A stretch of DNA of 64,000 bases from Eledone cirrhosa. Taxonomy: Eukaryota. Location: the NCBI GenBank assembly GCA_964016885.1, contig OZ024745.1, forward strand, positions 32,178,001 to 32,242,000. Reading direction: 5' to 3'. Shown piece after piece: positions 1 to 64,000 of this stretch (positions are counted from its first letter, which is position 1; each line of letters opens with the position of its first letter). The notes below the pieces were generated by a model. The model was given only the letters and a program-made list of their open reading frames with translations. It was not told the DNA's origin and did not search any database. Both the position numbers and the translations under genes were made by a program.

Positions 1-1
1 T

Positions 2-1282
2 CTCTTGTAGTTGTCGTACTATGAAAAGAGCGTCTGTGGTACTTTTGCCTGACACAAACCCGAACTGCATTTCATCTAGGTCAATTCTCTCTCTGATTAG
101 CTGCGCTATTACTCTTTCCGTGACCTTCATGACCTGGTCGATTAATTTAATGCCTCTATAGTTACTCCTATCTAGGGCGTCTCCTTTACCCTTATAACAG
201 TTAACGATGATGCTGCTATGCCAGTCCTTCGGAACAACCCCGTTTTGTACGACTTGGTTAACTATGCGGGTGACCATGGTGTGTCCCACCGTGCCAGATG
301 CCTTCAGCATCTCAGCAACTATTTCCGAAGGCCCAGCCGCCTTACCAGTCTTCATATCCTTGATTGCCTTACTTATTATACTCCCCTCGACTAACACTGC
401 TGGTCCCTCTATTGGGTCGATATGGGGGAGACTGCCTTTCTCCCAATTATTCTCCTCATTTAGAAGCCTTTCATAGTGACACTTCCAAGCTACCTTCTTA
501 TCAGCGTCGGTGATGGCAAGTGTGCCATCGTCGTTTAGTACACACTTCTCCCCGACAATATCACGGTTTTCCTTGACGCATTGCCTAGCAATCCTGAACA
601 CCTCACGTTTTTGGTCATCGCGTTGTAGAACATGCTTGAACTTTCTTTCCTCAGCTTCCCTTCTTGCTAAGTACACTTGTCTCCTAGCTTCCCTCCTGGC
701 CACTTGATAGTCCTCTCTACTTCCCCCATCCCGCCATACTTTCCAAGCCTGCTTTTTGGCCTTAATTGACCCCTCCACCTTACTGTTCCACCACCATGTT
801 ACTCTCCTCCTGCCTACAGGCCTGCTCCAGCCACAGACCTCGTCTGTCGCCAACAGCAGGTTTGCTTTCAGAAATTCCCACTCTCCCTCTATATTGTCCG
901 ACTCTAAATGTTCTTCCTTACTGTCGAAAGCATCAAGTAATATGCTTTGAAATTTATTCCTGGCTGTGGGGTCCTTTAACTTCCATATTTTCCTCCTGAG
1001 GATAGTCCTCTTCTGTTGTCGAGTACGTCTCGTCCTGACTATGAGGTCGCTAATTATCAGTCTATGTTGGGAGGTGCATTCTTCATGGGGGAGGGATTTA
1101 GTGTTAACAACAGACACTCTGTCACGTCTTCTGGTAAGGATATAATCTACCTGGCTTGTGTGTTCCCCGGATCTATAGGTGATCAGGTGATTGTCACGTT
1201 TTTTGAAGTTAGTGTTACAGATAGTTAGGTTATTTGCATCACAGAATTCCAGGATTCTGGAGCCTTCCTCATTTCTAGTACC
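2..1282 (-). CDS. RTE-clade LINE ORF: C-terminal APE endonuclease, linker and N-terminal RT; 5'-truncated, runs off the left edge
   Basis: Manual translation gives an unbroken frame [28 protein letters not shown]...SQVDYIL...TWWWN...KAAGPSEI...[18 protein letters not shown]...[22 protein letters not shown]. It is absent from the ORF track because it has no stop inside the window. The last ~55 nt are nearly identical to the start of the copy at 18545. Confidence 0.92.
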
Positions 1283-1348
1283 ATATATATATACATATAT
1301 ACATGTATATATATACATATATATATGTATATATATATACATATATAT

Positions 1349-1381
<33 letters not shown>

Positions 1382-1470
1382 TATATATACATATACATAT
1401 ATATATATACACATATATATATACATATACATATATATACATATATATATACATATACACACATATATAT
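1283..1470. repeat. (TA)n/(TACA)n microsatellite between two RTE copies
   Basis: Direct reading. Confidence 0.97.
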
Positions 1471-3630
1471 CATCATCATCATCACCGTTTTACGTCCGTT
1501 CTTCCACGCTAGCATGGGTTAGACGGGTTGTTCTGTTGTGGGCAGTGTCTGGTCGGCTGACCATGCCTTGCTCATACAGGAACTGATTTGGCTTGATTTC
1601 TACAGCTGGATGCCCTTCCTAACACTAACCTCATTTACAGTGAGTGCTGGGTGCTTTTTCGTGGCGCCTACACGTCCACTTTACAGTGTGGGCTGGGTGC
1701 TTTTTTGCCGCGGCACCTCCACGACCACCTTGCAGTGGGAGGGTATGGGGGCATATTGTCTATATGCTTCAGCTTCTACCCATGGGAGGTCGGGTACTCT
1801 GTGTTACTGCGTGACGCCAGAGGTCACGGTCGTGTGTCATCGCCTTTGAGAGGTGTAATTGGGTAAGGTCGGCTTTTATCACCTCATCCCAGGTCATCTT
1901 GGGTCTCCCCACTCCGCGGTTTCCATCGACTTCTAGTGCTCTGCACCTTTTTATGCAGCTGTCATCCTTCATACGCATCACATGTCCATACCAACGCATC
2001 CGCCTCTCCTGTACACACCATTTGATTCCTCTTATGCTCAGTCTCTCTCTCAATTCATTTATGCTTTGTCATTCACGTATATTACTATTACATATCCATC
2101 GGAGCATGCAGGCTTCGTTTCTCTCTAATCTACGTAAGTCTTCCACCTTCAGCGCCCAGGTCTCACTACCATGTAACATTGCTGTTCGGATACACGCATC
2201 ATACAGTCTGCCTTTCATTTTGAGGGAGAAGCCTTTTGCAGCTGTTCTTATCCTAGTTATTGTATTTTCTGAACACCCACCTCGGCTGCTCATTCGGTCA
2301 CCTAGGTAGCAGAAGCTGTCTACTGTCTCTACAGAGCCCTCCCAGAGATTGGTAGTACTTGTTTCCTGTGGCTGTTTGTTGCTTGCTGTCCCAGTACAGC
2401 TGCTGCATGTGAATCCTACATTCTTAACTAAGCTTCCTGAGATTCCACTACATCTCTTGTGTAGCCATTGTTTGCATTTGGGGCAGAGAATGGAGTTCCT
2501 ACCTACACCTTTCCTACATACTGAGCAAGGCCATTTCCCTGAGGGGATCTGGGTTCTGTTTTCTCATCTACTTACAAGGACCTTAGTCTTTGTCATGTTG
2601 ACTTTGAGACCCTTTCTTTCTAGTCCCTGCTAGTTTGGAATTTCTTCTCTAGTTCTACCATAGATTCAGCTATAAGTGTGAGGTCATCAGCATACAGGAG
2701 TTCCCATGGGCATCCGGTCTTAAACTCCTCTGTTATTGCCTGCAGGACTATGATGAACAGGAGAGGGCTAAGAACAGAGCCCTGGTGGACCCCAACCTGT
2801 ACGCTAAATTCCTCGTTATACTCTTTGCTAATCCTAACTTTGCTGACTGCTCCCCTATACATGGCTTGTACAGCTTTCACAAGCATTCATCTACTCCTAG
2901 TTTTCTAAGAGCCCACCAGATTACAGCACGTGGAACTCTGTCAAAGGCTTTCTCGTGATCGATGAATGCCAGGTAGAGTGGCTTACTTTTAGCTAGGTAC
3001 TTTTCCTGTAACTGCCTCACAAGGAAGTGGTGCCTCTTCCTGGTACAAACCCAAATTGCATCTCATCTAGTTTCACCCAGTCCCTAATCAACTGTGCTAT
3101 AACTCTTTCTGTTACTTTCATGACCTGGTTGATCAGCTTTATACCTCTATAGTTTCCTCTATCGAGTGCATCACCTTTACCTTTGTAGCAGTTGACAATG
3201 ATGCTACTGCACCAATCTTTTGGTATGACACCTTCTAGTATTACCTGGTTAACAATACGTGTGGTTATAGTGTGACCTACAGACCCAGATGCCTTCAGCA
3301 TCTCGGCAGCTATACCCGATGGACCGGTTGCCTTCCCCATCTTCATATCTTTGATTGCCTTACTTACTACGCTGCTGCTGACTTGTTCTGCTGGCCCCTC
3401 TATAGGGTCTACTTGGGGTAGGGTCTCTTCTTCCCATGCATTCTCCTCATTTAGTAATCTATCATAATGACTCTTCCATGCATCTTTCTTCTCAGCACTT
3501 GTGAGGGCAAGCTCACCTTTATCATTCCAGATACACCTCTCTCCAATGACATCACAATTCTCTCTGACATACTGCCTCGCAATCTTGAACACCTCCTGTT
3601 TCTGGTTCTCATGTTGCAAAACATGCTTGA
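1471..3630 (-). mobile_element. RTE-clade LINE, 5'-truncated, RT broken by frameshifts and stops; 3' UTR ends in (GAT)n
   Basis: ORF pieces 3017..3630 (KATGPSG, NYRGIKL, QFGF), 2620..2886 ([17 protein letters not shown]), 2069..2293 and 1769..2053 (RWYGHVMRM...GRPKMTW). The (CAT)n tail lies at 1471-1486. Confidence 0.93.
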
Positions 3631-3810
3631 ATATATAGACATATATACATATATATAGACATATATATACATATATATATAGACATATATATACATATAT
3701 ATATATTCCTTGCAAGCAGGGAAAAGCGGATGAAAAATGATGATGATACACATACATATACATATACACAATACATATACATTACATATACATTACACAT
3801 ACATATACAT
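3631..3810. repeat. (TA)n tract containing a ~40-bp RTE/SINE 3' tail (3708-3746, + strand)
   Basis: CCTTGCAAGCAGGGAAAAGCGGATGAAAAATGATGATGA matches the SINE 3' terminus seen elsewhere in the window. Confidence 0.8.
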
Positions 3811-4359
3811 TATTCCAAAAACCCCAAAAAGAAGATAGAATAAAAATTCGAAGATAAAATACTTGAAAGAAATTGTAAAACAATTGGTGTTTCACAATCT
3901 ATTTTGTAGATGATCTGTAACTTCAGTGCAAGTTACTACACAAATCAGAACAGTTGGACAACAATATTGAACACCCACCTCACTTTTTAATGTAGAATAT
4001 AGAACAATAAGGACACCTTTAAAACAAACAGTTAAACAAAAATATATAAGATAAAAACAAAATAATATAATTTAACAAAGTCCAATATTTAGAATGTATT
4101 ACTGTAATAATAAACTAGGCGGGGCAAAAGAACCAGCCCAATTATTGATTTCTCTAGTTACATTAAACCCCCACCCCTCTCTATCACCACCACCTCTCTC
4201 TTATTCAACAGAAGAAAGCTGACTGAAATTGTAATGATGGAGCTGTTCATTTCCATTATTAGCAATCTGCAAATGAAAATCCACATTTTATTTATTATCA
4301 TTATTATCATCATCATAAAGAAACCATTATTACCATTATTATTATTATTATCTCTTTGA

Positions 4360-5050
4360 ACTGAGCTGTAGTTTTGGGTCAAGTGATGACCAAGACTTGG
4401 TGTCTGGCCGTTTGAATAGTGTCAGGCACTCACAGCCCTCTAAGAATTGTGCAATGCAGTCAGTGGAAATTCCATGTTAGTGTTCTATTGAGGACTAATA
4501 TTGGACAAGAACAACAACACTCTAGGAGAAACCCAGAGAAGATGAACTTGACTATTCTATTCCAGAGGAATTTTAGTCACTATGAATAATTTCTAGAAAT
4601 CCCTGGCCAGTCAGATCTACTGTGAGGCACTGCTGGTTTGAGACAAGCCCTACAAGCACAGAAAGTCAGATGGACCTGTCTGAGATGCTATTTTGCATGC
4701 ACTCATTCAAGGAAATTTTGTTGAACAGTTACTGTTGCATGTAGGAAGAATCTGGCTATTGGCTGACTCTATTATCAAGATTTCTACACTGCCTTCTTTT
4801 GGCCAGGAAGAGCATGAAGTTTCCCCTGTTTAGTGGCTATACTAAAAGAAGTTGTGTGGAGGACGAGGCTGAAACTACTGAAGACAGACTCATTCCTCTT
4901 CAGTCAAGTTCTCATCGATATCTTCAAGTTCAACTTGAAAAGAAAGGTGAGAAGGAACTGTGTGAGAAGGAACAGTGGAGAAGGAACTGTTGTCACATTG
5001 TATATTTGTTAAAAGGTGTGAATGCAGCAAATATTGTATGTGTGAGCCTA
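4360..5050 (+). mobile_element. Possible highly decayed LINE 3' region (L1/Tx1-like)
   Basis: GC-richer, coding-like composition with a TCLRC...LHAL zinc-knuckle-like remnant near 4672-4706. No intact frame. Confidence 0.3.
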
Positions 5051-5269
5051 CTATAAGCATGTGTATGTAGGTTGGAGAGAATAGAGGGGTAAGTGATGCT
5101 TGTCTATGGTGCCCTTGATGATCACGGTGATTTCAAATCTGTGGTGTTCCTTATTTACCCCTGGGTGGTACCCCACCCCCACCACCACAAAATTTAATTC
5201 AGTTTTCATCAATTTTTGTTGTTGTTATTTCTTTCTCTCTTTATGCATGTATACATAAATACTCATTGT

Positions 5270-5628
5270 GCCCGAGTTACAGACGTTTACATTCTGAGTT
5301 CACAATGATTAGCTTTGCCTTTCATCCTTACGGGGTTGAAAAAATAAAGTACCAGTCACATACTGGGTCGATTTAATCGACCCCCCCCCCCCCAAAAAAA
5401 AAAATTGCTGGCCTTGTGCCTATATAAGAAACCATTATTATTATTATTTGACAGTATTGGTAGAGGGTCGGACGCCATGCTTTGCAACATAGAGTTACTG
5501 CCCTTTACGATCTGAGTTCAAATCCCGCTGAGGTTAACTTTGCCTTTCATCCTTACGGGATCAATAAAATAAAGCACCAGTAATACACTGGGATAATTGC
5601 TGGCCTTGTGCCAAATGTAGAAACAATT
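5270..5628 (+). mobile_element. Two tandem tRNA-derived SINEs with a Deu/Nin-type domain
   Basis: B-box-like TCTGAGTTCAAATCC, then TTTGCCTTTCATCCTTACGGG..ATAAAATAAAGTACCAG, then TTGCTGGCCTTGTGCC and a (TTA)n tail. Confidence 0.8.
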
Positions 5629-5904
5629 ATTATTATTATTATTATTAGTAGTAGTAGTAGTAGTGTTTATATATTTATTTCTCTGAAAATTCTTTCAAAT
5701 TAATTTCACAAATTAATATCTTTTATCGTTTAGTTGGTTTATTTATTCATTGTCTTTTTACTTCTATTATTTTTTTCTTTTCTTTTTGTTTTCTGCTATT
5801 TAAAACTACTAATGATCAGTCTTCATAATTATGAATTCAATAACTTCAGTCATTTATTTTTCCATAAATGTCAATATACAACTATTCCCATTGTTACTTT
5901 GATT

Positions 5905-6032
5905 GGTACCACCACCACCACAGCTATGATCAATACTAGCAGCAATACCACAACTATCATTACTACTATTACTATCACAATTACCATAACCACCATTACT
6001 ATGACTATCAAAATTACTATTGCGAATACCAT
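5905..6032. repeat. Degenerate (ACT/ACC/ATT)n trinucleotide tract
   Basis: Direct reading; it explains the Thr/Ile-rich pseudo-ORF. Confidence 0.8.
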
Positions 6033-6089
6033 TGCCAGCTTCAAAATTTAAATGCGGCAAAACTTTAAAGGGTGCCATTCGCATATGAT

Positions 6090-7600
6090 CAGAAAAAAAT
6101 GCCACTAGTTATTTCTAATTTAGAATACAAATACTAAGTAATATATGGCTTGAAAATGTCTTACCAATACTTGAAAATTAAATCTGTGTAGAACATTCTC
6201 TTTGTTGGTCTTCACCCGCTGGTCATTTTGATGAATGACAGTAATAAATCAAACTTTTTTCCCGTTTTTAATTTTTTGTGGTAAAGAGAATCAGCATTGA
6301 TTCTTTACCAAACTAACTAGTAGTGACTTAAGTAGCAAGTATAAAAATCACATAAATGTTTATGAAGAGCATTTGTAAATATGTAGACTTACAAACAAAT
6401 TATAATTTTCTTGGAAACTTCAAGTTATTGTTCACCATACATGAATTGTAGCATTTCCTCCATATACATATAATTTCAAGATAGATGTTAACATTTAAGG
6501 TGTCAGCTGATCAAGTTTACAGAGATCAACATACTGAGCTTGTTACACAGGCATTAACACTTTGGTTGCCATATTTCTAATGTACCAGCCTAGTACTGGG
6601 GTTGATTCCTTTTCTATCTTTCGCCCTCCCTGGAAAGAAATTGGCTGTATTCTGACCTGGAGAGTAGATGAGTTCCATCAGGTTTAAAGTACATCACAGC
6701 AATGGCCTTATGACTCCATCAGGAGTAACAGGTCTACATACATCTTTCATAATAAATTTACATTTAGTGATACCTCAACAAAAAAATAAAACAATAATCT
6801 AGCCAACACAGACCTAGTGACTGATTAAGAAATATATTTCATTGCAGCTTTTACCTAACACAAGTTTAAGTTGATGGGAGCTGCAGTGCTCAAAATATTC
6901 TGCTTTTGAGTATATGGCTTGGGTTCTTTTCTGATTTCCATTGACTTCATCACTTTTTGTAAAGCAACCATCATATCTTTTTTCATGTAATTTGTCAACT
7001 GGAATATCCCAATCATAAAAATTGTCAACATTTGATTCCATATTTGTTTGGACAGCCTTCACAAAGTCCAGAAAAAGTTCATTAACACTTTAATTTTTGT
7101 TGTTGTTGATGATATAATGGATTTAAATAGAGAGTTGGGATTTAGTGAATATATTCTCTGTTTGACTGTCACTCTTTTTTTATATTAGTAAAGTATTGTT
7201 TGGGATGCATGTAGCATAAGCTATAAGACTATAGATATTTTACCTAAGGTGACCATCATGGACCAATCCTGCCTCCTGTAGATTAGTATATATGAGTTAC
7301 TGCATACATTAAATAATTTATGTTCTTTTTACTCTCCTAAGTTCTGACAGGCTGTCACAAATAAAATAATAAATTCTAAATCAAAGATATATTTGAAACT
7401 ACAGTTTGCTATTCGGTGGTATTTATCCAATCAAAAGGTGAGTGCATGTTCTTAGATTAAGTACTGCTATGTTGGCAGTTCCATTATTTCAGTGTAGCAT
7501 AAATTTTAATATTGCTATTTAATTCTAAAGTATATTGATTGGCATCATTGTTTAGGATGAAGAGCAAAGAAAAGTTTTCAAAAGGTGCAAGTTTGCTTCT
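6090..7600 (-). pseudogene. Decayed hAT-superfamily transposase (ZMYM1/PRKRIR-like)
   Basis: ORF 6814..7062 reads YDGC...NG.Q......SKAEYFEHCSSHQLKLVL, matching the hAT motif YDGA...GVQ......PKA..VHC.aH.LnLvl. Boundaries are approximate. Confidence 0.65.
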
Positions 7601-8084
7601 ATACTTTTCTACTAAAGCAGTTACCTTAACTACCCCACCGTGGATGCAGGCCTAACGATAACAATAACAACCACCATCTTAATCCAATTTCACTATTTCC
7701 AGTGAAACCACCATCAAATATTTTCAATATATATATATATCAACCATAATTGATATGTTTTCATGCCAAAAATTTATATATATATATATAAATAGAGAGA
7801 GGGGGGGGCATGCATTTATGCATACAAGCAAGAAAAAGAAACTACTTAATATAAAAATGAAATTTGTATATTATTAATTGTTACTTTAGCTTTGTTAATG
7901 CTGATTTTCTGAAAATAAAAATTAACTTAAAGCAAAATTTTATTAGCTTCAGCTTCCATTAACAAATTATATATGCACCCATAAATACACACACATGCAC
8001 ACTTCATTCTTAGTTGTTTCCCACTCTGTCAAATATATATGAACTTTATTACAAATTTCTTCTTTTTCTTTGCCCACTTATTCG

Positions 8085-8325
8085 TGAGAGGGTGGTGGGG
8101 ACAGAGTCCTCAAACGTGCCTTCCAATGGGTCCTGTCAGAAGTAATCATCTCTAACTAATCCAGCTGGATCCCCAGATGGGGCCAGCCAAGCTTATGGAT
8201 GATATCCAACCATCTTGCTCTGGGTCTCCTGCTGGTTGATTTAGTTTGTAAAATCTGTCCAGCAATTCTTTCCTGAGATATTCTAATCACATGTCCCTAG
8301 TATCGGAGCTGTGATCTCTCAATAA
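8085..8325 (-). mobile_element. Old RTE 3' fragment
   Basis: Minus strand reads IERSQLRY*GHVIRISQERIAGQIL...RPRARWLDI. Confidence 0.7.
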
Positions 8326-8921
8326 CAAATTTCCAATTTAATGATGATGAAATTATTGTGTACAGTGCTCAGGTGCACTAATTTGTATTTTTCTCATTTT
8401 GAAAGAGAATCTTGCTCTTTTGCCGTGCACCTAATTACATCTTGTGACACCAATGCATGGTAGGTGAAACATTAATCTAAAGTATGAGCAATTTAGGAAA
8501 CATTAGTCAGGGTAGAACTATAGCTAAACAACAACAAAAAACATTAGTAGTAACAACAATAACAGCAACAACCCTCTGCTTTCTTATCCCTCTCTAATGT
8601 CTCTCTATATATATAGATAGACTATTCATGAACCACTTCATATACATTTTTTGTTCTTTGTTTTTGAATTGATTTAGAACCATTTGTTATGGTTTAAGTG
8701 TTAGTCCTGGGATTAAATAATAAACGTTGCTTAAAACCAAATCACATCATTTTAAATATTTTCCCATAAACACTATTTCCCTGAACAACTCTGAAACATA
8801 GCAATATTACACTACTCCATTGTTTTGAGCCTCCTTCAAACACACTTCATATAAAGTGGATAACACATTAGCATTTGGAATATTCCCAAAGTAACTTTCA
8901 GATACTCTGTAAAACAGTTTC

Positions 8922-9180
8922 CATCATCATCATAATCATCATCACCTCCATTTAATGTCCATCATCTGCTAGCAAGTGTTGGACAGGTCTTCACAGACCA
9001 TGTCAGTACTCAGATAAGAGAGGGATCTATATCTTGTTTACATGTATTCCCATTCTATACTGAATGCATCTTATTATGGTACTAGGGAGATTGTCATGTC
9101 TTTGACACAACTAGAGGGTCCTCTTAACCCTTAGTTTGGCAGACTTTCTATGGCTGAATGTCCTTCCCATACACCAACTA
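8922..9180 (-). mobile_element. Decayed RTE 3' UTR or SINE tail with (GAT)n end
   Basis: (CAT)n + TTTAATGTCC..GCTAGCA..GGAC and TTTCTATGGCTGAATGTCCTTCC motifs shared with RTE tails in this window. Confidence 0.6.
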
Positions 9181-9245
9181 CTTTTGAAATAGAAATCCAA
9201 AACAAAAACTAATTTTTATTTAACCAGGATCCTGTTTGATAATGT

Positions 9246-9475
9246 GGAGGCACGTGGCTCAGTGGTAAGGCTGTTGGACTTATGGTCATAATGTTATAGG
9301 TTCGAATCCTGATCTGGGTATGTGTTGCATTCTTGAGCAAAACACTTCATTTCATGTTGCTTTAAACCTGCAATGACTGGCATCCTGTCCAGGAGGGAGT
9401 CTTGTACTCTCAGCTACTTCGTGCCATGATAATCACAATAAGTACTGGCCCAATGGACCTCTGGGCTCAAGACTC
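9246..9475 (+). mobile_element. tRNA-derived CORE-type SINE (older subfamily)
   Basis: A box TGGCTCAGTGG, B box GGTTCGAATCC, CORE-like CTTGAGCAAAACACTT. Confidence 0.75.
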
Positions 9476-9676
9476 TCTTAGCTATTTGATAATACCCTAT
9501 AAATTAATAAACATTATACATCTCTAACAATTATAACAACCATTCTCCCACCTTTCTTTAAAATAATCTAACGATGTATAAAGTAGATACAAAAACTATT
9601 TAATGTAATATCCCAAATGCTTATATTTTAAGATCCATTAATTAATTTGAGATTAAAGAGCGCTGTATTTACACAA

Positions 9677-14015
<4,339 letters not shown>

Positions 14016-14627
14016 GGTGGCTGCCAACTCGTTTTCGAGTACGGCCACTACTTTATATCCATGTAGGAGAACCCCTACCGATGCGCTGAACGAGTGTGAC
14101 TTTTTAGTCCAGCCAGCGACTTGAAAACTCTGGTACAAACACTACACTTGTGACAATTATTGACACATAGTGCTTTGCCTTTGGTACCATGTGACGACAA
14201 GTGCAGAGAGATCTCCAGATATAAAGCAATGCCTGTGCCGTGAAGCTTTTATAGTGAGCAAAGGCACTGCACAAAGCCAGTCCCACTCTCTTAACCAAGA
14301 TGATATTTACCAAAAAGAAGAACAAGTCAACATCATTGGATACCATCAGGGTTGCAGGTGTTATATTAGAGTTTTCCTTCTCCTAGAATTCTGCCTTGAC
14401 AAAGGCTAAGGGGTCATCTCTCCCAGTGATTTTGGATGGCCATTGACTCTTAAGAGCACCTTTGCCCTTTGACAGGTTTTGTTTTTAGTCCTGCAGGATG
14501 TCCAAAGTCACCCTCCTCACCAAGAAACCTTGGTGGGGTTGCCAGTTTAGTCGCCAACGACCCGACCATGAGACAGGTTGTACTGGGATACATGTTACCA
14601 GTAGCACCAAGTGGTGACCTGACATGC
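14016..14627 (-). mobile_element. Non-autonomous bipartite RTE derivative (RTE 5'UTR-like part + C-terminal zinc-finger part), copy 1
   Basis: Near-identical inverted copy at 21743-22317. Contains TAGCCTTTGTCAAGGCAGAATTCTAGGAGAAGGAAAACTCT (RTE 5'UTR-like motif) and [25 protein letters not shown] near the 3' end. Confidence 0.7.
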
Positions 14628-14679
14628 ATATATATATATATATACACATATATATATATATACACATATATATATATAT

Positions 14680-14730
<51 letters not shown>

Positions 14731-14750
14731 TATATATATATATACATATA

Positions 14751-17120
<2,370 letters not shown>

Positions 17121-17443
17121 ATATACATGTATATATGTGCGCACACACACACACACACACATATTACAATACACATATCTATTTTCTATTACACAGAAAT
17201 TAAGCCTTATTCTGTAAATTAACCGGAGATTATATATATTCTTATTTTATACTTTATTATATTGTATTATATTATATAATTTTGTTGTTTATTATTTATT
17301 ATAAGTGTTTCTTGTAATTATTGCCCCATGTATATTGGGTAGATGTATTAGCATTATTTTCACTATTACCATGCTTATTTTTAATATTTTTGATGTTTAA
17401 ACTTCCAATAAGGCTTAATTTGTGTGTATATATATATATATAC

Positions 17444-17501
<58 letters not shown>

Positions 17502-17507
17502 ATATAT

Positions 17508-17986
17508 CATTTCATCATTTCATTTCATTTTACGTCCACTTTTCCCTGCTTGCAAGGGTGGGACAGGAACTGATTCTGGGTTGATTTCTACAGCTGGATG
17601 CCCTTCCTAACACCAACCTCATTTACAGTGAGTGCTGGGTGCTTTTTTGCCGTGGCACCTCCACGACCACTTAGCAGTGGAATGTTTCCTTGAGCAAGAC
17701 ACTTTATTTCATATTGCTGCAGTTTACTCAGCTGTAGAAATGAGATGATAGGACTGGAGTCCTTATCATTCCACTGCAAAGTGGTCGTGGAGGTGCCACG
17801 GCAAAAAAGCACCCAGCCCACACTGTAAAGTGGACATGTAGGCGCCATGGAAAAAAGCACCCAGCACTCACTGTAAATGAGGTTGGTGTTAGGAAGGGCA
17901 TCCAGCTGAAGAAATCAAGCCAGAATCAGTTCCCGTCCCACCTTTGCAAGCAGGGAGAAGTGGACGTAAAATGATGATGATGATGA
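17508..17986. mobile_element. Two partial CORE-type SINEs joined head-to-head (17508-17684 minus; 17684-17986 plus)
   Basis: Both halves match the full copies at 39431-39770 and 48365-48725, giving ~170-bp inverted arms. Confidence 0.85.
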
Positions 17987-18114
17987 TATATATGCGTGTA
18001 TAGATATATATATGTGTGTTTATATATATGGGTACATATATATATGTGTGTGTATATATATATATATGTATGTATATATATATGTATGTATATATGTATG
18101 TATGTATATATGTA

Positions 18115-18150
<36 letters not shown>

Positions 18151-18508
18151 CATGTATTTATATATGTATGTAAATATATATATATACATGTATTTATATA
18201 TGTATATATATACATGTATATATATATGTATGTATGTATATATGTATGAATATATATATATATATATTTACATGTATTTATATATGTATATAAATATATA
18301 TATATACATGTATTTATATATGTATATATATACATGTATATATATATATATACATATATAAATACATGTATATATATATATATATTCATACATATATACA
18401 TACATACATATATATATATATATTCATACATATATACATACATACATATATATATATATATATTCATACATATATACATACATACATATATATGGGTACA
18501 TATATATA

Positions 18509-18544
<36 letters not shown>
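17987..18544. repeat. (TA)n/(TATG)n array with internal inverted segments
   Basis: Direct reading; interruption polarity switches from G-type to C-type near 18340. Confidence 0.95.
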
Positions 18545-18548
<4 letters not shown>

Positions 18549-19863
18549 AGGCAAAAGTACCACAGACGCTCTTTTCATAGTACGACAACTACAGGAGAAG
18601 TACCTAGCTAAAGGTAAACCCCTCTACTTAGCTTTTGTCGACTTGGAGAAAGCCTTCGACAGAGTCCCCCGCTCCATTATCTGGTGGGCTCTTAGAAAAC
18701 TAGGCGTTGACGAATGGCTTGTGAGGGCTATACAAGCCATGTATAAAGAAACAGTCAGCAAGGTTAGAATTAACAACGAATATAGTGAAGAGTTTAGCGT
18801 AAAAGTTGGCGTCCATCAGGGCTCTGTTCTCAGCCCACTACTATTTATTATTGCCCTTCAGGCTATAACAGAGGAGTTCAAGACAGGCTGCCCATGGGAA
18901 CTCCTATACGCAGACGACCTGACACTCATAGCGGAATCAATGGCCGAGCTAGAGAAGAAATTCCAAACATGGAAGCACGGCCTAGAGTCAAAAGGACTTA
19001 AAATTAACCTGGCTAAGACCAAAGTACTAGTTTGTAGGAAAGAAAACAAGGCGGCGGTCCCTTCTGGGAAATGGTCGTGCTCGGTGTGTAGGAAAGGCGT
19101 AGGTAGAAACTCCATTTTATGTCCTAAATGCAAAGTATGGGTGCATAAAAGATGTAGTGGGATCACAGGTAAGCTAACTAAGAACATAGATTTTACATGT
19201 GGCCGGTGCTCTGGTGCAATAAGTAGCAGCAAGTGCCCACAAAATACTAGCTCTTTCAATTGTGCAGAGGGTTCTATAGAAATAGTGGACAGCTTCCGTT
19301 ACCTGGGCGATAAAATCAGCAGTGGGGGAGGGTGCTCTGAAAGTACTGTAGCTAGAGTCAGAACTGGTTGGAAAAAGTTCAGAGAGCTTATACCACTATT
19401 AGCTGCTAAAGGGTTCTCACTAAAAATGAAAGGCAGGTTGTACGATGCCTGCATACGAACAGCAATGCTGCATGGCAGTGAGACCTGGGCATTGTGTGCA
19501 GAGGATATACGCAGACTAGAGAGGAACGAAGCTTGCATGCTCCGCTGGATGTGTAACAGTAATATACGTGAACGGCAAAGCATAAACGAACTAAGGAAAA
19601 AATTAGAGATAAGAGGGATCAGATGTTGTTTACTCGAGAGAAGGCTACGTTGGTATGGACACGTGATGCGCATGAAAGTCGATAGCTGTATAACAAAGTG
19701 CAGGGCAATAAAGATAGACGGTAGTCACGGAATAGGCAGACCTAGAAAAACCTGGGACGAGCTGATAAACTCCGACATCACACACTTACACCTCTCCAAG
19801 ACAATGTCACTGGACCGAGACCTTTGGCGGTACTCAGTAACAGAGAAGACCCGCCTTACCTAA
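18544..19863 (+). CDS. RTE reverse transcriptase C-terminal half with an inserted C4HC3 finger
   Basis: [58 protein letters not shown]; no stops. Confidence 0.93.
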
Positions 19864-20266
19864 ATATATAGTAAAACCTACTCCAGCCAGTAGGCATCTC
19901 TAACAAAATACACCCCGTCCCACCACCACCACCCCCACCCCATCCACACCACCCCGTTCTATGTAAAGTTATGTTGGTGCCGCGCCATCGAGGCCGAAAC
20001 AAATGAGATCGTGTAGGTGTCACGACAAAAAAACACACAGTCCACGCTGTAATGTGGCCGTGTAGGCAACACGGTAAAAACCTCCCAGACCCACACTGTA
20101 AATGTGGTTGGTGTTAGGAAGGGCATCCAACGGTAGAAAACCTGCCAGACAGTCCTATGCGAGCAAGACAATCACTCTTGCCTCAAGTGGGACTACCCCC
20201 GTCCAAACCCATGCAAGCGTGGAACACGGACGTTAAACGTTGATGATGATGATGATGATGATGATA
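18545..20266 (+). mobile_element. RTE-clade LINE, 5'-truncated, with intact RT frame, 3' UTR and (GAT)n tail
   Basis: Same family as 2..1282; ends CGGACGTTAAACGTT(GAT)n followed by (TA)n. Confidence 0.93.
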
Positions 20267-20418
20267 TATCTATATATATATATATATATTTTTAGGGTAA
20301 ATATTGATGCAATTCAATTCAAGCACTCAACGTACTTTTTTCACATCGGAGTGACGGAGTAAATATCGAATAATGAAAAGCGAAGTAGTTTCAGATGTTC
20401 AAGTCCTTTAATAATAAT

Positions 20419-20492
20419 GCTGTGATATATATTTCAGTGACGACACTGGCCACACTGTTCTGCGTGCGAGTGTCGTGTCATCATCAGACAGC
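20419..20492 (-). ncRNA. Type-I hammerhead-like motif with extended helix II
   Basis: GCUGU-CUGAUGA-[UGAC ACGACACU...AGUGUCGU CACU]-GAAA-UAUAUA-UC^ACAGC: 5-bp helix I and palindromic helix III; base of helix II is non-canonical. Confidence 0.7.
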
Positions 20493-21514
20493 TTGTTACA
20501 TAATAAGGTTATGCTTCCGAGGCAATCCAAATTGGATCGACAAGGGAACGGATGAATTGCGTGTTCTTGGGTTTTTCGTCCTCTCTCTCGTGAGTACCAA
20601 TTCACCCCCACCGGCCTGCGCAAGCGCATGTCTGAAGGAAGTTGACCATTCGCCACCGCAGACTTTAACGAAATTTGCTTAGTCAGTTAACCCTGTCATC
20701 CAAAACAATGGCCCACCAATGCCTGTACCATATTTTACTGCTACCCATCACGGCTGTGGCAGTCAGCCGAGAGCCAGAGGGGATGGGAGAGTTAGTTTTT
20801 ACAGGTCATAATACTACCCCTCACTAAGCGTTGACGGTACAACTGACCATCACCTTATTAGGGAAAATAAACTTATTCTAGGTATCTTGGTTTTACGTTG
20901 GAAGTTAAGAGTGAGAGTTGGAAATAAAAATTAAAATCCTAAATCAAATATCAGAAATTATAAATTAAACAATTAAGAAATTAACAATTAGAAATTAAAG
21001 AATTAAAAAAAATTCTTTTCAGGTGATAATTCGGATTGGGGTGAGTAAAAATATAGACTGAAGTGAGTAAATAATATGGAGAGAGGTGCTTAAGTAATAT
21101 GTTCTGAGAGGCATTCTAGTGTCACAGTTACTCTATCCACATATTGAACGACGGTGTCGTACATTATAACTACAGGGCTCCAGGCATTAGTGAATCTGGT
21201 ACACAGTCCTACTTTCCATCACATGGAACAAAATCAAAGAAAAACAGACATAAAGTACACAAAAGAAAAGAACAGAATCAACAGTGAATAAATGCAAAAA
21301 CACAGAGTACATATATGATCCATATGATTGTCCATCTGTCCATATATAGGTTGAATTGAGGGGGCCTCTGTTCAAGTGCGATTTGGTGCAGGCCGGTGGG
21401 GGTGAATTGGTACTCACAAGGGAGCGGATGAAAAACCCAAGAACACGCAATTCATCCGTTCCCTTGTCGATCCAATTTGGATTGCCCCGGAAACATAACC
21501 TTATTATGTAACAA

Positions 21515-21588
21515 GCTGCCTGATGATGACACGACATTCGCACACAGAACAGTGTGGCCAGTGTCGTCACTGAAATATATATCACAGC
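21515..21588 (+). ncRNA. Second (inverted) copy of the extended-helix-II hammerhead motif
   Basis: GCUGC-CUGAUGA...GAAAUAUAUAUC^ACAGC; one helix I mismatch relative to copy 1. Confidence 0.62.
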
Positions 21589-21742
21589 ATTATTATTAAA
21601 GGACTTGAACATCTGAAACTACTTCGCTTTTCATTATTCTATATATATATATATATATATGTATGTATATATGTATGTATAAATGTATGTATGTATATAT
21701 GTATGTATAAATGTATGTATGTATAAATGTATGTATGTATAT

Positions 21743-22317
21743 ATGTATCCCAGTACAACCTGTCTCATGGTTGGGTCGTTGGCAACTAAACTGGCAACCC
21801 CACCAAGGTTTCTTGGTGAGGAGGGTGACTTTGGACATCCTGCAGGACTAAAAACAAAACCTGTCAAAGGGCAAAGGAGCTCTTAAGAGACAATGGCCAT
21901 CCAAAATCACCGGGAGAGATGACCCCTTAGCCTTTGTCAAGGCAGAATTCTAGGAGAAGGAAAACTCTGATATAACACCTGCAACCCTGATGGTATCCAA
22001 TGATGTTGACTTGTTCTTTTTGGTAAATATCATCTTGGTTAAGAGAGTGGGACTGGCTTTGTGCAGTGCCTTTGCTCACTATAAAAGCTTCACGGCACAG
22101 GCATTGCTTTATATCTGGAGATCTCTCTGCACTTGTCGTCACAAGGTACCATGGGCCCAGCACTATGTGTCACTGTTTGTCACAAGTGTAGTTTTTGTAC
22201 CAGAGTTTTCAAGTCGCTGGCTGGACTAAAAAGTCACACTCGTTCAGCGCATCGGTAGGGGTTCTCCTACATGGATATAAAGTAGTGGCCGTACTCAAAA
22301 ACGAGTTGGCAGCCACC
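21743..22317 (+). mobile_element. Non-autonomous bipartite RTE derivative, copy 2 (5' end ~35 nt shorter)
   Basis: Near-identical to the reverse complement of 14016-14594, with the same 3' end GGCAGCCACC followed by AT repeats. Confidence 0.7.
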
Positions 22318-23456
22318 ATGTATATATGTATGAATATATATATATACATGTATTTATATATGTATATATATACATGTGTATATATATATATACATGTATA
22401 TATATATATAAACATGTATATATATATATATACATGTATATATATATACATGTATATATATATATAAATATATATATGTAAATGATGATGACGATGATGA
22501 TATGTATATATATATATGTGTGTATATATATATATATGTATGTGTGTATGAGTGTATGTGTGATTGTATGTATGTGTGTATGTATAAATATGTTCTAGAT
22601 ACAACTAAGCTCAAAGAAAAAAAAATCTCAATACATTTATGCCCATTAACATGCTACATCCATTGAAGTATGTTCACTTCATTTCCCTCAAGCCTTTACA
22701 TATCCTATGTATTTACTGCCCATTTCTCACTTCTATGTAAAACCACACTTTACATGCAAGCATCATATACTTTACATTTAAGTAACCATGGCTGACTAAA
22801 CATGTGTTTTCCTTCTGGAAAAAGAAAAAAAAAATGTTTTTTTGTTTTGTTTTTTCATTTCTTAATCTTCTTATGCTTGTCTATCTTTTTATTTATTTTT
22901 CTATTTTTCATTCTATCTTCTGATAGAGGACTAAACATTAACACTATTTTCTTACTATATTAAACATTGAAGTTATATATACCTTCATTGTACTGTATTA
23001 TTTTCCTTTGTCATTTTTATCATAGAGAGAGCGAAAGAAAAGGGAGCTCACTTACTTATGAACAGAATATATTCCTAGGGTTTATAAGTTCAAATGCTTA
23101 TAAATTCAACATTATTTTTGTCAATACTGTACACCACATGGAAAAAAAGGTTTGAGCAGAATAGCTATACCTCAATGGCACTCAACAATATATTTACTAT
23201 ATTTTACCAACCTAAAATAGTATTATAATATATAAATAACATAATAATAATTATTATGGTAATAAAGTGACTTTGGTAACTTGGCTGCCACAATGTTATT
23301 GCCACAAACAGTGTCCCTCCTCATGCTTTATGGGGGACATGTTTAAGCAAATCTTAAAATATGTTACTATTAGAGTACTCAATACAGAAACAGTTGAATG
23401 ATCTTCTTTAAAGTAAGACAATGGGTTTACAAATACTGTTGTGTCATTGAAAATTT

Positions 23457-23555
23457 CTGGGGTCAATATGATTGATTAAAATCCTTTCAAGGTGGTACCC
23501 CATCATAGCTTCAGTCTCATGCTCGAAACCAGTAAAAGAATAAGAAGATAAAGAA
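23457..23555 (+). mobile_element. SINE 3' part with a CR1-derived tail
   Basis: GGTGGTACCCCATCATAGC...GAAACCAGTAAAAGA resembles the 3' end of the LINE at 16468-16524. Related minus-strand tails occur near 46920-46965 and 51980-52060. Confidence 0.6.
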
Positions 23556-23748
23556 TATATATATATATCCTTGAAAGGATTTTAATCAATAATATTGACC
23601 CCAGAAATTTTCAATGACCCACGCTAGCATGGGTTAGATGGTATATATATATATATATACCATCTAACCCATGCTAGCGTGGAAGAATGGACATGTATGT
23701 ATGTATGTATGTATGTATGTATGTATGTATGTATGTATGTGTGTATGT

Positions 23749-23814
<66 letters not shown>

Positions 23815-24269
23815 ATATATATATGTATAGATATATATTAAATGCATTCACATATGCATACATATTATTGTGGAAATGCATCTATGCATACACATACACA
23901 CATAATACAATATCATTTTTTTTATCATTTCATTTGCAAAATAACGTATTTTTAAAAAAAAACAAGATTAAGATAAATAAAAAATTCAAGATTGGAAATT
24001 TGAAAGTTTCTCTAAAAGATTTTTTCCAAACTTTCCAATTTTTGTAGAATTTTCAGATAAATCTATTTTGACAACTGCACCCACACCCCACACACACAAC
24101 ACAGGACACCTTACTATCATTTGTATTTTTATTTTTACTTTTTTTTATGTTATTGCACCACTAGAAACTCTAGAATTTTCAAAAGCTAACATTCCATGGA
24201 ATCTTGAACAATTAACCCAATTGAACCAATCCTCTATTAAGGAATGGTGGATAACATTTGTTGATGAGT

Positions 24270-25900
24270 CTTTAAGATCTTGAAGTCGTATGTCACTAGT
24301 GTTTATAGTGGATAGAGCTGTGCATATCCTTTTGGCGAAAGTGTATGGTAAATTTATTTTAGTGTGTCTCAAGTGACATGGAAAGGAAAATAAATATTGT
24401 TTAGAGTCTCTATTTGGTTGTTGTCATGTTTCTTTTACTAAAATATTTAAGAATAGCAGTTTCTCTTGACTGTATCCCATTATTATTCACATTATAGAGT
24501 AGGACAGTATCGATAGTGTCACACTTGCTTCGTGATCTAAGTTCATCCTTACGGGGTTGATAAAATAACGCACCAGTAATGCATTGGTGTTGATTTAATC
24601 AACTTTTCCCTTCCCTTCAAATTGCTGGCCTTGTGCCATATGTAAAAACAATTATTTATATCATAGATTATTACTTTAGGTTAATTAAATTTCTCTATTT
24701 TTTCATTCCATATAATAAAGCAATTGTCAAGAATTCTTTTCCAGTTCTCTTTTATATATTGATAAAAAGAGGTTCCACGTTTTTGTAATAATTCTTGATA
24801 CATTGAAATCTCCAAATAGCCCCCTACTAAATGTTAATGGTGGTGATGATGATGATATGATTATTATATTAAACATAGGTAGATTTTGGTGTCAAACTTT
24901 GGGTAAAAATGTGAATTTTATACACTGAAACATATAATAGCTATTTTGTAGAAAGAATTTAAAAATTTTAATTGTTAATTCCTTTTCTATTCGTTATGGT
25001 ATGCCATTTGTATAACTATCCAACCAGAATTTTAGGGTCTCAAATCCATAATCATAAAGGATATTTGTAAATAAATTCATTACATTAAAAGATACAATTA
25101 GGGATTTTTCATTGACTGTTTCTGAAAGGTGATTTAGCACATCTAAATCATTTCTTATAAAATTTGTAATATGTTTAAGAAATGATTTCAGTTGGATGTC
25201 TAAACAATTGCTTAGACAGTAAATTTCACATACTGGACCAACTTCTATTGGTTTTAATTTAAAATCAATTTGTGAAAAAATACTAACGCATATATTTGTG
25301 AATTCTTTACATGCTTCCTTTATCATTTTACTTTAGTGAATTTTTGGTAAACCATAGAAATGACTAGATTTCATTTAATGTTAGCTATGTATTCACATTA
25401 TTTATCCTTTCGACAGAAGTGTGACAACACTGAGATTTTTCATTATTCTCTAAGGTTGTATTTTTTAACCTTTCCCAAGTGTGTATTGTCTTATATCATA
25501 GATAAAACAAGGTTTTTATAAAATTTGGTATCCATCAATATAAATGCACTTTCTTTATTGGCTTCTTTAAATGTCAGTTCATTATGTTTTTCCATTTAGT
25601 ATTGCTGAACTCTGTTTATGTGTGCTTTTATATAGAAATTTCAAAATGTGGTGACAAAAATCATCAGGTGAAGAATAGTTTCTAACAATCAGCTCGTCAT
25701 TGCTATCCTTATCAAATAATTCTTTTGTAAGCTGCAATTTTCTGCACAACTATGAAATGTCATCTTTTATTTCATTGTAGCTAGTTCTTAGAGGGATTAG
25801 GATAAATTTTAGTACTTTTGCTAGTATATTGATTTATGGTATTTTTAATGTTTTCTTTGATAAATTTGTAACATTTATTTCTTTTCATTTCTCCTATTCC
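24270..25900 (-). pseudogene. Decayed Penelope-like RT ORF, interrupted by a Nin-type SINE (~24530-24655)
   Basis: LDIQLKSFLKHITNFIRNDLDVLNHL...LIVSFNVMNLFTNI (PLE SFDV.SLFTNIP motif) and RHTKINLPYTFAKRICT (PLE thumb region). Confidence 0.7.
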
Positions 25901-26796
25901 TCTGCACAAGGTCTAAAAAATGGCTGCAGTAATTATGTTGGTCCAGTTATTTGTATTTATCACTTTGTTAGTGACTTTATTGCCTAAGATTGTTAGATAT
26001 GTTTTCAAATTTTACGTTCTAGTATAGTTTAGAATAGGTACACTATATCCCTGCATGTTGTAAGAAGTGACTTAAAGGGTTATAAAACATTGCTTCAAAA
26101 AGTATTGCTCAACAGATACTAGCAAGGAAAAGTCAACATAAAAACAACGATGATGATAATGGATGAGTTTTAGAATGATTTCTCTGTTTATTTCTCATTG
26201 TCAAAGAAATGTTGTTCCTATTTCTGATATGAAGATGAGTTACTTTAAAGTTGGTTTTCTGCATAAATTAATTACTTGATTTTCTTATAGGTTATTTAAT
26301 GTTTTTTCTTTTCTTTTTTTAGGAAAGGGTTGTTGGAATTGTTCATTTTCACATTCCTCTTACAACGATTTTTAAAAGTAGTTCTTTTGTTGTTTTATTC
26401 ATTGTTAATATGTTTGTCAATGCTTTTGTATTTTTGTTTGATTGTTTGGGCTCTTAACTTTAATCGTTCTATTTTGGGCTCTTAACTTTAATCGTTCCAT
26501 TATTGTTCCGTTTCTTCTGGGATAGGTTCTCACCATTAATGTTCCCATCAACTCTGTCTGCCTTCCCCACCTTAATCCCATTTCTTTCACTAAACATAGA
26601 AAATAGTTGTTAAATGATGATGATAATGATGATTATTATTATTATAGAGACTATCATTGTATTAATGTATATAAAACAGATTTGTGTGACCATGGCTGGA
26701 GTGACTCTTGACCTACTTCATCAAAGCTGACCTGAAGCTAAATAGTAACCTATCACTACTCAGATTTAATTAACTTAATTAAACAGAAACTGATGA

Positions 26797-26910
26797 GTGT
26801 TTCAGTCCCTGGGATGTAAATCCAGTGTTTCGTTCCCTGGGATGTAAATCCAGTGTTTCATTCCCTGGGATGTAAATCTAGTGTTTCAGTCCAATTCTGG
26901 GATGTAAAAC
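26797..26910. repeat. 28-bp tandem repeat, about 4 copies
   Basis: Unit AGTGTTTCAGTCCCTGGGATGTAAATCC, head-to-tail with no spacers. Confidence 0.9.
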
Positions 26911-27514
26911 TGCCTGTAATAGACCTAGCTCCCTTTTTCGAAGTGAAGAATGGGCTTCAATTTGGTTAATGCTAGATAAACTGGATATAAAAATATGGCA
27001 CTATGGATTATTGTAATTCCAATAAGGTGGTAGATTTAATCTGTTAGCCAAGTTAAAGCTACCACCCAACCTTTAACCCATTCTGTTGCCAGGATTCAGA
27101 CCAAAGACCTGGTCTGAGAATACCAAGATCTCCCAACAATATCAGGAACCCTAAAAAAACACTATTGACACTGCTCTTCCTTCTCTCACTAAACTATAAA
27201 ATAAAGATAAAATAGAAAACAATTGCTGTATTTAGTTGTGCATAATACAGACGTTTTTTTAATGCAAAATAACATGATCATAAGATTTCTACAATGTTAA
27301 CTTAACAGCAAGAGCACTTTTACACACTAAACCATTGAGTTCAAAGCTCATATTATACAGCTGTGATGTCCCCATTAATTTTTAGTAGTCAGTGAACACA
27401 CAGATTTTATGTAAGGCAATGTATTTTTCTGTGATAAAAGGATGTGTGCACTGAATGTAAGTATAACTATTAATTACAATATTTATTTTAGGTAACTTAC
27501 ATTTTGTACACATA

Positions 27515-27701
27515 CAAGGGTCAGCTGAAAAGTTCATAGGCTGACTATGAAGGAGCTGTGAAGTCTTGCATATATTGATTTCAAATCTTCTTATTAATAA
27601 CAGCATTGTTTCTTTCCAAGAACCATGTTGAAAAATAAATCTCATTTGGTCATTCCATGAGAGTATCTTGATAAGCCTATGAACTTTCCAGCTGATCCTC
27701 A
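27515..27701. mobile_element. Mariner-type MITE
   Basis: Terminal inverted repeats CAAGGGTCAGCTGAAAAGTTCATAGGCT / AGCCTATGAACTTTCCAGCTGATCCTCA, flanked by TA. Confidence 0.8.
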
Positions 27702-27789
27702 TATTAATATCTTTCATGCTCTAGTTGTAAAACATATGTGTATGTGCACATGCACAAAGGTTTAGGGAATGATATACAAGAGATATTTT

Positions 27790-28146
27790 CTGGGATGTGC
27801 AATGTCAATGTGCGTGAACGGCCGAGCATGGATGTGTTGAGAGAGCAACTGTGTCTGAGAGGGATAAATTGTAGTGTGCAAGAGAGCAGACTGCGATGGT
27901 ATGGACATGTGATGCTCATGGAGGATGACCAATGGGTAAAGAAGTGCCAAGAAATCCTTGTTGAAGGAAGACGTAGTAGAGGAAGACCACGAAAAACATG
28001 GGCGGAGGTGGTGAGAGCAGACCTCAGATCGCTGAAACTCACGGTGGAGATGACGAAGGACCGTGACAAGTGGAAAGATGCTGTGCTGAATAGGACACGT
28101 CCCACCTTGTAAACAGGGAAAAGCGGACGTAAAATGATGATGATGA
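27790..28146 (+). mobile_element. RTE 3' fragment (third family, very short 3' UTR)
   Basis: MCNVNVRER...RLRWYGHVM...GRPRKTW...RTRPTL* followed by CAGGGAAAAGCGGACGTAAAA(TGA)n. Confidence 0.85.
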
Positions 28147-28739
28147 GTTACAACTGCATGGCTGCACATTATGCATGAAAAAAATGACAGCTTGTAACAA
28201 AAATTAGTCTTTTATCTAAGAGAGAAACCAATAACTTATTCTGAAGCGATGAATCAGTAGGAATGGTACAGCACAAAAATAAACACTTCATAGTATTTAG
28301 TTGATTCTCTCTCTGTCATGTTCTGAGTTCAAATCCAATGAAGGTTGACTTTTCTATTCAATCCACCAAAGTTCAAACTCCATTGTAAGTTTGTTGAATC
28401 AACTCTACTTCACTTCATTCCTTGTGAAAATTAATCCCATACCTACTAAATCAAGTCAATAAAGGAGCCACTGTGTGACTTACTGATGAAGTGCCTATGA
28501 GGGCACACTGAGCCTGCAAGGAATATGAGTCAAAACGCTCTTAGACAACATTTTAACATCCTGCAGTAGAAAAAAACAACCTAATAACTCATTTGATACA
28601 AACCTGCCTGAAACCACTGCTCATTCTATGATTTTTTTTAAAATGCTTTAAAGTATTCATATTTATCTAAAGTCCTTCCGCCATAATTTTATGTCAGAAC
28701 CATTATGTTCCAAACAGCAATTTAATAATGAAAAAGTTA

Positions 28740-29491
28740 GTTATATTACTATAACTACAGTTATATTAATACAACTACAGTAATATTACTATAACTATAG
28801 TAATATTACTATAACTATAGTAATATTACTATAACTATAGTAATATTACTATAACTATAATAATATTACTATAACTATAGTAACCTTACTATAACTATAG
28901 TAACCTTACTATAACTACAGTTATAGTAATATTACTACAGTTATATTACTATAACTACAGTTATATTACAATAATTATAGTAATATTATTATAACTACAG
29001 TTATAGTAATATTACTACAGTTATATTACTATAACTATAGTAGTATTACTATAACTACAGTAATATTACTATAACTACAGTAATATTACTAGAATTATAG
29101 TATTATTACTATAACGACAGTTACTCAGTTATATTATATAACTATAGTAATATTACTATAACCATAGTAATATTACTATAACCATAGTAATATTACTATA
29201 ACCATAGTAATATTACTATAACCATAGTAATATTACTATAACCATAGTAATATTACTATAGTAATATTACTATAACCATAGTAATATTACTATAACTATA
29301 GTAATATTACTATAACTATAGTAATATTACTATAACTATAGTAATATTACTATAACTATAGTAATATTACTATAACTATAGTAATATTACTATAACTATA
29401 GTAATATTACTATAACTATAATATTACTATAACTATAATAATATTACTATAACTATAATAATATTACTATAACTACTGTTATATTACTATA
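28740..29491. repeat. ~20-bp minisatellite (TAATATTACTATAACTATAG) built from an 18-bp palindrome
   Basis: Direct reading; includes 19-bp and shorter variant blocks. Confidence 0.95.
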
Positions 29492-31300
29492 TCTCAATGT
29501 TCTTCACTATATTTTGTCTCATACAGAGTTTTCATTTACAATATGGTAAGTAAAGGGTTAAATAAGATATTTTTTTTAGATATTCAGTACCAAAACCACA
29601 GCAAATTCATGGCTATAATGTCTTTTATAAGGTCTGCTCAATCAAGGCTGACCTAGAGTTAAACAGCAATAACAACAACAACAAACTAATTTTTGTTTAT
29701 TCTGAATTGAATACAACAAAGTTCAAGAGTCATTTTCAACTCCTTGGTTATATATACCTCACTTCGACATTACAAATACACTTGGTAATTGAATGAACAC
29801 AACATCCCCACCACCTACCACTCCTCTATAAATCTGAAACTCTATGTCTAACTAAAAAAAATGGTCATTTTCTTTTTTCTTTTTGTTCATTCAAGTTGAA
29901 AACCTGACTTGAAGTTTTGATTAAATTCTCAAGAAAAACAATACTTTTTTTCAAAACATCATCTTTAATATGTCTTAACATTTCTGTTTTCTATTTTTGA
30001 AAGAAAATCTCATTAGAACAACTTTTATTTGGTGGTTGCCACTGATGACTTTCCTGTATATTTTTTTTAACTTTCAATTACAAGAGTTAATCAAGTGAAT
30101 AGAAAAAAAAAACTAAAAAAAAATGTAATGTCAGTTAAATAAAATTAACAGATGTTAATGAAATGACACAGAGAATTAAAATAAAATTAAGGTTCATGGA
30201 AGTGGTAGAAGTAGATGTAATTATTTGCAGCTGTATGTGCAAATGATGAGTCACTAAGCATGGCATTTAAGAGTCAAATGGATTGCAGTATTGCAAAGTT
30301 GGTCAAGCAGTTAGCAGCAGTTATAATCTTGAGTGAGGAGTATAAAGGGACATAATTGGTGTCAGAGATGGTGGCAAGTGGAGCAACAATTATTATAGTA
30401 GGTAGCAATTTTGTGACAGCATAGATTGACTAAGAAAGGATTTGCTTGTTGTTAATACTGTAGTAATTTTCATTTTTGTATTTCTTGTTGATCTACAACT
30501 ATTGACGTATCCTTGCCCTAACAAAAGATAACATTTAACAATATGTGTGTGTGGGGGGGTGTTGAAGTGGTGTTTCGTATTATTGTTGGTTAGTTATGTC
30601 ACCACCAAAATATACAAACCGCTAACATAAAGCTGTAGTAGCTAAGATTTAGGTCAAGAGAATGTCTGCAAAAAGTTAGATGAAAAAATGCAATAATCTA
30701 GAAGAAATATATTGGACTTTGTCAGTATTTAAATTAGTTCTAACATATTTAGTGCTGCGAACATTAAAAAGCTAATGAGAAAAATATATGAAATATGTTC
30801 CGAGAAACACAAAAACAATATTAGTCAATGGCTGTTATTATTTTCAATTATTTTTTTCTGTATGTGAGACAACACTTGACATACTTTCATCATATTCTGA
30901 CCTCTGCAATGAAGGACAGCCTTAACTAAGTTAGCCAAAGTCGACTTTCTTTAATATTAATCACTCATCAAGCCAAAGAAACCTCGACAATATAACATGA
31001 CCTGCTATAAGTAGTTGTTAAATTTCCCTCAAATCATATTCCACTGTATTGAATAAGGAAAAACCACTAAAATACACAATGATCATGGTAGGAATGATAT
31101 TTTTTATCTTAGTTTTTTTGCTTAATCAAGTTTGACATGGGACTAATTAACAACAGCAACAACAACTAATGAATCAATAATAAAGTAGGAGAATAATTTG
31201 ATTATTTTCCAGATAGATTAAGGCAGAGTTATATTTCTTACCTAATATACAACACTATTCTGCTAAAGATACCAAATTCATATTGATTTTTGTGACTTAG

Positions 31301-31520
31301 CCTTTTAGCATTTACATTACTCTATATTTTCTATTGTATTTTCATGGTAAAGGCTTTATCTCACATAATATCTCACAAAATATCGAATCTATGAGATTTT
31401 GATATTATTTATTTCAAGAACATTACCTTAATATCAGTATGAGCGGCCAGTTACAGCCGGTTTGAACAGAAAGAGGTGAGAGAATTCTGGCTGGATATGG
31501 CCGATTTAAATACTAAAGAG
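31301..31520. mobile_element. piggyBac-like MITE (decayed copy)
   Basis: Homologous to 50970-51191; ends TAAAGAG-TTAA. Confidence 0.65.
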
Positions 31521-32199
31521 TTAAATACTTCTAGAAAATGAGTCTTAAATTTCTTTTTGAGGTTTTAACTTATGAATGTAGAATCAGTTGTTGAACACAT
31601 TAACTACACGGTGATTGTGTGGCCACACAAAGTAGTAATATATAAAATGGTTGGGGATAAGAAGGGCATCCAGCCATAGAAATCCTATCAAACAAAGGTT
31701 TGGGAGGACCATCAGTTGTGTCAGAGACATGACAACCTTCCCTGTGAATTCAGTGGAACGTGAAATTGTACATAAGTGAGACACAGATCCCTGGCCTTTC
31801 TGGGAGATCAGTGGTTCTGCATTCAACCCTTGCTTGCAGAGAAATCAAACATTAAAATGAGGAAAATGATGATGATGCTTAGCAGGTTTGAAGTGGAAGA
31901 AATGGTAGGGGTCAGACTAAAAATGTCTCACTTGGTTTCATTTCTCAACATTTTAAGTACAAAACTTGCCATGACTAACTTTGACCTTCATTTCTCTAAA
32001 GCTGATTGCTGGAGCAAATAGAACAAGATCAGAACAAAAAGGAAATACAGAGGAGCAAGGGTAGTCATTGAGAAGGTCATAGGATGTGTGACAAAAGAGC
32101 TTTGACAATTAAAAACATGACACGGTTATACGTGAATTTCTTTTGATCAGACACACATGTCAATATTTTAAGGGCGTTCTATGAGCTCCTTTATCAATT

Positions 32200-32348
32200 T
32201 CTGATTTAGGCAAAAGATCAACAATTTAGGGAAGGGGAAGTCGATTAAATCAGCACCAGTGCATTATTGGTACTTTATCACCATAAGGATGAAAGGAGAA
32301 GCTAACTTCGGTGGGATTTGAACTCAGAACATAAAGGGATGTAACTTT
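32200..32348 (-). mobile_element. Nin-type SINE
   Basis: Reverse complement of the 5270-5628 family. Confidence 0.75.
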
Positions 32349-32564
32349 CGGTCATAATATATGTATTTTCATAAGAGTCTAGCTTCATATAGAAATCCCG
32401 CAAAGTACAATAGAGAAATTAAATAATGAATAAACAAAATAAAGAATGTACTGAGGGGAGGAACTGGGAAATGTAATCTATATGTGACATATTGTATGCT
32501 TTGCTTGCTGATATATATATGTAGTGAGCTTTATAAATATATGTATATTTACATATATATTTAT

Positions 32565-32782
32565 GTTTACTCAGCTGTAGAAATGAGATGATAGGGACTG
32601 GGGTCCCTATCATTCCATTGCAAAGTGGTCGTGGAGGTGCCACGGCAAAAAAGCACCCAGCACTCACTGTAAATGAGGAAGGGCATCCAGCTGTAGAAAT
32701 CAGGCCAGAATCAGTTCCCGTCCCACCCTTGCAAGCAGGGAAAAGCGGGCGTAAAATGAAATGAAATGAAAAATGAAAAATG
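32565..32782 (+). mobile_element. CORE-type SINE, 5'-truncated
   Basis: Matches 48480-48720. Confidence 0.85.
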
Positions 32783-32891
32783 AATATGTAAATATAATCA
32801 TATATTTAGATTTACACATTCAAACTTATACATACTCACTCACATACATCTATTTACTACACCTTTCTCTGTCTCTGTCTCTCTCTCTCTC

Positions 32892-32935
<44 letters not shown>

Positions 32936-33063
32936 GTGAGGTTTTTTTTACAAAATGAAAAATAACCGAGGTGTCCTACACGAGTGAAAGTATAAGGGAA
33001 AAAGATGAAATCGAAAATGCAACTAGAGTCTTTTTTTTTTTAAATATATATTTATTTTGGTTC

Positions 33064-33096
33064 CTTTACCGGTTTCGCAGTTCTGCTTTTCAAAAG
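33064..33096 (-). ncRNA. Minimal hammerhead ribozyme, U3-A8 core variant
   Basis: CUU-UUGAAAA-GCA(GAAC)UGC-GAAA-CCGG-UA^AAG with palindromic helix III ACCGGU. Confidence 0.72.
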
Positions 33097-34017
33097 TAGA
33101 ATTGAGATGAAGGGTCTGTGGTTTTTCCTCACATCTGGTTGGTCTTTGAATGTTACTTCTGTTTTATATGGAAAAAAGTGGCTCGAAATGCCAGGTTTTT
33201 AGAGAAGTAATTTGGTTGGTTGGTGAATAAGTATAATAAATTTCGCACCAGTTCGCGTTACAAAGTTCTTCAAACAAAGGGGCCCTCGGGTTGTTTTTTC
33301 ATATATTAGTGAAGTTTGGTTGGTTGATGCAGTCACGTGAATAAGCACATCAGCTTTTGCGCCAGTCTTTTTACTTTAAAAAAAGTGGCTCACGGAGGCT
33401 TTTTTTTATAAATATAATTTGATTGGTTATAAATGAAATTATGACTGTCACGTGACCAAGTACATTAAATTTCGCACCCGTATTTGGGAATTTTTTTATA
33501 GCGATTTAGAGAATTCTGTGCCAAACAAAAAATAATTGTATCTACGTTTGGCACAAGGCCAGCAATTATCCAATGCATTACTGGTACTTTATTTTATCGA
33601 CCCCATAAGGATGAAAGGCAAAGTTAACCTCGGTGGGATTTGAACTCAGAATGGCAAGGGCCGTAACTCTATACGTCCGACCCTCTACCGATACTGCCAA
33701 ACAAAAGATAATGGTCACGAAAAAGGGATGGAGAAAGTTGTTCTGAGTATGACTGATGTGCTGAAATGTAATTTGATTGGTTATAAATGAAATTATGACT
33801 GTCACGTGAACAAGTACATTAAATTCCGCGCCCGTATTTGGGAATTTATTTTGTAGCCTTTTAGAGAATTTTGTACCAAACAAAAGATAATGGTCAAGAA
33901 AAATGGGATGGGGAGAATTGTTCTGGTTCAGTGAATATGGCTGGTGAGCTGGGGTGTCAGAATTCAGACTTTCTATTGAAATAAAGAAAGTATAGATATG
34001 TATGTTTATTTGTATGC

Positions 34018-34235
34018 TTGTGTGTGTAGGAAGATGATTCTATTAGTAGAAATGGGGGAGGGAGTTGTGTGTGTGTGTGGGAGTATGGTTAGCATGTTAA
34101 GATGGAGAGAATATATATATTTTGTCTGTGTGTGTGTGTGTAGGAAAATGATTCTATTAGTAGAAATGGGGGAGGGAGTTATGTGTGTGGGGGGGGGGTA
34201 TGGTTAGCATGTTAAGATGGAGAGAATATATATAT

Positions 34236-34270
<35 letters not shown>

Positions 34271-34345
34271 GAAAATGATTCCGTTAGTAGAAATGGGGGA
34301 GGGAGTTATGTGTGTGTGAGGTGTGTGGTTAGCATGTTAAGGTGT
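34018..34345. repeat. ~120-bp tandem repeat x3 in the PLE 3' region
   Basis: Repeated GTAGGAAAATGATTCTATTAGTAGAAATGGGGGAGGGAGTT...GGTTAGCATGTTAAG. Confidence 0.85.
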
Positions 34346-34473
34346 TAGAGTATTAATGTATGTTAAGGTTTATTTAGTTCTGGTTTTTATTTTCTAAAGT
34401 AGGTGTTATGTGTGTGTGTATGTATGTGTCTGTTTGGATGGTTAGCATGTTATGGTGTTGACATAATGTATAT

Positions 34474-35030
34474 TAAACTATATTTAATGCTGGTCTATAT
34501 TTTTGAATAAACATATTTTCCTTATTTATTCGTATTTGTTCTGTTGTATTGTCAGCGCAAAGATAAAATGGGAAGACTTGGAATTTGGGTGTCTTATTAC
34601 TTGCGCATGTCTAGATGTGCACTTAGTGGTATCTGTCTCGTGGTTGGATTTCATAATTGTTGGCGATGAACTGTCATTCTGTTTCTGAGTGTGAGTTTAG
34701 TTTGTCCTATATAATCTTCATTGCATCCTTTACATTTAATGGCATAAAGTAGATTTTTTGATGAGCAAGTGAAGTGATTTTTTACAGCAAAATTTTGTCC
34801 TGATTGAAATGTATGTGTTGCTTTCAATGAGGTGAGTGCAGGTTCCACAATTAGCGCGACCACATTTTTTGACAGTTGGTTGTGGGTTTGTGGTAGGTAA
34901 TTTGGCATTGGTGAATAATGTTTTTAGTGATTTCGGTTGTCTTTTGCTTTTGATTATTTTGTGTGTTTCAAGGGCTTTTGGGTCTTGTTTTAATAGTGGG
35001 ATGTTCTTGTGAATAGTGTTGTAAGCTTCT
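34474..35030 (-). pseudogene. Penelope GIY-YIG endonuclease C-terminus, frameshifted
   Basis: CGRANCGTCTHL linker; FTCSSKNLLYAIKCKGCNEDYIGQTKLTLRNRMTVH; terminal KENMFIQKYRPALNIV*. Confidence 0.88.
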
Positions 35031-35393
35031 GCATTGACCATTATCTTTTGTTTGGCACAAAATTCTCTAAAAGGCTACAAAATAAATTCCCAAATACGGG
35101 CGCAAAATTTAATGTACTTGTTCACGTGACAGTCATAATTTCATTTATAACCAATCAAATTACATTTATAAAAAAAGCCTTTGTGAGCCACTTTTTTTTT
35201 AAGTAAAAAGAAATTCAAACACAAACTGGCGCGAACGCTGTTGTGCTTATTCACGTGACTGCATCAACCAACCAAACTTCACTAATATATGAAAAAACAA
35301 CCCGAGAGCGCCCCCCCCCCCCTTTGTTTGAAGAACTTTGTAACACGAACTGGCATATGTGAGAAAAACCACAGACCCTCCATCTCAATTCTA

Positions 35394-35429
35394 CTTTTGG
35401 AAAGCAGAAGAACTGCGAAACTGGTAAAG
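35394..35429 (+). ncRNA. Inverted, mutated copy of the U3-A8 hammerhead
   Basis: CUU-UUGGAAA-GCAG(AAGAA)CUGC-GAAA-CUGG-UA^AAG; the A6G change is probably inactivating. Confidence 0.55.
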
Positions 35430-36084
35430 GAACCAAATAAATATATATTTTTAAAAAAAAGACTAGTTGCATTTTCGATTTCATCTTTTTTCCTTATATA
35501 TATATATATATATAAGATCATCATTTTACATGTTTTCATTGCTTGTGTGTATATACATATAATACATATATACATACACAAAAATATCTAGATTATATTA
35601 TATATACACACATATATATATGCATACACATATATACACACATGCACACACTCATATATATATGTATATAATCATCATTTAACATCCGTTTTCCCTGCTA
35701 GCAACCACAAAATTATGACCTCTCACTTACATACAAACTTACACAAACACATACACAATGTACCCACTGACACATACACACACACGCACACACACACACA
35801 CACACAAGAGTAGGTATTACAAAACCTATATTTACCATTTGTAAATGCTGAGCATTTCTTTTATACTGCAATTAGAGCAGTCAGTGGGAAAAGTAATTAA
35901 TAAAATTACTCTCAGTTGATAATTGTTTCACTACACAACCTAAATTACTGTAAAAGTCATGAAGAGGCTAATATTTAATCTAGTACATAATGCCAGCTTG
36001 ATAGCTGTTTGTTAAAAATAAAAATACTAAAAAAAAAATCCACAAAACAAAAGTAAAAGTAAGCCAATATAAATGTTATGCTAG

Positions 36085-36343
36085 AAAGAAGATATCTAGA
36101 TGGAGATGAAAGTATATTAGATTCTATATCGAATAATGTTACTGCAAAGACTCTTCGGAGGAAACCCATTTTGAACGTTTTTATTTGCAATAAGTATTTT
36201 TTCAGACATTACTCAAGATTCATGACCAAAGGTAGGGGTTGGTGTAAATACTGACTTGAAGATAGCAAGTTTGGCTTTTACACCTACCCCCCTTCTTCTG
36301 AAGACTGAATGCTGAAGCTGGCACATTACTGTATATAAATATA

Positions 36344-36397
<54 letters not shown>

Positions 36398-36920
36398 ATA
36401 CCATGAGGTCCACAAATTCCAGCTGACTGATTATACACCTGCCAGTCTTGACACCTATTGGACTGTGTATGTCAATCCTGTCCATGGAGATTACAAGTAG
36501 AAGGGGTGGCAGTATGCACCCTCGGAGAGTCCAACACTCATATTGAATGGTTTTGATTTAGCACTATTTATAGGAATACAAATATTGGGCATTCATATAG
36601 AGACATCAGGGCAACAAAAACCTGTCCATCGAAACCATACTCCTGCAGAACCTTTTATAACAGGTCCTGTGGAATACAATCATATGCCTTTTCAAGGTCC
36701 ACAAAACAAGCAAACACCTCTTGGTAATACTTCATGATTTATCAGTCTTGCAGCAGTGTAAATATTTGGTCGGCTGTGATGTGTTAGCTAGCTTGGATTT
36801 GACAATATCCTTACATCATTGTCAGACACTTAGTATAAACTTTACTGGAGAGGCTTAACAAGAAGATCCTTCTACAATTGATATTAGCAGGATTTGCTTA
36901 TCAAGGAATGCATTGTCCAA
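36085..36920 (-). mobile_element. Old RTE RT fragments with internal deletions, split by (TA)n
   Basis: ACFVDLEKAYD near 36680-36712; KAKLAIFKSVFTPTPTFGHES; MGFLRRVFAVTLFD. Confidence 0.7.
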
Positions 36921-37650
36921 TGTGTCCTGATTTTCTTTTTAAGAACTACTTGATTTGAAGGAGATTTGGCTACTATTTCTAGGTTTAAAGTGCCCAAGAA
37001 ATACTGTATGTCATGACAGCATTCCTATGACTCTAGCAGAAGTTGCAGGTCCATACATACAATTATAAAAGAATTGTTCAACCTAAAACAATATCTCCAC
37101 TAGAATTCCCAAATTTCTCCCAGGTTAAGAATTGTGGAGTTGGGGGCTCCCTCCTTGACTAAATTGCAGTAGGTTAGTTAATATGCATATTTGGTATTGA
37201 ACAAAGTGGCAAATAACAGAGTAGAAATAAACTTCAGGCCATCTGGATCTCAACATGTTTTCAGTTGAAGTCATTTAACTTCACTTCACCTTACATCGAT
37301 AATAATGTATTGGAAAATAACACCTCATCTCCCCCTCTTCAATGTAATGCCTCTTTCAACAAACATAAGAATGTAATATGGTATTTTGAATGCAAGTATA
37401 ATAGAATATGGAATATGGAATATTTGTTACTGAAAAGAATTTTGGTGAATCAATAACAACATTCTTCACTGTGATTATGTTATGCATATGAAATAGGGAA
37501 AAAAATATCTAAGGTAATTTGACATCTAGTACATTAAAGCAGTGTGGTGTTATACAAAAGACACATGGTATGTCTTGTAGGAATATTGATCAATGCGCCA
37601 AAGAAATAATTTGCAAGAAATTACAAATGAGTTTGGTTTATCTTTTCTTT

Positions 37651-37697
<47 letters not shown>

Positions 37698-38408
37698 ATT
37701 AGGTAGTCTAATTAGTACCAAACAATAGTGCAGATTCTACATAAGATTGTGATAAGTAAGCAGAAAGATTTAGAAAGCCTCTGGTTATCATCAATGGAGA
37801 ATGGTTTTCTGCATAAAAAAGGGGTTTTTTTCTTTCTTTTTTTTTTATTTATGTAGGACAAATTAAAATATACCAGAAACTGGGGCAGCTGCCTGTTGTA
37901 AAGGCTTAGGGCCATCTTGGAAAGTTGCTTTAAATGATTTTATATGCATTTTAATTATTGTTAGTTTTTTTTTTTTGTTATTGTCCTTTTTTTTATATCT
38001 TATAGTTTTGTTTGGGTTTATTTATTCATTTATTTATTTATTTATTTATTGTCTTATATGCCTTATTCTGCAAATAGACATACTTGTACTTCTTTTAATT
38101 GAACTTTCTACCAGAAAAAGATGGAGAAAGGAAGAAGACAGAAGAAGAAGACAGAAGACAAGAAGAAGAATGTGATGTGTTTGTATCTGAGTGTATATAA
38201 GAAGAAGACTGGGTAATTGTTACTAAAATATGATAATAATATTTTGTGTATTTGCTACAAATAGGAGTAGACAAGAACAGATTACAAAAAGATGGGATTT
38301 TAGATTGAACATGATAGGAAGACAATAAATGGACATACACAAGCAAATGAATGATAACGTGTTATAAAAAAAATATGTGTGTGTGGTCTTCACTCAGTAG
38401 ACACTTCA

Positions 38409-39400
38409 TATCATCATCATCATCATCATCGTTTAATGTCTATCTTCCACGCTAGCATGGGTTTGGACGGGAGTTTTCCCACTTGAGGCAAGAGTGGTTG
38501 TCTTGCTCGCATAGGACTGTCTGGCGGGTTTTCTACGGCTGGATGCCCTTCCTAACACCAACCACATTTACAGTGTGGAACTGGGAGGTTTATACCATGT
38601 TGCCTACACGGCCACATTACAGTGTGGACTGTGTGTTTTTTTGTCGTGGCACCTACACGACCTCATTTGTTTCGGCCTGGATGTTGTGGTACCAACATAA
38701 CTTTACATTGAAAGGGGCGGTGTGGATGGGGTGGGGGTAGTGGGACGGGGTGTATTTTGTTAGAGGTGCCTACTGACTGTAGTAGGTTTTACTTTGTATT
38801 TAGGTAAGGCGGGTCTTCTCTATTACTGAGTACCGACAAAGATCTCGGTCCAGTGACATTGTCTTGGAGAGGTGTAAGTGTGTTTTTACCGTGTTATCTA
38901 CACGGCCACATTACAGCGTGGACTGTGTGTTTTTTGTTGTGACACCGACACGACCTCATTTATTAGGACTGGATATTGTGGCACTAACATAACTTAAGGT
39001 GTAGATGGGGGTGGGGGTATATTTTTAGTTAGGAGGTGCCTACTGACTATAGGTTTCGCTTTGTACTTAGGCAAGGCGGGTCTTCTTTATTACTGCGTAG
39101 CGCCAAAGATCTCAGTCCAGTGAAATTGGAGATGTGTAAGTGTGTGAGGTCGGAATTTATCAAATCGTCTATTTTAATCGCCCTGCACTTTTTTTATACA
39201 GCTCTCATCTTTCATGCGCATCATGTGACCATACCAACATAGTCTTCTCTCGAGTAAACAGCATCTGATCCCTCTTAATCCTAATTTCTCACTTAGTTCA
39301 TTTATGCTTTGCCGTTCACGTATATTACTATTACACATCCAACGGAGCATATCCTCTGCGCACAATGCCCATGTCTAACTGCCATGTAACATTGCTGTTC
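38409..39400 (-). mobile_element. RTE 3' end (family of 18545-20266) with a tandem partial duplication of the 3' UTR
   Basis: [19 protein letters not shown]... and 3' UTR matches; segment 38610-38880 recurs at 38885-39145; (CAT)n tail at 38410-38430. Confidence 0.88.
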
Positions 39401-39430
39401 GTATATATATATATATATATATATGTATAT

Positions 39431-39770
39431 CATCATTCATCATTTCATTTTACGTCCGCTTTTTCCCTGCTTGCAAGGGTGGGACGGGAACTGATTCTGG
39501 CTTGATTTCTACAGCTGGATGCCCTTCCTAACGCCAACCTCATTTACAGTGAGTGCTGGGTGCTTTTTTGCCGTGGCACCTCCACGACCACTTTGCAGTG
39601 GAAGGATATGGACCTCAGTCCCTATCATCTCATTTCTACAGCTGAGTAAACTGGAGCAATGTGAAATAAAGTGTCTTGCTCAAGGAAACAATACATGACC
39701 CGGTCTGAGAATTGAACTCACAAACTTTTGATTGCAAGGCCAATGCTCTAACCACTAAGCCATGTGCCTC
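39431..39770 (-). mobile_element. Full-length tRNA/CORE-type SINE with RTE tail
   Basis: A box TGGCTTAGTGG, B box GAGTTCAATTC, MIR-core-like CCTTGAGCAAGACACTTTATTTCACATTGCTCCAGTTTACTCAGCTGTAGAAATG, RTE-like tail. Confidence 0.9.
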
Positions 39771-42367
<2,597 letters not shown>

Positions 42368-42681
42368 GGAGGCACATGGCTTAGTGGTTAGAGCATTGGC
42401 CTTGCAATTCTCAGACTGGGTGATGTGTTGTTTCCTTGAGCAAGACACTTTATTTCACATTGCTCCAGTTTACTCAGCTGTAGAAATGAGATGATAGGGA
42501 CTGGGGTCCATATCATTCCACTGTAAAGTGGTCGTGGAGGTGCCACGGCATAAAAGCACCCAGCACTCACTGTAAATGAGGTTGGTGTTAGGAAGGGCAT
42601 CCAGCTGTAGAAATTAAGCCAGAATCAGTTCTCGTCCCACCCTTACAAGCAGGGAAAAGCGGGCGTAAAATGAAATGATGA
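42368..42681 (+). mobile_element. CORE-type SINE with the B box deleted between two CAAT words
   Basis: Same family as 39431-39770, opposite orientation. Confidence 0.9.
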
Positions 42682-42748
42682 TACATATATATATATATAT
42701 ATATAATATATACATATATACATACATATACATATATACATATATACA

Positions 42749-42779
<31 letters not shown>

Positions 42780-42786
42780 ATAAGGG

Positions 42787-42982
42787 AAGGTCGGCTGAAA
42801 AGTTCATAGGCTGACTATTAAAGATTGATGCTAGAGCTGTGAAATTTTGCATGCATTTCTTTCAACTCTTCTTATTAATAACTGCACTATTTCTTTCCAG
42901 CGACTATGTTGAAAAATAAATATCATTTGATCATTCCATGAGAGTATCTTGGTCAGCCTGTGAATTTTTCAGGGGATCTTTG
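42787..42982. mobile_element. Mariner-type MITE
   Basis: Homologous to 27515-27701. Confidence 0.75.
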
Positions 42983-43231
42983 TATATATGTGTGTGTGTG
43001 ATTTTCGTATATATATATATATATCTCGTCAGATATACTAGGGCTCACATAGTTCCCCAAAATAATTTACAGAGCACATCCTACATCAGAAAGTTTCAAC
43101 TCAATAGAATATGTCAAACAGTTCGCTTTATGCACAACACATATCCTAAACATAACATAATATATATTCTTACATAACTTGAGATACATCCCACAAATTA
43201 CCTTCCACTCAGTTGCCACCTAAGAATGATT

Positions 43232-43625
43232 CCAAGGCCAGCAATATGTGGGAAGGGGAAAGTCGATTAAATCAACCAAAGAATGGTGTATTATTTTATT
43301 TTATCAATCCCAGAAGGATGAAAAGCAAAGTTGACCTCAGCTCGATTTGAACCCAGTATGTAAAGAGGTGGTATTTTGCCCGATGTTCTAATGCTTCTGC
43401 CAATCCATCCACCCAGTAATTTTTTCTACATTTGATCAGCAATTTAAAGGGAAGGGTGAAAATTGATTAAATCGATCCCAGTATGTTACTGGTACTTTAT
43501 TTTATCGACCACATAAGGATGAAAAGGAATGCTAATCTTGGTGGGATTTCAACTCAAAACATAAAAGGCCATAACTATATGTTGCAAACTATGTTATCTG
43601 ATGCTCTAGCGATTCTGCCATTTCA
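43232..43625 (-). mobile_element. Two tandem Nin-type SINEs
   Basis: AAGGATGAAA.G.AA.GTTGACCT and GATTTGAAC motifs occur twice. Confidence 0.7.
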
Positions 43626-43688
43626 CCACTCTCCATCCATCCAACCACCCAATAATAAAACACAAAACATACAGACCATACTCTAAGC

Positions 43689-44011
43689 CAGGGGTCCCCA
43701 ACCTTTTGGGTCCGCGGGCCAGATAGCCATGCAGCGGTGGCTCTGCGGGCCGGATCCACAATTAATACTTATATACAAATAAGTAATCATTTATTTATCC
43801 CTTATGTTAGATTTGAAACAAAATTCAATATTGATACTTAGAGCTGTCCCAAGCAGAAAAATACATTTAAACCTTGTTTTATTCGGCAATATCGATAGAT
43901 CGGGTGCGAATTTATTGCAAACTGTACCCTTTTTATAACCCTCGCAGGCAGGATAAAGGCCTTTGCGGGCCAGATTGAAACCCTTTTCGGGCCGGGGGTT
44001 GGGGACCCCTG
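43689..44011. mobile_element. Non-autonomous hAT (Charlie-like) element, young
   Basis: Perfect 15-bp TIR CAGGGGTCCCCAACC and a perfect 8-bp target duplication CTCTAAGC (43681-43688 and 44012-44019). Confidence 0.95.
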
Positions 44012-44204
44012 CTCTAAGCAATCACAGTCCAATATTAAAATGCTAGTCTATCCAACCAACTTCCAAACAGCTTCTATCTAGTTTCACACACAGGGCATGG
44101 GTTGAGCAGGGGCTAAGGTAAATAACACATACTCAAAATACCATATGGTGAGATTGAACTTAGGACCTAATGAATACTGCATCAACACTGATAAGAATAA
44201 TAGT

Positions 44205-44378
44205 TTCTATGTTAGGTGGATGGAAGAAAAATGTTGATTATATTAGTCCCAATACTTGACTGGTACTTTATTTTATTGACCCTAGAAAGATAAAAGGCAA
44301 AGTTGACCTTAGTGAGATTTGAATCCAGATTGTAAAGAGCCAGAACTAATACTGCAAAGCATACTAATGATGGTGATG

Positions 44379-44411
<33 letters not shown>

Positions 44412-46550
44412 TTAATAACAACTCTGTATGGAAAACTGAAAGTTTCCTCATGCAAAATACAAAATAATTTGTATATAAAGACAATCATCAACAAATTCTG
44501 AAAGAAAACTAGCAAACATATTGTCAGCGTAATACATTGTCAGCCACATACAGCTGTGCTGATATAATTAGATTTCTCCTGAACTATAAATTAAACCACT
44601 TCTTTGTACCTCCTGATTTCATAAATGTACTCAAAAAGACCTCCTGGCTATTTCATATTATTATTTTCATTTGTTTATTTTAAGAGCCTTTCTTCATATC
44701 TCTGAAAGTACTTCAACTTTCTCTGTGTACATTCATAACTAAAGAGGGTTCATCGAAGCAGCAAATAGCATTAATTGGCTGATCTTTAACAATTTCTCAC
44801 ATGTCCACAAGCAGCAAAATTTTTCTTCCTTTTCTTCTGTTTCTCTCTTATGTGCCTATCTTAGAAAATTTTTATTAATATTACTATTATGTAATATTGT
44901 CGATTGACAGAAGCAGTAGAGTGTCAGACAAAATGCTTTGCAGTATTTGTTCCGGTTCTTTATGTTCTGAGTTCAAATCTCACCAAGGTCAACTTTGCCT
45001 TTCATCCTTCAGGGGTCAATGAAATAAAGTGCCAGTCAAGTACTGGGGTCATTATAATCAATTCTCTTCTCCCCTGAAAATTGATAGCCTTTTACCTAAA
45101 TTAGAAACCATTATTATTATTGTTGTTTTTTTTTAGCTGAGAAGACATGTTTTTGTGAGCTCTGTGTGTATAAGAAAAGCATTAGATTTCTTTATGAATT
45201 GGATGTCTTTTTTCTGCAAGATATCGTATGGACTTATTATTACATAAAAAGTGTGGAGTCTGTCTTTAAACTTCTTTTTCTCCCTGTTTAGAAGGGGAAA
45301 AGGGACATTTTATAACATTTTTTTGTTCAATTTGATTTATTTAGTCATGTTTCAAAGTGGTTTCTTGTATTGGAGTAGTTGGAAGAGATGCTTTCTACAC
45401 TGGCAATAGCCCTAACATAAATATATCTCAGAGGCTTAAAAAATACATTGTGAAATAGGTATTAGTACAGATTTAGAAAGGAAAAAGCAGAACAAAGGAA
45501 AGCTAACAACACTGGACACAGAGAAATAATAATTGTTTCTACTTTTTGGCACAAGGCCAACAATTACCCAGTGCATTACTGGTACTTTATTTCATCGACC
45601 CCGTGAGGATGAAAGGCAAAGTTAACCTCGGCGGGATTTGAACTCAGAATGGCAAGGACCGTAACTCTATGTGTCAAAGCAGGGCGTCCGACCCTCTACC
45701 GATACTGCCAATCCACCGCCACACAGAGAAATAATAATGACTGTGTGATAGAAAATTCTGACAGTATTGATTTATACAGCTGCAGCAAAAAGGCAAGCAA
45801 CAACTCTCTTTTCACATGTATATGAGAGCATCTAAGTGAACATTCCAACTATCAGAAACAATAGCCAAATCTCCCTCAAACCACACTTCATATTTTAAAA
45901 AACAAAAACTGAAGAACCTATTAGAAAAATATACAGTTAACCTACCACCTGGACCTTAAGGGGTTTTACCAGAGCTTACTCTATAATAGGCATTCTGACT
46001 ATGTATCCAGTCTGAGAATGTTTTCCGTCATCTCCCACCTCATCCAGTCTTGGAGGACCAGAAAAGGGTCCTAAGTACTGGCCTTCATCTTTAACTAAGC
46101 GATTCAAAAAAATAATGAATAGTATAGTATATCTAAATTGGGATGATGTTCACGTCTGGAATAACATTGTTGAACATAGATCTGTTCAATCATGGCTGAC
46201 CTGGAGCTAAACAACAGCAACATCTGAATCTGTATGCATGCCCAGGCCCTTAAATCCTGATTGAGTTGTAGGGACACCTTAATGATATACAGTGTATGTT
46301 CAACATTTAAACCTAGTAGAGTTCATTTCTCTCTTGGTCTGAACACAACTGATTTCTTCCAGAGAAAGAAAGATAATGAGAAAAAGGTATAGAGGAATAA
46401 TTGACACCAGTATTGGATTGGTACTTTATTTATGAAAAGGATGAAAGGTATAGTTGTATGACGAGGGATTTGAACTCAGTGTGCAGAGAACCAGAATGAA
46501 TAATATAAAGAATTCTATCTGGTGTGTTAATGACTCTGTGAACTGGCTGT
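44205..46550. mobile_element. Cluster of Nin-type SINEs (~44210-44360 minus, 44905-45112 plus, 45535-45720 minus, 46395-46550 minus)
   Basis: Each contains the GCCTTTCATCC/GGATGAAAGG domain and B-box remnants. Confidence 0.75.
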
Positions 46551-47546
46551 CTCTCTTGTATCTAAAGTTGTATTTATTTTTTGTTTAACTTCTCTTTTCT
46601 TATTGTTTGTTTGCTAACATTTATGAAACATATACTCTCTCAAGAATTCTTTTTAATTTCCATTAAAATTCAGCAGACAAAAAATTAACTGTGACATTTC
46701 CATAAGCTAATAATATTTTTTTTCTCTTAGTTTCTATTTTCTTAAATTTTTTTCTTAAATTATTTAAGCCAATTGTGGTGGGCGAGGGCTGAAAAAATAT
46801 AATGAAAACAAAGGGAAAGCTAAAGGTTAAATGATTCTCCACACAAGACAAGAAGGTTATAACCTCAAAAGTAGTTTTTTGGTAACATTTTTTGTGACAT
46901 TTTTCTTTTATATTATTTTATTATTTTACTGCTTTCAGTCATTTGACTGTGGCCATGCTGGGACTAAATGTTTCATATTTTTTTAAATTTTGTAAAGTAA
47001 TGGTGAAAATACAAGAAAATATCTTAGAAAAAGAAATAAAATATAACTACAGAAGATCAAATCTGTTTATATAGCATTGGAATAATCTGATAGTTATTTA
47101 TTTTGTAAAATATATATTTATATATTTATTTATTCTATTTATTTATTCAGTCCTTTATTACTTCAAGAATTAAATGTACAAAGAAAAGAAGTGAGTACAT
47201 TTAGCTAGAAATTACATAAAAGAGATAAAAAAATAAAGTGACTGGTACAAGCCGGGTTAAAAATTATTTCTTCAATATTAAAGTTGAGAACAGATCCAAG
47301 GAGGAATAGTGTTTTGATGTAGCATGGTTAGAAGAGTGTCAAACAAGCATTAAAGATCATATATTTAACTTCACACAATTATCACATACATGAATACTAG
47401 ATCATTCAAACTGATAGAAATTGTAGCCACCCAAAATCTCAGTCAAACTGAAATATTAAAGGACACGTTGGATAATGTAGTCCTGGGTTCTCAACGCATA
47501 AAAAAAGATTAGATAGCCATGGTGTATATATATATATATATATATA

Positions 47547-47668
47547 TAGGAAAATGTTCAAGACCTCGACGGCAGAGCTCAAGCCGTTTCAACGGCTATT
47601 TCTGGACGTCCAGGAATAGCCGTCCAAACGGCTTGAGCTCTGTCGTCGGGGTCTTGAACATTTTCCTA
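47547..47668. repeat. 122-bp loopless palindrome within an insert flanked by (TA)n
   Basis: 61-bp arms centred on GAC|GTC, with 5 differences. Confidence 0.95.
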
Positions 47669-47885
47669 TTGCCCACTCTACTACCCTAAGTATTGAGTAC
47701 TCTGGTGCGTTATGGTCCACCTGGTTCCTTACCACACTTCCTTCGTTTATATATATATATATATATATATAAAGAATTAGTATATCTAGTAACATATATA
47801 TACACAGATGCATACTTATGCTAGCAAATATATAGGTTTTGTCTTAGTAACTTTGTGGTTGATTGCATGGGGTTTCAGAACAATA

Positions 47886-48005
47886 ATATGAGAGACGTAA
47901 AATAAGAAAATTATAAAATTAACTTACTTACTAAAATTTCACTCCCAATTAGTTGGGAGTGAAATTTTAGTAAGTAAGTTAATTTTATAATTTTCTTATT
48001 TTACA

Positions 48006-48015
<10 letters not shown>
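47886..48015. repeat. 130-bp AT-rich palindrome abutting (TA)n
   Basis: Arms centred on CCCAA-TTAG-TTGGG, with one arm mismatch. Confidence 0.95.
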
Positions 48016-48045
<30 letters not shown>

Positions 48046-48309
48046 CAGTAATGGTTGCATTCTTTAAGGGTATGTCAATATTTATTTATAAAACTGATCT
48101 ATATTATATTTTATCTGATGAAAGCACACCATAATTTAACTTGGTGTCCTTGAAATATGTATAATGAAATAAATATGGTTTTATAAATATAGTTTCTATT
48201 TGCTAATATCGTATTTTTACTCCAAATATTTGTTGAGTGCTTTATATCAGTTATAAAAATATTTGCTTGTTGTATCCCAACAATTTAAATAGAACTCTTA
48301 CATATATAC

Positions 48310-48356
<47 letters not shown>

Positions 48357-48364
48357 CACACATA

Positions 48365-48725
48365 CACATGGCTTAGTGGTTAGAGCATTGGCCTTGCAAT
48401 CGAAAGGTTGTGAGTTCAATTCTCAGACTCGGTGATATGTTGATTCCTTGAGCAAGACACTTTATTTCACATTGCTCCAGTTTACTCAGCTGTAGAAATG
48501 AGATGATAGGGACTGGGGTCCCTATCATTCCACTGCAAAGTGGTCGTGCAGGTGCCACGGCAAAAAAGCACCCAGCACTCACTGTAAATGAGGTTGGTGT
48601 TAGGAAGGGCATCCAGCATCAAGTTGGTGTTAGGAAGGGCATCAAGCCAGAATCAGTTCCCGTCCCACCCTTGCAAGCAGGGAAAAAGTGGACGTAAAAT
48701 GAAATGATGATGATGATGAAATGAT
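48365..48725 (+). mobile_element. Near full-length CORE-type SINE
   Basis: A and B boxes, core, internal hairpin ATGATAGGGAC-TGGG-GTCCCTATCAT, a short internal duplication and a (TGA)n tail. Confidence 0.9.
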
Positions 48726-48884
48726 ATATATCAGCAGTTTCAAGACATAAACACATCTAATTTATCAGATCCACTGGAGAATAATATATATAGTGACTCA
48801 AGTGTTGCATATTTCATATTCTGTTAATGACTGTCCATTCATTTTTCTTTTTGATTCTTCCTAAGACATCTCTCTCTCGCTGAT

Positions 48885-48932
<48 letters not shown>

Positions 48933-49066
48933 CCTCCCTCTCTCTCGCTGATGCACACACACACACACACACTCTCCCTCTCTCTCTCTTTTGTTTTTTA
49001 TTTCCCAAAGTTCTCTGGATTCACATACTATGACAAATATCTAATTGGCTATGATGTGTTGCTTAC

Positions 49067-49088
49067 ATGTCTGTGTGATTACATAGAA
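49067..49088 (-). CDS. Candidate 22-nt microexon (FYVITQT+1 nt), in phase with 58251-58277
   Basis: Polypyrimidine tract + TGTAG acceptor and GTAAGC donor. No homology support. Confidence 0.22.
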
Positions 49089-49579
49089 CTACAGTAATGC
49101 AAATCAAGAGCCAAAAGAAAAACAAAACCCCAAAAGAAATACACACATCACAGAATTGAATCATCACCACCAAAGCCACCACCACCGCCACCGCCACCAC
49201 CACCACCGCCACCATCACCACCGCCACCACCATCATCACCACCATCACCACCACTGGTAGCCATAGAAGGGATAACAGATGGGTTACCAAACATGGTAAC
49301 AATAATTATTTCTTACAAGACCAGAAATATGTGTTTTTGTTGTTTTTTTGTTTTGTTTTTAGTGGCAGAACAGTCGATTATATTAACCCCAGGATATGAC
49401 AGGTATTTGAACAACTCTGAAAAGATGAAAGACAAAGTCAGCCTCATAACTAAGGCATTTGTCCAATGCTATAATGATTCTGCAAATCAACTGCCCTAAT
49501 AGTAACAATTATATTTTCTAATTTAAGGACAAGGCCAGCAATTTGGGGAGGAAGGAAGTTGATTGAAATGACTAGTACT

Positions 49580-50157
49580 TTAAAAGGGTAAAGACCCCCT
49601 TCGGTCATGAATCACTATGGCTTTTGTACCTAGAAAGTTCCCCTCTGGGGCACAAGTCTAGGCAATCACCCATGCATACCAGTCTCCCCTTTCCATGTCA
49701 CCAATGTTGTCCAAGGGAAAAGCAAAGGCCAAGACAGCTCGGCACCAGTGACACTGCATTTCATATATACACATCTATACACTGTATATACACTATATAT
49801 GCTATATATACACTAAATATACACTGTATATATACACTATATACATACTATATATGTTATCCAAGAGAAAGAAAGGCTGATACAGTGTTGTACCAGTAAT
49901 GTCACAATTCATACACTATATTTACACTATATATACACTATACATACATAGCATATATAGTGTATATGTAGTGTATGTTGTTGTCCAAGGGAAAGGCCGA
50001 TACAGCTTAGCAGTGACATTGCAACAGATGAATGAACTGGAGTAATAAGAAATATAGTGTTTTGTTCAAGGGCACAATGCACTACCCAGTCTGAGAATCG
50101 AACTCACAATTTCACGATTGTGAATCTAACTCTCTAACTGCTAAGCCACATGCCTTA
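49580..50157 (-). mobile_element. Decayed tRNA SINE with internal tandem duplications and a TATACAC repeat
   Basis: tRNA-like head at 50090-50155; TGTCCAAGGGAAA..GGCC unit repeated three times. Confidence 0.55.
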
Positions 50158-50159
50158 AC

Positions 50160-50880
50160 AGCACCAGTACTTTACTGGTACTTTATTTTGTCGATCCTGA
50201 ATGGATGAAAGGTAAAGTTGAGCTTGATTTGAAATCAGAATGTAAAGAGCTGGAACAAACACTGAGGTATTTTGTCTGATGCTCTCACAATTCTGCCAAT
50301 TCACAACCCTTTAGCAATGGTAACAATAATGGCAACAAATGATATTGATGATGATGATGATGATGATGATGTTGTGCTGGTGATGATGTGGTGGTGGTGG
50401 TGGTGGATGAAGAGGAGGGGAAGAATATTACAAAGGATTAGACCAAACAAATTTAACTAGAAACTTTAGTGAAGTAGAAGAGTTAAGTAGAGTAAATAAT
50501 AAGTGTTTAATTTAGGATACATGAGAGAGGGCTTAGAACAATAGAATCCAATTTCTAAATTCCAGGAGCTTCAAGACAAGTATCTTATCAAACTTGCCAC
50601 CTGCATATAACAACAACAACACCAACATCAGCAACAATAACAACAACAACATTAGTTATAGTGATTTCTAACATAGGTAGAAGGCCAGAAATTAGGAGTG
50701 GGGCAGAAGTCAGTTATATCGACACCAGTTCTTGACTGGTACTTTATTTAATCGACCCCTCAGAACAATGAAAGGCATAGTTGATCTTGGTGAGATTTGA
50801 AAACCAGAATGTTAGTAGCTTGTTATGAAATATTGCAACACATTTCATCTGAGGCATTAATGATTCCATCAATCCACTAC
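50160..50880 (-). mobile_element. Nin-type SINEs (~50160-50300 and 50665-50880)
   Basis: CTGGTACTTTATTT..TCGA.CC..ATGAAAGG motifs. Confidence 0.65.
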
Positions 50881-50969
50881 TCTAACAATATCAGTAATAG
50901 TAAGGATTTCTTACTAAGATCAGACATTTGTTGGTTGTTGTTGTTTAGCCCCAGGTCATACCTGTTTAT

Positions 50970-51191
50970 CCCTTTAGCATTTACATTACTCTGTATATAT
51001 TATTGTATTTTTGTGGTAAAGGCTTTATCCTACATAATTATCTCACATAATATTGAATCTATGAGATTTTGATGTTATTTATTTTGAGAACAATACCTTA
51101 ACATAAGTATGGGCAGCCAGTTACAGCCGGTTTGAACAGAAAAAAAGTGAGAGAATTCTGGCCAGAGACAGCCAGTTTAAATGCTAAAGGG
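50970..51191. mobile_element. piggyBac-like MITE
   Basis: TIR CCCTTTAGCATTTA / TAAATGCTAAAGGG; flanks TTAT and TTAA. Confidence 0.75.
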
Positions 51192-51744
51192 TTAAGCAAA
51201 CCTATGATCAAAGATATTCCAGTTGTGACTATCTCATGTGCAAGAAATCTAAGATCATATCATCTAATATATCATTGGTAGGGTGTGATTTGAGAGAGAT
51301 TTGACTTTTCTTTCTAGCAGGTCTATCGTCCATGTAGAGGCTCCTCTAGTTGGTTCATGTCATTGATATGAGGGGTGACCAAGCATAGGATTTGGGCTGG
51401 TCTATTAGTAGGGTTATTTTGGTGGGGACTGTGTGTCAAATTCTAAGTCCCTTGACATGGTGTTTATGTTTTAGTTACTGACTTTCTTTTATGATACTCA
51501 GTGCACCAATTATTGTTGGTGCCAGGTTTCATATCCCCCCCCCCCCCCCATACACATATGGGCCTTATTTCCATTTCAATGCCCTAGTATTTTGACAGCT
51601 TCTCAACTTCCTTCTAGTTTATGTTTTGATCGGAAAGAAACAAGATGTTATTCATTACGATGCCTGGGTAAATTTATTTTAATCTTGCCAGTTTGTACAG
51701 GAATGTCCTACAGTATCATAAACATACAATAACTATTATTATTA

Positions 51745-51968
51745 TTGGTGGACTGGCAATATCAGTAGTGCATCGAACAACATGCTCTGTGGCATAGAGT
51801 TACGACCCTTTATGTTCTGTGTTCAAATCCTACCAAGGTTAGCTTTGCTTTCATCCTTGCAGGGTCGATAAAATAAAATACCATTAATGCACTGGGGTCG
51901 ATTTAATCGACTCCCCCCCCCCCAAAAAAAAAAATTACTGGCTTTGTTTCTAATGTAGAAATCATTAT
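51745..51968 (+). mobile_element. Full-length Nin-type SINE
   Basis: tRNA-like head, Nin domain, GGGGTCGATTTAATCGAC hairpin, (C)n(A)n and (TTA)n tail. Confidence 0.8.
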
Positions 51969-53847
51969 TATCATTTTATTCTTTTTGTTTCAGTCATTAC
52001 ATAGCAGCCATGCTTTGACTCCATCTTCAAGGGATTTAATCTATATCGACCCCAGTACATATTTTGTCTAATACTTTATTGATTTCTGTTTGTGGTGGTG
52101 ATGAAAGAAATCAAAAGCACATTATCAAAAAAATGTTGCTTGAGACAGGAGAAAAAGTTTAGAGTTGGACTAAATGTGTCCCAATATTTAGCCTTTTTGT
52201 CTGTGTCTCCCAGGTTTGTACAAGGTCAACTTTGTCTTTGATACTTCAATGGGGAAGGGTTTTATTAAAACAAGTGCATTTCAAGTCTTAATTCTCACCA
52301 GAAATAATTTTAGCTTCATGTTTGATTGCCATTGAATCAACATACATGACTAACTAAAATAAAATCTTTTGTATAGAATATTTTGTAATAAAAAATATAA
52401 TTTAATAGTTTAATTTATGAAACTATATTTACAAACTATCGTTATAAATCATGAGAGCCAGAAGAACAAAACGCTATACCACATCACAATATCAAACTCT
52501 ATTTCAAAATACTTTTAGTCATTGATTGATTATATAATTAGAATTACACTGAAATTATCATCATCAGCAGCATAGAGAATGGAGGAGATATTATGGATAA
52601 TATTTGAAAAAAAAAAGACAAAAATAAGATTTGGATTTGCTATTTTAGAAAAGAAAAAGATGTGAAATTGTTTTCGTTTGAAGCTAAACTTCAAAGACAA
52701 CAACAGTGGTGGTGACATCGATGGTGATGGTAACTACAATGACAAATTGATAGCAATGACACTGACAGCATTGTTTCAACTATTAATGTCCTCTACTGCA
52801 TGAAACCACACTAGCAAAACAACCTTGAAAAGTACAAAACAACATTATGACTGTTGCACATTAAACATCAAAGTATTTACTTTAGTTTATGACACAACAA
52901 TCTGTTTACTATTAAAAATACTATAAACATTTGAATTAACAAACCTATTTTAGGCATGGCATGCTTTGCTAAATCCTTAAAAGATTAGTAGCAAGTATTC
53001 TACATTGGTGTCAAGTGGTTGAATTAGGCCTGTACTAGAAGTAGAATGTATCATTAATCGCATTAAAGATGTTGATCCAGGATGTTGCCAAATATCGTAT
53101 CTGCACTCATAAGATTGCCTTGCAGAACAAACGAACCCTTCTCTAAACTAGATCATATCCAAATACTTTCCACCACCAAATAAAATCACTCAGTAACACA
53201 CATCAACTTCTGACCTACAAGCATACTATCTCCTCTCCTTATCTTTTCTACCACTTCTACAGTGGTTTCTGATTCTCATTCCTGGTTGATCTCCTGTCAG
53301 CTCCACTTAGGCACTTCTAACTCATTCACCTCTCCTTCTCTTATTACTCACATTGTGTTCACCAAATATGGATAACAAAAAGCTGAGAGAGAAGTGTTCA
53401 TTTTACATCCATATCTACTATATATTTGAGAGTGTATATGTGTATGTGTGTATATATGTATGTTGTATGTCACCAAAAGGCTCTGAAATGCTACATCCTA
53501 GAGAAAAACGTATTTAATTTTTGAAATCTGCATCCCGAGAAGGTTTTGAGCACATGGGGTTTAGAATTTTGCCCATTTCTCAGATATATAATGAGGGCGG
53601 AGGGCTTTATATTCAAGTATATATGGTGCATCTGAATTATCTACAAAATATTTCTGTTTGACAGAAACTATTGATATTAATAATCAAAGCTGAATAAATA
53701 TTGTCTATCTTAACACTTTTATAATGCATTCTTCTAGCTGAACCTTGATGTATTAACACAACATCCTGTACTACATAAAACTGCATTAACAGAACATTTT
53801 TGAAAAGTACAAAACTGCACTATGACATTTAAATATTAAAGTATTTA

Positions 53848-54464
53848 CCACATATACTCGAATATAAGTTCCCTCACTCCACCCCAATCATAATTTTATT
53901 ACTGAGTAATAGGCAAAATTCCAAACCCCATTTATAAGCTGAGGCAGGTAATTGACACAAATATGCTTATAGATGGTGTAGTTTTGAAATTCTTGTGAGT
54001 GTGTGTGTGTGTATGTATGTATGTAATAAATATAGTTATGAAGTTTTGATATTTAAAATATTTTGTTTCACAACTCCATTATGTAATGATTTTTTATCAA
54101 TTTCTCACCATATTCATTCAAAACATATTGAAAACAATATATATATTCCAAATATCAGTCCAAACAAAGTTAGTTGTTTTACTAAATCCCTGTAAATTTT
54201 TGATTATTTTTCAAATACAACACATGGAACCTAGAGACTGCTTTTATCAAAACTATGATCATGGAAGGATCAAAGGGGAAACATATTGAAAACAATAGAA
54301 AATACAAATTTTCACATTAAAAGTGAAAATATTTTGGCACTTTATATACGTAGAACTTTGAAGTTAGTGAAAATTGGCAAAATATTGACCTCGAATATAA
54401 GCTAACCCCCATTTCAACATCAATTTTTTGTCACATATTTCTCAGCTTATATGAGTATATACAA
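53848..54464. mobile_element. pogo/Tigger-like MITE with a nested ~220-bp element (~54058-54280, also found at ~55300-55550)
   Basis: Ends CCACATATACTCGAATATAAG / CTTATATGAGTATATACAA, TA on both sides; empty paralogous site at 52873-52885. Confidence 0.7.
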
Positions 54465-54687
54465 TACTTTAATTTACTGCAAATTTTCACAATGATCTCT
54501 CCACCACTAGTAAAGATTTGAATTAACAAACTCATTTTTAGATATTTTTTGCTAAACCATTGCAGGATGTTAAAAGTTAACCAACTGCTACTAGTGCACT
54601 GGTTTTAAGGTTGATGCTTTAACAATAGGGTCACGAGTTCAAGCCTTACTATAATAGCTGTCGTGTTGTTCTTCAGCAAAGCGTCTA

Positions 54688-54899
54688 CGAGGGGGTGCTG
54701 AAAAGTTCCTGGCTTGATTGCTGATACAGGGGCCTAATTGGAGGCCCAACCTTCCGAGTTCTTTTTACAGGGCTTAGAAAAACTGAAGGACCACTGCAAT
54801 AAATGTGTGGATCTGAGAGGGGAATATGTTGAATAAAATTATAATTAACTGATCCTTCTGCATGTTCTTTTATCCAAAGCCAGGAACTTTTCAGCACCC
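54688..54899 (+). mobile_element. Mariner internal-deletion derivative
   Basis: TIR GGGTGCTGAAAAGTTCCTGGCTT / AAGCCAGGAACTTTTCAGCACCC; retains the transposase C-terminus GLEKLKDHCNKCVDLRGEYVE*. Confidence 0.85.
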
Positions 54900-56294
54900 A
54901 CTTTTAAAGGTGCATGCTTGTATTTGCTTGACTGACAAAAATAGTTTCCATTTCTAGTTTATGGTTGAGTGATTAGCAGTAGGAAGGGAATCTAGTTGGA
55001 ATACTTATTGCTCTCACAAATAAATCTGCCAATCCATGCAAGCACGGAAAAACAGATATAAAAAAAAATTAAGGGGTTAAAATAGAAAAATTGAAAGAAT
55101 AGAATATATAAAGTGAGAGAAATGATTGAAACCTAAAATAATGTTCATTGAAAGCCATTGTTTGAAATCTAAAATAATGTTCCTTGTAAGCACTGCTGTT
55201 ATTGCTGTTGTGATCATTCATGCTAGTATGGTATAATGGATATAAAACAGAAAAACAAACATGACTTCTCATGTTCATTAATCCTTTTGTTGCCTATTCA
55301 CCCAAAATCATTTCTGGTTTTATGATGTAAACATCTCTCATTTTAAAGTGTTCATATTTAAACTAAAACATTCCAACATAATTTCATACAAAACAGAAAC
55401 TTTTGTTAAGTTATATTCCAAATATCAGCTCCACAACAAAGTTAGTTGTTTTATTAAATCCCTGTAAATTTTTGATTATTTTTAAAATAAAACAGATGGA
55501 GTCCAGAGACTGCTTTTATCAAAAATATGATCATAGAAGGGTCAAAGGGGAAAATTTACTTGATCTTCTTTTTAGATTAACTTAACCAAATATAAGAATT
55601 CTCATGATTACTGCTGGTTGTTTAAATAAAGTATTAAGCCACTGCCAATGAACCTTATGGAGTTACTTGACCAACAAGAAATAGCAACCAAATCTCTCTT
55701 AAATTACAACCTATCATCATAAATACAAGGACATATTTGGTTTTGCAGATCCGTACATACTCCTAAAATGATGGGGTGGTCACAGTTGGAACAGTTTTTA
55801 TCATACGTGTGCTTAATTAGAGTTGACTTGGAGCATTCAGCAGCAAGATGAGCCAATAAGAGAGCTTCTACAACAATCATGGGCAAACTGCGGCCTGTTT
55901 GGCTTTCTGAATGGTACTCCTAATTTCAAAATTACCTTGAATATTTTAGTAGTGTGGCCCACTTTATGATGATCCACATCCTATGTGACCCACTGCTCAG
56001 AAATGATTGCCCTGTTCTACAAGGTCATTTGATCTGATAGAAATTGCAGCTAAATCTCCTTCAGATAATTCAACTATCTTAAATAAGGAAAGAATACATT
56101 GATTAAGGCAGTTTTTCAAATGATGGAAGGGTCGTGCCTGAAATACCTTTGATCATAGGCCTGTTCAACCAGGGTTGATCCACAACAACTATTTATATTC
56201 TGACACCAGTACTACAATAGTTCTTAGCAAAGACAGTTTAGCTATTAAAATACCTTTGAAAGCAACCTAGTCCAGGAATGATACCCAACATTTT

Positions 56295-56545
56295 GATTGT
56301 GAACTACAATCAAAATGTCATTGGTTTGATTCCTGGACTAGGTTGTGTGTTGTGTTCTTGAGCAAAACACTTCATTCCACGTTGTTCCAGTATACTCAGT
56401 TGAAAATGAGTACCAGAAATAGCCAGAAGTTTAGCTCTGTGATAGACTGGCATTCTGTCCAGGGGAGAGTCTTTTACTCTCAGTCACTTCATGCCTCAGA
56501 AACTGGGATAAACACTGGCTTAATGAGCCTCCAATCTTGAGACAA
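56295..56545 (+). mobile_element. Older CORE-type SINE
   Basis: GGTTTGATTCC B box and TTCTTGAGCAAAACACTT core; similar to 9246-9475. Confidence 0.65.
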
Positions 56546-57097
56546 ACTTTAGTCATTTAAGAGAGCAGGGTATGTAATTTGGAAGATGTTTGACTGTGAT
56601 TTGTGGCAGGTTGTACATACTATGTCATGGTTACTGCTGTTGTTGTTTAACCCCAGATCAACTCTTATTCTTAAGCATGACAAACTTAACTTTTTCTTAT
56701 GTACAGAGAACTTAGGATCACATCAAATACTACATGCCCAATTTTTTTTTTAAGACTCCAGGGTTCAATATGTTGGAGATCTGCCTGCTATTTCTAGCAA
56801 GTTTGTCAAGTAACCATGTCAAGGCTGCCTCTTATATGTGTGACATAGAAGTATCACTGTAGACTTCAGCAGCACTAGATAACCAGTAAGAACATTTTGA
56901 CAGCTTGCAATCATTAACAAGCTTTAAAAAAAATCTAATAAACTTGGAGAAAATAATCAGAAATCACTAAGAAGCAGCTTCTCAAACAAAACATTGGACT
57001 TGATTATTAGAACATGCTATATTAGCAGTAGCACTAACACAGTGTGATTCATAATAGAGGTGTATATGAAAACACTTATGATACGTTTATGTATAAT

Positions 57098-57315
57098 GAT
57101 TTCTGATTTAGGCACAAGGCTAACAATTTTTTAGGGAGGGGGGGGGGGGGGGGTAATTAAATCGACACCAGTGCATTACTGGTACTTTACTTTATTGTCC
57201 TATAAAGCTGAAAGGCAAAGTTAACCTTGGCGGAATTTGAACTCAGAATATAAAGGGCAGTAACGCTATGCTGCAAAGCATGTTGTCCGATGCTCTACCA
57301 ATGCCTCTAATCCAT
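57098..57315 (-). mobile_element. Nin-type SINE
   Basis: Reverse complement of the 51745-51968 family. Confidence 0.8.
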
Positions 57316-57556
57316 GTTTATGTATAATAAACATATATAAGTCTTGCTACATATGTTTTAAGCTGTGATCACATCACAGTTATCTCAGTAGCCATGAGAG
57401 AATGCCAGACACTACACTACTGAGACAAGAATAAACTACAGCTTATATACGTTTTGCATATAAGATATCTGCTGGTGATGTTCATTTGCATATCGTCCAT
57501 GTTTGACTTGGCTGGAATTAATTATCAGTAACACTAATAGAGCTGGGATTCATTGT

Positions 57557-57767
57557 AGAGGTTGACTGAAAAGTTCATAGGTTGACTAAGAAGGAGTGAT
57601 GCTAGAGCTGTGAAATTTTGTATACATTAATTTCAACTCTTCTTATTAACTACATTGTTTATTTCCAGGGACTATATTGAAAAATAAACCTCATTTGGAC
57701 ATTCTATGAGAGTGTCTTAGTCAGCCTAGAAACTTTACAGCCTATGAACTTTTCAGCCAACCCTCAT
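57557..57767. mobile_element. Mariner-type MITE
   Basis: Homologous to 27515-27701, with a partly duplicated right TIR. Confidence 0.8.
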
Positions 57768-58250
57768 ATGGAGACACATACAATAATGTTTATGTATAAT
57801 AGAAATATATAAGTTGTGCTATAAATGTTTTAAGAGATGTTTGTGTGGATGTGTCTGTATGTGCATGTACGCAAGATCAAGGTGAAGACTTAATTCTCAA
57901 TTAGTAATAAAAAGACCCACAGACCAAAATATCTCTACAATATGAAAAGCTAGAATAAATGGTGAGTTTTTGTTGTTGTTGGTGGTGGTGGTCGTGGGAG
58001 GAAGGAATATTACAATACAATGGTAATGTATCATGTGAAGAAAATATTCTTCAGTCACTTAAAATCTTGAAAAATTATGGGAGCTCCAATACACTGCAGA
58101 ATCTCCTGGCAATAACTATATGTACAGAAATATGATGAAGAGAGACAAAGAGAGAAAGAAAGAAAAAGTAAGAAAGAAAGAAAGAAAATTTCTAAATTTA
58201 AAAAAAAAAACAGTGTAAGAAAGAGAAACACACAGAGAGATATATCTTAC

Positions 58251-58277
58251 TAGAAAAGAAATTGCAATGGGGTCCAT
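58251..58277 (-). CDS. Candidate first coding exon of an unknown host gene (MDPIAISFL)
   Basis: ATG plus 8 codons ending at a GTAAGA donor, downstream of ~600 bp of non-repetitive sequence. No homology support. Confidence 0.25.
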
Positions 58278-59739
58278 TAAAGCTTTAGAAAAATAATGAC
58301 AGATATGAGATAAGACTAAGCAGGTCTTTCTTCAAAATATCCTAAAAGTGATAAATTCTTAGCTTCCACATAATATTTCTTCTACTCTTCACAACACACC
58401 CGTACAGACATACCTATACATAACGAGACATAATAACACACGCATAAACACTTGGATACAGACAACAGATTACAGAAAGCATTAGTAAAGTAGGAAAACA
58501 GAAATTACTCAAGCTATTTCTGTTTTCAGTTGATCAGGAAGGAGAGGAGAGGGGAAACATTTCTGTTATGAAATGATGCATTGTGTTTATTCTTCAGTTA
58601 CTAGCAGATGTTACCGTTAAGCTTTTGGAATCCCTTTTACCTCAGTTTCCTTTCTACAATTTTTATGGCTTGCTTTGAGTTAAATATCCAAGATGATTTA
58701 CAAGAGAGCTACAGTACATCTGATTTACAGCTTGTTGATAACATCTTTCTCTTTGTTGCTTTTTTTGTGGAGGATGGGTGTCTTCTCTGTTTTCAAACTG
58801 GCAAAGTACACATTTTAGGCTTTAAAGCAGAGAAATTAGAAACTAGAAAACGAAGGATTGAGATGTACAAATATATATATAGCTAAGTGTAGCATCTGAC
58901 CTGAATAGACCCCCATCTCTAAAAACCCCATTATCACCATTTAAAATGTATTCTCTATGTTTGCATGGGTTAGACAGATTGTTATGTACTGAGGTTAGAC
59001 TGTTCAGGTGACCATGCCTTGCGTGTATGCTCTGTTTGAGTATTGGTTTCTATGGTTGGAAGCCCTTCTTTAACACAAGCCATTTTACAGCATATGCTGG
59101 GAGCATTTTATTGACTCCAGCATAGCCACTTTACAAGGTGGACTGGGAGCTTTTTGTTGGGGCACCAGCTAGGCACATTACAAGATGAACTGGATGTTGT
59201 TTTATCATGGTATCAGCATACAACTTTACGAAGTTGGAAGTTGGACCGGTGAATTTTATCATGGCACCATCATTACTTCATTACAAAACTAGAGAGCTCA
59301 GTATATCATTGGTCAAGCTGGGAAGATATTGTTGGTAATGAGAGTGTAAAAAAATGAGAGAGATGCAACTATATATTGCTTGCTAAGGGGTGGTGACTTT
59401 AAGCAAGTGGGGTGCATCGAATATTCTTATTGTCAATGTACCTCTCCTTCCACCCCATCCATCTATCTACCTATCCCTGCCATCATTTTCCCCCTGGTAC
59501 TTTCTATTACTGGACAGCATCACCCTTTTCTACCCCCACCCCCATATGGTTCAGTCATCCTTGCTCCTTTCTCTTGCTGCACTTCAACTGTTACCTACGA
59601 AACTTCCCTCCCCACTTATAACAATATATTGGAACTTCTCCAGTTCTTTTACAGTTTCAGCTATGAAAGGTCAAATTCTAAACACACAGGACCTCTCACA
59701 GACAAACAGTCCTGAATTTCTGTTATCACCAGGAGAAAC

Positions 59740-60625
59740 ATAGAAAGAAACTGAAGAGAGGGACAGAAGACTTAATCTTAGCTGTGCAGGACCAGGCAAT
59801 CAGAATGAGATATATCAAAATGAATATAGATAAAGAAGACATCCAGTTTCATGTAGAATATGTGGTGAAAGAGAAGAAATGGTAGTACATATGGTCTCTA
59901 AATATAGGATTCTTGTTCAAAAACATTATAAGAACTGGAGACATAATAAAGTTACAACAATCTTAAAGTTTGAATTTGAACATGTGGAGAAGTGGTATAA
60001 CCACAAACCAGAAAGTGTCCTTGAAAATAACCGTGTAAAAGTATTAGAAGACATGTTATACCCAACAAAGAGGAAAGTGTCTGTTGACTAATGGATGTAA
60101 CTTGCCCATTTGATATTACAAAGGTGGTCTGAAAAGTTCATAGGGCTGTGAAATCTTGCATACATTAATTTCAACTATTCTTATTAATAATTGCATTGTT
60201 TCTTTCTAGAGAATATGTTGAAAAATAAACCACATTTAGTCATTCCATGAGAGTATCTTGGTCAGTCTATGAACATTTTTAAGCTGACCCTTATATATTG
60301 ATAGACAAAGAAAAGGAGAAAATAGAAAAGTGAAAAGACCCGAAATACTAAATACAGAGAAACTAGAATTGCTGCAAAGTTGTTATCATTGTAATTGTAA
60401 GATGAGCCTTAGGGACAATGACTAGCAGTTGGAGAGGTAGGTTGAAGATATTGGATATAGAGGTGAATATCTTAACAGAAAGCTTGTTTACTTGGCACAG
60501 CAGGTACCAAGGAAAAAGTGTTAAGATACCAATGACTGCAGGAAACAATTTGATATCTAACAATACAAATATCAGCAGAGTAACAACAATAAGCCAAATA
60601 AAGAAGAAATAATAATAATAATAAC
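59740..60625 (+). mobile_element. Decayed R4/Dong-like non-LTR element (restriction-like endonuclease end), interrupted by a mariner MITE at 60119-60293
   Basis: KETE..LILAVQDQAIR, CRICGEREEMVVHMVS, RHNKV, KWYNHKPESVLEN, DVTCPFD, KEKEKIEK; (TAA)n follows. Confidence 0.75.
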
Positions 60626-60667
60626 ACTGATAATAATAATATATTTATGTGTTTAGATATGTGTATG

Positions 60668-60700
<33 letters not shown>

Positions 60701-62069
60701 GTGTGTGTGTATATATATACACACATGTTATATAGAGATGGTCCTCTGGTTTAACTACAGGCTCTATTTGTTTGCACAGCAAGACTAAATATATATTTAT
60801 TAAATGTCCACATGTAAATTTATTTACCACTTGCCCTCAAACATGCTAGCTCAGTACTGTAGTTAATTAAAAATACATACACACATATTCATATATATGC
60901 ACACTCACGTACACTTAGATGTGTAAAAAAAACGTGTACGTGTGTACGTGTGTGTGTGTGCGTGTGCGTGTGTGTGTGTGTGTTTTTGTCAAAGAATAAC
61001 TTGATTGCCAGATACATGTTTCTGAAAGAAATGTGTGAAATTTCCACAGTGGAATCTAATGTGTGTTTGTGTGTGGCAAGAAAGATATTTAAAGGTTATT
61101 ATATGCAGCCTGTCTTGTCTGGGTGGGGATCGTACTTATTCAACACTTGGGAAAAAAAAGTAATCACAAACAACAGTTTCAAAATCTTAAATGACACATG
61201 GTGTCATTAGAGCATCAAATGCCAATTGATCATACATCGTTCACTGCTCACTGTATTCTATGTAGCAGCAGAATGTAGAGAAGGAGTGTTCCTCTTTAAA
61301 AGTTCATGAGAAGGAATTTCGGCATGTGGCAGCTGGTTAGAATTAGTTGGGCTTGGTGGTAGCAAAGGAGGTAGTGCTTTGTTTCCAGGAGGCAGAGGTC
61401 ATAGTAATTTGATTCTGAATGCTTGATACTCTCTTCACAATTGGCTATGGTACATTAGTATTGATGTTTGGCTACTATTTCTAGCATATTGAATGACCAT
61501 ATAGAGTATTTGACATACTGTTAAGTACTTAATTTTTATAGTGTCTGTGTTAGTCTCATTATAGTACTATAAAAGTTGAGTTATTTATTCCTATACTTGA
61601 TGTTTTAGAAAATTTTCTATCATATGTTTTGACTGGGTTTTTCTGTGAATATATAATGGGCTGTTATTTAGTTTAACTCTTTCATGGCCATATTTCTTAT
61701 TAAATATATTAAAATAAATCTTGAAAAAAAAAAGTCAAGAATTTGAAATGTTTTAATATAATAACCATTTCATTAATTTGGTGTTAAGAACATGACAATA
61801 AAATTATTCCATAAAATTACGATGGAAAGTTTTAATTTAGACACAAACACTTTAAAATAGACTGAAAAGGATCATCATGAATAATTGAATATAAATAAAC
61901 TTTTTTTAAACATCTTATTATTTATTTACCTAATTTTCAAAGAATCATTTGTCTGAGATACACAGAAGCAATTATGTCTACAACTTTATCTAAATCGATA
62001 TTTCTGTCATGGGTAATGAAAATCAATGCAAAGGAAGAAAGTCTTTTTTTACCCATGGATGTTCTGACA

Positions 62070-62910
62070 TCATATTATCATCACCATTTAATATCCATTT
62101 TTCCATGCTAGCATGGGTTAGACGAGTTGTCCTGTTGTGAGAAATGCCAGGTCAGGTGACCATGTCTTGCTCATACACAACTGATTTTGGTTTGGTTTCT
62201 ACAGCTGGATGCCCTCCACACATTTACAGTGAGTGCTTTTGTCGTGATTATTACATGACCACTTTACAGTGTAGGCTGGATGCTTTTTGTAGCGTCAGCA
62301 TCATAACCACTTTACAGTGTGGGTTGGGCACATTTTGTTGTGTCCCCATCACAACCTCTTTACAGTGTGGGCTGGGGGCTTTGCTAGATGTATCCTTCAG
62401 CCTATCCTCATGGGAGGCATATGGAAGAGTGGGGTGTGGTGAAGGTGATAGTGGTGCATACTATATATATGCTTCAGCTTCAGCCTGTGCCCATAATATT
62501 ATATTACTGCATAACACCAGGGATCTCAGTCCTGTGACATCATCTTTGAAAGGTACAATTGAGAAAAGTCTGCTTTTATCTTCAGATCAGATGACCACAT
62601 CTTGCTCATACAGAACTGTTTCTAGCTTGGTTTTTGGGGCTCAATGCCTTTCCTAACACCAACCACATTACAGTGTGGATTTGGTGCTCTTTATTATGGC
62701 ACCAAAATGATCATCTAACTGGATAGACTGGGTGCATTCTTGTTGTTTCAACAGTACAATCACCTTAGTTTACATTTATTTTTTATGCTCGCATCAGTTA
62801 GACAGGTTATCACATTCTGGGACAGATCAGATGGCCATGTCTTGTTCAAACATTCCATTCTGGCATGGTTTTTATGGCTGGATGCCCATCTTAACACTGA
62901 CCATTTTACA
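62070..62910 (-). mobile_element. Decayed RTE 3' UTR pieces (family of 1471-3630); similar pieces at ~58930-59270 and ~31590-31880
   Basis: CCATGCTAGCATGGGTTAGACG, TTTCTACAGCTGGATGCC and repeated CACTTTACAGTGTGG units. Confidence 0.7.
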
Positions 62911-63382
62911 GAGTGTATTATTTTTATGATAATATTCCTATTTTGAACATTTGGTCTTTTGAGCCTAAGACAAGAATGCTCAACAGGTTTGAACCCTAAA
63001 CTTTTATGTTCATTTGTTTCTATGAGTGAATTGTGATGTCAGTAAAATCACATTGAAAAATACAATCAATATTTTTTTTTGGGGGGGGGGGGGGTTACAA
63101 CAGTTTTTAGTATGAACTAATTTCAACCAATCAAATGTGCATGGGGTGTCACCAAAAAAATTAAGAACAATTATAAATAGAGACGTTTTGACTAGATGCA
63201 TCTTTGTCTTTGCTTTTGGTGAAATATCCTTTCTATAAATTCTCATAAAGAGGTGTCTGTCATTCCTTTTGACATTTTCAGTCTGTCATTTATATTTTCT
63301 TCCTTAGTTTTGCCACTAGCTTGCAGTGAGAATTTCTCCCACACATGTATCGGAATGTATATACTGAAAATGTTACTCTTAT

Positions 63383-63660
63383 TATCATCATCACCATCAT
63401 CATCATTTTTACAAACATTTTTCTATGCTTGCATGGGTTGGACAGGTCCTTTTCAGCACAGCATCACTCCACATGTCATGCTACTTCCTCTGTGAGTTTC
63501 AGTGACTTGAGATCAGCTTTCACCATCTCTGCCCAGGTCTTCCTTGGTCTACCTCTACCATGACTTTGTTCCACTGGGATTTCCTGGTACTTATTTACCA
63601 AGTGGTCATTACCCATGCACATCTCATGTCAGTACCAATGTAGTCTTTTTACATATTCAC
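63383..63660 (-). mobile_element. RTE 3' fragment (family of 27790-28146)
   Basis: Minus strand encodes GRGRPRKTWAEMVKADLKSLKLT; (CAT)n tail. Confidence 0.75.
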
Positions 63661-64000
63661 AGGCCCAGCTGTGTCCCACACACATATACATGATGTCACA
63701 TACATACAGATTGTAAATATAAAATTGTCCATATAAATACTGCTATACAGTGTTTTGTATATCATTTGAAGTATTCTTTTGTTTAAATTCTTCATTAACT
63801 TTTAAAGGAATTCATGAACTCATCATCATTTGATGGCATCTGTTGAAGTGTATATATTTTTCCTTGGTTGTGAATTAGCATCTGTATATTTTTCTACTGG
63901 GAAAATATGAGCTTGTTTCAACTTGCATTACATGCATCAACTTTCATTGAATTATATGCCTGGCAATTAACTGCTACATCTAGTATGGTTGATTAAATCT

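What the first reader, a model, noticed from the sequence alone, without database searches (positions are those of the whole stretch)
20291..21639. Element with 250-bp inverted termini, each carrying an atypical long-helix-II hammerhead
Seen: 20368-20619 and 21388-21639 are inverted copies. Each holds CUGAUGA...GAAA with helix I GCUGU/ACAGC, palindromic helix III AUAUAUAU and an AUC site. Helix II is about 45 nt long (ACGACACU/AGUGUCGU plus an apical stem) and lacks the usual purine-pyrimidine closing pair, leaving an extra CU before GAAA. Almost no coding sequence remains. Inference: a heavily truncated PLE with an inverted 5' terminal repeat, carrying a hammerhead variant that standard descriptors could miss. 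Both ribozymes point outward toward (TA)n.
Basis: partly seen in the sequence, partly recalled or inferred. Interest (0 to 1): 0.75.

Follow-up and report, generated by a model that had tools for sequence, protein, structure and literature searches.

The report
Long hammerhead retrozyme riding Hydra-Penelope elements
This is one mirror-armed copy of a 1.3-kb non-coding repeat with about 1,900 hammerhead-motif copies in the genome; it is likely pasted into TA repeats by Penelope-type jumping genes, and its long-armed hammerhead is conserved and predicted, not shown, to cut RNA.

Summary
The inverted repeat and both hammerhead motifs are real. The element is not a truncated coding PLE. It is 84% of a ~1,300-nt non-coding unit that also occurs in tandem, with 1,902 exact motif matches genome-wide (control 0) and four subfamilies. 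No coding parent was found. Arm lengths vary widely, so these are not TIRs. The unit's 3' end and leader align with those of coding Hydra-clade PLEs in the same genome, the likely mobilisers. Read symmetrically, helix II has no extra CU: it opens with U·U, already listed for 14 of 25 Hydra-clade families and shown active in an axolotl retrozyme. Not seen in the papers I read: the long helix II with a C·C mismatch at pair 4, shared by five of six local families while neighbouring pairs covary; and a strict rule that inverted insertions carry the 70-nt tail on exactly one end (47 of 47 classifiable). Cleavage, expression and circles are untested; no RNA run was listed. The scan noted similar elements before, in this genome and others. 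Verdict: new variant of a known kind (animal non-LTR retrozyme / non-autonomous PLE).

The parts
20291..21639 (.). Whole insertion: two divergent arms of a ~1.3-kb non-coding PLE-dependent unit
20292..21392 (-). Long arm, about 1,100 nt of the 1,304-nt unit (unit positions ~526 round to ~336), ending at the 'long' end
20292..20367 (-). ~70-nt tail between the short and long 3' ends; present on this arm only; holds the ACTCC...GAGTGCT motif shared with coding Hydra-clade ends
20419..20492 (-). Type I hammerhead motif, intact helix I; predicted cut between 20424 and 20423 (after AUC)
21388..21392 (.). Inversion junction, 5-nt microhomology shared by both arms
21388..21639 (+). Short inverted arm (unit positions 9-260), ending at the 'short' end, no tail
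21515..21588 (+). Second hammerhead motif; helix I has a private C·A mismatch next to the core; predicted cut between 21583 and 21584
20265..20290 (.). (TA)n target, left flank
21640..21748 (.). (TA)n / (TATG)n target, right flank; no target-site duplication can be told within it

Best explanation
This is a mirror-armed copy of a high-copy, non-coding ~1.3-kb repeat with a conserved type I hammerhead motif, likely copied into TA microsatellites by the reverse transcriptase/endonuclease of Hydra-clade Penelope-like elements. Shown: family size, tandem units, two fixed 3' ends 56-64 and ~132 nt past the predicted cut, variable 5' ends, one tail per inverted insertion, end and leader similarity to coding Hydra PLEs. 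Inferred: tandem or longer-than-unit loci are transcribed; the hammerhead, as a dimer through its palindromic helix III or with protein help, would cut them into 1.3-kb monomers that may circularise; the PLE protein nicks both strands of (TA)n and starts one cDNA at the long site and the other at the short site; the two cDNAs join at microhomology, giving divergent arms with one tail. This copy is probably inert: each strand carries one sense hammerhead plus its antisense, and about 190 nt of the unit, including the leader motif, are missing.
For: 1,902 exact motif matches, control 0. 79 exact read-through junctions. Cut-to-cut units of 1,221-1,359 nt, median 1,302, in 71 intervals. One insertion holds about 4 tandem units per arm. 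Tail on exactly one end in 47 of 47 classifiable inverted insertions, 6 more unclassified; 10 of 10 in sister AT-rich-helix-I families (2 unclassified) and 3 of 3 in family F2 (1 unclassified). The 280 nt from hammerhead to leader align with coding Hydra PLE ends at scores 103.5-117 against shuffle means 63-64 (maxima 81.5-98.5), up to an ATG at the place of the Hydra start codon. The coding sister has RWR, DKT and CxCX5C, the Hydra marks of Craig 2021. No DNA similarity to a young Neptune-like family beyond AT-rich stretches. Structure on 60 distinct copies: 92.5% of cells paired, one compensatory A-U/G-C change in 24 of 60, several G·U changes, slid controls 12-56%. N7 varies (68 U, 33 C of 101) while the other core positions are 98-101 of 101. 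Across families helix I and pairs 10.1-10.3 change while staying paired; C·C at 10.4 in 197 of 223 motif contexts. In vitro, a PLE protein extends both strands and the tail lies between two RT start sites (PMC11167929, passages).
Against: No cleavage, transcript or circle shown. The exact autonomous partner was not found: similarity to coding Hydra ends is only motif-level, and only 150 of 54,299 Hydra RT candidates were scored, 20 of them fetched. The monomer is predicted to misfold: the hammerhead fold lies about 6-8 kcal/mol above the minimum and helix III probability is ~0 (approximate hand-set structure). Within the family covariation rests on few subfamily events; pairs changed on both sides (2) did not exceed shuffles (417 of 500). 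Copies were picked partly by the motif, so core conservation is partly circular. In the anole PLE the hammerhead was dispensable for insertion in vitro, and in vitro RT start site did not differ between strands. 8 of 9 Xenopus retrozyme dimers did not cleave (10.64898/2026.07.22.740005). Some tandem blocks look like later unequal crossing-over rather than rolling-circle copying.
Confidence: 0.8

Rival explanations
1. The unit is the long terminal repeat (3' UTR plus leader) of a coding Hydra-clade PLE that still exists unsampled, and the copies are its 5'-truncated ends.
For: Coding Hydra sisters have AT-rich 3' UTRs of about 1.4 kb with the same end layout. The unit has an ATG at the Hydra start position.
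Against: Read-through copies return to the same non-coding unit, not an ORF. Among 150 scored of 679 candidates for the post-ATG peptide the longest open frame was 204 aa, mostly 62. Among 256 hammerhead copies, only one locus had a PLE-protein hit upstream, and it was antisense. The short frame is frameshifted in subfamily B.
Confidence: 0.12
2. The element moves as described, but its hammerhead no longer cuts; it is kept only as part of the region the PLE protein recognises.
For: U·U closure, A·A mismatch in subfamily A, predicted misfolding. PLE minimal hammerheads cleave weakly in vitro (PMC4209133). Hammerhead not needed for insertion in vitro.
Against: Core kept across subfamilies 70-97% identical, with variation at N7 and pairing-preserving sites. 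U·U-closed axolotl hammerhead cleaves 22% as monomer, more as dimer (PMC7229834). One B-to-A chimera switches within -13..+86 of the predicted cut.
Confidence: 0.25
3. The repeats are terminal inverted repeats of a MITE or DNA transposon.
For: 250-bp inverted ends around non-coding DNA.
Against: Arms range from 36 to over 1,900 nt and 5' break points are scattered. Total lengths 350-4,028 nt. Many copies have no second arm, direct tandems occur, the ends are unequal (tail).
Confidence: 0.01

Closest known systems
Animal non-LTR retrozymes (Cervera & de la Pena 2020, PMC7229834, passages and discussion read; Li, Clavereau & Pollet 2026, 10.64898/2026.07.22.740005, parts 1-3 of 5 read)
   Same: Non-coding tandem unit with one type I hammerhead, palindromic short helix III, PLE-like ends; U·U at the base of stem II as in axolotl HHR_Amex2.
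   Different: Unit ~1,300 nt against 170-400 nt typical (51-972 bp in the vertebrate survey; '>1000 nt' is mentioned once in the 2020 discussion). Mostly dispersed, 5'-truncated and inverted. Long helix II. RNA and circles not shown here.
Hydra clade of C-terminal-endonuclease Penelope-like elements (Craig et al. 2021, PMC8557442; passages, section 11, supplement parts 2-3 and searches)
   Same: (TA)n target, inverted 5'-truncated arm, optional tail, hammerhead near the 3' end, U·U closure in 14 of 25 listed families, shared tail and leader motifs with coding Hydra copies in this genome.
   Different: No ORF. Helix II is 45-46 nt with internal mismatches, against short simple stems in the Hydra rows of that table. 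Tail ~70 nt against the 30-40 bp described for PLEs.
Minimal PLE hammerheads (Cervera & de la Pena 2014, PMC4209133, parts 1-2 of 4 read)
   Same: Type I, palindromic 15.2-16.2 region, likely dimeric, larger helix II.
   Different: Those have a bulge after A9 and G10.1-C11.1; here the junction is symmetric with U·U and a C·C at pair 4.
Poseidon PLE of the green anole (Frangieh et al. 2024, PMC11167929, passages)
   Same: Two internal RT start sites downstream of the hammerhead define the tail; both strands extended.
   Different: That element is coding, and no strand difference in start site was seen in vitro; here genomic insertions pair one long with one short end without exception.

Membership tests
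Type I hammerhead ribozyme | Core CUGANGA, GAAA, UH with three helices | tested here: met
Type I hammerhead ribozyme | Purine-pyrimidine pair 10.1-11.1 | tested here: not met
   U·U in 101 of 101 copies; same variant published for Hydra PLEs and axolotl
Type I hammerhead ribozyme | Matches an Rfam hammerhead model | tested here: not met
   no match listed at either site, E<=5
Type I hammerhead ribozyme | Self-cleavage | not testable with these tools
   no assay; no RNA run listed
Animal non-LTR retrozyme | Non-coding unit | tested here: met
Animal non-LTR retrozyme | Tandem units each with a type I hammerhead | tested here: met
   family level; the window copy itself has no tandem
Animal non-LTR retrozyme | Monomer of about 170-400 nt | tested here: not met
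   median 1,302 nt in 71 intervals
Animal non-LTR retrozyme | Expressed as linear and circular monomers | not testable with these tools
   no RNA holder listed
Hydra-clade PLE (autonomous) | ORF with RT and C-terminal GIY-YIG (RWK, DKT, CxCX5C) | tested here: not met
   absent from the unit; present in sister elements
PLE-mobilised element | Fixed 3' ends, 5' truncation, inverted arm, optional tail, (TA)n target | tested here: met
PLE-mobilised element | 3' end and leader shared with a coding PLE | tested here: inconclusive
   motif-level alignment above shuffles; no near-identical partner found
MITE / DNA transposon | Fixed-length TIRs and target-site duplication | tested here: not met

The most novel reading that the evidence does not exclude
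Hydra-clade PLEs and their passengers carry an undescribed hammerhead subtype whose long helix II with a conserved C·C is a docking site (tertiary or protein) that licenses cutting, and their integrase works as an obligately asymmetric dimer: one subunit starts at the long site, the other at the short site, on separate RNAs, and can jump between hammerhead-cut monomers. The one-tail rule (47 of 47, plus 13 of 13 in sisters) and one chimera switching at the cut region would be its genomic footprint.
Probability: 0.3. Interest if true: 0.68.

Novelty: new variant of a known kind. Interest (0 to 1): 0.42.

Why it matters
How PLEs make tandem and inverted insertions with a tail, and what their hammerheads do, are open questions (PMC8557442, PMC11167929). 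This family gives a countable rule that any model must explain: one tail per inverted insertion. It also ties a retrozyme-like RNA to a named PLE clade through shared end motifs, and offers natural variants (U·U, G-C, A-U, G·U closures around a fixed C·C) for a cleavage test. It further shows that current hammerhead models undercount these motifs. The kind of element is known, and the scan has noted relatives before.

Tried and rejected
Naiad link: Craig 2021 marks octopus and squid Naiads as 'HHR_half_core' with 35-50 nt spacing, but four short motifs of this element were not found in that supplement (line-wrapped DNA could hide a match), and the local evidence points to Hydra. Young Neptune-like 775-aa family as partner: no shared DNA. 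A 25-fold deeper 3' region in contigs of runs X1-X3 (one sample) led to an older non-coding subfamily D, not a parent. Recurrent 5' breaks just past the predicted cut looked like a cleavage footprint but about half (11 of 20 informative rows, one fetched twice) are another repeat inserted at that site. Template switches at the cut site: 2 switches in 266 arms, 1 spanning the cut, 0.16 expected; too few. An alternating two-unit array first read as a heterodimer circle fits later duplication better, as its block edges lie 230-280 nt upstream of the cut. Two-pass comparisons of 71 intervals did not separate circle from multimer templates. No RNA holder listed. Register with a bulge after A9 and G·U closure: considered, disfavoured because sister families are symmetric with C·C at pair 4. 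Lunse et al. 2017 on PLE hammerhead dimers is recalled only; not held, and it may list similar variants. Supplements of the 2026 preprint and of the 2014 and 2020 papers were not seen and may bear on helix II novelty. Literature searches for novelty. No protein-database, fold or complex jobs were run.

Full report
Observation. The window holds an inverted pair, 20368-20619 and 21388-21639, 96.4% identical. Each arm has CUGAUGA, 45 nt, GAAA, the palindrome AUAUAUAU, AUC and ACAGC, pointing outward to (TA)n. The right copy has a private C·A mismatch in helix I. Rfam lists no hammerhead at either site but scores a canonical one at 16767-16811.

The family. The genome is 3.0 Gb; it is probably an octopus, which is my inference from recalled repeat content. 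It has 1,902 exact matches to the motif and 0 to the control. Paralogs show a repeating unit of about 1,300 nt: 79 exact read-through junctions and 71 cut-to-cut intervals of 1,221-1,359 nt. One insertion has about four units on each arm. Four subfamilies (A, the window's, B, C, D) range from about 70% to 97% identity. The longest ATG-started sense frame in 4 copies is 47-76 aa, and the unit has no significant tblastn hit to Hydra or Neptune proteins. The window's long arm is about 1,100 nt of the unit.

Insertion anatomy. Copies end at two fixed places, 56-64 nt ('short') and about 132 nt ('long') past the predicted cut, nearly always on a microsatellite. The 5' ends are scattered, arms run from 36 to over 1,900 nt, and junctions mostly overlap by 0-5 nt; the window's overlap is 5 nt. 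This rules out TIRs. Of 53 distinct inverted insertions, 47 could be classified at both ends and all 47 have one long and one short end (30 of 30 in the smaller set). Sister families give 10 of 10 and 3 of 3, with 3 unclassified. Pairing was automatic and a few pairs may be neighbours rather than one insertion. Craig et al. describe the tail as 'often' on one end only. Frangieh et al. show that it lies between two RT start sites and that both strands are extended.

Who moves it. Flanks of the fetched loci hold other hammerhead families of the same design. One of them ends coding elements with RT and C-terminal nuclease whose protein has RWR, DKT and CxCX5C, the Hydra-clade marks. Hydra RT gave 54,299 first-look candidates. 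The unit's stretch from hammerhead to leader aligns with these coding ends above shuffles. It shares ACTCC...GAGTGCT in the tail and GCTCC...GAGCGCT..TA...TAAC before an ATG at the Hydra start position. Similarity stops there. Searches for a coding parent failed, within the limits stated under rivals. A young Neptune-like family shares nothing.

The hammerhead. In a symmetric register the four positions after A9 face the four before G12: U·U, G-C or G·U, A·A or U-A, C·C, then a 7-8 bp stem and an apical stem. Sister families support this register. They have A-U/A-U/G-C, G-C/G-C/U-A, G·U/G-C/A-U or A-U/G-C/G-C at the first three pairs, then C·C. C·C stands in 197 of 223 motif contexts, dominated by three heavily sampled families; one family has C·U. 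Helix I also differs between families while staying paired. Within the family 92.5% of cells pair, with one compensatory change and several G·U changes; these are few independent events. U·U closure is published: 14 of 25 Hydra families in File S2 of Craig et al. (my count) and axolotl HHR_Amex2, which cleaves. The long helix II with C·C was not in the texts and tables I saw. A monomer is predicted to misfold and helix III to form only between two motifs, as for other PLE hammerheads.

Mechanism. Shown: non-coding unit, tandem and inverted copies, two ends, one-tail rule, Hydra-like ends, conserved fold. Inferred: transcription of multi-unit loci, dimeric or protein-assisted cleavage, possible circles, and two-strand priming by a Hydra-clade protein at two different start sites. 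Evidence for cleavage in vivo is thin. One B-to-A chimera switches within -13..+86 of the cut, 1 of 2 switches found. One terminal fragment begins within a few bases of the cut. Other tandem blocks fit later duplication.

Earlier notes of this scan describe similar Hydra-riding, long-armed hammerhead elements in this and other genomes. I had stated my reading before seeing them, and no note matched this sequence.

Verdict. Real feature; works like an animal non-LTR retrozyme mobilised by Hydra-clade PLEs, unusually long; new variant of a known kind; interest 0.42.

Noticed in passing
window 16767-16811 (-): Canonical type I hammerhead (Rfam Hammerhead_1, 31.7 bits) in a different (TA)n-ending repeat.
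   Followed up: no
window 48107-48175 (+): 3' end of a coding-type Hydra sister family: same long-helix-II hammerhead with A-U closure, C·C, and tail.
   Followed up: partly
window ~24000-25700 (-): Decayed PLE RT relic, about 52% identical to a young family with many intact 775-aa ORFs, an upstream 410-aa ORF and no CUGANGA motif near its end.
   Followed up: partly
L096, L100 (Neptune-like family 3' end): This family has YUGAAGA...GAAA with no obvious type I helix I; may be a rearranged or degenerate hammerhead.
   Followed up: no
L038, L044, L048, L049, L053, L066, L067, L068, L205, L230, L233: A SINE-like repeat (name recalled, not tested) is inserted repeatedly about 5 nt past the predicted cut site, in more than one subfamily and with different truncations: a target hotspot.
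   Followed up: partly
unit positions 80-94 (window ~21460-21485): 5' break points of arms cluster (about 11 of 110 listed, some fetched twice) just upstream of a short palindromic hairpin.
   Followed up: no
L021, L056, L058, L064, L066, L067: Sister families keep a splice-donor-like GGTATGTCA some 25-50 nt upstream of the hammerhead; not evident in this family.
   Followed up: no
L104-L133 (family F2); L116: A second non-coding family with the closest hammerhead (G-C closure, C·C); one copy keeps an ATG and a few codons resembling the Hydra ORF start.
   Followed up: partly
L228/L229 (G000:C1:130.88-130.90 Mb): ~12-kb inverted insertion with three near-identical 1,322-nt units on one arm and alternating 1,321/1,309-nt units on the other.
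   Followed up: yes
window 14618-16450 (+) and 18550-19863 (+): Two non-LTR retrotransposon RT ORFs (RVT_1; the second with a PHD-like finger) flank the region.
   Followed up: no
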